Shown piece by piece: positions 1 to 45,744 of a DNA stretch of 45,744 nt (position 1 is the first letter of the stretch; every line of letters begins with the position of its first letter). The notes below the pieces were generated by a model, which saw only the letters and a list, made by a program, of their open reading frames with translations, was not told the DNA's origin and searched no databases. The position numbers and the translations under genes were made by a program. The stretch is from a virus: the IMG/VR virus record IMGVR_UViG_3300017716_002598, positions 1-45,744 of that record. The stretch is one strand, 5' to 3'.

Positions 1-118
1 CGCCGAGCTTGCCCGGCTGAAAGCGGAGCGGAAGGCCCTCAAGCCTGTCGTGTCGCTCTCGCCGGGGTTCAAGCGGTCACGCTCGTTCCGCCCGGAAGGG
101 GAGGGCCAGCGCCAGCCG
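1..118. repeat. Terminal direct repeat copy 1 (118 bp, identical to 45627..45744)
   Basis: Read base for base: 1-118 equals 45627-45744. The unique unit is therefore 45,626 bp. This fits a circularly closed or permuted contig, or a short terminal redundancy. Confidence 0.95.
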
Positions 119-406
119 AGGGAACGGGACAACGGCCATCTGGCCTACATCCGCCGCCTTCCTTGCGCCTCCTGCGGCACTTCCGGCCCCTGCGATGCGG
201 CCCACGTTCGGATGCCCGATCTTGAGCGAGGGAAGCGATACACCGGCAAGGCCGAGAAGCCCTCTGACCGCTGGACGGTCCCGCTCTGCCGGCCATGCCA
301 TGAGCGCCAGCACTCCGGGTCGGAGGCGGCGTTCTGGTCTGCCCTGGGGATCGACGTGATCGCCCTCTGCATCCGTCTTTACGAACAAGGACAAGCCAAT
401 GACTGA
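1..406 (+). CDS. Cys-rich HNH-type (DUF968/Ref-like) nuclease, 3-prime part of an ORF that starts at ATG 45604 and crosses the window junction
   Basis: Motifs LPCASCG, DAAHV and PLCRPCHERQH form a CxxC...H...CxxCH zinc/HNH-like pattern. The frame of ATG 45604 maps through the repeat onto the frame of track ORF 50..406. The gene sits directly after recT. Confidence 0.7.
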   Translation, partial: AELARLKAERKALKPVVSLSPGFKRSRSFRPEGEGQRQPRERDNGHLAYIRRLPCASCGTSGPCDAAHVRMPDLERGKRYTGKAEKPSDRWTVPLCRPCHERQHSGSEAAFWSALGIDVIALCIRLYEQGQAND

Positions 407-487
407 CCCGACGCTCCGAGCCTTGGCCGAGGTGTTCCGGCCTCGCTCTCTCTTTCTGCTGGCCGTGGTGGCTGGTGTCGTTTCGTT

Positions 488-736
488 GTGGTGGCTTACG
501 TGAGTGCCGACGATATGGAGGCCCGCACCCCTGCACTAGAGGGGGAGGTGGGCGCGCTGATTGCCCGTCATGCGCTTCTCGACACCCTTGAACGCCAAGC
601 CGCTGAGATAGAGAGGCTGCGGGCCTTACTGATGCTCGCCCGCCCGTTCGTTGCTGATGACACGGAAGCAACGTGCGACCTTGCCGACCGCATCGACGCC
701 GCCCTTACAGGAGAAGACGCCGGGGGGAAGGGATGA
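488..736 (+). CDS. Hypothetical protein (82 aa, GTG start; ATG 515 is an alternative)
   Basis: Codon usage is rich in G+C at the third position. The stop overlaps the xis ATG (ATGA at 733-736). No similarity recognised. Confidence 0.5.
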   Translation: MVAYVSADDMEARTPALEGEVGALIARHALLDTLERQAAEIERLRALLMLARPFVADDTEATCDLADRIDAALTGEDAGGKG

Positions 737-927
737 CCGCCGCAAACGACAACCGGCTGTGCGATCTCCTGGCGTATGGCATACCCGAAGCCGCCGCGGC
801 CTTGAGCGTGGGGCAATCAACGATCTGGCGCTGGATCAAGGCCGGCCAGCTGCGGACGATCAAGCTGGGCGGCCGGACTGTGATCCGCCGGGAGGAGCTT
901 CTCCGGCTGCTTGACGAAGCGGCCTGA
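733..927 (+). CDS. xis: Excisionase / AlpA-MerR-type helix-turn-helix protein
   Basis: The sequence LSVGQSTIWRWIKAGQLRTIKLGGRTVIRREEL is a typical excisionase HTH. The protein is small (64 aa from ATG 733) and lies immediately upstream of attP and int. Confidence 0.8.
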   Translation: MTAANDNRLCDLLAYGIPEAAAALSVGQSTIWRWIKAGQLRTIKLGGRTVIRREELLRLLDEAA

Positions 928-936
928 AATGCAGCC

Positions 937-1181
937 TGTGGGGTAACTTGTGGGGCGAGGGGTCTGGGGCGGGTCCGGTTTCCTTTTGGAAACAACGCCC
1001 AAGCCCCCGAGATTTGGCTCCGCGGGTAGGGGCCGCATTGGTATCCCAGCCGGTCCCGTTTACCCCCGTTCAATCCCGCCCCGCGGGCTTTACAGGGGCC
1101 TCGGCCTCGGCTTAAGCCCCCATGTTACCCCACACGCTCCCGCTCAATACCGTGCGCGCCTGTGGGGTAGATTGTGGGGCG
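937..1181. other. attP region: arm-type repeats flanking a tRNA-3-prime-like core
   Basis: The tandem TGTGGGGTA-N3-TGTGGGGCG occurs at 937-957 and again at 1161-1181. An inverted copy, TACCCCACA, lies at 1126-1134. Between them, 1068-1088 (GTTCAATCCCGCCCCGCGGGC) looks like a T-loop, T-stem 3-prime half and acceptor 3-prime strand. Confidence 0.65.
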
Positions 1182-1184
1182 CCT

Positions 1185-2366
1185 ATGGCCCGAGCCATCA
1201 ATCGGCTGACCGCCAGGACGGTCGCGGCCATGACCCGGCCGGGCCGTCATGCGGACGGCGGCGGGCTCTATCTCATAGTCGACAAGGTGCCGGCCAACGC
1301 GGACGACAAGACCGCTCCGGCAAAGCGATGGGCGCTCCTCGTATCCGTCCGGGGAAAGCGGCGCGAGATCGGCCTGGGGGGCGTGACCTCGACCAACGGG
1401 CTGGCGGAGGCCCGAAAGAACGCCGCCGAGGCCGTCCGCGCGATTGAGCGGGGCGACGACCCGACCCGGCCCAAGGTGGCCGCCCCCGCCTTCCGTATTG
1501 CGGCCGAGCAGGTGATCAAGGACCTGGCCCCCGGCTGGCGCGGCGCGAAGACCGAGGACGGCTGGCGGCGGAACCTCCTAACCCATGCGGCGGATATCGG
1601 ATCCGTGCCGGTCGATCTGATCACGACCGACGACGTGCTTTCCGTTGTTCGCCCCCTTTGGACCGAGAAGCCGGAGAGCGGCGGGAAGCTGCGCGCCCGG
1701 ATCGAGGTTGTCCTCGACGCCGCCAAGGCGCGGGGCTGGCGGGAAGGGGAGAACCCGGCGCGGTGGCGGGGGCATCTCGACCGACTCCTCCCCAAGCCGA
1801 GGAAGCTGGTCCGGGGCCATCACAAGGCGCTGCCCTACGCCAAACTCCCCGCGTTCATGGCGGCCCTTGCCGAACAGACGGCCAGTTCCGCCCGGGCGCT
1901 CGAGTGGACGATCCTGACCGCCTCCCGAGAGGATATGACCCTCAACGCCCGCTGGGGGGAGGTCGAGGGCGATATCTGGACGATCCCCGGCTCTCGCATG
2001 AAGATGGCCCAAGACCTGCGCGTCCCCCTGCCGGCGGCGGCCCTGGCGGTGTTGGCCGCGGTCAAGATCGGCGAGCCCCGGCCGGAGGCGCTGATATTCC
2101 CCGGCAAGAAGAAGGACCGGCCAATGTCGAACGCGACGATGGACGCCCTTCTCGACCGCATGGGCGTCCCCGTCACGGTCCACGGCTTCCGCTCAACATT
2201 CCGCGACTGGGCCGGGGATATGACCGAACACCCGCGCGAGGTCGCCGAGGCGGCCCTGGCCCACGCCGTAGGGAACGCGGTCGAGCGATCCTATCGCCGG
2301 GGGGATGCGCTGGAGAAGCGCCGGGCGCTCATGGCGGACTGGGCCGCCTATTGCCGCCCCGCATAA
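1185..2366 (+). CDS. int: Tyrosine integrase (P4-like family)
   Basis: The C-terminal catalytic region HGFRSTFRDWAGD...LAHAVGNAVERSYRRGD carries the H-x-x-R and Y signatures. The N-terminus (GGGLYLIV) is typical of this family. ATG 1185 is preferred over the longer track ORF start at 1122. Confidence 0.9.
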   Translation: MARAINRLTARTVAAMTRPGRHADGGGLYLIVDKVPANADDKTAPAKRWALLVSVRGKRREIGLGGVTSTNGLAEARKNAAEAVRAIERGDDPTRPKVAAPAFRIAAEQVIKDLAPGWRGAKTEDGWRRNLLTHAADIGSVPVDLITTDDVLSVVRPLWTEKPESGGKLRARIEVVLDAAKARGWREGENPARWRGHLDRLLPKPRKLVRGHHKALPYAKLPAFMAALAEQTASSARALEWTILTASREDMTLNARWGEVEGDIWTIPGSRMKMAQDLRVPLPAAALAVLAAVKIGEPRPEALIFPGKKKDRPMSNATMDALLDRMGVPVTVHGFRSTFRDWAGDMTEHPREVAEAALAHAVGNAVERSYRRGDALEKRRALMADWAAYCRPA

Positions 2367-2392
2367 ATACGCGCCGAGTGCGTAAATAGGCG

Positions 2393-2420
2393 TTGACATT
2401 ACACTAGCGGAGCGTAATAT
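2393..2420 (+). promoter_or_regulatory. Near-consensus sigma70-type promoter of cassette A
   Basis: The promoter reads TTGACA (2393-2398), 16 nt, TAATAT (2415-2420), in an A+T-rich island. A TGCGTAAATA box (2379-2388) lies 4 nt upstream of the -35. The first ATG (2485) is 64 nt downstream of the -10. Confidence 0.7.
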
Positions 2421-2484
2421 CCCCTTATTGAAACGGGGCATCCGCCCCCACCCAGCCGGGGGGAACCGGCAAAGGGGGTCTCCC

Positions 2485-2670
2485 ATGACCTACTTCTCCG
2501 CCACCGACCACGCGATCCGCGCGGCCAGCGCGTCTCAGACCTTGCGTCTGGTCGAACGTCCCTCGCGGTTCGGCGGGGCGTTCGTCGCCATCGAAGACGG
2601 CTTCGGCCTAATCGAGGTGGCCGACGATATGCCGGCGGCCCAGGCTCGTGTCGCACAGTGTGCGGCATGA
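2485..2670 (+). CDS. Hypothetical small protein A1 (61 aa)
   Basis: ATG 2485 is preceded by the purine-rich AAAGGGGG. The stop overlaps the next ATG (ATGA). No similarity recognised. Confidence 0.6.
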   Translation: MTYFSATDHAIRAASASQTLRLVERPSRFGGAFVAIEDGFGLIEVADDMPAAQARVAQCAA

Positions 2671-2903
2671 GCGGGCTAGAGGAGCGAAACGGTCGGAAAT
2701 TCGCCTCTCCCAAACACCAGGCCCTTTACGACCTATTTCGCCGCGATCCGCCGACCGCCGGCTTCGGCGGGGGCAACGCCGCGGCCTATCGCTTCGGCTT
2801 CGCCAACCCCGAGAAGCCCGCGAAACACGTTCGCGGGTCGACCGCATACGCCGCCTGGGCCGCTGGCGTGGATACTGCCCGCGCCCTGGCCCCTAACCCT
2901 TAA
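2667..2903 (+). CDS. Hypothetical small protein A2 (78 aa)
   Basis: ATGA-coupled to A1. Codon bias is coding-like. No similarity recognised. Confidence 0.6.
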   Translation: MSGLEERNGRKFASPKHQALYDLFRRDPPTAGFGGGNAAAYRFGFANPEKPAKHVRGSTAYAAWAAGVDTARALAPNP

Positions 2904-2916
2904 GGAACCCGAGCCG

Positions 2917-3075
2917 ATGACCCGCCCTGACCTTGTTTGGCATCACCGCGCCCTTGTGGCGGAGGTCGCCGCCCATAACCTCGCCGTCATTGTCCGCCGC
3001 CGTCGCGGTGGAGATTGGAGCGCGCCGGAGAACCAGTATCGCAACGCCCTGGCCGAGATCGAGGCGCTGGCATGA
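2917..3075 (+). CDS. Hypothetical small protein A3 (52 aa; below the ORF-track cutoff)
   Basis: Translated by hand: MTRPDLVWHHRALVAEVAAHNLAVIVRRRRGGDWSAPENQYRNALAEIEALA. AAGGA lies about 10 nt upstream. The stop overlaps ATG 3072 (ATGA). Confidence 0.5.
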   Translation: MTRPDLVWHHRALVAEVAAHNLAVIVRRRRGGDWSAPENQYRNALAEIEALA

Positions 3076-3305
3076 TCCAGATGACCGAGACCAGCACCGG
3101 CCCGGCGTTCTCAACCGAGGCCCGCGGCGTGACCTATTATCTCCGCACCGACCGGCTGGGCCGTTACGAGTTGAGCAGCCAACGCATCTCCCTTCGCGCC
3201 TCGCGGACGGGCGGCACCGTTCGTCACTTCGCTTCGCTGGATCAGGTCGAGGCCGAGGTCAAAGCCTTTGCCGGCCTTAGCGCCCTGATTGGAAACCCCG
3301 CATGA
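3072..3305 (+). CDS. Hypothetical small protein A4 (77 aa)
   Basis: ATG 3072 is ATGA-coupled on both sides. No similarity recognised. Confidence 0.6.
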   Translation: MIQMTETSTGPAFSTEARGVTYYLRTDRLGRYELSSQRISLRASRTGGTVRHFASLDQVEAEVKAFAGLSALIGNPA

Positions 3306-3541
3306 CCCCCGCCGAGATCACCGCCGCCCGGGCCGCCCTTGGCGCGCAATGGGGCTTCCCCCGGCCGCTCCTCAAAAGCGAACTGGGCCGGGCCTTGGGC
3401 TTCGACGGGCGCGACCCTGGCCGGCAGATCGCCGAGCTCGAGGCGGGAACGTCGGCCTTGACCGGATCGACCGCCCAGCTTCTCCGGGTCTATCTCGCCG
3501 GGGCCCAGCCCCCGGGCGGGGTTGAGACGATCAAACGCTGA
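3302..3541 (+). CDS. XRE-type helix-turn-helix protein A5 (79 aa), last gene of cassette A
   Basis: MTPAEITAARAALG...SELGRALG...IAELEAGTSALTGSTAQLLRVYL matches the usual short phage XRE/antitoxin-like HTH pattern. It shares the MTPAE..AA..LG N-terminus with ORF 32652..32870. Confidence 0.6.
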   Translation: MTPAEITAARAALGAQWGFPRPLLKSELGRALGFDGRDPGRQIAELEAGTSALTGSTAQLLRVYLAGAQPPGGVETIKR

Positions 3542-3551
3542 GACGACAAAA

Positions 3552-3583
3552 GGCCCCGCCGCCCCCGAAGGAGCAGCGGGGCC
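3552..3583. terminator. Convergent-operon terminator hairpin
   Basis: GGCCCCGC (3552-3559) pairs with GCGGGGCC (3576-3583). On the minus strand the hairpin is followed by TTTTG, an intrinsic terminator for the late operon. It also lies 11 nt after the stop of cassette A. Confidence 0.7.
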
Positions 3584-3638
3584 ACAAGTCCCTTGCAGGG
3601 AACGGGGTTGCCTATCCCGGGACGCTGAACTCGGCGGG

Positions 3639-3806
3639 TTAGGAGGGGGAGGCGAGAAGCAGCCTCATGCTCTCCGCCACCGCTTCGGCCCGGTCGTGGC
3701 TCATCGGCACGAAGCCCTCAAGCTCGGGATCATGGCCTTGATATTGCCCCATCCCGGTCATGGCAAAGCTACCGGGTGCGATCTCGACAACCTCGATCTG
3801 ATGCAT
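3639..3806 (-). CDS. Hypothetical small protein (55 aa; below the ORF-track cutoff), last late gene
   Basis: Translated by hand: MHQIEVVEIAPGSFAMTGMGQYQGHDPELEGFVPMSHDRAEAVAESMRLLLASPS. GAGGGG lies 6 nt upstream of the ATG. The gene sits directly after the stop of the Kelch-like gene. Confidence 0.5.
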   Translation of the reverse strand: MHQIEVVEIAPGSFAMTGMGQYQGHDPELEGFVPMSHDRAEAVAESMRLLLASPS

Positions 3807-3815
3807 TGTGACCCC

Positions 3816-5243
3816 TCACACGACCATGCAGCGCATGACGATAGTCGACGTGTTCAGGATATACTGAATGAACCGGACCCCGGTTTCGGGCTCCACCACG
3901 TCAAAAGCTGTGTCGCCGAGGATTGCCGCACCGGACGGATAGACGTTGACAGACCAGCCCACCATCGACTGCTCTGCGAAGTCGTATCGGAACCAGCGGC
4001 CCGTCGCCTCCTTGGCGATGTAGAGATAGCCGTCCGCATAGACCCATTTCGTCCCGGTCGTGAAGGTCTCGGCCGCCGGAGCATAGGTGACGCCCGAGAC
4101 CCAAGTGTTTGCGGCGATGTCGTAATAGTCCAGCACCGCCCCAGCCCCACCCCGGAAGGAATAGATGCGGCGGCCGTTGATGATGCTGTTCTCATCGGAC
4201 CAGCGGGAATCCCGGGCCGAAGGGACGTTATAGACCCAGCTTCCACTGGCCCCGAGCCCAGGTGCAGCCGCGCGGGCCGCTGTAGGGGAGAGGGTCGTCC
4301 ATGTGTTTCCGCTAATCGAGTAGCGATACAGCGTGACCGCATTATTCCCCATCAGATATAGGAAGTCGTCGTTGCCCTCGATGTGATACTGGCTGGTCGC
4401 GTCGGGGGTCGTCGTCCATGCCGCCGAGACGGTCAGGGCCGTGCCGGTGTTGCTGGCAATGGTGCGGATTTGGCCCGCGCCGGTGCCGGCGACGATCTTG
4501 ACCTGAGAGTTGGCCCACTGGTTCGCGGCCCAGGCCTTCGCAGAGTTGCTGAGCGTGGTCGATGTTCCGCCGGTCGCCGTGCCAGTCGCGAAATTGATGT
4601 CAACGCCGTTGTCGGCGTAGCTCGGCGTGGCCACCATCCGGCCATCGGTGCCCCAAGAAGCGGGCAGGCCGGTGATGGTCAGCGTGGTCCAGGCGTTCGT
4701 GGCGAAGTCATAGACCCGGAAGGATCCGGCTGCGAGCGTGCCCGCCCCCAGCACATAGTAGCGCGGGGTGATCAGTCGATAGGTCGAGGAGGCCGTGATC
4801 GCCGCCGAGAACGGGACCGTGGGCGTCACGACGCCGTTCGCGCCGACCGTATTGAAGGCAATGGTCCGAACGTCGCCCGCGCCGGGTCCGCCCGTGATCT
4901 CGACCTGATACCCGGCCAGCGAACGCGCCAAGGTCAGGTTGGTGTTCAGCGCCGTCGTGCTGCCGCCGGTCGCCGTGCCGCTTGGCCCGATGGCAGCGCC
5001 GGTTCCGCAGGCCCCGGCCCCGAACGTGCCCGCCAGAGCCGCGGACGGGATCTGGATATAGCCGTCCTCAGCCGGATAGTAGAGATACTGCACCGTGTTG
5101 CTGACGACATACAGTTGCCGCTGCTGCGAAAGGCGCGAGGAGATCACAAACGTCCCCGCAGCCGTGGCGGCCGGCGCGGGCGAGGTCATCACCGTCCAGC
5201 GTTTTTGATCGAGGATTTTGCGGTTGAAATTGGCAACGGGCAT
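3816..5243 (-). CDS. Kelch-like beta-propeller fibre / receptor-binding candidate with a duplicated N-terminal module
   Basis: Kelch-type strands recur: FRVYDFATNAWTTL, LYRYSISGNTWTTL, VLDYYDIAANTWVSG, WFRYDFAEQS. Two roughly 70-aa repeats share GTATGG..T.L...V.I..G.GAG..RTIA.NT......(S/T).Y. Confidence 0.6.
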   Translation of the reverse strand: MPVANFNRKILDQKRWTVMTSPAPAATAAGTFVISSRLSQQRQLYVVSNTVQYLYYPAEDGYIQIPSAALAGTFGAGACGTGAAIGPSGTATGGSTTALNTNLTLARSLAGYQVEITGGPGAGDVRTIAFNTVGANGVVTPTVPFSAAITASSTYRLITPRYYVLGAGTLAAGSFRVYDFATNAWTTLTITGLPASWGTDGRMVATPSYADNGVDINFATGTATGGTSTTLSNSAKAWAANQWANSQVKIVAGTGAGQIRTIASNTGTALTVSAAWTTTPDATSQYHIEGNDDFLYLMGNNAVTLYRYSISGNTWTTLSPTAARAAAPGLGASGSWVYNVPSARDSRWSDENSIINGRRIYSFRGGAGAVLDYYDIAANTWVSGVTYAPAAETFTTGTKWVYADGYLYIAKEATGRWFRYDFAEQSMVGWSVNVYPSGAAILGDTAFDVVEPETGVRFIQYILNTSTIVMRCMVV

Positions 5244-5255
5244 GGGCTTCGATCC

Positions 5256-5558
5256 TTAGCTGATCACGATGTTTTGGCGCAGACTGGCCTCAGCCATCTG
5301 GGTCAGGGCGACGACTTGCTGGTTGGCGGCGATGCCGCCGATGTTCGCCTGGTTCGTCACCGTGCCAACGGTTGTCACCGTCGTAATGGTGGCGATGTTG
5401 GCCACAACCTCGGCCGTGACCCGCAGACGCCCGGCGATGTCAGGAGACAGATTGCCCAGACTGTCGGCGATGTCAGACAGCCGGACCGCAAGCTCCCGAA
5501 GAAGCCCGGTCACGTCTGCGTTTTGCGCCAGCCCGGCGAAGGGTTCTTGGTCGGCCAT
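5256..5558 (-). CDS. Hypothetical fibre-associated protein (100 aa)
   Basis: Sits between the collagen-like and Kelch-like genes and is tightly packed against both. No similarity recognised. Confidence 0.6.
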   Translation of the reverse strand: MADQEPFAGLAQNADVTGLLRELAVRLSDIADSLGNLSPDIAGRLRVTAEVVANIATITTVTTVGTVTNQANIGGIAANQQVVALTQMAEASLRQNIVIS

Positions 5559-5559
5559 G

Positions 5560-6303
5560 TCAGGTCCCGTCGTTGACGATCAGATTGATGATGGCCCCGC
5601 CCGCGTCCGTAACCCACCAGTGCCAGGGGCCGGGCTGCGTCGGCCTGATTTGCTGCACATAGACCCCGGTGGGGCCGGCTGGCCCTGTCGCGCCGGTCTC
5701 GCCCTGCGCGCCTGTCGGGCCTTGAGCGCCGGCGGGGCCGGTGGCTCCTTGCGGCCCTGTCGCTCCGGTAGGCCCTGCGGCTCCGGTGTTTCCTTGGGGG
5801 CCAGCGGGGCCTTGCGGGCCGGCGGCGCCCTGGGGGCCGGTTGCGCCGACATCGCCTTGGGGGCCTTGGGGGCCGGTGCCGCCGGTGCCGCCGGTGGCGC
5901 CTTGGATGCCTTGCGGTCCCGTGTCTCCGGTGTCGCCTTTAGGTCCGGTCGGGCCTGTCCCTCCGGTCGCCCCCGTTGGCCCGGTGCTGCCCTGAGGCCC
6001 GGTCGGTCCTGTAGGGCCAGCCGGTCCGGTGTCGCCCTGCGGGCCGGTGGCCCCTTGCGGGCCGGTTGCGCCCGCCGCGCCGGCTGGGCCTGCCGGGCCT
6101 TGGGGGCCGGTCGCACCCGTCGCTCCCGCCGCCCCTTGTGGTCCTTGGCTGCCCTGCGGCCCTTGCGGTCCTTGCCCCCCCGGAGCGCCGCTGACCACGT
6201 TGAGCTCGAAGGTCGGAGCGCTGGCGACTTCCAGTTCAGCCGAGGCCGCGGGGATTTCGAGACTGGTCGTCCCGCCGTCGACAATCGAAAGGTCCGGGAT
6301 CAC
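5560..6303 (-). CDS. Collagen-like (Gly-X-Y repeat) fibre protein
   Basis: An uninterrupted run of G-X-Y triplets ([28 protein letters not shown]...) covers most of the 247 aa. A globular C-terminus follows. Confidence 0.85.
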
Positions 6304-6611
6304 AGGCCGAACTCGATCTTGACCGGCCGGGTCGACTGACGGACCCCGCCCGAGAGGTAGGAGACGGTCAGCGCATAGGCCCCTTTCGTCATCTCCTCGG
6401 TCGTCTGGTATTGCGCCGTGAAGCTGCCCGGGCTGGCGGTCTGGTTCGCCAGCGTCACCGTCATCGGGATCTTGGTGTTCGTTGCCGGCTCCCGCAGCCA
6501 GGCCTCAACCGTGATGCCGGCCGTCGTCAGATTGACCAGAGCGCCGTTCGCGTCGCGATAGGCCCCGGTGATCGACAGAGTGTCACCGAGGGTCAGATAG
6601 GGGGTGGACAT
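6300..6611 (-). CDS. Hypothetical beta-sandwich-like protein (103 aa)
   Basis: ATGA-coupled to the collagen-like gene. Its composition and length resemble ORF 11816..12214. Confidence 0.6.
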
Positions 6612-6662
6612 GGCGGGCTCCAGAAAGGCTTTCGCGGTTTGGCGGGGCAGGGGCCGGGGAGG

Positions 6663-6809
6663 TCAGCCCATCTCCGGGTCGCCGTCGTTAAGGGTGCCAG
6701 GATCGGGCCGGCGGTCTGTCGCTGACCTTGGAACCGGGTGGCCGACGCGGGCCTGATAGCGCGCGAACTTGGCGCTGGCCCTGCGGTTCAGCCCCCGGTT
6801 CGCCTCCAT
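6663..6809 (-). CDS. Possible small ORF (48 aa) in the 227-bp gap
   Basis: Translated by hand: MEANRGLNRRASAKFARYQARVGHPVPRSATDRRPDPGTLNDGDPEMG. G+C at the third position is high, but there is no convincing Shine-Dalgarno sequence. Confidence 0.25.
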   Translation of the reverse strand: MEANRGLNRRASAKFARYQARVGHPVPRSATDRRPDPGTLNDGDPEMG

Positions 6810-6838
6810 GAACAGGAGGTGGGCGAAGGGGGCGAGGG

Positions 6839-8077
6839 TCATGCTGCGAACGCCCGGCGCTCTTGCGGGACGAACGAGACGCCCTCTGCATCGTGGCCGC
6901 GCCGGATCGCGTCATAGACCATCTGGATCGGGACCGTCCGCCTTCCGATGTCGCCGTAGGTCCGGCTGCGGAACACAAGGCTCATGCTCTGCCGGGCGCG
7001 ATAGCCGCTCTCCTTGTGCCACTTGTCGCCTCGAGCGAGGGTGTTCCATGACTCGATGATGATGCCGTTCCGCTCCTTGACCGACATCTTGTGATGGATG
7101 TGGCCGACGTCGACGTAGTGGAAAACCGTCTCGGCGAAGTCCTGCTTGAAGTCGGACATCATCACTTCGGCCAGCCGCTCAATCGGGCAACGGTCGCTGT
7201 GGTGGGTCATCACCAGCGTCTTGCCCATCCGGTAGCCGATGAAGACGCTCTCGTTGTCGATGACGTGGACTCGCCCGCTCTCGGCATAGGCCACCGTCAG
7301 CAGTTCGTTCATGTAGAGATCGCCGAACCGGCTGTGATTGCCCTGGTTGATGATGACATCGACGTTCCGGGCCTTCGTCAGCGCGAGGTCGATCACGAAC
7401 CGCATGACCTTGCTGGACGTGCGGATCATCAGCCGGGGCCGCTGGGCGTCCAACGGAACGCGGGACCGGGCCGTCAGCTTCTCGGTGTTCTCGATGTGGT
7501 CGCGGTCGCCGAGGTCGTTGACCACGATGCGCTCGCAGGGCTCGATCTGGTCGATCAGCAGCCGGAACGCCGCGCACATTTCGCGCTCGGCAATCTCGAC
7601 GTTGAAGTCTGCGCCGGCCTCCGCTTCGTGGGCCAGCATCCCGATATGAGCGTCACCGATCTGAATCCACGGCACCACGTCGTAAGACGGGTCCGGGCAG
7701 GAGAAGGCCGGGACGACAATCGGCGTCTCCATGAAGGCGGCGACACCTTCGCGGATCAGGTCTTGCGCCGCGGCGTCCGGCGATTGCCTTTCCCAGACCC
7801 GCTCGACCCCACCGGGACCGCGCTGGATGGTAACCTTGCCCATCCGATAGCCGGGGGCCGTGCCGTCGTTGAAATGCCCCGGCGCGTGGCCGTGACGGGC
7901 GGCGGCTCTCTTGTAGGTGTCCAACGCCTCCCAGACCGCGTTGGGGGCCACACCGAGCGCCCTGGCCGCGGCGCGTTGGGTGCCGTGTTCCTTGACGGCT
8001 TCCAGATATTTGATCTGGGTCTCGGTCACCCAGCGGGGATACTTGTCGTCTTCGAGGGGAACGAAGGACAGGGCCAT
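6839..8077 (-). CDS. N-terminal HTH fused to a calcineurin-like metallophosphoesterase
   Basis: The HTH is around residues 20-55 (TQIKYLEAVKEHGTQRAAARALGVAPNAVWEAL). The full metallophosphoesterase motif set follows: GDAH (141), GDRDH (190), GNH (246), THH (291), GHIHH (325). Confidence 0.7.
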   Translation of the reverse strand: MALSFVPLEDDKYPRWVTETQIKYLEAVKEHGTQRAAARALGVAPNAVWEALDTYKRAAARHGHAPGHFNDGTAPGYRMGKVTIQRGPGGVERVWERQSPDAAAQDLIREGVAAFMETPIVVPAFSCPDPSYDVVPWIQIGDAHIGMLAHEAEAGADFNVEIAEREMCAAFRLLIDQIEPCERIVVNDLGDRDHIENTEKLTARSRVPLDAQRPRLMIRTSSKVMRFVIDLALTKARNVDVIINQGNHSRFGDLYMNELLTVAYAESGRVHVIDNESVFIGYRMGKTLVMTHHSDRCPIERLAEVMMSDFKQDFAETVFHYVDVGHIHHKMSVKERNGIIIESWNTLARGDKWHKESGYRARQSMSLVFRSRTYGDIGRRTVPIQMVYDAIRRGHDAEGVSFVPQERRAFAA

Positions 8078-8080
8078 GAT

Positions 8081-8383
8081 TCAATCCCAGAAGCGCCAGA
8101 AGGGCCGGGAGGGAGGCGTCAGCGCCCGCGTCTGGGCGTCGAAGGCTTGCACGGCCAGATCCCGGCGACCGTCGCACACGGCCAGCGCAGAGGCCCGGGC
8201 GGCATAGGTCGCGTCGAGGTCGGCCTGTGTCGGGCTATCCGGCAGAACCGGCAGTCGGCACCGCTCCCGCGCGGCCGGCGGCAGGGTCAGGATCGGCGCA
8301 GAAGCCGGGGAACTCGTCGCACAGGCGGAGGTCATGAGAGCGAAGGCGATCAGCCCGCTCAGGGGCAAGAGGCGTGTCGGCAT
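8081..8383 (-). CDS. o-spanin (Rz1-like outer-membrane lipoprotein)
   Basis: A signal peptide ends in the lipobox-like LMTSAC. The mature part is proline-rich. The gene starts inside the i-spanin gene in another frame. Confidence 0.7.
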   Translation of the reverse strand: MPTRLLPLSGLIAFALMTSACATSSPASAPILTLPPAARERCRLPVLPDSPTQADLDATYAARASALAVCDGRRDLAVQAFDAQTRALTPPSRPFWRFWD

Positions 8384-8666
8384 CGGGCGCGTTCCTCGCT
8401 TCGGTTTCGGCCTGAGCGGCGATCTCGCGCACGACGACCTCCCGCGTGTGAAAGGTCTCGGTGGCGACGGCGATCTCGGCCTGCCCGGCCGCCTCGCGCT
8501 CCAGGGTCGAGACCTGGCCCTCCAGCCGGTCGGCCTTGGCTTCGGCGCGATGAGCGGACCACTGCGGCGTGAATGGTATGAACCGGGCCGCGTGGTTCAG
8601 CCCCGCAAGGATCAGCAGCCCGGCGGCGATGTAGCCGAGCAAGGCCCACGGGATGCGGGCAGTCAC
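8235..8666 (-). CDS. i-spanin (Rz-like)
   Basis: An N-terminal transmembrane helix (WALLGYIAAGLLILAGL) is followed by a charged coiled-coil. The GTG start overlaps the endolysin stop. Confidence 0.7.
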   Translation of the reverse strand: MTARIPWALLGYIAAGLLILAGLNHAARFIPFTPQWSAHRAEAKADRLEGQVSTLEREAAGQAEIAVATETFHTREVVVREIAAQAETEARNAPDADTPLAPERADRLRSHDLRLCDEFPGFCADPDPAAGRAGAVPTAGSAG

Positions 8667-9046
8667 GGGTAACGCTTCCGGTCGAGTTCGACGTGCGGGC
8701 CGTCCCTCAGGGAGCGCCAGTCCCCGCCCCAGATGATCGGGACGTTCAGCTCCTTGGCTGCCCGCTTGAACGCGACCGCGACCTGACCATAAAGCGGCCA
8801 GTCCCAGCGAACCTTCCCTCCCACCAGGACCGCAAAGTCGATGGCGTGGCCGGTGATGTGGCGCGAGTTCATCGTTTGGGATGCGCCCGCCGCCTTGAGT
8901 TCACGCTGGCGAGCGACCGACCGCAGGCCCTCGGTGATGGTAAAGTCATGCGGGCTGTAGGTCAGGGCAAGTTCAACGACGCGCACCAGATCCGGGTGGA
9001 CGCCCTTCAGTCGGGACAGGGAGCGAGAGCCGAGAACGAAGGTCAT
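8663..9046 (-). CDS. Endolysin, peptidase M15 (L-alanyl-D-glutamate peptidase-like)
   Basis: Zn-ligand pattern SRHITGHAIDF ... GPHVE, at the typical size (127 aa). It lies between the holin and the spanins. Confidence 0.8.
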   Translation of the reverse strand: MTFVLGSRSLSRLKGVHPDLVRVVELALTYSPHDFTITEGLRSVARQRELKAAGASQTMNSRHITGHAIDFAVLVGGKVRWDWPLYGQVAVAFKRAAKELNVPIIWGGDWRSLRDGPHVELDRKRYP

Positions 9047-9288
9047 GGTTTCTTCCAGCTTGCGACGATGCGGGCGAGGTCGGACGCGGAAGCCCCGGCC
9101 ATGTAGAGCAGGGCGAAGAACGCTTGCGAGCCGATCAGGGCCAGCGCCACGTCACGCAGCGGTGCGCTCTCGGTCATCTGGGAAACGATGAAGGCCAGCA
9201 GGCCCGCCGTGACGGTCAGGTAGCCGATGGTGACCCAGCGCCGCCAACGGTGCGACGGCTCGGGAACGGGGTTGTCGGGGTCGATCAC
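9043..9288 (-). CDS. Holin candidate (81 aa, two transmembrane helices)
   Basis: The hydrophobic segments are WVTIGYLTVTAGLLAFIV and VALALIGSQAFFALLYMAG. The gene is immediately upstream of the endolysin. Confidence 0.65.
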   Translation of the reverse strand: MIDPDNPVPEPSHRWRRWVTIGYLTVTAGLLAFIVSQMTESAPLRDVALALIGSQAFFALLYMAGASASDLARIVASWKKP

Positions 9289-9563
9289 GCCGGGGGCCTC
9301 CGTCGCGTCGTATTGGTGAAGTGCTGCTCAAACAGACGGGTCAGGTGCTTCACCGCCTCCTCCACCCGAATGAGGGCGTTCGAGGTTTCGCGGTGCGCCA
9401 TCGACTCCGCGTCGGCCTTGGCATTGGCGGCGGCGAGATCAGCGTGAAGCGTCACAAGCTGCTCCTTCTGATTGTTGACGCGGCCCTCCAGCCGGACCAG
9501 CCAGATGATGACGGTCACGGCAGCAGCGCCGAGCGTGACGATGGTTCCAGCGTCCAGCGTCAT
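9285..9563 (-). CDS. Membrane-anchored coiled-coil protein (92 aa); possible second holin, antiholin or lysis regulator
   Basis: ATG 9563 overlaps the upstream stop (TGATG). It has an N-terminal transmembrane helix (IVTLGAAAVTVIIWLV). The longer track ORF 9285..9845 overlaps the upstream gene and is Arg/Gly-rich junk. Confidence 0.6.
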   Translation of the reverse strand: MTLDAGTIVTLGAAAVTVIIWLVRLEGRVNNQKEQLVTLHADLAAANAKADAESMAHRETSNALIRVEEAVKHLTRLFEQHFTNTTRRRPPA

Positions 9564-10615
9564 CAGGCTTCTCGCAGGAAAGAAAGCGCCGAGACCAGCA
9601 TCCGCCCCCGGACGCTCTCGGCCTCGGGGATCACCGCCAGGTCCACGGTGGGGTCGGTGTTGAACTTGGCCTCGCACATATAAGCGTTGCCGGTCCAGTT
9701 CTTGACCCAGACCGCCGGGTTGCTCACGACGTATCGCAGCGGCGAGGTGTAGGCCGCGCCTTCGTGGCCGTCCTTGTTGGTGCCGCCGCCCATCATCAGC
9801 CAGTAGGACCAGAGGGGCTCGAGCGGGATGTCGACGTCCACCCATCCGCTATCGGCCACATATTCGGTAGTGTTTGGCGCATACAGACCGCCGCCGCCGA
9901 AGCCGAGCTCGTCGCTGATGCAGGTTGCCTGGTTGAACGCGTTGACGAACGCCACCGACCCGTTGCCCGCCGGGTCCGCGCCCCAGTTGTAGGTTCCGAT
10001 CCTGGGGGCACCAGGGATGCGCGTCTGGAAATGCTGGAGGATCTTGGTGTTCCGACCCATCGACATATTCTGGGCCCGCATCCGCCAGCGCATCACCCAG
10101 CCCGACAAGTCATCCGTGGCAGGGCGGCCGATGCTGTTGTTCAGGACCGAGAAGTCGGGATAGCCGAGGTTCGGCGGCGCGAAGGCGTCGCCGTGCGCCG
10201 AATAGGATTGCAGCAGCAGCCGGATCTGCGCGACCCGGCGGTGATTCTCGTCGTCCGCCATCTTGGGCGAGACGCTGCCGGTCCGGGCGCTCAACGCGCC
10301 GCCGGTCTTCGTATATCGGCCGTGCTTCGTGCTGTCGGTGCTGTAGCAATACAGGATGTCCCCGTTCGCCCTTGCCCCGATGTCCGCCACCATCTTGGCA
10401 TAGGCGTCGTTGCTACCGTCTGGCGTCGAGAAGTATTCGACCGTGGGAACCTCGGTCCCGATGTTGATCTCGATAGCCGAGACCGCATCGTCCGCCGTCA
10501 CCACGCGGCGGGGGTGCGCGATGTAGGAAAGCCCCCCCGGCGCGGGCGAATAGAAGAACTTTGCCACCTTCGCGTCGGTGTTAAAATCCGTCCGCCAGTG
10601 TTCAACCAGAGCCAT
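9563..10615 (-). CDS. Tail-associated hypothetical protein (350 aa)
   Basis: ATG 10615 is preceded by AGGAGG. The N-terminal extension in the track ORF (to 10939) overlaps the upstream gene and looks non-coding. Confidence 0.7.
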   Translation of the reverse strand: MALVEHWRTDFNTDAKVAKFFYSPAPGGLSYIAHPRRVVTADDAVSAIEINIGTEVPTVEYFSTPDGSNDAYAKMVADIGARANGDILYCYSTDSTKHGRYTKTGGALSARTGSVSPKMADDENHRRVAQIRLLLQSYSAHGDAFAPPNLGYPDFSVLNNSIGRPATDDLSGWVMRWRMRAQNMSMGRNTKILQHFQTRIPGAPRIGTYNWGADPAGNGSVAFVNAFNQATCISDELGFGGGGLYAPNTTEYVADSGWVDVDIPLEPLWSYWLMMGGGTNKDGHEGAAYTSPLRYVVSNPAVWVKNWTGNAYMCEAKFNTDPTVDLAVIPEAESVRGRMLVSALSFLREA

Positions 10616-10625
10616 GCCAGGCCTC

Positions 10626-11816
10626 CTATTTGCTGAAGCGCGCGAGCGCGTAGATGCGGCTGTTGGCCATTGCGTAGAAGTCGGTCTGACTTGAAGCTGC
10701 GGCCTCGTCCGCCGGAACCCGGCGGTCAACCCTGACGAGGTAGAGCAGGCTCGACACGGGATCGCGGGCGATGACGCCGACGTCCCCCGCCAGCCAGCGC
10801 CCGGTCGCAACCTGGTCGACCGCGTTGAAGTCCCGGATCTGGAGATATTCAGCGTCGTTGAAGCCAACGATCTTGATGAGCATCCCGCCCTCTGCGGGGC
10901 GGTCTGCCGGGAACCTGACGTGAAGGTAGGTGTTCGCAAAGCTGTTGTTGGGCAGCGGGGTCAGCAGCGTGACGAGCAGTTTGGTCGGATCGCCTCCGTC
11001 CGCCACCGAGGTTCCGACTACATGGTAGGAGGGTGTCTTTGCCGGGACGAGGGCTTCGCTGGGGCTGACCGTGTAGTTGGTCATGACGAGGACGAACTTG
11101 TCGATGTCCGGCCTGTAGCGCATCAGCACGACCCCGTTGTCGCCCCAAGCCGGCACGGGAAGCAGGTCGGCCGTCGCGCTCATCAGGGGCTTGGCCCCGA
11201 TGCCGTCGATGTTGAGCGTGACGGTGCCCGAACTGTTCGACACCGCCATCGGGCAGAGGAACAGGTCGTTGATGTTGTAGGCCCCAAGGTTGCCATACTG
11301 GGTGGTCGTGACGATGGCGTTGGCGGTTGATGCGCCCGTCCTGAAAATATAGGCGAACCGGCCGTCCTGGCTCAGGTTGTTCGGGTAGACCAGAAAGTAG
11401 ACGCCGCTCGCCGCCGCATACTTGAGGAGGGCGAACTGGCCGGCGATCAGGGAGTTTGCCAGCAGGGATATGCCGGACGCGGCACGAACGGGGCGCGCGA
11501 TCCCGCCTCCGACGTCTGGAACGGTCAGGGTCACGGCCCCGGTGTTGTTGGCGGTGATCGGCAGAAGCAGCAGCTGGTCGGCCGCCCCGCCCACGATTGG
11601 CGTTCCCGTCACGGGGCTGCTCACCAGGGCGTTGGCCGTCCCCGTGGGCGTGTTGAGCGGCACAAGATACCGGACGGCCCCGACAGCCGTTGCCGCTGAC
11701 GCCGCCGCCGCCGCCGCGCTCGCAGCCGCGGCAGAGACCAAGGGGGCCAGCAACGCCGTGCCGGAAACCTCGACGGCAACCGCGTTGTTGACGACGGAAA
11801 TTTCGGCAATAGCCAT
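10626..11816 (-). CDS. Tail fibre protein
   Basis: The N-terminus is Ala-rich. Two related modules are present (NTGAVTLTVPDVGGGIARPV...YFLV and SSGTVTLNIDGIGAKPL...KFVLV). It lies in the fibre gene neighbourhood. Confidence 0.6.
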   Translation of the reverse strand: MAIAEISVVNNAVAVEVSGTALLAPLVSAAAASAAAAAASAATAVGAVRYLVPLNTPTGTANALVSSPVTGTPIVGGAADQLLLLPITANNTGAVTLTVPDVGGGIARPVRAASGISLLANSLIAGQFALLKYAAASGVYFLVYPNNLSQDGRFAYIFRTGASTANAIVTTTQYGNLGAYNINDLFLCPMAVSNSSGTVTLNIDGIGAKPLMSATADLLPVPAWGDNGVVLMRYRPDIDKFVLVMTNYTVSPSEALVPAKTPSYHVVGTSVADGGDPTKLLVTLLTPLPNNSFANTYLHVRFPADRPAEGGMLIKIVGFNDAEYLQIRDFNAVDQVATGRWLAGDVGVIARDPVSSLLYLVRVDRRVPADEAAASSQTDFYAMANSRIYALARFSK

Positions 11817-12214
11817 CAGACCGTGACCCCTTCTGCGATGATGAACCGACCCTCAAGCCAGCGGGTCTTGGCGACGCCGCCGCCCGTGATGATCAGGTCG
11901 TAGAACAGGACCACGTCGGTCCCGGCTTTCTGGCCGTTGGTCGAGGCCGGCAGCAGCGTGTCGATGGTGGACTCGTCGATCTGGATTTTCAGCGTGGAAA
12001 CGCTGACGCCGCTTTCCGTCGTAACCACGACCGAGAGGCCTTGCGTCCCGGCCGTCTGGTTGGTCAGGCTGATCAGCGCCGATCCCGCCGCGCCGGGCAA
12101 AAGGCGGACCTGAAGCGCGAACGTGCCGCCGGTAAAATTCAGCCCAACGAACCGAATGTCGTCAACGAAGGGCGTGTTGCGATAGACAGTGATGTCTAGG
12201 GTGCCAGGCGTCAT
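11816..12214 (-). CDS. Hypothetical beta-sandwich-like tail protein (132 aa)
   Basis: The start overlaps the downstream gene by one nucleotide. No specific similarity recognised. Confidence 0.6.
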   Translation of the reverse strand: MTPGTLDITVYRNTPFVDDIRFVGLNFTGGTFALQVRLLPGAAGSALISLTNQTAGTQGLSVVVTTESGVSVSTLKIQIDESTIDTLLPASTNGQKAGTDVVLFYDLIITGGGVAKTRWLEGRFIIAEGVTV

Positions 12215-12258
12215 TTTTCGGTTCCTCGCGCGGGCGTCGGGTTAGGCGGGTTTGGGCG

Positions 12259-12930
12259 TCACGCCCCGTAAAGGATCTCGATCAGGTATCGCTCGAGGGT
12301 CAGGGTGTCGCCCGCGTTCGCCAGCAGCCCGGTGATCCGAATGTCGAAGTTGGCCGAGGTGTCGATGGCAGAAGTGGCGTTGGCTCCGCCGTTCGTGCCG
12401 TAAGTGCCCGCGCCTGCCGTGGCCGCTATCTGCGAGCTCTGGGAGTTCCGGTTTATGATCGTTCTCAGGCCCTCATGCGTAAGGGTCGAGGCCAGCGAGA
12501 AGTTCTGAAAGGCGCTTCCGCCGAAGCGGTAGCGGATGTTCTTGGCGTTGGCGTTGTTTGCCCCGGCCGAGGCCAGAGTCGTGATCTGGATCGCCCCGTT
12601 CGGCCCCATCGCCCCGCCGGGCACGGTGACCAGAACAAAGTCCGTCTCGGTCGTCGTCCCCGTCAGGGGAATGGCGACGTTGCCCCGGGCCAGCACCCGC
12701 CAGCGGTCCCGGTCGACATATTCCGTCGTGGCCAGTTGAGTGCTTCTGGTGCCGGCGGCAGCGGTCGGGGCGGTCGGTGTTCCCGTGATGGCCGGGCTGC
12801 CAAGAATCCAGGAACGAACCGCCGACCAAAGCCAGCGCGCGTTCTGTCCGCTCTTGAGCCCGACGACGCTGTCGGCTCCATCGACGACCGTTTCCGCCCA
12901 CGATGCGTCGCTGAACTTCTCATTTGCCAT
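12259..12930 (-). CDS. Tail fibre protein with a conserved N-terminal fibre motif
   Basis: GTPTAPTAAAGTRSTQLATTEYV is the widely conserved fibre motif (G.PTAPT......T..ATT.(F/Y)V). Confidence 0.7.
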   Translation of the reverse strand: MANEKFSDASWAETVVDGADSVVGLKSGQNARWLWSAVRSWILGSPAITGTPTAPTAAAGTRSTQLATTEYVDRDRWRVLARGNVAIPLTGTTTETDFVLVTVPGGAMGPNGAIQITTLASAGANNANAKNIRYRFGGSAFQNFSLASTLTHEGLRTIINRNSQSSQIAATAGAGTYGTNGGANATSAIDTSANFDIRITGLLANAGDTLTLERYLIEILYGA

Positions 12931-12933
12931 TGG

Positions 12934-14784
12934 TCAGCCCAAGTTGATGAATGCGCCGGACTCGGCCAGCAGGAAGTCGCCCGGCTCGGTCAGCATCAGG
13001 TCCGCCAGGACCGCGCTCGCTGGCCCGACCGGCACGGACTCATTGCCGTCTGCATCGACGCTGGTGACCCAGTAGAACCAGGTCCCGGCCCCTGGCGTGT
13101 CCGTTGCCGTCCGGTTTTCCAGAAGGGCCCCGACTGACCCGCCGATCAGTGTCGCCGACCCGAAGACGGAAGAAGCGCCCCGATAGCGGCGCGTCGCATC
13201 GAACAGGGTGCCCGGGTTCCGCCACTCCAGCGTCACCGTCGCCCCCGCGACCGACACCGAGAAGCTGGACGGTGGCTCGACATAGGGCCCGGGAGGAGCG
13301 TCCGGGGTCACCGCCGGCGGTGCCACGCCGACTTGTGCCAAGGCCGCAGCGTGTTTGGCGTCCGTCTCTTGCCGGAAGGTGATCTCCACGCCGCCGGTCA
13401 TGGGGTCATAGGACCGATTGAGGCAGCGAACCTTGACCCCGTCCAGCAGGAAGCCGGGCTCGGCGAAGGTGAAGCAGTCGCCCGGCTCGATCCGGCGCAT
13501 ATGAGCCCGGAACGGCACGGTGCCCTGGATCGGCTCGCGCCGGTTGGCCAGTTCGTAATAGGTCAGCTGGGCGGCTTGATCTTCGTCCGGCACATAAGGG
13601 AGGTCGAACCCGGTCCCGCGCTCCCCGCCGTCCGCCGCAACCCACGCTGCGTCGGTAATCGGCTCGCGGGGCGTCATCTCCCAGTTGGCGGACTCGAGCC
13701 AGCAGCGCGGAATGGCGGTGTTGCGCCGCTTGATCCTGGACTGCCCGAAAGACAGGCGCACCGGCCCGTTGGTATCGGCCCCCGTGACGGTCACGACCGA
13801 CGCGACCTCCTCGGTGTGGACGATGCAGCTGATCCGGCCGGCCTTGCGCGAGGGCTCCGCGCCGCAGGCGGCCAGCAGTTTGGTCAGGACCTCATATTTG
13901 TCGTCGGTCGAGGTCGGGACCGCGGCGACCGTCCATCCGTTCGCGTCCGAGACGTTCGCGGCGGTGACGAAGGCCGCGACGTCGATCCCGTCCAGCGAGG
14001 AGCCGATCCCGGCGACGAGAGAGCAGTCGTAGGGCACCCCGTAGCGGTCCGGGGTGTAGGAGGCGGACAGGCCTTCCCAGCGTCCGATGGCCCAGTTCAG
14101 CGCGGCGAGGCCGGGGTTGTCGATCCAGACCCATGTCGTCGGGTCTTCAAGCCGGCAGGAACCGGACCCGCCCGGCCAGGTCGTATCGAGGCGGGGGTCC
14201 CATCCATAGACGCCCTCGAGGATGAAACGCGGCTTGACGATCCCGCCGGGGAACTCGCTGAACTTCGAGTTTTCCAGCATGGTCAGGCAATAGACGGCCC
14301 GGCCGGATGCCTTGTGGTCCGCCGTCCAGTTCGGAGCCGGGATTCCCGCGCCGCTTCCGGTCGGGCTGGTAAGCGCCGTCTGCGGCTGCGTCCCCAGTTT
14401 GGTCTGGAGCCACATCGCGCCGGAGTGTTCGCCGTTCGTCGCCTTGTTCAGCACCCCGTCGAAGGAGGTCAGTTCATCGTCGGCCGCAAAGCTGACGATT
14501 GACTGAATTGGTCCCGAGGCCGCGAGGGTGGCGAAGATCGACTGATATCGGTTCGTCGCGTCGTAGGTCACGCGATAGTTGACGTCGCCTGCGTATGGCA
14601 CTCGGCCGAACGGGATCGGGAGGCCGGCGTCGGTGCGATAGCTGAATTCCGTGGCCCGCGTCTCCGCGTCGAAAGTCGGGCGCGAGGAAGCGATCAGGAA
14701 GCCCGTGACGCCGAAAAGCAGAGTCGCGCCGACCGTCCCGAGGCCACCGATGAAATCCCCGACCGCCGCAACCGCCTTTCCCAT
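12934..14784 (-). CDS. Host-specificity / central tail fibre protein (lambda gpJ / RcGTA g15-like)
   Basis: Supported by size, by position after the NlpC/P60 gene, and by a C-terminal FN3-like segment (VTLEWRNP...WFYWVTSVDADGNES). ATG 14784 is chosen because it abuts the upstream stop. Confidence 0.75.
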   Translation of the reverse strand: MGKAVAAVGDFIGGLGTVGATLLFGVTGFLIASSRPTFDAETRATEFSYRTDAGLPIPFGRVPYAGDVNYRVTYDATNRYQSIFATLAASGPIQSIVSFAADDELTSFDGVLNKATNGEHSGAMWLQTKLGTQPQTALTSPTGSGAGIPAPNWTADHKASGRAVYCLTMLENSKFSEFPGGIVKPRFILEGVYGWDPRLDTTWPGGSGSCRLEDPTTWVWIDNPGLAALNWAIGRWEGLSASYTPDRYGVPYDCSLVAGIGSSLDGIDVAAFVTAANVSDANGWTVAAVPTSTDDKYEVLTKLLAACGAEPSRKAGRISCIVHTEEVASVVTVTGADTNGPVRLSFGQSRIKRRNTAIPRCWLESANWEMTPREPITDAAWVAADGGERGTGFDLPYVPDEDQAAQLTYYELANRREPIQGTVPFRAHMRRIEPGDCFTFAEPGFLLDGVKVRCLNRSYDPMTGGVEITFRQETDAKHAAALAQVGVAPPAVTPDAPPGPYVEPPSSFSVSVAGATVTLEWRNPGTLFDATRRYRGASSVFGSATLIGGSVGALLENRTATDTPGAGTWFYWVTSVDADGNESVPVGPASAVLADLMLTEPGDFLLAESGAFINLG

Positions 14785-14785
14785 T

Positions 14786-15205
14786 TTAGACCGTCCTCCA
14801 GGCGTGTAGGGCGTCGGCAATCCGGGCCACGACCGCGCCATCGTGCCCGTCGAGGAAGGTCAGCATTGCGCCGTTGCCGGTATGGACGGCCAAGGCCCCA
14901 ACGCCGCAGGTTGAGGGGATGGCGATCAAGTCCCCCAGACGGGCCGAGGCCCAGCCGATGCGGGGAAGACCCAAGGCGTCGACGGCAGCGTGAAGGTCGT
15001 CAAACCCCTTGCGCTTCAAGAGGCGCATCCCGGACCGCTCGCAGGACCATTTGCAGCCCTTCAAGATTGGCACCGCGACGCCGAGGTGATGAAGGAGATG
15101 CGCGGTCATACGCACGTCGTCGTTCTTGCCCGGGGCGTAGGTTTTGCCCTGGAACCGCGCGAGGCAGGCCGCGACGGCGGCGGCCCTCAGTTCTTGAGGC
15201 GTCAT
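14786..15205 (-). CDS. Tail-associated NlpC/P60-family peptidase (lambda gpK / RcGTA g14-like)
   Basis: ATG 15205 is ATGA-coupled. Sequence features are LGDLIAIP....GALAVHTG...TFLDG plus a conserved Cys region. It sits between the hub gene and the gpJ-like gene. Confidence 0.7.
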   Translation of the reverse strand: MTPQELRAAAVAACLARFQGKTYAPGKNDDVRMTAHLLHHLGVAVPILKGCKWSCERSGMRLLKRKGFDDLHAAVDALGLPRIGWASARLGDLIAIPSTCGVGALAVHTGNGAMLTFLDGHDGAVVARIADALHAWRTV

Positions 15206-15777
15206 CCGAGGGAGTTGTTCGGGTCGTCGGCCCGCCAATAGACCTTGACCTTGGCCCGGGACTGGAACTCGTAATGACGCTCGCCCGGCCAGACCTTCTG
15301 ATGGAACGCATCCGACTGGATCCGCTCCTCGTTCGGCTCCAGCATCCGGGCCTCCTCGGTGATGCACTCAAGATTGAGGGTCAGGTCCGCAGAGACGCCA
15401 AGGCTCGCGACGTCGAGTTCAACGCGCTGCAAGAGCTCTGGCTCGCCGACCAGAAGGCCAGTCGCCCGGTCAACGGCCCCAAGGTGAAGGGTGATCAGCG
15501 AGCCTTGAGCATCCTCCGCCGCCAGGTCCGCGACGGCCGCAATCGGCGGCATGATCGTCATCGCCCAGCTTGTGGCCTGATCGCCAGCCCCGTCCTCGAT
15601 CTTCTCAAGGTCGGCCATCGTCCCGAACGTCGCGCTGACCTCGCGGTAGGTTTGGCCGCCCCAGACGACGAAGCCGCCATCCGTCCAGCGGATCGTTGAG
15701 CCGGGCAGGATGACGGTGACCAGATGAACTCCGAGCGGCGCTGGGCCCTCGAGTTCGTCGATCAGGTCGGGGTCCAT
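15202..15777 (-). CDS. Tail hub / minor tail protein (RcGTA g13- or gpL-position)
   Basis: Called from position and a DUF2163-like N-terminus (IRWTDGGFVVWGGQTY). Confidence 0.55.
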   Translation of the reverse strand: MDPDLIDELEGPAPLGVHLVTVILPGSTIRWTDGGFVVWGGQTYREVSATFGTMADLEKIEDGAGDQATSWAMTIMPPIAAVADLAAEDAQGSLITLHLGAVDRATGLLVGEPELLQRVELDVASLGVSADLTLNLECITEEARMLEPNEERIQSDAFHQKVWPGERHYEFQSRAKVKVYWRADDPNNSLG

Positions 15778-16371
15778 TTACGCCCGCTCTTTGATCGAGA
15801 AGGCCAGCCGATAGAACCGCTCGGTCCCGGAGATCGACCAGGCGTCGTCGGGCAGGGTTACGAAGCCCTCGATCTTCGGCTCGCCTAGTTCCACGACGTC
15901 GTTGTTGCCGTGCGGGGCGCGCAGGAGCGTTTGAAGGGTCACGGTCACGTTGCCGGACCCGTCCGCTACAGCCTCCGAGGCGGCGCGGTAGAGGTAGATC
16001 AGGCCGCCCGTGGTGATGTTGAGCCATTGGCCGCGGCGGATGACATAGCGCGGGGTCAGGCCGTCAAGGATCAGCGACGTCCCGGACTGGCCGGCCCCGT
16101 TGACCAGCGGAGCGCCGGGCGCTCCGGTGTCAAAGTCGATTTGCGGGATGGTGACAACGCAGGTTCCGGCCTCGGTCTCGATAATCGACCAGTCCATCGC
16201 CTCCTCGGGCGTCAGGGGCTCGGTCTCAAAGTCGAAGGCGTAGCGCGAGCCCATGCGGGCGAAGCGGGATTCCGAGGAGCCGATAGCCGGGCGGTTTTCC
16301 GTCCGGGTGGTGATCAGCCGGTGCGTCATGGAGACGAAGCCGGGGGAGGTCGGGAGAACAACAGATGTCAT
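15778..16371 (-). CDS. Distal tail protein (RcGTA g12- or gpM-position)
   Basis: Immediately downstream of the tape measure gene and overlapping it. The size (197 aa) is typical. Confidence 0.55.
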   Translation of the reverse strand: MTSVVLPTSPGFVSMTHRLITTRTENRPAIGSSESRFARMGSRYAFDFETEPLTPEEAMDWSIIETEAGTCVVTIPQIDFDTGAPGAPLVNGAGQSGTSLILDGLTPRYVIRRGQWLNITTGGLIYLYRAASEAVADGSGNVTVTLQTLLRAPHGNNDVVELGEPKIEGFVTLPDDAWSISGTERFYRLAFSIKERA

Positions 16372-18446
16372 CGGCCGCGGCCCCCCAGCGTAAAGGCTTC
16401 GGCGCGGGCGCGATCCGCCGGGACCGAGGCGCGTGAGGCCTGGACCGCCGTCGACCCGACCGCATTGGCGTAAGGCTGGGTGCGCTGATCGACATAGGCG
16501 TTGAAGCGGCGGTCTTCGGTCGTCACCCGGACGTCAACCCGCTGCGAACCGTTGGCCGTCGCGCCTTGCGAGGCCGAAGCCTGGGAGCGCGCGGTCGCGA
16601 TGCTGGAGTCGCGCGAGTTGATCGGGGCCGGGTTGTAAGAGCCAGACGACCCGCCGCCGCCGCCTCCGCCCGTCAGCTTCACCCCAATGGCAACCAGAGC
16701 CGCCAAGGTCGCCGCGCCGGCCGCAAGGTTGAGAGGGAAGGGGAGAGAGGCGAGAGCCCGCGCGACGGCCACGACCCCGTGCGAGGCCGCCCGGATAATG
16801 TTCTGGCCGACCGTGAAGGCCGTTTCCTGCCCGCCCATCATCATGGCTTGGACGCTCATGGCGAACTGATAGACGCGATAGGCCTGCTCGGCCGCTTGCA
16901 GGGCCTGGTAGCCGTCCGAGCCCTCTTTGAAGAAGCCCTTGGCGGCCCCGATCATATCCCCGTAGCTCTGGACCTGGGCCGAGGCCCGTTCCCGGTCGGC
17001 TTGGGCGGCGTCCAGCTGGCCCTCTTTCTGGGCCAGATTGATCTCCGCCAACCGGGACTGATAGCCCGTCATGGTCGTCAGCAGGTCGCCCATTGCCCGG
17101 CCGGCGTCGCCGAACGCCGAAGCCATGCCCCGGGCGGCGTCTTGGGCCAAGGTGTCGATCAGGCGCAGTTCGTCGGCGATGACCTGGAGCGGGTCGAGCA
17201 TTTCAACGACGGCGTCGAGAGGGCGCAGGTTGATGCGCTCGGTCGAGAACATGACCTCGCGGTCGGCAGCGTTACGGGTGGCCGCCGCGCGGGCCGGATC
17301 CCCTTCTCCAGCCTCGCGCCTGATCCGCCTGCGCGCCGCGTCCTGGATGCTTTCACCGATTGCCGCGAGTTGCCGGTCCACAATACCGGATGCGTCGGAC
17401 AAGCCGCCCGCGAACTCCCGCGCAATCGTCTCACCGGCGGTCCGGGCCGCGCCCGCGTTGGCGTTCGCCATCTCGGCAAGATCGACGGGCGAGAGGAGGA
17501 CAAGCCCCCGAGCCGCGGCAAAGGCCGGGTTGACCTCCGCCAGCCGCTTGGCGGCGGCAATCACGACGTTGAGCCCGACCACTGCCTTGTTGATCATCCA
17601 CTCGATTGCGCGGATCGCCCCGTTTGCCGCCGAGACGGCGAGGTCGCTCATCACGGCCGGGAGAGTCCCCCAGACGGCGCGGATAGCCCGGAACCCGCCG
17701 AGGAAAGTCCCGACGATCACCTTGATCGCTTGCACGGCGAACCGGGTGGCCTTGTCCATCACGTCGGAGAACCAGTCCCCGATCTTGGTGATGGCCGGGC
17801 CCAGATTGTCCCAGATGATGTCCTTGACGTATTGGAAGGTGCCGACGAGGACGTCGCCCATCGTCACGCCCTTGTTCTTGACCTTCTCGAGTTGTTCCTC
17901 GGTCAGTCCCAGCCCGGAGGCTAGGTCGCCGTTCTCTTTGTTGAGGGCCCGGGTGGCGAGGGCCAGCCCGCCGCCGATTACGGCCGCCGCCGCAGCAGCA
18001 GCAGCGATGAACGGCAGGAGCGGGGCCATCGCCGTCCAGATCGCGACGCCGGCCTGAAGCATGACCGCCTTGACCGAGGTCCCCGTCCGCTGGGCCGCCA
18101 TCTGGAAGGTGTCGAGGATTTGCGGGCCCTGCTGGATCGCGATCATCAGGGGGTTCATCCCCATCGCCGCGGTCACGCCGATATCGGTGAACTGGCGCGA
18201 GAGGTTGAGGCCCTCGGTGGCCGTGAGGCCAATCGCGCCCCGGGTCGCCCCCAGCGCCGCCTGTTGGGCCCGCAGCCCCGTGTTCATCGTAGCCGTTGCG
18301 CCCCCGGCATGGCGCGCGGCCGTGGCGAGGCTATCCGTCGCCGTCTCTGCCCGGCTGGCGGCCTGGGCCATACCGTCGAGCCGGTCCTCGGCGATCTCCG
18401 CCTGTTCGGACGTGATGACGATGCCAAGGCGGGCGAGGTCGGTCAT
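16368..18446 (-). CDS. Tail tape measure protein
   Basis: A 692-aa Ala/Gly-rich helical protein with a hydrophobic central segment, lying after the G/GT chaperone pair. No sheath gene is present, so the tail is non-contractile. Confidence 0.85.
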   Translation of the reverse strand: MTDLARLGIVITSEQAEIAEDRLDGMAQAASRAETATDSLATAARHAGGATATMNTGLRAQQAALGATRGAIGLTATEGLNLSRQFTDIGVTAAMGMNPLMIAIQQGPQILDTFQMAAQRTGTSVKAVMLQAGVAIWTAMAPLLPFIAAAAAAAAVIGGGLALATRALNKENGDLASGLGLTEEQLEKVKNKGVTMGDVLVGTFQYVKDIIWDNLGPAITKIGDWFSDVMDKATRFAVQAIKVIVGTFLGGFRAIRAVWGTLPAVMSDLAVSAANGAIRAIEWMINKAVVGLNVVIAAAKRLAEVNPAFAAARGLVLLSPVDLAEMANANAGAARTAGETIAREFAGGLSDASGIVDRQLAAIGESIQDAARRRIRREAGEGDPARAAATRNAADREVMFSTERINLRPLDAVVEMLDPLQVIADELRLIDTLAQDAARGMASAFGDAGRAMGDLLTTMTGYQSRLAEINLAQKEGQLDAAQADRERASAQVQSYGDMIGAAKGFFKEGSDGYQALQAAEQAYRVYQFAMSVQAMMMGGQETAFTVGQNIIRAASHGVVAVARALASLPFPLNLAAGAATLAALVAIGVKLTGGGGGGGSSGSYNPAPINSRDSSIATARSQASASQGATANGSQRVDVRVTTEDRRFNAYVDQRTQPYANAVGSTAVQASRASVPADRARAEAFTLGGRGR

Positions 18447-19203
18447 GCGCTCTCCTTGGCCTTCGGCGGGTTGTGCTTGGCGGCTTGGCCCCGGATCAGC
18501 GACAGCACGCCCTTTCCGTCACGGGCAGAGACCGTGTTGGACGCGGGCGCGGGGTTGAGGATCGGCAGGACGGCTTGATCGAGGCGGCGGATCAGGCGGA
18601 CGGACCAGACCCCGAGGGGCGTCATGGTCTGGCGCTTGAAGGCCTCGATCTCGGAGAAGGTGATCGGATTGGCGGCCATGCCGACCTGCCGGGTGCCGGC
18701 AAGGTCAACGAAGGCCTGCCAGACCGGCCCGAGGGGCTCGGGGAAGTCCGGCAGGTCCCGGCGGTTCGCGTAAACGGCCTCGGCGAAAGCGATCAGGCGC
18801 TCGGCGAGGCCTTCATGAAATTTGCCCGGTCTTCGATGAAGGCGCGGGCCTGGGCCGTGATCCACGGGAACCGTGCATAGAGCGCCCGGGCCTCGGCCTC
18901 CGTGCAATCCGGGGTCTTGCCGTCGATCTTGATGCCGTCCCACGCCACGGTGGCGCGGGCCAGATATTCGAGCTCGTTGGCGCGGGCCAGTTCCGCCGTC
19001 ACCCGCATCTGGCCTTGGTTCTTGAGGTAGCGGTTGGTCTGGCGCGTCGAGATCAGCGTCAGGGCGTCGCTATCGGCCCCCAGGAGGGTGATGGTGATCG
19101 GCTTGCCGCCGTCTTGCAGGAGGGGGGCACCGTCCGGGCCGCGCAGTTCAAGCTGCGCGCCCTGGTTGGCAACGTCGGCGGTGTCGAGGGTCGAGAGGTC
19201 CAT
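18443..19203 (-). CDS. Tail assembly chaperone frameshift product (gpGT-like, -1 frameshift at 18823..18817)
   Basis: The zero frame reads ...GCA AAT TTC ATG... After a -1 slip the frame reads AAA TTT CAT GAA (KFHE). This is the frame of track ORF 18443..18943, whose stop overlaps the tape measure start. Confidence 0.7.
18793..19203 (-). CDS. Tail assembly chaperone (gpG-like)
   Basis: Lies between the major tail and tape measure genes. It ends 24 nt after a slippery heptamer, and the -1 frame is open across that point. Confidence 0.8.
   Translation of the reverse strand: MDLSTLDTADVANQGAQLELRGPDGAPLLQDGGKPITITLLGADSDALTLISTRQTNRYLKNQGQMRVTAELARANELEYLARATVAWDGIKIDGKTPDCTEAEARALYARFPWITAQARAFIEDRANFMKASPSA
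18817..18823 (-). promoter_or_regulatory. Slippery heptamer A_AAT_TTC for -1 programmed ribosomal frameshifting
   Basis: A canonical X_XXY_YYZ heptamer in the gpG zero frame, verified by counting codons back from the TGA at 18795..18793. Confidence 0.7.
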
Positions 19204-19215
19204 ACGGGGTGTCCT

Positions 19216-19244
19216 TGGAAAAAGGACGGCGGGTGCGACCCGCC
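19216..19244 (-). terminator. Intrinsic terminator / attenuator downstream of the major tail gene
   Basis: Minus strand: GGCGGGT-cgc-ACCCGCC (19244..19228) followed by GTCCTTTTTCC. It lies in the 82-nt gap before the chaperone gene. Confidence 0.7.
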
Positions 19245-19285
19245 GCTAAGGTTGGGGGGAGGCTGGTTCTTGCGGCCGGGCGGTC

Positions 19286-19774
19286 TTAGGTGCCGCCGGT
19301 GACCGCGGTCGAGGGAACCTCGTCAATCTCTGTGTCGATTGCACAGACGATGTTCCGCATATTGACGGCCGAGGACGAGCCCCGGTTGACCTTGGCGGAG
19401 AGGACGCGAGCGCCGAAATAGACGACCGAGTCGGTGTCGTTGGAATCGGCACCGTCCGCGGCCACGACCTTGATCGGATAGAGGCGGGCCGTTGCGGCCG
19501 CAGCGATGGCGGCGATCTGGCCGGCGTCGAGGGGGTCGTCCGCGCAGCCAAAGGTGATGTTGCCCGGGTTGACCGCGCCCTTGCGCTGGCGGGTTCGGCC
19601 GTCAGCCAGAGGCGTGTGGGAGATCACCGCGCCGTCGTCGCCGAACTCGGAGACGGTTTCGACGCCACCGATCTCGGTCCAGGTCAGGGAGGCATAGCCG
19701 GACGGGGTGCGGTTGGTTTCGGTGACGGCCGCCGCGATATAGACGCGGGTGCCGATGCCATCGGAGATTGCCAT
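19286..19774 (-). CDS. Major tail protein (TP901-1 / RcGTA g9-like)
   Basis: Called from its size (162 aa), from its position before the chaperone pair, and from the sequence pattern (TRVYIA...YASLTWTEIGGVETVSEFG). Confidence 0.75.
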   Translation of the reverse strand: MAISDGIGTRVYIAAAVTETNRTPSGYASLTWTEIGGVETVSEFGDDGAVISHTPLADGRTRQRKGAVNPGNITFGCADDPLDAGQIAAIAAAATARLYPIKVVAADGADSNDTDSVVYFGARVLSAKVNRGSSSAVNMRNIVCAIDTEIDEVPSTAVTGGT

Positions 19775-19811
19775 TGGAGGGGCCTTTCAGTTTTGAGGGG
19801 GACCGGACGTG

Positions 19812-19834
19812 AAAAAGGCCCGCCGGAGCGAGCC
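19812..19834 (-). terminator. Hairpin plus U-run upstream of the major tail gene
   Basis: Minus strand: GGCUCGC-uccg-GCGGGCC (one G-U pair) followed by TTTTTC. It lies in the 106-nt gap 19775-19880. Confidence 0.5.
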
Positions 19835-19880
19835 TGTTTTGGCCGTGCCGTGTGGCCGGTCCAATGCTGAGGCTGGGCCC

Positions 19881-20279
19881 TTAGCGGGCGGTCCAGCCTA
19901 TCGTGACGGGGACGCGCGTGTCGGCGTCGTCGAGCAGGGGCGAGGCGGCGTAGGGCTGGCGCGAAATCTTGACGCCGCCGGTCAGGCCCAGGCCCTTGGG
20001 GAAGTGGTCGATCACGTCCGAGGCCAGCCGCATCAGGGCGGGGATGCCTTGGCCCTTCGGCCCAACGACCGTGACTTGCAGGAGGCCTTGATCCATCCGG
20101 CCGGCGGCGAGGCCTTCCCATGCCGGGCGGTTGTAGAAGATCGACACCTCCAGATATTTCCCATCGGCCGGCGGCGTAAACGCGACGTCTGGATAGGCAA
20201 TCGGGAGGGCCGGGGAGCCGACCGAGAGCGTGGCGGCGCGGGCCAGAAGGCCGGAGGCAATCAAGGCGGGGTCGGACAT
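19881..20279 (-). CDS. Tail completion / tail terminator-like protein (DUF3168-like)
   Basis: Lies between the HK97 gp10-like gene and the major tail gene. ATG 20279 is chosen because the longer track ORF overlaps the upstream gene. Confidence 0.6.
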   Translation of the reverse strand: MSDPALIASGLLARAATLSVGSPALPIAYPDVAFTPPADGKYLEVSIFYNRPAWEGLAAGRMDQGLLQVTVVGPKGQGIPALMRLASDVIDHFPKGLGLTGGVKISRQPYAASPLLDDADTRVPVTIGWTAR

Positions 20280-20284
20280 AGGGC

Positions 20285-20728
20285 TTAACCTCCCGCCCGG
20301 GCCTGCGCCTCGGTTGCGACTTCGGAGACGATGCGCTGCCACTGTTGGGCGGCGAGGGCGACGAAGCGATCCCCGGGCTGGCCGCGCGACCCATACTCCC
20401 GGGGCCTGGCGTAGTTGGCCGTGTAAGCGACCGTGATCGTGTTGGTGATATCCGCCCCGTTGATCACAAGATTGATCTGGCCCGCGTCATAGGCGAAGGC
20501 GGCGACCCCGTCCGGCTTGGCTTGCAAGGGGGGCAGGATCCCGGTCGTCGTGGCGACCAGCGAGGCGCGGAGAAAGCCGGTGTCGACCCTCATATTCCCG
20601 CCGGCCGCCCGAGGGACCTGCATCGTCTCGACAACCCGCTGGGCGCTCTCGCGATAGACCGCGTCCGTCCGGGCTTTGGTTTCGCGGACCCAGTCGCTGA
20701 CCTGGGCGGCGAATGAGCCTTGGGCCAT
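20285..20728 (-). CDS. Head-tail joining protein, HK97 gp10 family
   Basis: The sequence DTGFLRASL...YANYARPREYG is the typical gp10-family signature. Confidence 0.7.
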   Translation of the reverse strand: MAQGSFAAQVSDWVRETKARTDAVYRESAQRVVETMQVPRAAGGNMRVDTGFLRASLVATTTGILPPLQAKPDGVAAFAYDAGQINLVINGADITNTITVAYTANYARPREYGSRGQPGDRFVALAAQQWQRIVSEVATEAQARAGG

Positions 20729-20910
20729 TAGAGCGGCTCGAGCCCGTCCGATTGCGAACCGAGGACCGCCAAGGAGAGGACGTCCGGCTCGATGAGGTCC
20801 TTGTCGTCGCCTGTGTAGGCGGCGAGAAGCTCCTCGGCCCGGGCCACCTTGTCGCCGGGTGCCGCCGCCTCAACCGCTTCGAGGATTTCAGCCAGCGTCA
20901 TATTCGCCAT
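20728..20910 (-). CDS. Small acidic protein (60 aa) overlapping the 3-prime end of the MuF-fusion gene
   Basis: MANMTLAEILEAVEAAAPGDKVARAEELLAAYTGDDKDLIEPDVLSLAVLGSQSDGLEPL. It overlaps the upstream gene by 23 nt and the downstream start by TAATG. Confidence 0.55.
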   Translation of the reverse strand: MANMTLAEILEAVEAAAPGDKVARAEELLAAYTGDDKDLIEPDVLSLAVLGSQSDGLEPL

Positions 20911-22834
20911 CGTATTTCCTGAAGATCGCCAGAAGCGCCGGGTGGATCCGGCCGTGTTCGGCCAAGGGGCGCGACATATAGAGCGAGAAGGCCTCGGCGA
21001 CATATTCCTTGTCGTTCGCGCTGCTGTAGTGCGAGAGCGCGTATTGCCAGCCCGTCTCCCGGGGCTTGAAGGCCGCCAGGAAGCGGTCGATCTCCGGCCC
21101 GATCCGCTTGTCGACCAGATGCAGGACGTGCCCGAACTCATGATAGGTCGTCACCGACCGGGTGCGGTCCCCGGATAGGGACGAGATCGACCAACCGTAG
21201 CGGCCGGCCTCGACGGCGTTCATCGCCGCTTCGGCGTCCGGGGCGGTCTTTCCGGGCGACTTCTTGCGCTGCTCAAACGCCAGCCGAGCTTCTTTCGTAT
21301 ATCGAGGCGAGCCCAGTTCGCCCATCGCGGTCTGGCGGTCGGCGTCTTTCTGGTCGCCGAACTTCGTCGGCATGTGGAACGCGGCGTAGGTGTTGCCGTC
21401 GCGGAGGCGTCCCGAGAACAGGGCGGCGTTCGCGTTCCTGGGGGCGCTAACCCGGAACGGTGCGCCGCTGCGGGTGATCGGACCCATGAAGTCCAGCGGC
21501 GCGAGGCCGAACCGCTCGACAACCTCATGGGCCGCGTTGAGCGAGGGAGCGATGTTGCGGATCGCCATCCCGGTCAGGTCGGCGTTCAGAGCGATGCCGG
21601 CGGCTCGGATATAGTCTCGGGCTCCGGCGGCGTCCTTGGGAAGCCTGGCGTCTCGGTAGCCAACCCGGCGGGGCGGGGCTGGCGCAGGTTCCGGGGCAGG
21701 GGGCACGGGGGCGACCGGAGCGGGAACCTGGGCCGGCGGCGGTGCTGGGGCGACCGGCGGGGCGGGAGGAGCCCGCACGACCGGCGGGACGGCCGGGGCG
21801 AGGTTGGAGAGGAAGTCAATGCGATACTCAACGTCGCAGCGGCAGTTGATGATCTCGCCCGCCCCGGCTCCGAGGCTGGTGTCGAGGGGGTAGAGCATCC
21901 GGGCACCCGAGGGGGTGACGAACGGCTCGCGGAAGGCGACCGAGTCCCCGTTGAGCGCGCGATGGGTATGCCGGACCCGGAAGTCGCCCGCCGAGCGCCA
22001 GACCTTGCGGACGGCGCTCTCGGCGACCTGACCGGACTCGATTGCCTGGCGGTAGGCCTCATGCTTGGCGGCTTGGAGCGCGGACAATGCCTCGACCCGG
22101 CCGATGGTATCGCCCCGCAGTTTGAGGAGGCGGGATTCATAGGCCAGGATCGCCTTGCGGATTGTCGCGGCCGGCGGCGCGGTCTCCTCGCGGATTGCCC
22201 GCTCGATGGTCCGGTCGAAACGCTTGTCCCGCTGTTTGCGCCCCAGATAGGCGCGCAGGGCGGTCGGGTCGCCGGAGGTCAACTCCTCCCGGGCGTTCCT
22301 GACATAGCCCTCCTGGGGGCCAGAGAGGCCGAGGATGCCCCCTTCGCGCTTGCCGGTCGCCCGGTTGAGCGTCCCGACGATGCGGAGCGCCGCGGTCCGG
22401 GGGTTGACCCCTGCCTCGAGGCTATCGCGGAGAGAGGCGCGGGCGGCGGCGCGCTGGTCTTCCGTGATGCGGGTGATCAGCTGCGAGGAATGGTCCCGGA
22501 GCCATTGTTCCGCCGCCGGGTTCCGGCCGGAGAAGCGCACGACGAGGGCCGAGCCGTCCGGCTTGCGCTTGGGGAAATCTTCAATCGCCGCCTTGCCGCC
22601 CTCGGTCTGGGCGTTGCGGATCGCGTCGAGCATGTCCTCGTAGGCTGCCGCGTCGATATTGAGGGCGGCCAGGGCCTCCTCGATCTGTCCCGCCTCAATC
22701 GCCGCCGTGACCCTCTGTAGCGCGGCCCCGGCCCGGATGCTTTCGACGGCCGCAAGGAACGCCGCCGCGACCTCCCGGCCGTAGCGTTGCGCGAGCGCGT
22801 CGAATAGCGCGCCCTTCGCCCGGGTGTCTGTCAT
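20888..22834 (-). CDS. MuF / SPP1 gp7-like head morphogenesis domain, Pro-rich linker and C-terminal HExxH metallopeptidase-like domain
   Basis: The MuF signature is VWRSAGDFRVRHTHRALNGDSV...INCRCD (about residues 278-334). A P/A linker spans about residues 346-389 (21668-21799). HEFGH is encoded at 21142..21128, with a downstream EYVAEAF. Confidence 0.75.
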   Translation of the reverse strand: MTDTRAKGALFDALAQRYGREVAAAFLAAVESIRAGAALQRVTAAIEAGQIEEALAALNIDAAAYEDMLDAIRNAQTEGGKAAIEDFPKRKPDGSALVVRFSGRNPAAEQWLRDHSSQLITRITEDQRAAARASLRDSLEAGVNPRTAALRIVGTLNRATGKREGGILGLSGPQEGYVRNAREELTSGDPTALRAYLGRKQRDKRFDRTIERAIREETAPPAATIRKAILAYESRLLKLRGDTIGRVEALSALQAAKHEAYRQAIESGQVAESAVRKVWRSAGDFRVRHTHRALNGDSVAFREPFVTPSGARMLYPLDTSLGAGAGEIINCRCDVEYRIDFLSNLAPAVPPVVRAPPAPPVAPAPPPAQVPAPVAPVPPAPEPAPAPPRRVGYRDARLPKDAAGARDYIRAAGIALNADLTGMAIRNIAPSLNAAHEVVERFGLAPLDFMGPITRSGAPFRVSAPRNANAALFSGRLRDGNTYAAFHMPTKFGDQKDADRQTAMGELGSPRYTKEARLAFEQRKKSPGKTAPDAEAAMNAVEAGRYGWSISSLSGDRTRSVTTYHEFGHVLHLVDKRIGPEIDRFLAAFKPRETGWQYALSHYSSANDKEYVAEAFSLYMSRPLAEHGRIHPALLAIFRKYDGEYDAG

Positions 22835-22837
22835 GGG

Positions 22838-23053
22838 TTAGCGGCCGAGGATCGCCAAGGCGGACCGGACGACGGCTCCGTTCAGGTCGAGGCAGATGTC
22901 GAGCATATCGTGCGCCTCCTGCCGTATCTCTTGAGCCGCGGCCTCGTCGCCCCGCAGGAGCGCCGCCTGATAGGCATACAGCTTCGCGCTGACGTCTTTC
23001 CACGCCGCTGCCGCCAAGGCTGCGGGCTGGGGGTGGTCGTCTATCGGCGGCAC
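22838..23053 (-). CDS. Hypothetical protein (71 aa)
   Basis: Compact ORF within the head-completion block. No similarity recognised. Confidence 0.55.
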   Translation of the reverse strand: MPPIDDHPQPAALAAAAWKDVSAKLYAYQAALLRGDEAAAQEIRQEAHDMLDICLDLNGAVVRSALAILGR

Positions 23054-23403
23054 TGGACTTCAAACATGACCGGGCTCCCGGCGGGGCTCAACTGCTTGAG
23101 CGGAGGGACGATCCTATAGACCGTTCCGTCCGCCTCAACCAACTTGTCATCCAGCGCCGGGGTGATGGTGAGGGAGCCAACGGCGAGGAGCGCCTTCTTG
23201 TCGGTCGCCAGGACCCTCGTCCCGTCGATCTCTCTGGCCGTGTAATCCATGACCGCGAAGAAAGCGGCGTAATCGACCTCGGCCCCCGGCGTCGGGTCGT
23301 AGTCCGGCCCGGTCGGGGCCACGGTGCGGCGGATCGCGCCAAGCTGGCCGAACTCGGCGATCAGGTCGTCGGCGACCGCGGCCATTTCGGCGTAGAAGGT
23401 CAC
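23041..23403 (-). CDS. Head-tail adaptor / head closure candidate (120 aa)
   Basis: Called from position and size. It is ATGA-coupled to the gp6-like connector gene. Confidence 0.5.
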   Translation of the reverse strand: MTFYAEMAAVADDLIAEFGQLGAIRRTVAPTGPDYDPTPGAEVDYAAFFAVMDYTAREIDGTRVLATDKKALLAVGSLTITPALDDKLVEADGTVYRIVPPLKQLSPAGSPVMFEVQCRR

Positions 23404-23900
23404 GACCGGGAAATCCGAATGCCGTTGCCGGCCGTCAGGAACGGGGCGAGCAGCTGGTCGATGGCGTTGAAGGTCCGGCTTTGCCGGCTGTGGTCCTGGT
23501 ATTCGATCTCGATCTCGCCGACCCGCTTGCGCTTCACGTTCTGGGTCTGGTCCGGGATCAGGTCGGTATCCGCCCGGTTGGCCGCCTCGATGTTGGCCCG
23601 TTTGACCGCCTCGGGGACTTCGTCGCTCGGGTAGTAGGAGGCGATCTCCCCGTAGCCCGGGCCGTCCTTCATCGGGACGTCGTAGCGGGGCCAGTCGAGG
23701 GCTTGGGTGGTCGAGGTCCGGGTGCCGGCCCAGCGGTCGCGATAGACCGTCACCAGATAGTCCGCGCCCTTGCGGAGCCGCTGCTCGATCACCGTGTCCG
23801 CCGGGTAGCTGATCCCCCGGGCGTCGCAGTAGGCCTTGAACTCCGCGAGGGTGGCGTAGGAATCCGCGTTGGCGGCCCCCGGGGTGACGATCAGGGGCAT
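23400..23900 (-). CDS. Head-tail connector protein (gp6-like)
   Basis: The N-terminus ANADSYATLAEFKAYCDARG is characteristic of gp6-like connectors. Confidence 0.65.
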   Translation of the reverse strand: MPLIVTPGAANADSYATLAEFKAYCDARGISYPADTVIEQRLRKGADYLVTVYRDRWAGTRTSTTQALDWPRYDVPMKDGPGYGEIASYYPSDEVPEAVKRANIEAANRADTDLIPDQTQNVKRKRVGEIEIEYQDHSRQSRTFNAIDQLLAPFLTAGNGIRISRS

Positions 23901-23904
23901 GGGG

Positions 23905-24318
23905 TCAGGCTCCGGGGCAAGGCGCGCGGCGGGCCAGTTCGGCGGCGATTGCCGCGACGGCTTGGCGCTTGTTCAGGATCGGGGCCGGGCTCAGGGCCGA
24001 GGCGAGGGCGCGAAGGCTTGTTCCCCGGCCCGTCTGCGACCACGGCAGGGATTGCCAGTCGTCGGGGATCGGAACGGCGGCCGGATCCTCGGCCTGTCCC
24101 GTAATCAACCCGGTCGTGGCGGGCTTGCGGTCGAGTTCGGGCCGCCCGTAGTGGTTCACCGTCACGCCCCGGGCGAGATAGGCGTCTTCGATCTCCGGCC
24201 AGTCACCGACGAGGACGACGCGCGAGACGCCGGCCTCGGGTTCGGTGAAAAAGCGGGGGTTACGCTGGGCCTGGCCGCCGTTGAGGGCTTGCGCCTCCCG
24301 GGCATAGACCAGTTCCAT
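23905..24318 (-). CDS. Hypothetical head protein (137 aa) with a C-terminal HeH/SAP-like motif
   Basis: The C-terminus is SLRALASALSPAPILNKRQAVAAIAAEL. The gene lies after the coat gene. Confidence 0.5.
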   Translation of the reverse strand: MELVYAREAQALNGGQAQRNPRFFTEPEAGVSRVVLVGDWPEIEDAYLARGVTVNHYGRPELDRKPATTGLITGQAEDPAAVPIPDDWQSLPWSQTGRGTSLRALASALSPAPILNKRQAVAAIAAELARRAPCPGA

Positions 24319-24320
24319 GA

Positions 24321-24491
24321 TCAGGCTTTGGCCTTCGCAGCAGGGGCGGCCTTCTCGGCGGCCGGGGCCTTGGCCGGGGCCTCGCTGTAGAGGCGGTGGA
24401 CCTTCGCGTCAAAGTCCGTCTCGTTGATCACCACATATCCGCCGGGGACCTTGTCGTCGGCGACGCGGACGGTCGGGCAGGCATCGGACAT
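24321..24491 (-). CDS. Small protein (56 aa) with an Ala/Lys/Pro-rich tail
   Basis: ATG 24491 is preceded by GGAGGA. The longer track ORF start is unsupported. Confidence 0.55.
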   Translation of the reverse strand: MSDACPTVRVADDKVPGGYVVINETDFDAKVHRLYSEAPAKAPAAEKAAPAAKAKA

Positions 24492-24579
24492 GGCGTCCTC
24501 CAAGGGTGTTTCGGGGGGGGAGAAAGGTGGGGCCGAGCGGTTAAGCCCGGCCCCGGTCTTCACGCTTACAAGCCGGAGG

Positions 24580-25743
24580 TTAGCCCAGCAGGATGCCGAG
24601 GTGTTCCGGCTTCACGCACTTCACGCCCCAGGCCAGGCCGACCTCATACTTGATCCGGCGATACTGCTTGTAGACGGCGATCTGGAAGACCAGACCCGAC
24701 ACCGGATCCGTGACAGTCGTCACGTCGTCGGCGTCGTCGCCGCCCGCCGGCATGGCCGGGGTGCGGGCAGCCAGCAGCAGGGCGCTCTGCGAGAAGAACA
24801 GGTTGGCGGTGTAGTTGCCGCCGAGCGTGATCGCCGTGGCGGAGGCCGGGATGGCCTGGCGCAGGCCCGGAGCGGCGAGGGTGATGGTGCCGCCGCCCGA
24901 GACGTCCGCATCCCCGGAGGCGACCACATACTTGTTGGTGTCGCCCGCGAAGGTGATGACGTCGCCGGCCAGGATCGTGCCGGTGCCGGCCGAGGCGAGG
25001 GTGATCACGGTAGCGCCGATGGCATAGCCAGCGGTGTTCGTGGTCGCCGACGCACCCGTGCCCTTCGTGACGGCAGCGACGCCGCCCGAATAGCCGAGGT
25101 TGAAGCCCATGAGCTGGCGCTGTTGGCGCTGGCGCAGGAGGGCCCCAGCGTCGCCCGACTCGTTGACCTTAAACAGTTCGCTGTGCTTGCCCTCGAGGTT
25201 GGCGCGAGCGGCACCGCCGAGGATCATGGCGCGACCCGAGGCGGGGGCCCCGTTGTCGTCCAGGATGCGGTTGGCGTTGGAGAAGTCCGAGAGGTCGGCG
25301 GCGGTGGCGAACGGGGTCGTGCCGGCCGTGCCGTATGCGCGCGAGGAGGCGACATACAGGGCGGCGAGATCGGCCTCGACTTCGTTGGCGGCGGCACGGA
25401 AGGCCTGGGCAAACTGGTTGCTCAGGATCGTGTTGATCACGCCGTCCTTCGTCACCGACAGCTGCTCCTCGCCGGTCCAGCGGATCGGGAAGGCGCGGGC
25501 CTTGGTGATGGCGAGGTCGACGTAGCCAACGGTCTGGTCGCCGGAGTCCGCGGGCGTGTTGCCGGCGGTGATGTTCTCGCCAGCGATGGCGGGGACGACG
25601 GGCGAGCGGACGGTCTGGTTGACCGCGCCGGACTCGGCGGTCGCGTCGCGCTGGACGTTCGGGATGAAGCCGATCAGTTCGCGCGAAACGACGTCGAGGC
25701 CGTTGTAGATGGTGGGGATCAGACCCGTGAGGGTGTTGGCCAT
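24580..25743 (-). CDS. Major capsid protein, P22 coat-like (HK97 fold with an insertion domain)
   Basis: GDVITFAGD resembles the GDKISFAGV segment as I recall the P22 coat sequence. The C-terminal GLAWGV...PEHLG also resembles the P22 coat C-terminus. The gene follows the scaffold gene. Confidence 0.8.
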   Translation of the reverse strand: MANTLTGLIPTIYNGLDVVSRELIGFIPNVQRDATAESGAVNQTVRSPVVPAIAGENITAGNTPADSGDQTVGYVDLAITKARAFPIRWTGEEQLSVTKDGVINTILSNQFAQAFRAAANEVEADLAALYVASSRAYGTAGTTPFATAADLSDFSNANRILDDNGAPASGRAMILGGAARANLEGKHSELFKVNESGDAGALLRQRQQRQLMGFNLGYSGGVAAVTKGTGASATTNTAGYAIGATVITLASAGTGTILAGDVITFAGDTNKYVVASGDADVSGGGTITLAAPGLRQAIPASATAITLGGNYTANLFFSQSALLLAARTPAMPAGGDDADDVTTVTDPVSGLVFQIAVYKQYRRIKYEVGLAWGVKCVKPEHLGILLG

Positions 25744-25888
25744 TGGGGTGCCCTTTCAAGGCTTGGGGGGAGACGAGGGGGAGAGGCTGAGGTTCGGAGG
25801 GGTTCGGCCTTGCCTGTGCCGGTAGGGAGCCATCCGGCTCAGGCGCCCCCCCGCATCCACGGGACGGCCTTGTCGTAGGGGTGGTGGC

Positions 25889-26677
25889 TTAGTCGACGAT
25901 TGAGACGTCGGAGGCGGTCGCCGCCTTCATCCGGTCGCTTGGGGGGAGAGCGTCAAACTCGGCGCGCGTGATCGTGCGCTTGCCGCCGCCGCCACCGTTG
26001 TTCTGGGCCCCGCCGCCGGGACGAATGTCGCCCTTGAGGATCGAGTCGCGCGTGGGGTGAGCGTCAACCAGGAGCTCCAGCGCCTCATCGAACCCAGCGA
26101 CCTCGCCGGGCTTGGCGCGGCTGTAGATTTTGTTCTTGTCCGGCCCGTAGGCCACGACCTGGCCGTCCTCGATCTTGAAGTTCCCGCCGAACTTGGCTTG
26201 CAGGAAGTCGGCGGGGATCGCGACCTTCTCGGCGATGAACTTGGACCGGGCGAAGGAGCCGCCGATCTTCTCGCCATACAGCTGGCCCTCGAAGTCGTCG
26301 CCGCGCTTGTTGGCGGCGGCCAGCTTCTCCTCGTAGCCCTTGGCGATCTCGGCCTTGACCTTCTCGACCTCGCCCGCGTCGATCAGTTTCTTTTGGTCGA
26401 GGGAGCCGACCGTTTCCAGCGCCTTGATGGCGGCGGCCGGGTCGGTGATTCCCTCGAATGCCTTGAGGGCCCGCTCGGCGGCTTCCTTGCCCTCGCGGTG
26501 GCTTTTGGCCTCGCCGTTGAGCCGGGTGATGGTGCCGATAGTGCCGGGCGCGTCGAAGGCCACGTCCTTGCCGGTGTCGTCCGTGAAGACCGGCTTGCCG
26601 TCCTGGACGGCCGCGTAGGTGACGCCGTCGATCTCGATGGTCTTGAGCTTCATGGTGGGGTGGGCTTTCTCCGGCAT
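25889..26677 (-). CDS. Scaffolding protein candidate (start 26677 or 26653)
   Basis: The protein is charged, helical and K/E/A-rich, and lies directly upstream of the coat gene. Confidence 0.6.
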   Translation of the reverse strand: MPEKAHPTMKLKTIEIDGVTYAAVQDGKPVFTDDTGKDVAFDAPGTIGTITRLNGEAKSHREGKEAAERALKAFEGITDPAAAIKALETVGSLDQKKLIDAGEVEKVKAEIAKGYEEKLAAANKRGDDFEGQLYGEKIGGSFARSKFIAEKVAIPADFLQAKFGGNFKIEDGQVVAYGPDKNKIYSRAKPGEVAGFDEALELLVDAHPTRDSILKGDIRPGGGAQNNGGGGGKRTITRAEFDALPPSDRMKAATASDVSIVD

Positions 26678-26742
26678 CCGCCGGCCTTGGGTGGGCTATC
26701 TGGCCCGGACGCCCCGCCGATCCCGGCTGAGGGCAGAGGTGG

Positions 26743-27246
26743 TTAGGACGCGAGCCAGTCCGGCGTCGGGCGTCCGAGGAGGTCGGCGGTCCAGCCGCTC
26801 ATTGAGCGGGCGCGGTCGCCGATGGCGGGGAGGGCTTGCCGCCAGCCGGCGCGGAGGATTTCGGCGGACCGCCAAGGCCAGGGCTCGGTGATGTGCCGGG
26901 CCTGCTCATCCATCGGGACGCCGCAGAGGACGGCGCGGTCATATCCGAGATCGACCAGCGCGACCTTGAGGGCGAACAGGCCGGAGGAGCCGGAGCGATC
27001 CTGGCCGGGGAAGGCCCAGCCGTGGGTGAAGACTTGGGGAGCAGGGGGGTAGCCTTTGGATGCCCGGCGCTCGGCCCATCCGGGCCAGAGATCGGGGTGA
27101 AGGGTTGCCGCCGCGTCTATGGGGCCCGGCCAGTCGGCGGCGATATCGTTGCAGGCGACGATCCCGTCCGCCTCGGTTAGCGCCAGTGCGGCCTCGACGT
27201 CATCCCAGACAGTCGTGGCACCGCCCAGCACAAGGGCGAGGGTCAC
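26743..27246 (-). CDS. Uncharacterised Rossmann-like protein (167 aa) inserted between portal and scaffold
   Basis: The GTG start overlaps the portal stop. The pattern LVLGGA...DGIVACND...GSSGLFALKVALVDLGYDRAVLCGVPMD loosely recalls DUF115/MptE-like folds. This is a weak, by-eye call. Confidence 0.5.
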   Translation of the reverse strand: MTLALVLGGATTVWDDVEAALALTEADGIVACNDIAADWPGPIDAAATLHPDLWPGWAERRASKGYPPAPQVFTHGWAFPGQDRSGSSGLFALKVALVDLGYDRAVLCGVPMDEQARHITEPWPWRSAEILRAGWRQALPAIGDRARSMSGWTADLLGRPTPDWLAS

Positions 27247-28688
27247 GCGGCGTCGGCGTCCTCGTCCGGGGCGTCGCCGGGCATGGCCGCGGCGATATCC
27301 GCCTCGTCGTCCAGATCCGGCATTTCCTCGGTGATCTTGTCCTGCTCGTCTTCAAACTCAACGTCGGCCGCGAGTTCGCCGCGGCGCTTCATCTCGGCCA
27401 AGGCGGTCTTGCCGGAGATCAGGCCGGAATCCTTCATAGCCAGAACCAGTTGGCCGGAGGCTTGCGAGAGGCTCGTCGCGCCGAAGTCCTTGAACAGCGA
27501 GGCGTGGCCGCCCGAGCCGAGGTTGGCGTAGTCGGCCATCATTTGCAGGGCCAGGTCGAGGCTGTCCTCGAAGCCCTCGGTGATCCGTTGCAGGTCCGAT
27601 TTGTTGCCCTCGGCGTCGTTGGCCGATTCCGTCGCGCTCCGGTCGCCCGGCTTCTTGACCAGCAACTCCGCGCCGGCCTGGATCATCTGCTCCTCAAGAG
27701 CGTCGAGCGACTCCTGCCCGGCCTTGATCGCCGCCCCGGTATGCTCGACCCACTCCATCGTGCCGCCAACGGGGAGCATGACAGCCGAGGAGCCGCCGAT
27801 GGTCAGGGAGGTTTTGGAGTCCGCCCCGGAGATCGCAAGGATCGGCACCCGCGCGACGTGAAGGATCGTGTCCTGATCGCTCTGCGACTGCCAGTGTTTG
27901 ACGTTGAGATAGGCGAGGTCCAGCAGGGGCGGCCGGGCCGTCATGTAGCCGGTCCGCCAGCCGTAGAAGGGCACGAACGGGATATAGGGGAGGCCGGTCA
28001 GGCCAGCGTCGATCCTGCGCCATTCATCACCGCCGGCTGCCGTGACCCGCTCGGTCTTTTCCCAGACCTCAAACGCGCCCGGGGTCAGAACCCGCACCCG
28101 CTTGACGGTCTTCTCGCCATAGAGGCCGTCCGCGACCGTTGCGTCCTCGGCGATCCGCAGCTGGGCCAAGGCCCGCGCTCCGTTGGCCGAGGCGATGCGG
28201 TAGCCGAGAATCTGGCGGTGCATGACGCGGACGAAATAGGGCCGCATCCCGGCCTGTTGCTGTTCGGCCCTGGTTTGGACCCTGCCCGATCCCGCGCCCT
28301 CCTGCTTGGGGGCCTCGACCAACACGCCGCAAAGGCCGTGCGCCAGGGACTCGCCCATCATTTCGGCGCAGAAGACGTGAAGGTTGACCCCTTCGCGGTC
28401 GATATCCTCGGCCCATTCCCTGATCTGGGCGGGGACGTCGTCGCCGAGCGTCAGGGCCTTGGAGAAGGGCTTGCCGACCATGACCGAGACGGTGCGGCGA
28501 AAGGCGGGGAACAGGGTCGCGGTCTCGAGGCGGGACTTATAGGCGTCGTCCTCCTCCTTGGGCCATTTCGGCAGCAGGGTCTTGGCCGCGCGCATCGCCT
28601 CGGTGCCGCCCATAAGCGGCTCGGTCACGCCCCAGGCCTTGCCCATTGCGCCGATAGAGGGCGAGAGCGCGTCCACCGTTGCGGTCAT
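27243..28688 (-). CDS. Portal protein
   Basis: Called from its size (481 aa), its position after TerL, its acidic C-terminus and a DUF4055-like N-terminal region. Confidence 0.8.
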   Translation of the reverse strand: MTATVDALSPSIGAMGKAWGVTEPLMGGTEAMRAAKTLLPKWPKEEDDAYKSRLETATLFPAFRRTVSVMVGKPFSKALTLGDDVPAQIREWAEDIDREGVNLHVFCAEMMGESLAHGLCGVLVEAPKQEGAGSGRVQTRAEQQQAGMRPYFVRVMHRQILGYRIASANGARALAQLRIAEDATVADGLYGEKTVKRVRVLTPGAFEVWEKTERVTAAGGDEWRRIDAGLTGLPYIPFVPFYGWRTGYMTARPPLLDLAYLNVKHWQSQSDQDTILHVARVPILAISGADSKTSLTIGGSSAVMLPVGGTMEWVEHTGAAIKAGQESLDALEEQMIQAGAELLVKKPGDRSATESANDAEGNKSDLQRITEGFEDSLDLALQMMADYANLGSGGHASLFKDFGATSLSQASGQLVLAMKDSGLISGKTALAEMKRRGELAADVEFEDEQDKITEEMPDLDDEADIAAAMPGDAPDEDADAA

Positions 28689-28697
28689 GCGGTCTCC

Positions 28698-30269
28698 TTA
28701 CAGGCGCAGGGGGGCGACGGTGGCAGGCGCGGGGCCCAGCGCCAGTTCGTTGAAGGCGTCGGCCGCGGCGTCGACCCGGTCGTCGTGGGCCCCGGCCGGG
28801 AAGCCGCAAAGCTCGTCGACGAAGGTCTCGATCCATGCGTCCCGGTCGGGATCGCCGGTTGCCAGGATATAGACGTTCCCGGCCTCGGCTTGGGTCGCCA
28901 AGGCCAGCGCCCGGGTTTCCTTGGAGCCGGTCGGGCGCTCGACCTTGACCGCGTAGCCGGGGAGCATCTTGACGAGGGTCTGGACGTAGCCCTTGCCGGC
29001 CGCGCCGGGGTCTTGGGGGAGGCGGATGATCACGTCCGGGGTATCGGCCGCCGCGGTCAGTTTCAGTTGGGCTTCGAGGTTGGCCGGCGACCACTGGCCC
29101 GCCCGGCAGTCCGTGAAATAGAAGGTTGCGGCCTCGCCGTTGCCGACCTTGGTGCAACGGACGCCCGCGCTCGGGTCGCCCCCGCCTTCGGTCGCCCCGA
29201 TATCCCAAGCCCGGACCGTGCGGCGTGTCCCGGCGGGCAGGGTGTTGGCGATCTTGAACCACGACCGCTGGAATAGGCCGCCATCGCGCGGCGCGGGCCG
29301 CTGCTGATACTGCCCCGCCCAGGCATAGGCGCCCTTGCCCCTCTTGAGCGTCTCGACCTCGGCGGCCGGGAAGCGTTCGGGGAACAGGAGCTCGCCCTCG
29401 ATCCGCCGGGGATCCTCAAAGAACAGGGCCCCGTTGACGTAGGTGCGGCAGGGGCCGGCGGTTTGTTTGCCGTCCGCCCCGATCCGCGCCGCCTCGTATT
29501 CCATCGGCAGGTTGAGGTGGACGAACCCGATCTCGAGGCCCATCGCCACGGCCGCCACGTCCTTCGCGTGAAGGCGCTGCATGATGATCACGATGGCGCT
29601 GGTCTGCACGTCGTTGAGGCGGTCGGTGATTCCCTCGCGGAAAATCCGGGTCGCCGTCTCGCGCTCGACCTCCGACTCCGCCGTCTCGGTAGAGTGCGGG
29701 TCGTCGATCTTGACCCTATCGGCCCGGCCCCCGGTCATGGAGCTGAACGGGCGGGCCTCCGAGAAGCCGTTGGCCGTGTTCTCGAATTTGCCCTTGGCGT
29801 TCTGGTCGCCGCGGAGGGCCAGCGGCCAGAGGGCTTGAAACTTCTCGCTCTCGACCAGACGCCGGAGTTTGAGGTTATCGCGAAGCACGTTCGCTTGGCT
29901 GTAGCTGGTCGCCAGGACTTGCAGATGGGCCGCGCCTTGCGGTCCCCACTCCCAAGCGGTCCAGAAGACCAGCAGGAGAGACTTCATCATCCCCGGGGGG
30001 ACGGTGATCAGGAGCCGCTTGATCTCCCCGCGCGAAACCGCCTCGAGGTGGGCGCACATCGCCCGGAGCGCCCAGCCCCCTACGAACGGTCGCGCCGGCT
30101 CCAAGGTGTGCCAGAACTCGGCGATGAACCCGTAGAGCGGCCGGCAACCGGAGACGATTTCCGACCGCTGCGTCTCAACCCGGTGGCGATCCGCCCGGGC
30201 CTGCTTCTCCCGCAAGGCGGCGAGGAGCCGCTCCCGGTCAGTCCTCGTCAGCGGGCGCGTCATCCGCAT
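28698..30269 (-). CDS. terL: Terminase large subunit
   Basis: The ATPase region reads KSLLLVFWTAWEW...VKIDDPH. The nuclease C-terminus reads AWDIGATEGGGDPSA...GAHDDRVDAAADAF. Confidence 0.9.
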   Translation of the reverse strand: MRMTRPLTRTDRERLLAALREKQARADRHRVETQRSEIVSGCRPLYGFIAEFWHTLEPARPFVGGWALRAMCAHLEAVSRGEIKRLLITVPPGMMKSLLLVFWTAWEWGPQGAAHLQVLATSYSQANVLRDNLKLRRLVESEKFQALWPLALRGDQNAKGKFENTANGFSEARPFSSMTGGRADRVKIDDPHSTETAESEVERETATRIFREGITDRLNDVQTSAIVIIMQRLHAKDVAAVAMGLEIGFVHLNLPMEYEAARIGADGKQTAGPCRTYVNGALFFEDPRRIEGELLFPERFPAAEVETLKRGKGAYAWAGQYQQRPAPRDGGLFQRSWFKIANTLPAGTRRTVRAWDIGATEGGGDPSAGVRCTKVGNGEAATFYFTDCRAGQWSPANLEAQLKLTAAADTPDVIIRLPQDPGAAGKGYVQTLVKMLPGYAVKVERPTGSKETRALALATQAEAGNVYILATGDPDRDAWIETFVDELCGFPAGAHDDRVDAAADAFNELALGPAPATVAPLRL

Positions 30270-30711
30270 CCCCGCTCAAGGTGGCGATCTCCGCCGCGAG
30301 CTCTTCGTCCGAGAGGTGCGAGAACGTATGCGCCACGCGTTGAACCGGGGCCGTCTTCGGGGCCATCCGAGCCGCGGCCCACTTCAAGGCGTCGAGGTAA
30401 ACGCGCGCGCCGGCCGGGTCGATCTTGTGACCGTTGACCGATTGGCCGAGCGCCGCAGCCTTGGTGACGGTCAGCCCGTCCTCTTGCAGCGTCTCGGCCC
30501 GTTCCTCGCGCGCGCTCGCGTATTGTTGGCGGCGGCCCTCGTCTTGATTGATCCAGGTGTGCGCCGACGACGGGTCGATCCCAAGTTTGCGACAGGCGGC
30601 ACGAAGCGACTTCCCGGAGCCGATGATCGCCATCATGGGGGCGAGGTCTTCGGCGGTCGGGCGGCGCTTGCCTTCCTCCGCGGCGTCCTGGACTTCGTTG
30701 TTCTCGCTCAT
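30238..30711 (-). CDS. terS: Terminase small subunit
   Basis: An HTH region (SLRAACRKLGIDPSSAHTWI...YASAREERAE) lies directly upstream of terL and overlaps it. Confidence 0.75.
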   Translation of the reverse strand: MSENNEVQDAAEEGKRRPTAEDLAPMMAIIGSGKSLRAACRKLGIDPSSAHTWINQDEGRRQQYASAREERAETLQEDGLTVTKAAALGQSVNGHKIDPAGARVYLDALKWAAARMAPKTAPVQRVAHTFSHLSDEELAAEIATLSGDADDAPADED

Positions 30712-31625
30712 GCGACCTTGACGAGCCTCATTCCGTATTCGTTGGGGGCGGGGTCGAGGTTGAGGTCGGGGCGGCGGATCAGGCGTTGGCGCTTGAACCG
30801 GGAATAGTCGACGTGATGGTGAACCCGGCGATAGCGGAAGATCACCTCCGCGACGTCGGGATGAACGGCCGCCAGCATCTTCGACTTAGCGACCGTGCCC
30901 GTGTCCGCGTATTTCTCGCCGGCCCGGACCGTCCCCTCGGCGTGGTAGAACTCCGCAGTGTTCCCCCCCGGTAGCTTCTGGGTCTCCATCTTCTCTTGCA
31001 GGAAGGCGTTGAACTGGATCGTGCACCAGCCGGCCTTGAGCATATCGAGCGAGAGGATCGTGTCCTCGTTGTATCGGCCGCGCCAGCGGAAGGGGGCGTC
31101 GTTGCGGATCAGGTTGCAGGAATAGATGCGGGTGTTCGCGACGAAGGGCGGGCGCTTACATTTTCGCTCGGCGAACATGAAATAGTTGGGGCCGGCCATC
31201 GCGACGTTGAGATAGCGAAGGGTGAAGTCCTCCATCGCCGCCCAATAGCCGGGGCTAGTCGTCCTGACCTTGAGGTTATGGTTCCAGCGGAAGAACCAGA
31301 TGATGTTGTCATCCATCACCCAATGCCAGGCGTGGCCCGCGGCGATGGAGTGTTCCCAAGCGAAGTTGCGGGCCGGGCCGGGGCCGGTGCTTTTCGAGAG
31401 GCCGAGGTCGTCGCAGAGCTCGTAGCGATCCTTGAAGGAGAGATCGAGCGGGAGGACGGTCGCGAGGAGGTCCATTGACCGGATCGCGGTCTCGTATGCC
31501 TCGACCTCCTGGGGCTCAACGACAACGAAGTGGGGGACGCCCATCCGGGTTAGGGCCTTGCTCGTCACCATATAGGCGGAGCGGCCCTTCGAGACGATGT
31601 AGAGCGGGAAGCGGGGGTTATTCAT
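30708..31625 (-). CDS. GT-A-fold nucleotide-sugar transferase-like protein (TAGT-like?)
   Basis: The N-terminus is PLYIVSKGRS. The sequence GPGPARNFAWEHSIAAGHAWHWVMDDN matches the GT-A pattern ARN...A.G....hhhDD(D/N). It is coupled to ParB (8-nt overlap) and to terS (ATGA). Confidence 0.5.
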   Translation of the reverse strand: MNNPRFPLYIVSKGRSAYMVTSKALTRMGVPHFVVVEPQEVEAYETAIRSMDLLATVLPLDLSFKDRYELCDDLGLSKSTGPGPARNFAWEHSIAAGHAWHWVMDDNIIWFFRWNHNLKVRTTSPGYWAAMEDFTLRYLNVAMAGPNYFMFAERKCKRPPFVANTRIYSCNLIRNDAPFRWRGRYNEDTILSLDMLKAGWCTIQFNAFLQEKMETQKLPGGNTAEFYHAEGTVRAGEKYADTGTVAKSKMLAAVHPDVAEVIFRYRRVHHHVDYSRFKRQRLIRRPDLNLDPAPNEYGMRLVKVA

Positions 31626-32244
31626 ACCGCTTGTCGGCGTATCGCTCGATCTGGATTTCGGGATACCAGACGAAGCGGGTCTTCGACGTGATCGCGAACT
31701 CGGTCATGGTCGTGAAGGCGTCGACCGCGGCTTGGTCGGGAAAGTGAACGACGAGCGACCGGAACGCCTTTTTGTCGGTCTGGGAGAACTCCGGCATCCC
31801 TTGCCATTCGGCTTCGGCGTCGTTCTCGCCTTCCTCGCGCGGGAGGAGGAGGTTCTGAATCTCCCCCGCGTCGAAGCCGATCAGGTCCAGGTCATACCCG
31901 CCCTCGGCGAGCGCCTCGATTTCGGCACGGAGGGCGTCGTCATCCCATCCGGCGTTGAGGGCCAGCTTGTTGTCCGCGATCACATAGGCCCGGCGCTGGG
32001 CTTCGGAGAGGTGGTCGAGGACGAGGACCGGGACGGTTGCGAGCCCGAGGGATTGAGCGGCGAGAACCCGTCCGTGCCCGGCGATGATCCCGCCTTCGGC
32101 GTCGACGAGGACCGGGTTGGTAAACCCGAACTCGGTGATTGAGGCGGCGATCTGCGCGACCTGGGCCTCGGAGTGCGTCCGGGAGTTCCGGGCATAGGGC
32201 GTCAGGTCGGCAATCGGCCGCTGCTCGAGGTCTTTCGGGGTCAT
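31618..32244 (-). CDS. ParB/Srx-like N-terminal domain protein lacking the usual methyltransferase domain
   Basis: ParB-type motifs are present (LTPYARNSRTHSEAQVAQIAASI...IIAGHGRVLAA). The EWQGMPEF...VVHF......F linker is normally followed by an N6/N4 DNA methylase in phage ParB-methyltransferase fusions. Confidence 0.7.
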   Translation of the reverse strand: MTPKDLEQRPIADLTPYARNSRTHSEAQVAQIAASITEFGFTNPVLVDAEGGIIAGHGRVLAAQSLGLATVPVLVLDHLSEAQRRAYVIADNKLALNAGWDDDALRAEIEALAEGGYDLDLIGFDAGEIQNLLLPREEGENDAEAEWQGMPEFSQTDKKAFRSLVVHFPDQAAVDAFTTMTEFAITSKTRFVWYPEIQIERYADKRYE

Positions 32245-32256
32245 GCGTCCTCAGGT

Positions 32257-32333
32257 CTTCGCCCCGACCGCGCCGGTTGGATCGCTGCTCTGTCGGGCGT
32301 AAATCGGTCGATCACCGCGGGGTCGGGGCGAAG
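32257..32333 (-). promoter_or_regulatory. Large leader stem-loop abutting the Shine-Dalgarno sequence of the first late gene
   Basis: An 11-bp and a 5-bp helix (32257-32272 paired with 32316-32333, with a 2-nt bulge) enclose a 43-nt loop. The 3-prime arm ends 12 nt before ATG 32244, just before GAGGA. Confidence 0.6.
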
Positions 32334-32564
32334 GTGAACCAGTCCCGGCTGTGACCGCCTTGCCGGGCTACATGAAACGGCCGAAGCCGCCCCGCGCCCC
32401 CGGTGCGCTTCCCGCGCTAAGGCCGGTCGGAATCAGCCCTCGGCCGGGGCAGGACGCTGCGAGAATAGGCGCGGGGCAGTAAGGGGTGAGCGCCCGTCCC
32501 CGGTTCGGCCTTGCGGCTAGGGGGCGATCTGCGCTCGTGCCGGGGCCTGTATCGCCCGGCGGAT

Positions 32565-32598
32565 GCAAAAACGGCCCCGGCCGGTGAAGGCTGGGGCC
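32565..32598 (-). terminator. Intrinsic terminator between cassette B and the late leader
   Basis: Minus strand: GGCCCCAGCC-ttcacc-GGCCGGGGCC (one G-U pair) followed by GTTTTTG. Confidence 0.75.
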
Positions 32599-32633
32599 GA
32601 TCTGGTCGCGTCTTGCGCGTATGGGCTTCTGCA

Positions 32634-32642
32634 CACGTTACC
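32634..32642 (-). promoter_or_regulatory. Fourth GGTAACGTG box (operator, or -10-like TAACGT)
   Basis: The 9-mer is identical to the boxes at 41279-41287 and 42188-42196. It lies 10 nt after the stop of ORF 32652..32870 and 36 nt before the terminator hairpin. Confidence 0.5.
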
Positions 32643-32651
32643 GCTCCGCTG

Positions 32652-32870
32652 TCAATCCGTAGGGGGTCGGGGCGCACAGGACGCTAGTTCTTGCGCCCAC
32701 GCCGCCGGGGACAGCTTGAGGGCCATTAGGACCGCCCTCGCCGCAGGACCGGACGGCCCGACTGTGGCATAGTTCTGTGCGGTCTTCGGGCTGACCATGA
32801 GCCACCGGCCCGCAGCCTGCTGCGACAGGCCGAGGGGTGCGAGGGCGGCGCGGTATTCAGCGGGGGTCAT
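32652..32870 (-). CDS. XRE-type helix-turn-helix protein B4 (72 aa), last gene of cassette B
   Basis: MTPAEYRAALAPLGLSQQAAGRWLMVSPKTAQNYATVGPSGPAARAVLMAL fits the short XRE HTH pattern. ATG 32870 is ATGA-coupled to the upstream ORF. Confidence 0.6.
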   Translation of the reverse strand: MTPAEYRAALAPLGLSQQAAGRWLMVSPKTAQNYATVGPSGPAARAVLMALKLSPAAWAQELASCAPRPPTD

Positions 32871-33046
32871 TCGGGCAACTCCGAACAAAACACGATTTCC
32901 GCACCGGGCGCATAAATCGCGACAAGATCGCGGGCGGTTTCCTTCATGTCGGACCAGCACTCTCCGTCCACATCAAACTGACGACCATCCTCTAGGGTCA
33001 GCAGCGCCCATTTTGCCGTTTGCCGCTCAAGGTGAACCTCACGCAT
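32867..33046 (-). CDS. Hypothetical small protein B3 (59 aa)
   Basis: ATG 33046 is preferred over 33097, which would give a long overlap. No similarity recognised. Confidence 0.5.
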   Translation of the reverse strand: MREVHLERQTAKWALLTLEDGRQFDVDGECWSDMKETARDLVAIYAPGAEIVFCSELPE

Positions 33047-33275
33047 GAACGTTGCGTCCCGTTTCAACAAAATGCCGAGCGTTGAGCGCCGAAGCATATT
33101 CCTTGCGAAGCTGCGCCAGACGACGCTCCTTGCGGGATTCTTTGTCGTCCGACGCCTTCACGGCTTCCGCTTGCTGCACGATACCGGCCATAACAGCGGT
33201 CCAATCGGTCTTGGCAAGCGCGCGGCGCTGGACCTTTCCCTTAGCAGCGTCCGAAAGGTCAATGTATCGGGCCAT
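33039..33275 (-). CDS. Hypothetical small protein B2 (78 aa)
   Basis: The protein is charged and helical. It is preceded by AGGAAACAGACAG directly before the ATG. No similarity recognised. Confidence 0.6.
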   Translation of the reverse strand: MARYIDLSDAAKGKVQRRALAKTDWTAVMAGIVQQAEAVKASDDKESRKERRLAQLRKEYASALNARHFVETGRNVHA

Positions 33276-33324
33276 CTGTCTGTTTCCTGAAGGATGGAGA
33301 GGCGGGGCCGAAGCCCCTGCCGGG

Positions 33325-33585
33325 TTAGTCAGCCATCGCGCGTTGGTAAGCGTAGGCTTGCGAACCCTCTAGGTCGCGAACGATGCGGGCGAGACCGGGC
33401 ATCGTCGGACCGTCAGAACCGCAAAAGTATGTTTTACCGGCGACAGACCGGAGCATCAAATGAATGTCGGGCGAGGTCGGCGGCCCGGCCCAGTTTGTGC
33501 AATGAATGAGAACGCCGACGCAGGAGCCGTCTTGCATCAGGGCCGATTCTTCGGCGTTCAGGGGGATGGCGTTATAGCTGGTCAT
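33325..33585 (-). CDS. Hypothetical small protein B1 (86 aa)
   Basis: Preceded by the same GGAAACAGACAG 12-mer before the ATG. No similarity recognised. Confidence 0.6.
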   Translation of the reverse strand: MTSYNAIPLNAEESALMQDGSCVGVLIHCTNWAGPPTSPDIHLMLRSVAGKTYFCGSDGPTMPGLARIVRDLEGSQAYAYQRAMAD

Positions 33586-33646
33586 CTGTCTGTTTCCGTC
33601 CGGCTAGTGCTTGATTGCCCTGCGCCGATGAAGTGACCCTAAGCAC

Positions 33647-33689
33647 ATTTTACGCAGGTCGCAATAGGCGGTTGCGTATTATTTACGCA
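33647..33689 (-). promoter_or_regulatory. Candidate promoter of cassette B, with the same box geometry as cassette A
   Basis: Minus strand: TGCGTAAATA (33689..33680), 4 nt, GCAACC, 17 nt, TAAAAT (33652..33647). The inverted repeat TACGCA-N16-TGCGTA lies at 33651-33678. The ATG is 61 nt downstream. Confidence 0.5.
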
Positions 33690-33749
33690 GCGGACAAGCG
33701 GGAGGACAACCTGTCCGCCACTGTCCCCCCGTTTTGTCCCGGCGTCCCG

Positions 33750-34541
33750 CTATTCCAGACCATACGCGACGGCCGCGCAGTCCAGCGCCAGGACCAGGGC
33801 CACCGAAATGCTAGCCTGCACCGAGCCGCTGTTGCTCAACGAGCGCAGATTAGAGCCCTTACCGGCGATCTCTCGCAAGGCCCAGACGGCCCGGCCGGTG
33901 CGCTCGACGGCGGTCCTGCCGTTCGCGCCCTTGAAGGTCCGGTCCTCCTCCTGGATCAGCTTCTCCAAATCTCGGACGAACAGTTCCCGCTCGGTCCGCT
34001 TGGCGGCCCAGCCTTCGCCGCCCCGCGTGATATTCCGCGACTGGTCGATGGCCGGCGGGGTGAGCCCCTTCTCCGGGTCGAGGAGTTCGTAGTCCGTGCG
34101 GAACCGGAGCCCGGCCGCATACTGGTTTGGCGAGAGCGACCGGGTGGTCATCAGGGTCTCAAGCCCGTCGCGCGAGGCAATGCGCTTCCGACCTTCGTGT
34201 TCCTTCCGGTCCGAGGTCTCGATCTGCGAGCCCCGGAGGGCTTCGAGCCCCACGGTCTCGGCTATGTCGTTTGCCACCCGGATCGCCTGCTGGGCCGCCG
34301 CGATCTCCTCCTCGAGGCGGAGCATGGCCTCCCGGCCTTCCCGGCGCTGGCGGAGGTCTGGGGACGCCTCGGCTTGGACCGCCTGACGGAACCGGCGGGC
34401 CTGGCCCTCGGTGAGCGTCTGGCCCGATACGGTCAGGGAGCCGTTGTCGTTGGCAATCCCGGCCCCGTTATCGTTTGCCCCGATCATCCGGGGGGCGGAG
34501 GCGCGGGCCTGGCGCTTCTTGCGTTGGCGGGCGGAGGTCAT
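33750..34541 (-). CDS. Hypothetical protein (263 aa), last gene of the early replication operon
   Basis: Codon bias is good and the gene is ATGA-coupled upstream. LSPNQYAAGLRFRTDYE vaguely recalls DUF6456-type proteins (low certainty). Confidence 0.65.
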   Translation of the reverse strand: MTSARQRKKRQARASAPRMIGANDNGAGIANDNGSLTVSGQTLTEGQARRFRQAVQAEASPDLRQRREGREAMLRLEEEIAAAQQAIRVANDIAETVGLEALRGSQIETSDRKEHEGRKRIASRDGLETLMTTRSLSPNQYAAGLRFRTDYELLDPEKGLTPPAIDQSRNITRGGEGWAAKRTERELFVRDLEKLIQEEDRTFKGANGRTAVERTGRAVWALREIAGKGSNLRSLSNSGSVQASISVALVLALDCAAVAYGLE

Positions 34542-34705
34542 GCGTTCGGCTCCTGGGGGGTGGGGTTGGCGGCTTGGCGGGCCTCGGCCTCAATCGCCCG
34601 TGATACCGCGTCGGCGGCGTCCATCAGGGCAAAGCGGAGGGCCGATCCGATACGGGCGGCGGTGATCCGCCCGACGATCTCAGTCTGGATGGCGTGGAGG
34701 GTCAT
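34538..34705 (-). CDS. Hypothetical small protein (55 aa; below the ORF-track cutoff)
   Basis: Translated by hand: MTLHAIQTEIVGRITAARIGSALRFALMDAADAVSRAIEAEARQAANPTPQEPNA. It has ATGA overlaps at both ends. Confidence 0.55.
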   Translation of the reverse strand: MTLHAIQTEIVGRITAARIGSALRFALMDAADAVSRAIEAEARQAANPTPQEPNA

Positions 34706-35697
34706 GCGGCGCGCTCCTGTTTGGCTTGGGTTCTGTCGTTTGCGGCCGCGACGGCGACGCTGATCCGGCGCTCGGCGAAATACCCGGCCAGTTCGGCCTT
34801 GAGCGTTTCCGCCACGGTCGCGTTGATGGCGAGGATCGTCCGGTCGGCCCCCCGCCAGCGGCAGTAATGGTCAAGCCAGCGCCGGGCGAAGGCGTCGTCC
34901 TTGAGCGCGACGATCCTGGCGCGGAGTTCGGGCGGGCCGTCGAAGGTCGGGGCTGGACCTGTGGAATTCGCAGGGCCAGCCTCGGCCCCCCAGTTGAGGT
35001 GCTTCCCGTCCTTGAGCCACACGGCCATATCGGGCGCACCCTTGCCGCCGCACGTCTCGCCGACGTTGGGGGCGAACCGCCGGATCGCCGCGACCAGGCC
35101 CTCGCGCTCGTCGGCCGGCAGCTTGGCCCAGACCGCCGCCGCGTTCGGCTTGGAGGATCGGCCCTTGTGGTGCGGGTATTCCTTCCACGCCGCCTCGAAG
35201 GCCTCCGGGTAAGACCTCGCCTTCGGGGCTTTCGTCGCTCCCGGCGACAAGGAAGCGTTAGCTTCCAATTCTATCTGGCTTCTAGCTTCTAGTATGGCAT
35301 TGCGGTCGCATCCGTTGTGCATTGCATCCGCATGGTCCGGGTCGTTGTTTTCCTTGGCTTTTGCCCTAGAGTTTTCCCACCGGGCGTTTGCCGCCTCTGT
35401 CGACTTTTCAACGAGTTTCTGACGACTTTCGAGCGATTTAACCGCGCGGGCGTTGGTCAGGAAGCCGTCGATCAGGGTCAGTTTCCCGAGGTCGAGGAGG
35501 GTGTCGAGCGCCTTCTGTGTGGCGGTCGGGCGCATCCGGCAGCGGCGGGACAGGCGGGCCAGATTGAGGGGCCAAGGGCCGCCGCCGTCATAGATCAGGT
35601 TGAGAACGATGGTGTAGACCCAGCCCTCGCCCGGCTCGAGTTCCGAGACGCCGTGCAGGAAGTCGCCCGGGAACCACTTAATCCAAGGGTCTTTCAT
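34702..35697 (-). CDS. DUF1376 (YdaU-like) replication initiation / primosome-organising protein
   Basis: The N-terminus WIKWFPGDFLHGVSELEPGEGWVYTIVLNLIY is typical of DUF1376. The gene is directly downstream of dnaB and overlaps it. Confidence 0.7.
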   Translation of the reverse strand: MKDPWIKWFPGDFLHGVSELEPGEGWVYTIVLNLIYDGGGPWPLNLARLSRRCRMRPTATQKALDTLLDLGKLTLIDGFLTNARAVKSLESRQKLVEKSTEAANARWENSRAKAKENNDPDHADAMHNGCDRNAILEARSQIELEANASLSPGATKAPKARSYPEAFEAAWKEYPHHKGRSSKPNAAAVWAKLPADEREGLVAAIRRFAPNVGETCGGKGAPDMAVWLKDGKHLNWGAEAGPANSTGPAPTFDGPPELRARIVALKDDAFARRWLDHYCRWRGADRTILAINATVAETLKAELAGYFAERRISVAVAAANDRTQAKQERAA

Positions 35698-37187
35698 TCC
35701 CCGCCCCCATAGCTAAAGCGCCCGCCCTGGGCCTCGTAATCGGTCTGGCGGGCGAGGTTCCCGAACCGGGTGGTGTTGTCGTCAAAGGAGAGGCGGACGG
35801 TGCCGATAGGGCCGTGGCGCTGCTTGCCGACGATCACCTCGGCTTGGCCGTGGGCCAGCGTCATGGCCTCGGTCCATTCGAGGTGCGCGGCGCTCCCCGG
35901 CTTGGGCTCAGAGCGGCCGAGATAGTAGCTCTCGCGGTAGACGAACATCACGCAATCCGCGTCCTGTTCGATGCTCCCCGACTCCCGGAGGTCCGAGAGC
36001 ATCGGCCGCTTGTCGTCCCGGCTCTCGACCTGGCGGGAAAGCTGCGAGAGGGCAATGATCGGGATGCCGAGTTCCTTGGCCAGCGCCTTGAGCGCCCCGG
36101 TGATCTCCGAGACCTCCTGCGTCCGGTTGCGCTGGCCCCGGCCGTCGCCGGTCGTGCAGAGTTGGAGATAATCGACAATCAGGAGGTCCAAGCCCTCGCG
36201 GCGGTGCTGCCGGCGGACCCGGGCGCAAAGCTTGGCGATATGGATTCCGCCCGTCTCGTCGATATGGAGCGGGATCGACCGGATCAGGTCCCGGGCCTCC
36301 CGGATCCGGCCGAAGTCCTCGCGGGTGATGTAGCCCTTCCGCATTTTGTCGGAGGAGACCCCCGAGGCGTCCGCGAGGATGCGCTGGGCCAGCTGCTCCT
36401 TGGACATTTCCAGCGAGGAGAACATGACCCGCCCGCCCGCGGTCGTCCGGCGACCGTGGGGCGCGTCCGGGTCGGTCTCGAAGCGATATGCGCGGGCGAC
36501 GTTGAAGCCGATGTTGGTGGCCAGGGCGGTCTTGCCCATCGACGGGCGGCCGGCGAGGATCAGGAGGTCGGACGGGTGGAGGCCCCCGATCTTCTGGTCG
36601 AGGTCGATCAAGTCGGTCGCGAGGCCCGAGAGCTTGCCGTCCCGTTTGAAGGCGGCCTCGATCATTTCCATCGCCCCGTCGACGGCGTCGGAGAAGGCGA
36701 AGACCGCCGAGGCCTGCTCCCCGGACTCCGCGAGGGTGAACAGGGCGTTTTCTGCCGCCGCGACGTGGTCGAGCGCGGGCTTGTCAGGGTCGAGCGCCTC
36801 GGCGCTGATCTGGTCTGCGATCCGAACGAGGTCCCGGCGAGTCGCAAGGTCGATGATTGACCTGGCGCAGTCTATAGCCACTCGGGCGGCCGGGGCCTTG
36901 TCCAGCAGCCCGAACAAATAGGCCGCGCCGCCGAAGTCGGGGAAGGCCGGATCCGTTGCGAAGGTATCCGCCAGCAGGGAAGGCGAGACCGACCGGCCCG
37001 CCGTGACGGCTTCGGTGATCGCGTCAAACAGGCGCTGATGGAATGGCTCAAAGAAGTGGGCGCCGCGCAGCCGGTCGGGAAGGCGCTCCATCAGGCCGGT
37101 GTCGTAGAGGATAGCGCCGAGGAGATCGCACTCGGCGGGGACGTTGGATGGGAGGCCTGGCGCGGCGGCGTCTCGGGGGTCGGTCAT
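35694..37187 (-). CDS. dnaB: Replicative DNA helicase DnaB
   Basis: Walker A is GRPSMGKTALA. The sequences LLIVDYLQL, SQLSRQVESRDDKRPMLSDLRESGSIEQDAD and the N-terminal domain are all DnaB-typical. Confidence 0.95.
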   Translation of the reverse strand: MTDPRDAAAPGLPSNVPAECDLLGAILYDTGLMERLPDRLRGAHFFEPFHQRLFDAITEAVTAGRSVSPSLLADTFATDPAFPDFGGAAYLFGLLDKAPAARVAIDCARSIIDLATRRDLVRIADQISAEALDPDKPALDHVAAAENALFTLAESGEQASAVFAFSDAVDGAMEMIEAAFKRDGKLSGLATDLIDLDQKIGGLHPSDLLILAGRPSMGKTALATNIGFNVARAYRFETDPDAPHGRRTTAGGRVMFSSLEMSKEQLAQRILADASGVSSDKMRKGYITREDFGRIREARDLIRSIPLHIDETGGIHIAKLCARVRRQHRREGLDLLIVDYLQLCTTGDGRGQRNRTQEVSEITGALKALAKELGIPIIALSQLSRQVESRDDKRPMLSDLRESGSIEQDADCVMFVYRESYYLGRSEPKPGSAAHLEWTEAMTLAHGQAEVIVGKQRHGPIGTVRLSFDDNTTRFGNLARQTDYEAQGGRFSYGGGE

Positions 37188-37366
37188 GACTTGTCGCCTT
37201 CAAAGAGAGGCCCGCAGCGGATTGTCTCGGCGCGGTCGAGGGCGGCGTCGGCCCAGCGGTTGAGGCGCTCGGCGGCTGCCGGGTATCGCTTCGCCCGAGC
37301 CTTGGCCTCGCGGCGGAGCGTGGCGGCGTAAAACTGCTCGAAGGAGACCAGGTCGCGGCGGTTCAC
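37184..37366 (-). CDS. Hypothetical small protein (60 aa, GTG start)
   Basis: GTGA overlap upstream and ATGA overlap with dnaB. The long track ORF (to 37708) is Arg-rich and overlaps the neighbouring gene. Confidence 0.5.
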   Translation of the reverse strand: MNRRDLVSFEQFYAATLRREAKARAKRYPAAAERLNRWADAALDRAETIRCGPLFEGDKS

Positions 37367-37728
37367 GTCTCGCCCCCGTCGTTGGCGGCCTTCGTCATCC
37401 GGGCAAAGGCGTGTTCGGCCGCCGCGCTTTTGATGCCGCGGTCCAGCCGGAAGATCGCGCAAACGTCCGCCGCGACCCTGTTGAGCCCGGTTGCGGTCTC
37501 GACCCGCCCCAGGATCGGGTGACGATGCTCGGCGGCGACGTCGATCATGTAGCCCAGAAGGGCGGCCTTCTCGGCCGGGTCGGAGAGGTCGGCCAAGGCA
37601 CCGACGACCAGCCGGCGGGCGGTCATGCGGAGGAAGCTCGCGCGGGCGGCGCGTTCGGCCTTGGCGCGCGGAGCCTCCCGTTTCCGGTCGATTCGCTCGG
37701 CCATCCAATTCTGCTTGCCGTTGGTCAT
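37363..37728 (-). CDS. Hypothetical protein (121 aa)
   Basis: ATGA-coupled, with coding-like composition. Confidence 0.6.
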   Translation of the reverse strand: MTNGKQNWMAERIDRKREAPRAKAERAARASFLRMTARRLVVGALADLSDPAEKAALLGYMIDVAAEHRHPILGRVETATGLNRVAADVCAIFRLDRGIKSAAAEHAFARMTKAANDGGET

Positions 37729-37898
37729 CGCGATGTCCGAAGCCCGAACAGGACCAGCGACCGCTTGGCCTGGATCAGGTGGCGCACCGGCTTGTGGTTC
37801 CGGCGCGCGTCCGCGATCTGGCGCTCTATCGGGCGCAGGGCTCGGCGAAGACGCCAGCGGGCCAGTTCGTAGCGGAGGATTTCGAGGAGGCGGTTCAT
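37725..37898 (-). CDS. Hypothetical small protein (57 aa; alternative start 37910)
   Basis: ATG 37898 gives a TGATG overlap with the upstream stop. Confidence 0.5.
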   Translation of the reverse strand: MNRLLEILRYELARWRLRRALRPIERQIADARRNHKPVRHLIQAKRSLVLFGLRTSR

Positions 37899-38092
37899 CA
37901 GGTCACCCATCCGTCGTTGTCGTTCATGTGGGCCCGGCAGACCCGGGCGAGGGCGGCTTGAGCGGCCGCATGGGCCCCGGACATTCCGGCGACGTCCCGG
38001 ATCGCGCGGAGAGAGCCTTCGATCCTGGCGGTCTCAACGCGGATCACGTCGGCCTTGAGCATGGCCGTGCGGATGTCTTGAGCGATGGTCAC
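37898..38092 (-). CDS. Hypothetical small protein (64 aa)
   Basis: Coupled on both sides. No similarity recognised. Confidence 0.55.
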   Translation of the reverse strand: MTIAQDIRTAMLKADVIRVETARIEGSLRAIRDVAGMSGAHAAAQAALARVCRAHMNDNDGWVT

Positions 38093-38289
38093 GTCCCGCC
38101 CCGATCCAGCCGCTCGGTCACCACTTCCCCATTTGAGCGCCAGACGCGCCAGCGGCCCGGCTTGCAGACCCGGTCGACGCGATGTTCTGCGACCGCGCGC
38201 TGGGCCTTCCTGAGCTCGAGCGCGTCCGGCCCGTAGGCATGACAGAACAGGCAGTCATGGATCATCTCGACCAACTCCCTCCACATCAC
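38089..38289 (-). CDS. Hypothetical small Cys-containing protein (66 aa)
   Basis: CLFCH...C suggests a possible metal site. The gene is ATGA-coupled to the GcrA-like gene. Confidence 0.55.
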   Translation of the reverse strand: MMWRELVEMIHDCLFCHAYGPDALELRKAQRAVAEHRVDRVCKPGRWRVWRSNGEVVTERLDRGGT

Positions 38290-39038
38290 GCGGCCTCCGC
38301 GCGGGCTTCGTCCCAGATCGTCCGCTCGGTTTCCCGGCGGTTCGGCCGGTCCCTTTCGATCCGCTCGCTACGCGTGAAGAAGCTCGCGGCCCCGGTCGAT
38401 TGACCTTTGAAGCGCCGGGCCCCGTCCGTTCCGACCGCGTGATGGCCAGCGCACCAGCCCCGGGCCAGAACCGGGTTGCAGCAGGAGAGCGCGGACATCC
38501 CCTCGCCGATCAGCCAAGTGCATTCACCGAACTTGCGGCCGTCCATCCAAGGGCGGGCGTTCGGGCTTTCAATGCTGGCCAAGGTAACCCGCACCGGCTC
38601 GGGCGCGGCGGCGGGCTTGCCTCTGTCGTTTGCCGGCTGGGGGAGGTTGCCGAACACCAGCGCGGGCTTGTTCCGCGGGGCCCTGATCTTCGGCGGCGCG
38701 GGGAGCCTGGCGGGCTTGGATGCCGGCTTCCGGGCGCTCGCCATCCAGCCCATGCGGTGAGCCTTGCCGATGATCGTGTTTCTGGTCGCCCCGTGGCCAA
38801 GGATGGCCGCGACCTCGGCCGCGCTCTTGCCCTCGTCGATGTAGAGCCTTCGCGCATCCTCCACCCGCGTCGGCGTCCAGAAGGCACCGAGGCGCGCCGG
38901 GAGGCCGAGGCGGATCCGCAGCTTGTCCATCGTCGATTGGCCGATCTTGAACAGGACCAGTATCTCGGCGACGGTCACGCCCTCTTTCCAAAGGGCGGCG
39001 AAGCGGCGCTCCTCGGCGTCGGTAAAATGGACGGTCAT
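38286..39038 (-). CDS. gcrA: GcrA-family cell-cycle regulator homologue with a duplicated N-terminal HTH
   Basis: WTPTRVEDARRLYIDEGKSAAEVAAILGHGATRNTIIGKAHRMGW is the GcrA N-terminal signature. A second, degenerate copy precedes it. The C-terminal CTWLIGEG...CC...WCAGHHAV matches the GcrA C-terminal motif. Confidence 0.8.
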   Translation of the reverse strand: MTVHFTDAEERRFAALWKEGVTVAEILVLFKIGQSTMDKLRIRLGLPARLGAFWTPTRVEDARRLYIDEGKSAAEVAAILGHGATRNTIIGKAHRMGWMASARKPASKPARLPAPPKIRAPRNKPALVFGNLPQPANDRGKPAAAPEPVRVTLASIESPNARPWMDGRKFGECTWLIGEGMSALSCCNPVLARGWCAGHHAVGTDGARRFKGQSTGAASFFTRSERIERDRPNRRETERTIWDEARAEAA

Positions 39039-39040
39039 GG

Positions 39041-39550
39041 TCAGGCGCTCCGTTGAAAGTTGATGGGGTCCCAGCGGCCGGCCTGGGTCGGGTGGCGCAG
39101 GCGCAGGGCGCAGAGCCAGATCCCGAAGGCGTCGGCCTCGTCGGAACATGAGGGGGTGAAACCGTAGCGGCGGGCGGCGGCGAGCATCTGCTCCTTGTCT
39201 GCCCGGCCGGAGCCCGTGAGGGCCTTCTTGACTTGGGAGGTCGCAACCTCGGCGCACTCGATCCCAAGGCGGTGGCAGACCATCTCCGTGACCCCGGCCA
39301 TGCCTTGCAGCTTGCGGGTCGTCGCCATCTGGGTCTGGGCCGGGAGGATGGGAGCCTCAAAGATCAGGAGGCTCGGCTCGATCTCGCGGACCTTCGGCTC
39401 CAGCCAGTCCTGCCATGCACAAAGGAACCGGCCGACGTCGGGGCCGGTCGAGGGCATACGGACGTGGCCGAGCGTCGGAACCTCGCCGGTGTCGGCGGGG
39501 CCGAAGCAGAAGCCGGTCTGGGTTGCGAGATCGAGCGCGAGGGCGGTCAT
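39041..39550 (-). CDS. ruvC: RuvC-like Holliday junction resolvase
   Basis: Sequence features are LALDLATQTGFCFG, LLIFEAP and SDEADAFGIWLCA, which carry the catalytic acidic residues. The start gives a TGATG overlap. Confidence 0.8.
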   Translation of the reverse strand: MTALALDLATQTGFCFGPADTGEVPTLGHVRMPSTGPDVGRFLCAWQDWLEPKVREIEPSLLIFEAPILPAQTQMATTRKLQGMAGVTEMVCHRLGIECAEVATSQVKKALTGSGRADKEQMLAAARRYGFTPSCSDEADAFGIWLCALRLRHPTQAGRWDPINFQRSA

Positions 39551-40143
39551 CAGGCGGCGTCGCTCGTTGCGGCCGCGTCGTCGTTGGCCACCAGCTTCAA
39601 GCCGCTGGACGCCTTCTCCGGGTTGTGCCCGGCCTCGCTCATCGCCCAGGCCAGCTTCTCTTGCCCTGCGTGATAGCCGCGCAGGAAGGCCGGCGCGTGA
39701 TGCGGCGGGAAGTTGTCCGGCATGGTCGAGTCGTCGCCCCGGAGGCCGGCGGTGTAGCCTTGTCCCTCGGCGAAGACCTCGTCCTGGGCGAGCGAGGGGG
39801 TGGCGAACAAATCGGTCTGCGTCCCGGCCGGGAGGCCCGCCCATTCCCGCAGCTGGGCCCGGCGTTGTTCCTCGGCGGTCAGGTCGCGGCGGCTGGATGC
39901 GCCGTCCTCAAGGATGGCTTGCAGTTCCTTGCGGGTGAACCCGTCCGCCTTCGCGTCCCGAAACATATCGGTCAGGACGCTCCGCTCGGCGTCGTATTCG
40001 GCCTTCTTGATCGCCGCCTTCGCTTGCTGGATGCGGAGCTTGTTCAGGTGCGAGAGGAAGACCGCCTCCTCGTTGCGGTTCGGGATTTGCGGAGCCGACC
40101 CGGCATCCGGGGCTTCCGCTTCGCTCTTGAGTGTCTTGGCCAT
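39550..40143 (-). CDS. Hypothetical protein (197 aa)
   Basis: Coding-like. No similarity recognised. Confidence 0.65.
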   Translation of the reverse strand: MAKTLKSEAEAPDAGSAPQIPNRNEEAVFLSHLNKLRIQQAKAAIKKAEYDAERSVLTDMFRDAKADGFTRKELQAILEDGASSRRDLTAEEQRRAQLREWAGLPAGTQTDLFATPSLAQDEVFAEGQGYTAGLRGDDSTMPDNFPPHHAPAFLRGYHAGQEKLAWAMSEAGHNPEKASSGLKLVANDDAAATSDAA

Positions 40144-40192
40144 TCGGCCCTCCTTGTCGTCCGGTCATCGGGCCGGGCGTTCCCGTTGGTCG

Positions 40193-40630
40193 TCAGGTCG
40201 CCTTGTCGGCGGCGGTTAGGGCGGCCTCTGTGCGGTCCAGCGCGTCGCGGGCTTCGCGGAGTTCCTCAAAGCCGCGCTTGATCTCGCGGGGGGTCAGGAC
40301 GCGATCCGCGAGGGCAGTGCGGAGGTGCCGCTGGACGTCGCTCGCCTGTTCGGTGAAGGCGCAGGCCAGATCGGCCAGCCGCTCGGCCCCGACCTCGACC
40401 CGGGACCGCTTGGCCAAGGCGTCGCTGATCACTGGGTGACCGCAGTAGCGTTCAAGGGCGGCGAGGATGTCGAGGGGGAGGTAGCAGCCCGTGCCGACCG
40501 TCTGGCACCGGGAAAGCTGGGGCACCGAATAGTGCCGGGCGAGCGCCTCGCATGCCGCCGAAGCCTCCGCGAGCCCTCCGCAACGCGCGATCAGTTTCTC
40601 GGTCAGGAGGGCAAGAAGGCGGTCGCTCAT
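40193..40630 (-). CDS. Hypothetical protein (145 aa), possible CII/CP76-like regulator
   Basis: It is the third gene after cro. The C-terminus is helical, with LTPREIKRGFEEL. The family assignment is uncertain. Confidence 0.55.
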   Translation of the reverse strand: MSDRLLALLTEKLIARCGGLAEASAACEALARHYSVPQLSRCQTVGTGCYLPLDILAALERYCGHPVISDALAKRSRVEVGAERLADLACAFTEQASDVQRHLRTALADRVLTPREIKRGFEELREARDALDRTEAALTAADKAT

Positions 40631-40676
40631 GGTCGGTAAGGTCCGGGGTGCGATTTACGGGGCGTTGGTCGGCGGC

Positions 40677-40991
40677 TTAGGCCAAGGTCTCGCCCGGCTC
40701 AGAAGGAGTGCAGGGGTGTTTGTCATTCGCGGCGTCAGGCTGTTTTTCGGCCCGGCTGGCCAATGGGACCGGGCCGTGGGGCGTCCACTGCTTGAGGTTC
40801 AGTGCCTCTGCGGCCTTCTCTTGGGCGGCGATTACGAGGTCGAGGAGCGGCAGTTGTGCCGCCGCGACGGAGGCCAGTTCCAAAAGCAGAACCCGCGCCT
40901 TCGGCTCGTCACCGTCGCGGGCGCAATGGTCGGCGGTCATGGCCAGCCGATAGACCCGCCGGGCGACGACAAGGGCGTCGTGAACAATCAT
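40677..40991 (-). CDS. Hypothetical protein (104 aa)
   Basis: ATGA-coupled to the cro-like gene. Confidence 0.6.
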   Translation of the reverse strand: MIVHDALVVARRVYRLAMTADHCARDGDEPKARVLLLELASVAAAQLPLLDLVIAAQEKAAEALNLKQWTPHGPVPLASRAEKQPDAANDKHPCTPSEPGETLA

Positions 40992-41212
40992 GCGGCCCGG
41001 TCCTGCGAGGCTGTGTCGTTGGCCGGGACATGACTGGCGGCCTTCAACACCTCGAGCGTGATGTCGGGATAGGCGTCGATCAGTTCAGCCCAAGCGGCGC
41101 GCGGGATCGTGTTCCGGCTTTTCCACATTCGGACGTTGATGGCAGGGACGCCCAGCTTCGCCGCAATTTCGGCGGAGCCCTTGGCGGCGATAAGGTCGGA
41201 GTGCGTTGTCAT
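40988..41212 (-). CDS. Cro-like HTH protein (74 aa)
   Basis: It is divergent from the repressor gene. The HTH region is SAEIAAKLGVPAINVRMWKSRNTIP. ATG 41212 lies 7 nt after a -10-like hexamer and has no Shine-Dalgarno sequence. Confidence 0.7.
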   Translation of the reverse strand: MTTHSDLIAAKGSAEIAAKLGVPAINVRMWKSRNTIPRAAWAELIDAYPDITLEVLKAASHVPANDTASQDRAA

Positions 41213-41293
41213 GCCCGGCACGTTACGAACGGTTACGCGATAACGCAAGACCTTGTTACGCCCAGATACATCCTTTCCGGTAACGTGATCGGC
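41213..41293. promoter_or_regulatory. Immunity switch region: divergent promoters and GTTAC/GTAAC operator repeats
   Basis: GTTAC occurs at 41222, 41232 and 41255, and GTAAC at 41280. Minus-strand promoter: TTGCGT (41248..41243), 17 nt, TAACGT (41225..41220). GGTAACGTG (41279-41287) lies 6 nt before the repressor ATG. Confidence 0.7.
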
Positions 41294-41677
41294 ATGGATG
41301 ATCGCTGGAAAACCGCCGCCGACTCTCACGACCGCCTGCGTTGGGCCCGGATCCAATGGCAGGAGGCCAAGGGCATCAAGCCGGACGCCGGGGCCGCGGC
41401 GGAGAGCCTGGGCATCAAGGCGCACACCTATCGTGCCTATGAGCGCCGCCCCGACTCCTCAAAGCACACCCGTCTTGACGATCAGCGCGCGATCCAGTTC
41501 GCGCGCAAATTCGGCGTCAACTGGACCTGGCTGCTGACGGGCGAGGGAAGCCCCGACGCGAGCGACGACCGCCTGACGCCAACAGAGCGCCGGATGATCG
41601 ACGCCCTACGAGAGGCCCCAGAGGCCCGGCAGGCCGCAGCCGCCGATGCGATCATCCAGCTGCTCAAGATTGCCTAA
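41294..41677 (+). CDS. CI-like XRE-family repressor (127 aa, no peptidase domain)
   Basis: The HTH region is AAESLGIKAHTYRAYERRPDSSKHTRLDDQRAIQFARKFGVNWTWLLTGEG. The gene is divergent from the cro-like gene. Confidence 0.75.
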   Translation: MDDRWKTAADSHDRLRWARIQWQEAKGIKPDAGAAAESLGIKAHTYRAYERRPDSSKHTRLDDQRAIQFARKFGVNWTWLLTGEGSPDASDDRLTPTERRMIDALREAPEARQAAAADAIIQLLKIA

Positions 41678-41728
41678 GGGCTACGTCAGTTTCGGTCGGA
41701 GGCTCCGACGCAGCAGGGAAATTCCGGG

Positions 41729-42136
41729 ATGCTGGCCTTCATCTTGATCGGGGCGGTCCTGCAAGAGCCGGCGCGATCCGACCTGCGGCGGGAAGCCCCC
41801 GTCCTGATCCAACAGTCTATTGCTGAGATCGTTGATAGCTCCGGCGACTTGGCCGAGGCCCTGGGCCGGTGCGCCAGCGTCTATCCTGGCGGATCCGCCA
41901 ATCCGTATGTCGTGCGGGCCAGAAGCGAGGTGGCCGACTTGGGGATAGAGGACCTGACCTTTTCCGTGCAGCACGTCGAGTCCGTCTTGTTCGCTCAAGC
42001 GGCGGCCGAGCCGTCCGATCCGGTCCGAACCGTCCGAGGTTGCGCCGAGGAAATCGAAGCTGCCGCCGAAGACGTGAGGGCCCAAGCGGTCGGGTTCCGG
42101 GGTCTGATCGTGGCTCTCTCGCGGCTGGAGCAGTAG
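41729..42136 (+). CDS. Hypothetical protein (135 aa) in the lambda rexAB position
   Basis: The plus frame has the better composition and third-position G+C. The competing minus ORF 41681..42232 shares third-position phase and is G/R/P/S-rich. The N-terminus MLAFILIGAVL is hydrophobic. Confidence 0.45.
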   Translation: MLAFILIGAVLQEPARSDLRREAPVLIQQSIAEIVDSSGDLAEALGRCASVYPGGSANPYVVRARSEVADLGIEDLTFSVQHVESVLFAQAAAEPSDPVRTVRGCAEEIEAAAEDVRAQAVGFRGLIVALSRLEQ

Positions 42137-42145
42137 GCTTGGCGC

Positions 42146-42195
42146 GTAACCCAACGTAACTTTCCGCTTGCGTTGTGAGTAACGATAGGTAACGT
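42146..42195 (+). promoter_or_regulatory. PL-like early promoter with four phased GTAAC operator repeats
   Basis: GTAAC occurs at 42146 and 42156, and at 42179 and 42189, with 10-bp spacing within each pair. The promoter reads TTGCGT (42168-42173), 16 nt, TAACGT (42190-42195). A GAGGGGA Shine-Dalgarno sequence precedes ATG 42221. Confidence 0.65.
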
Positions 42196-42220
42196 GGCCC
42201 CCTAACCAGAGGGGAGCCCC

Positions 42221-42871
42221 ATGTCGTTCCATTCAGTCCAAACCCCAGGCCTTCGCCATATCGGCGAGCCGCTCGGCGCGGTCGTCGTCGGCCTTGATCG
42301 GGCCGTCGCCGCGAAGGCCGGCAAGACGGTCATCCAGAACCTCGCCGACAAGGGGGGCTGGGAAGCCCCCGAACACGGCTCTGAACGCTATCTGATGCTC
42401 GAGGCCGCCTTGGCGAGCCGGGGCATGAGTTGGCGTTTCCGGGGCGGGGAGGGGGCGCACGACAACTGGTCGCTCGTCCGCGACTGCGCCCGGATTGCGG
42501 CGCAGCGGGACATGATGGAGGTCGAGCGGGACACCGCCGACTGGTCCGTCGCGGTTCCCGAAGACCGGGCGCGAATGGTCTTCACCCAATGGGGTCTGAC
42601 CGAGGTCCGGCTCCGTCACGCCAGCCCGGGCGATGTGCTTCTGTTCTCGATGGGGGAGGGGGTTCACCCCGCGATTATGTCCGCGCCCGGCGGGGACTAT
42701 TCGTGGTCGATGCTGCCCCGGAAGACGCTCCCCGAGGCCAAGATGATCCACGGCTATTACGCCCGCGCGATCATTGAGAGTTGGGTCGGCAAGTGGTGGT
42801 CCGACCGCCTGATCGGGGCTTTCAGCTTCGACGCTTCGGACCGGATGCGCGCCCTCAAGGTGGCGGCATGA
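42221..42871 (+). CDS. Early cytoplasmic NlpC/P60-like (papain-fold Cys-His-His) protein
   Basis: The ordered motifs RDCARI ... PGDVLLF ... VHPAIM ... MIHGY match the Cys / GD-hydrophobic / His / His layout of NlpC/P60 enzymes. No signal peptide is present. Confidence 0.5.
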   Translation: MSFHSVQTPGLRHIGEPLGAVVVGLDRAVAAKAGKTVIQNLADKGGWEAPEHGSERYLMLEAALASRGMSWRFRGGEGAHDNWSLVRDCARIAAQRDMMEVERDTADWSVAVPEDRARMVFTQWGLTEVRLRHASPGDVLLFSMGEGVHPAIMSAPGGDYSWSMLPRKTLPEAKMIHGYYARAIIESWVGKWWSDRLIGAFSFDASDRMRALKVAA

Positions 42872-43161
42872 CCCGGCACACCTTCACCACTTGTCTCTCG
42901 TTCGGCACGGACGGCGAGGCCGACTTCTGCGAACTGGATGTCACGGTGTCCTTTGGCTTCACGCCGGGCCGCGACGCGACGCCGCCCGCATACGACCACG
43001 GCGGGCTGCCCGCCGACCCGCCGGAGATCGGCGACATAGAGGTCGAGGCCATCGACGGGCGCCCGGTGACCGCTGGCGATTGGGAAGCCATCGACGCAAT
43101 CTTGGACCAGTTTGCGACCGGCGACTTCGACGGCGCCATGATGGACGTGGTGGGGGCGTGA
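42868..43161 (+). CDS. Hypothetical acidic protein (97 aa)
   Basis: ATGA-coupled at 42868. The longer track ORF start is unsupported. Confidence 0.6.
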   Translation: MTRHTFTTCLSFGTDGEADFCELDVTVSFGFTPGRDATPPAYDHGGLPADPPEIGDIEVEAIDGRPVTAGDWEAIDAILDQFATGDFDGAMMDVVGA

Positions 43162-43340
43162 TGGAACTCCGCATCACACCCGGGATTGAGCGCCTGTATC
43201 GCCTTGCATTGGTCGAGGACGACGGCGGGTTCTTCACCCTGTCGGAACACGACGCGATGGACGACGCGATCTTCGCGATGAAGTCGCTTGAGCGGTCCTG
43301 CGCCGACGCCGCGCGGGCCTTGGCGAGGGTTCGGACGTGA
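43161..43340 (+). CDS. Hypothetical small protein (59 aa)
   Basis: ATG 43161 overlaps the upstream TGA (GTGATG). Confidence 0.55.
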   Translation: MELRITPGIERLYRLALVEDDGGFFTLSEHDAMDDAIFAMKSLERSCADAARALARVRT

Positions 43341-43450
43341 ACCGCCCCCCTCGCGGGTTCCTCCGCCTTCCCCTGACCTTCGCCCTTGGCGTCTTCCTGA
43401 CCGCCCTGCCGCTGGTCGTCCTCACCAACCTGATCTGGAGCGTCCAATGA
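43337..43450 (+). CDS. Possible small membrane protein (37 aa, GTG start; below the ORF-track cutoff)
   Basis: Translated by hand: (M)NRPPRGFLRLPLTFALGVFLTALPLVVLTNLIWSVQ. It has a GTGA overlap upstream and an ATGA overlap downstream. Confidence 0.45.
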   Translation: MNRPPRGFLRLPLTFALGVFLTALPLVVLTNLIWSVQ

Positions 43451-43656
43451 AGCCGCGCCCGCACCCCCTTGGAATCACATCATCCCCCGATTGGGATGGG
43501 GTCTGGTCCCGCTACATCGACCTCTCCGAAGGCGTCGAGCCGGAAGCCGACGCGCCTCTGGAGGCGGACCGGGAGCCGTCGCGGATGCACGTCGCCCTCG
43601 GCATCCTCGGATGCATCTGCGCCGCGCTGGCCCTGTTCTCGGCGGTGCTTGGATGA
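43447..43656 (+). CDS. Small protein with a C-terminal transmembrane helix (69 aa)
   Basis: The C-terminus is MHVALGILGCICAALALFSAVLG. It is ATGA-coupled on both sides. Confidence 0.55.
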   Translation: MKPRPHPLGITSSPDWDGVWSRYIDLSEGVEPEADAPLEADREPSRMHVALGILGCICAALALFSAVLG

Positions 43657-44612
43657 CCTTGGCGAACCCCCGCACCCTGCCGGAAGGCCAACTGATCACC
43701 GAGCCGGGGGTCTATGACCTCCCGATTGAGGTCTATCACGGCCAACCCTGCGCTGGCCCGTCGATCTCCTCCGGGGGGCTGCGGACGATCTGGGCGCAAA
43801 GCCCGGCGCACTACTACGTCGACAGCGCGCTCAACCCGAACCGGGAGCCGCCAGCGGACAACCCGGCCTTCGCCCTCGGCCGGCTGGCGCACAAGCTGCT
43901 GCTGGAGGGCTCCTCCGGCCTTGCGGCCGAGTTCGTCACCCGCCCGGATTGCTGGTCGGACTGGCGGACGAAGGAGGCGAAGGTCTGGCGCGACGAACAA
44001 CTCCTCGCGGGTTTCACCATCATCACCGAGGCGGACCTCAAGGCCGTCACCGGCATGGCGGAGAGCCTGGCGCGTCACCCGCTGGTCGAGGCCGGTATCC
44101 TCGACGGCTATGTCGAGCGGTCGTTGATCTGGCAGGACGCGGCAACCGGGGTCTGGCTCAAGAGTCGCCCGGACGTGGTCCCCAAGGCATCGGGCCTGTT
44201 CTCCGATCTCAAGACGACGCCGAGCGTCTGCGACGACGACCTCCAGCGGTCGCTCGGCTCGTTCGGCTATCATTGCCAAGCCGCGCTGGTCGGCACGGCC
44301 TCCGAGGCGGTCCTTGGCCGCCCGATGGAGGAGTTCGCCCTCGTCTGGGTCGAGAAGGCCCCCCCGCACTGCGTCCGCGTCACCGTCTTGACCGGCGAGG
44401 ACCTTGAGCGCGGCCGGATGCAATGCCGCCGGGCCATTGACCAGTTCGCCGCTTGTGTCGCCTCCGGGGAGTGGCCGGGCCCGGGCGGATCGAAGCGCGA
44501 CGCCGAATATCTCCAACTCCCGGCCTGGGCCGCAAAGCGGATCGACCAGCAACTCGAGGTCGCCGCGGCCGAGGCAAACGACAACACCCGTCAACCCGAG
44601 AAAGCAGCCTGA
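43653..44612 (+). CDS. PD-(D/E)xK exonuclease (RecE/DUF3799-like), partner of RecT
   Basis: VYHGQP..PSISSSGL-type N-terminus. The core reads SRPDVV...FSDLKT...GYHCQAAL. The gene is immediately upstream of recT. Confidence 0.75.
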   Translation: MTLANPRTLPEGQLITEPGVYDLPIEVYHGQPCAGPSISSGGLRTIWAQSPAHYYVDSALNPNREPPADNPAFALGRLAHKLLLEGSSGLAAEFVTRPDCWSDWRTKEAKVWRDEQLLAGFTIITEADLKAVTGMAESLARHPLVEAGILDGYVERSLIWQDAATGVWLKSRPDVVPKASGLFSDLKTTPSVCDDDLQRSLGSFGYHCQAALVGTASEAVLGRPMEEFALVWVEKAPPHCVRVTVLTGEDLERGRMQCRRAIDQFAACVASGEWPGPGGSKRDAEYLQLPAWAAKRIDQQLEVAAAEANDNTRQPEKAA

Positions 44613-44614
44613 AA

Positions 44615-45607
44615 ATGACCGATCAATCCGTCGTCGTGACCATCCCGGAGCGCCAGCCGCGCTCGGTGTTGGTCGATATGTCCGGCCGCTACGGTATGGA
44701 GCCCGCCGCCTTTGAGGCGACCCTTCGCGCTACGGTCTGCAAGGGCAACGTCTCCCGCGAGGAGTTCGCCGCCTTCCTGCTGGTTGCCAAGGAATACGGC
44801 CTCAACCCGATGACGAAGGAGCTTTACGCCTTTCCGGCCAAGGGCGGCGGAATCCAACCCATCGTTTCAATCGACGGCTGGGCCCGCATTATCAACGATC
44901 ACCCGATGTTCGACGGGATGGACTTTGAGGACGTGCGCGAGGGCGAGGAGATGATAGCCATCACCTGCCGGATGCACCGTAAGGACCGGAGCCGGTCAAT
45001 CGAGGCGACCGAGTATATGGCCGAGTGCCGGCGCTCAACCGACGTATGGAAGACCTGGCCCCGCCGGATGCTGCGCCACAAGGCCATGATCCAGTGCGCC
45101 CGCTACGCCTTCGGTTTCTCCGGCATCGTTGAGCAGGACGAATACGAGCGCCAGATGACGGCCCACGACGTGACCCCGCGCGAGGCCCCGAACCTGGCCG
45201 CCCGTCTCGCCGCGCCGGCCGAGGCCGTCACCGAGGGCTTCACGGTCCACAACGGCCTCGACCCGGACGACCACATTCCCAATTTCGACGCCGCTCCCCC
45301 GGTGTCGAATGCGGAGGCCCCCGCCGCTGTTGCTGACGAAGCGACCCAGGCGGGGGCCGATGCCGCCGAGGAGGACTTCCCCGGCGACCGGCCTTCCGAT
45401 CCCAAGACGCCGACGCTGGCGACCGACCTGATCAAATGGGCCGACGACCTGATCCGGGACTTGCCGGACCTGACCGACGAACAGGTCGCGCATATCGAAA
45501 CCGACCGGCGCGAGCTCGCGAAGTTCGCGGTCCTCAAGACGCAGGATCTGGACAAGGCGAAGGAACTCGAGGCCGCGATCAATAAGCGGAAGCGGGGCCC
45601 CGCATGA
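44615..45607 (+). CDS. recT: RecT-family single-strand annealing recombinase
   Basis: EEFAAFLLVAKEYGLNPMTKELYAFP....IQPIVSIDGWARII...DGMDFE and WPRRMLRHKAMIQCARYAFG are RecT signatures. Confidence 0.9.
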   Translation: MTDQSVVVTIPERQPRSVLVDMSGRYGMEPAAFEATLRATVCKGNVSREEFAAFLLVAKEYGLNPMTKELYAFPAKGGGIQPIVSIDGWARIINDHPMFDGMDFEDVREGEEMIAITCRMHRKDRSRSIEATEYMAECRRSTDVWKTWPRRMLRHKAMIQCARYAFGFSGIVEQDEYERQMTAHDVTPREAPNLAARLAAPAEAVTEGFTVHNGLDPDDHIPNFDAAPPVSNAEAPAAVADEATQAGADAAEEDFPGDRPSDPKTPTLATDLIKWADDLIRDLPDLTDEQVAHIETDRRELAKFAVLKTQDLDKAKELEAAINKRKRGPA

Positions 45608-45744
45608 GGACCATCGCCCAGATCGACGCCGAGCTTGCCCGGCTGAAAGCGGAGCGGAAGGCCCTCAAGCCTGTCGTGTCGCTCTCGCCGGGGTTCAAGC
45701 GGTCACGCTCGTTCCGCCCGGAAGGGGAGGGCCAGCGCCAGCCG
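45604..45744 (+). CDS. 5-prime part of the HNH/DUF968-like nuclease ORF (continues at position 1)
   Basis: ATG 45604 overlaps the recT stop (ATGA). The reading frame runs into the terminal repeat and matches ORF 50..406. Confidence 0.7.
   Translation, partial: MRTIAQIDAELARLKAERKALKPVVSLSPGFKRSRSFRPEGEGQRQP
45627..45744. repeat. Terminal direct repeat copy 2
   Basis: Identical to 1-118. Confidence 0.95.

Follow-up and report, generated by a model that had tools for sequence, protein, structure and literature searches.

Gene organization of the two cassettes

The window, which is the whole stretch of DNA analysed (45,744 nucleotides), is a circular temperate-phage genome whose host is probably an alphaproteobacterium. 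Two cassettes of small genes were examined. Cassette A consists of four small payload ORFs, A1 (2485-2670, +), A2 (2658-2903, +), A3 (2917-3075, +) and A4 (3072-3305, +), and of a terminal gene, A5 (3302..3541, +), which encodes a 79-amino-acid XRE-type helix-turn-helix (HTH) protein and is the candidate autoregulator. A GC-rich hairpin with a 14-bp stem (3552..3583, -), found by a terminator scan between cassette A and the convergent tail-fibre genes, is likely to be a terminator. In cassette B, the payload genes (32867..33585) are B1 (33585-33325, -), B2 (33275-33039, -) and B3 (33097-32867, -), and the terminal gene is B4 (32652..32870, -), which encodes a 72-amino-acid XRE-type HTH protein and is the candidate regulator of the B-type module. 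The GC content of cassette B is below that of the rest of the genome. The cassette (about 33748-32657) is missing in relatives that are 90-96% identical in the adjoining 263-amino-acid protein, and in these relatives the stop codon of the gene for that protein abuts the late promoter.

The order of promoter, variable genes and terminal HTH gene was seen in all related A5- and B4-type loci. The genes preceding the HTH gene number 0 to 6 and are unrelated between loci. A5 is the sole gene conserved across 17 homologous cassettes, and no relationship links the payloads of different A5-type cassettes. In L047/L010 and in L318, the promoter of cassette B is followed by other genes in place of B1-B3, which gives three payloads in all for this promoter, and no homologues of B1-B3 were present in the loci fetched. 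Pieces are also shared between the two types: homologues of A1 (87-92% identical) are the first genes of B-type cassettes, a homologue of A3 lies within the B-type cassette of L138, and the A-type leaders of L229/L231/L232 have TCATC...ACGGAGACAGACAGATGACC in common with B-type leaders. These sequences show a clear mosaic of promoter, leader and payload pieces. Since A5 or B4 was the query by which the loci were retrieved, the presence of A5 or B4 in each locus follows from the choice. In an independent scan with the leader sequence, 46 of the 50 contigs retrieved were already known with B4, and 2 more carried a divergent B4 (L259 and L279 being left out).

The payload proteins of cassettes A and B had no matches in Pfam, PHROGs or NCBIfam, and the same collections gave no match to an anti-defence or other family for nine window proteins and 10 payload proteins of relatives. 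A 210-amino-acid payload protein of L231 had been guessed by eye to be a cytosine methyltransferase, a guess for which Pfam gives no support.

The shared 10-mer and the dyads of promoter A

The earlier note on this DNA had described a 10-mer common to both cassette promoters. This 10-mer, TGCGTAAATA, was confirmed at 2379-2388(+) and 33689-33680(-), with no other match in the window even at one mismatch. GCGTAAWAT also has two sites in the window, GCGTAATAT at 2412-2420 and GCGTAAAAT at 33655-33647. The reported distances from the first to the second GCGTAA (32 bp in A and 33 bp in B) and from the -10 hexamer to the ATG (64 nt in A and 61 nt in B) were reproduced. The gap between the 10-mer and GCGTAAWAT is 23 nt in A and 24 nt in B, and the N27 of the search pattern proposed earlier is wrong. 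In shuffles of the two upstream regions, the probability of a shared word of at least 10 nt was 0.019, and at least two matches of the 10-mer at ≤1 mismatch were obtained in 4 of 100 window shuffles. By itself, the 10-mer is unlikely to only a moderate degree.

As read from the sequence, the 10-mer is one arm (TGCGTA) and the A/T-rich flank of a 17-bp dyad, and not the free-standing activator site that had been suggested. The pattern TRCGYA-N5-TRCGYA has three matches in the window at ≤1 mismatch (shuffle mean, 0.84), all of them within promoters A and B. In addition, 10 of the 19 occurrences of GCGTAA in the window are intergenic, although 1.6 were expected (intergenic DNA makes up 8% of the window).

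The core of promoter A (2393..2420, +) comprises a -35 TTGACA at 2393-2398, a 16-nt spacer and a -10 TAATAT at 2415-2420. It matches the consensus at 10 of 12 positions and is the sole sigma-70-like match found by consensus scan in 2200-3900; by its -35 and -10 elements and a spacing within 16-18 nt, it is of sigma-70 type. In L156/L159/L231, the -35 and the 16-nt spacing are kept with a different but valid -10, TATTCT, and the original -35/-10 assignment of promoter A is thereby upheld. In nearly all A5-type promoters, CG stands right before the TA of the -10 (CGTATGTT, CGTATTCT, CGTATATT, CGTAATAT).

Promoter A has two dyads. The distal dyad, TACGCG-CCGAG-TGCGTA (2368..2384, +), lies upstream of the -35 and has arms complementary at 5 of 6 positions; the 10-mer is its right arm followed by AATA. 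The dyad is perfect in L231 (TACGCA-GCGAG-TGCGTA) and also present in L156/L159, and its counterpart in L233/L234 is TTCGGA-N5-TCCGTA. The proximal dyad, TACACT-AGCGG-AGCGTA (2400..2416, +), is also 5/6 complementary, and its right arm, within which the second GCGTAA lies, is fused to the -10. Dyads in this proximal register, with inner bases that change in step, were found in L229, L232, L233, L234, L237, L239, L243 and L244. Altogether, 6-5-6 dyads with arms at least 5/6 complementary were present in 11 of 13 A5-type promoters, against a background of 0.0046 per position. They occupy two registers only, fused to the -10 or upstream of the -35, and all have the outer bases TAC...GTA (TACnnn-N5-nnnGTA) around one of five complementary inner triplets (GGG/CCC, AGG/CCT, GAC/GTC, AAG/CTT and GCA/TGC).

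Promoter A of the window also contains a 16-nt patch, which gives rise to GCGTAATATC. L099 and L145 have this very string as their B-type block, and the same position in L156/L159/L231 reads CCCGTATTCT. In the 5' UTR of cassette A, a putative hairpin with the sequence GGGGC-ATCC-GCCCC can be read at 2435..2448 (+), and a similar one, GGGGC-AGC-GCCCC, occurs in the leaders of L232, L233, L241 and L242. An integrase arm-site was considered for the box and rejected: in L156/L231 the integrase gene is inverted and lies 390-680 nt off, and the box is still 4 nt upstream of the -35.

Promoter B and the B-type module

The distal dyad of promoter B, TGCGTA-AATAA-TACGCA (33673..33689, -), includes the 10-mer at 33689-33680. 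It is the sole perfect TRCGYA-N5-TRCGYA in the window and is unchanged in L010/L047/L095/L096/L318. The order of its arms is opposite to that of the A-type dyads, which have TAC..GTA outside; thus, one binding mode cannot explain both.

The proximal block (33640..33656, -), TGCGTA-AAATG-TGCTTA, is located inside the core promoter, 33 bp downstream of the distal dyad, and holds GCG-TAAAAT (hexamer 33652-33647). The second GCGTAA of promoter B lies within its conserved block CGTAAnAnnTGC. The proximal block has one mismatch to TRCGYA-N5-TRCGYA and is not a true palindrome. With a weight matrix made from the blocks of other phages, it was the best match in the window (21.3 bits), and the B-type matrix gave promoter A less than 8 bits.

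The core elements of promoter B are less clear than those of promoter A. The GCAACC (33675-33670) that the earlier note had taken as the -35 overlaps the right arm of the distal dyad. In a by-eye alignment of about 55 module variants, the family -35-like element is TTGCGn, and its counterpart here is TTGCGA (33659..33664, -), or TTGCTA in L318. TAAAAT then falls in the spacer, inside the conserved block, which makes the previous -35/-10 assignment of promoter B doubtful. The claim that both promoters follow one blueprint is also doubtful, with GCAACC being a dyad arm and TTGCGn the conserved -35-like element. By homology with relatives, a candidate alternative -10 is TAGGGT (33636..33641, -), 17 nt after TTGCGA; the same position reads TATGTT/GATAAC/GACAAG in class I modules (L098, L109, L140, L105 and L107) and TAGGAT in L318. 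The consensus scan detected no sigma-70-like site above threshold at promoter B, and both core candidates, GCAACC-17-TAAAAT and TTGCGA-17-TAGGGT, appear weak.

The B-type promoter and leader form a module seen in about 55 variants; small, unrelated genes come next in every variant, with a B4 homologue after them. The position of the CGTAAnAnnTGC block against the -10-like hexamer differs by 7 nt between two classes of this module, and the block therefore behaves as a separate unit. B-type modules have TTGCGT at -35 distance from a -10-like hexamer, and L147, L149 and L105, which have lost TAAnAT, retain this TTGCGT. In L318, the upstream hairpin and the -35-like and -10-like elements are all altered, but both boxes are unaltered. 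Boxes like TGCGTAAAAA and TACGCAAAAA occur in the B-type relatives at a variable distance of 14-33 nt; accordingly, the exact 10-mer and its spacing, which were to be sought in homologous cassettes, are not conserved in those of the B type.

The conserved leader TCATCGGCGCAGGGCAATCAAGCACTAGCCGGACGGAAACAGACAGATG (33586..33631, -) contains a hairpin at 33627-33601. Its 28-base core (33600-33627) is near-invariant in about 55 modules and occurs once in the window, with no second copy. In the hairpin, 95% of the cells are paired and three pairs show compensatory changes, a level that none of 500 shuffles reached. The B-type leader hairpin is a possible candidate for an RNA target of an HTH protein. 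No Rfam family matched the promoter/leader region of A or B.

A5 and B4 as candidate regulators

A5 matched phrog_14076, annotated as a transcriptional regulator, with an E-value of 1e-4. The AF2 models of A5 and B4 had pLDDT values of 94.6 and 92, respectively. In Foldseek comparisons, C.Kpn2I was the best match of both proteins, followed by HigA2, Aca2, Aca10 and P22 c2 for A5 and by HigA2, Aca1, Aca2 and Aca10 for B4. The C.Kpn2I match (4yba) had a probability of 0.98-0.99 and a TM of about 0.56-0.6, and the Foldseek E-values of the two proteins were 0.2-0.4. BLASTP gave no alignment between A5 and B4, and profile-profile comparison (hhalign) aligned 52 columns from residue 1 with an E-value of 3.6e-4 and a probability of 37%. 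The two proteins, which had been proposed to be HTH paralogues, are thus both of XRE type and probably distant homologues, linked by the profile-profile and fold comparisons only.

B4 has 223 homologues, in which the HTH core is near-invariant. Where the recognition helix is altered to KTAQRY (L147 and L257) or KTSHLY (L246), TTGCGTCAG or TTGCGTCGT replaces TTGCGTAA. This link between recognition helix and promoter block comprises three loci, and two of these possibly belong to a single lineage. Among species-representative genomes, B4 had no relatives, and relatives of A5 were found in Caulobacter sp., other Alphaproteobacteria and Xanthobacter agilis.

Searches of public collections and of the immunity region

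Beyond the window, exact scans of public collections for the blueprint with a corrected gap (N20-27 and N22-25) yielded L170, L171 and L318, which are near-identical relatives of promoter B; the other matches, among those inspected, were from unrelated low-GC phages and lay in apparent coding sequence where examined. With a gap of N25-30, the collections gave chance matches in AT-rich phages only. No close relative of this phage was present among GenBank phages.

The CI protein had been named earlier as a possible binder of the boxes. In the immunity region of the phage, which separates a CI-like gene (41294-41677) from a divergently oriented Cro-like gene (41212-40988), there are CGTAAC/GTTACG direct repeats with a 10-11 bp period. 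GCGTAA is enriched in this region also, but no TRCGYA-N5-TRCGYA dyad was found there. The relatives have GCGTAA clustered at their B-type promoter, and within 10 kb of it no other operator-like region shows such a cluster. The identity of the boxes as CI/Cro operators was rejected, the immunity motif being a CGTAAC direct repeat and not a dyad. Because of these repeats, and because relatives keep the B-type box though GCGTAA clusters nowhere else within 10 kb, CI is an unlikely binder.

Comparison with known regulatory systems

The site recognized by Aca proteins is an inverted repeat located within the core promoter, and in many cases another repeat lies close to it (PMC9410906). Some Aca proteins regulate two or more operons and also recognize RNA motifs of the 5' UTR (PMC13551039). 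Like acr-aca operons, cassettes A and B have their own promoters, small, fast-changing and unrelated genes and, as the 3'-terminal gene, one for a small conserved HTH protein (A5 or B4, each with a confident HTH model). A core-promoter inverted repeat is present in cassette A and its relatives (11 of 13 promoters) and partly in cassette B, where the distal dyad is perfect and the proximal block has no clean palindrome. Two further likenesses are a structured 5' UTR motif and a regulator that may act on additional operons (PMC13551039). The payload proteins matched no known Acr family, or any other, in Pfam, PHROGs or NCBIfam, and an Acr-like function is suggested for them by analogy only. Aca1, Aca2 and Aca10 are structural neighbours of A5/B4 at the level of the fold only; the alignment profiles of A5 and B4 detected no sequence homology to them among PDB sequences at E≤1.

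The controller (C) proteins of restriction-modification systems, such as C.Kpn2I, C.Csp231I and C.AhdI, are about 80 amino acids long; the promoter of such a protein's own gene has two dyad operators for it, of which one serves activation and the other repression. C.Kpn2I is the best structural match of A5 and B4, but neither cassette contains restriction or modification genes or R-M domains, and the likeness concerns the protein fold and the two-operator logic only. The regulator gene is last in the cassettes and first in C-protein systems, and the cassettes have their operator centres at a distance of 32-33 bp, on either side of the -35, rather than next to each other as in the 35-bp C-box. 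In common with HigBA-type toxin-antitoxin operons, whose HigA2 is a top structural neighbour of A5 and B4, the cassettes have a small XRE HTH protein with, putatively, autoregulation via core-promoter palindromes. They differ from this two-gene arrangement in having 0-6 unrelated genes before the HTH gene and no conserved toxin partner. Phage morons also have their own promoters; a terminator hairpin ends cassette A, and cassette B is missing in relatives and has lower GC. However, the definition of a moron requires no conserved terminal regulator, no operators changing in step with one and no conserved leader, whereas in the cassettes the promoter-leader and the HTH gene are a constant frame inside which the payload is swapped.

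Interpretation of the shared box

The boxes are regarded as putative protein-binding sites rather than chance matches, since they are conserved or change in step in relatives and their dyad arms lie at fixed registers. The 10-mer is most likely part of putative binding sites for small DNA-binding regulators, one of which ends each cassette. We favour, with modest confidence, a reading in which the phage has two self-regulated, acr-aca-like accessory cassettes with related operator half-sites. In each, a promoter of its own would drive a few unrelated small ORFs and the small XRE-type HTH gene (A5 or B4). The terminal HTH protein would bind the dyads as a dimer and repress its own promoter, so that the cassette would fire on infection and then be shut off, in the manner of acr-aca operons. 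Binding at the distal site could contribute cooperativity, or else early activation of the kind seen for restriction-modification controller proteins. The half-sites of A5 and B4 would be related, being built around a CGTA core. Promoters A and B would then be alike because A5 and B4 are distant homologues with related half-sites and because pieces recombine between cassette types. Self-repression has indirect support solely from the joint change of the B4 recognition helix and its promoter block. Cross-regulation between cassettes A and B is possible but not required.

The earlier note had preferred a single common regulator. That one protein, be it B4, A5, CI/Cro or a host factor, reads TGCGTAAATA and GCGTAAWAT at both promoters as a small regulon would account for the identical 10-mer with a second GCGTAA 32/33 bp away, for the location of all three dyad-pattern sites at promoters A and B and for the patch by which promoter A acquires a B-type block. 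The GCGTAA enrichment of the immunity region and the further operons that Aca proteins are predicted or shown to control (PMC13551039) also fit. We nevertheless consider it unlikely. The low score of promoter A with the B-type matrix and the reversed dyad geometry of B do not indicate a shared reader, the A-type dyads change in step with the diverging A5 family, and the B-type block tracks the B4 recognition helix. Moreover, the direct-repeat motif of the immunity region is of another kind, with no dyad, and the relatives have no operator-like region within 10 kb other than the B-type promoter where their GCGTAA clusters. Promoters without any regulator are a still less probable explanation. 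The A/T box would then be UP-like, consistent with boxes at about -40 to -60 followed by A/T runs, and CG-TA would be a host-specific -10 extension, as the near-constant CG of A5-type promoters suggests, or part of a TTGCGT -35, which persists in B-type modules that have lost TAAnAT. Sigma-70 recognition, however, does not involve a left arm TACnnn whose changes preserve its complementarity to the right one, and neither the 7-nt movement of CGTAAnAnnTGC against the -10-like hexamer nor the variable position of the distal boxes (14-33 nt) agrees with a core-promoter element.

Least probable, and in our judgement very improbable, is a chance match of two A/T-rich stretches or a neutral scar of mosaic promoter exchange. 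The shuffle probability of 0.019 belongs to a comparison made after the fact, the promoter, leader and payload pieces are mosaic, and the exact blueprint in public collections is confined, among the matches inspected, to near-identical relatives apart from the unrelated low-GC phages. Against this, the box is fixed while its flanks diverge, the adjoining 16-nt patch being replaced in L156/L231; L318 keeps both boxes through the change of its other promoter elements; and dyad partners are present at both promoters.

The favoured reading of two self-regulated cassettes can be extended, tentatively and with rather low confidence. A5-like and B4-like proteins could represent two undescribed Aca-type families framing widespread, fast-changing anti-defence cassettes of phages whose hosts are Caulobacter-like and freshwater bacteria; B4 might also bind the 5'-UTR hairpin for translation control, as Aca2 does, and the shared TGCGTAA half-site might permit cross-control of both cassettes by a single regulator. 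No matching Aca-type family for such phages was found in Pfam, PHROGs, NCBIfam or PDB sequences. If the model of self-regulated cassettes holds, the constant frame of promoter, leader and HTH gene would be an anchor for guilt-by-association discovery of anti-defence or other accessory genes among phages that infect alphaproteobacteria and uncultured freshwater bacteria. The shared box of this phage would be an ordinary regulatory feature once placed in its cassette context, and the cassettes would offer a compact natural example of a regulator and operator changing together, with the dyad arms in step and the recognition helix with the promoter block. Such loci are already marked by more than 200 B4 homologues.

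Two promoters with an identical box

The two cassettes each end in a gene for an XRE-type HTH protein, A5 (79 aa) in cassette A and B4 (72 aa) in cassette B. An earlier note had proposed one promoter blueprint and a common regulator for both, and the identical 10-mer it described, TGCGTAAATA, was found at 2379-2388 (+) and 33689-33680 (-), which are the only matches in the window with up to one mismatch. GCGTAAWAT also occurs just twice in the window, as GCGTAATAT (2412-2420) and GCGTAAAAT (33655-33647). The distances between the GCGTAA copies (32 bp in A and 33 bp in B) and from the -10 to the ATG (64 nt and 61 nt) were reproduced, but the N27 of the proposed search pattern was wrong, the gap from the 10-mer to GCGTAAWAT being 23 nt in A and 24 nt in B.

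When the two upstream regions were shuffled, they had a word of 10 or more bases in common with P = 0.019; a bare coincidence is only moderately unlikely. Stronger evidence comes from the dyad pattern TRCGYA-N5-TRCGYA, which at up to one mismatch showed three matches in the window, all at promoters A and B (shuffle mean, 0.84). In addition, 10 of the 19 GCGTAA copies were intergenic, where 1.6 would be expected from the 8% share of intergenic DNA in the genome. An unrelated viral contig of 34% GC (L169) carries a tandem TGCGTAA(A) array at about 4400-4470, with at least three copies of TGCGTAAA, one of TGCGTAAG, and overlapping GTGCGTAAA; the array looks like iterons and is probably not related to the cassette boxes.

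Promoter A and its dyads

Promoter A (TTGACA-16-TAATAT) agreed with the consensus at 10 of 12 positions and was the sole sigma-70-like site in the region. Cassette A is carried by seven metagenome contigs, and the promoter is identical in five. Three related loci (L156, L159, and L231) retain the box, GGCG, TTGACA, and TTACAC, and the next 16 nt, TAGCGGAGCGTAATAT in the window, are replaced by GCCGGTCCCGTATTCT (L156) or GCCAGACCCGTATTCT, yielding another valid -10, TATTCT, at unchanged spacing. The -35 and -10 assigned previously to promoter A are thus upheld. This 16-nt patch (2399-2414) is swapped between promoters that are otherwise identical, and the window version has a 9-mer, AGCGGAGCG, in common with the late promoter at about 32650-32642. 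A role of the box as an integrase arm site was rejected, because the integrase gene is inverted and distant in L156 and L231 and the box remains at the promoter.

A5 homologues (n = 17) occur in hosts including a Caulobacter sp. MAG, other Alphaproteobacteria, and Xanthobacter agilis, and every one stands last in a short cassette; the remaining genes of these cassettes are unrelated between loci. Among the distinct A5-type promoters, 11 of 13 contain 6-5-6 dyads whose arms are complementary at 5 or more of the 6 positions (background rate, 0.0046 per position). All have TAC...GTA as outer bases and occur at two registers only: either the right arm is fused to the -10 (...CGTA joined to TGTT), or the dyad lies just upstream of the -35. 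The inner triplets vary by locus and complementarity is kept, as in TACGGG/CCCGTA (L233), TACAGG/CCTGTA (L232), TACGAC/GTCGTA (L239), TACAAG/CTTGTA (L243), and TACGCA/TGCGTA (L231). Because these dyads lie upstream of the transcription start, the pattern points to a putative dimeric DNA-binding protein rather than an RNA structure. The two dyads of the window read TACGCG-CCGAG-TGCGTA (distal, 2368-2384) and TACACT-AGCGG-AGCGTA (proximal, 2400-2416). The 10-mer corresponds to the distal right arm plus AATA, and the second GCGTAA to the proximal right arm. A right-arm spacing of 32 to 33 bp was also counted by eye in L156, L233, and L241, and 37 bp in L243.

Promoter B and the B-type module

Relatives of B4 numbered 61 in IMG/VR and 223 in the protein database. 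At B4 loci, a strongly conserved module, ...TATTGCGTAACATCTGCCCATGTGGGACAAGGGT TCATCGGCGCAGGGCAATCAAGCACTAGCCGGAACGGAAACAGACAGATG, lies ahead of variable small genes in about 55 distinct versions; the window type is one version and precedes three payloads (window, L047/L010, and L318). The order conserved in the family is TTGCGn, 16 to 17 nt, a -10-like hexamer (GATAAC, GACAAG, CATAAC, TATGTT, TACGTT, or TATCCA), 3 to 4 nt, and the leader. The window counterparts, which on this reading would be the elements used in promoter B, are TTGCGA (33664-33659) and TAGGGT (33641-33636); those of L318 are TTGCTA and TAGGAT. The earlier pairing of GCAACC (-35) with TAAAAT (-10) is doubtful, since the family reading places TAAAAT in the spacer and GCAACC in the right arm of the distal dyad; a promoter consensus scan was passed by neither pair. 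On that reading TAAAAT falls inside a conserved block, CGTAAnAnnTGC, whose position depends on the module class: either directly before the -10-like hexamer, or 7 nt farther upstream, where it overlaps TTGCGT. The block thus behaves as a separate unit. The distal boxes of relatives (TGCGTAAAAA, TACGCAAAAA, and CACGCAAAAA) lie 14 to 33 nt from the proximal block; thus, the exact 10-mer and spacing of the proposed blueprint are conserved at homologous B-type promoters in near-identical relatives only.

In many relatives (L105, L109, L110, L111, L115, L118, L130, L133, and L146), a second B-type module follows immediately downstream of B4, beyond a T run; its leader is a variant, CGGGGCGCGGCAATCAAGCAGCACCCGG, and its block reads TTGCGCACATT or TTGCGTACATT. 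B4 is therefore flanked by two modules.

The 5' leader of B-type cassettes (33631-33586, minus strand) contains a hairpin with a conserved 12-nt loop, GGCAAUCAAGCA. The hairpin showed three compensatory pair changes and 95% of cells paired, a value reached in 0 of 500 shuffles (slid controls, 17 to 45%), and had no counterpart in Rfam. Like the 5' untranslated region motifs bound by Aca1 and Aca2 (PMC13551039), it is a candidate RNA site for protein binding.

Candidate regulators

A scan by leader sequence alone retrieved 50 contigs, 46 of which were already known as B4 carriers; two of the other four, L246 and L257, encode divergent B4 homologues. Their recognition helix KTAQNY is changed to KTSHLY or KTAQRY, the latter also in L147, and TTGCGTAAnAT is replaced by TTGCGTCGTTCT, TTGCGTCAGAAT, or TTGCGTCAGTCT in exactly L246, L257, and L147. 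This linkage, seen in few lineages, fits a putative recognition of the GTAA part of the block by B4.

CI, which had also been named as a candidate, is an unlikely binder, as is Cro. CGTAAC/GTTACG direct repeats with a 10- to 11-bp period (41213-41293 and 42137-42220), for example CGTAAC-CGTT-CGTAAC (41222-41237, minus strand) and CGTAAC-CCAA-CGTAAC (42145-42160, plus strand), flank the divergent Cro-like (41212-40988) and CI-like (41294-41677) genes and are probably the immunity operators. CGTAA is common to these repeats and the cassette boxes. In relatives, within flanks of 10 kb, the only operator-like region with a cluster of GCGTAA is the B-type promoter.

Cross-talk between the two cassettes is still conceivable: the block of L099 and L145 recurs exactly in promoter A of the window, as GCGTAATATC, where L156 and L231 have CCCGTATTCT. 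Against a single regulator, a weight matrix derived from the B-type blocks found in other phages ranked 33658 (-) first in the window (21.3 bits), followed by both strands of the distal dyad, and promoter A scored below 8 bits. Moreover, the A-type geometry, with TAC and GTA outside, is reversed in the B distal dyad, TGCGTA...TACGCA. The data are most simply read as two self-regulating circuits in parallel, in which A5 and B4 would each bind and repress or activate its own promoter, with half-sites having a common CGTA core by descent. Parts are nevertheless exchanged between cassette types. The payload gene A1 (61 aa, 2485-2670) is one that moves: in phages with a lower GC content (L139, L142, L144, L106, L113, and L123), homologues with 87 to 92% identity stand first in B-type cassettes. 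One A3 homologue is also found in such a cassette. The A-type leaders of L229, L231, and L232 have both ends in common with the B-type leader.

The description of A5 and B4 as HTH paralogues holds as distant homology: BLASTP gave no alignment, whereas profile-profile comparison aligned 52 columns in the same order from residue 1 (E value, 3.6e-4; probability, 37%). Both models were confident, with four to five helices (pLDDT, 94.6 for A5 and 92.0 for B4), and the top PDB neighbour of both was the controller protein C.Kpn2I, followed by HigA2, Aca2, Aca10, Aca1, and P22 c2. L257 encodes a second, more divergent B4-type HTH protein (6097-6378; MTPEQYIKALHTLGL...), which lies just ahead of a methyltransferase-like gene with a DPPW motif; a single phage can carry several B4-type regulators.

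Comparison with known systems

The cassette design matches that of acr-aca operons, in which the core promoter holds an inverted repeat for each Aca family, often accompanied by a second, and the Aca protein represses its acr-aca promoter (PMC9410906); Aca proteins are also predicted or shown to control neighbouring operons (PMC13551039). A5 and B4 do not fall into known Aca families at the sequence level, and payload proteins had no match in Pfam, PHROGs, or NCBIfam; by analogy, an anti-defence role of the payload is putative. The two-operator layout and the best structural match recall restriction-modification controller systems, but the window cassettes lack restriction-modification genes. 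A toxin-antitoxin reading was rejected because 0 to 6 unrelated genes precede the HTH gene.

Placement of the cassettes in the genome

The 118-bp direct repeat at the two ends of the window (1-118 and 45627-45744) marks it as a complete phage genome, about 45.6 kb long and assembled as a circle, rather than a prophage with flanking host DNA. Cassette A (2485-3541, plus strand) lies between the integrase gene (1122-2366) and convergent tail-fibre genes and ends at a hairpin (3552-3583). Cassette B (33585-32652, minus strand) lies inside a long leftward transcription unit, between replication genes (DnaB, 37187-35694, and the gene for a 263-aa protein, 34541-33750) and a late promoter-terminator element (32656-32560, minus strand) ahead of ParB-like, terminase, and structural genes. 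Contigs with a 90 to 96% identical 263-aa protein lack the entire region from about 33748 to 32657, and the stop codon of the gene for this protein abuts the late element, which identifies cassette B as an insertion. The late element (TTGACA-N17-GCAGAA, leader ...ATACGCGCAAGACGCGACC..., hairpin GGCCCCAGCC/GGCCGGGGCC, and a T run) is conserved, also in relatives without cassette B, and looks like a constitutive late promoter with a terminator needing antitermination. Directly upstream of the promoter B 10-mer, a GC-rich hairpin (33718-33690, minus strand) keeps its stem with a changed sequence, GCGGACA...TGTCCGC in the window versus GGGACAG...CTGTCCC in L318 (2419-2439), and may insulate cassette B from the replication genes in the manner of a terminator.
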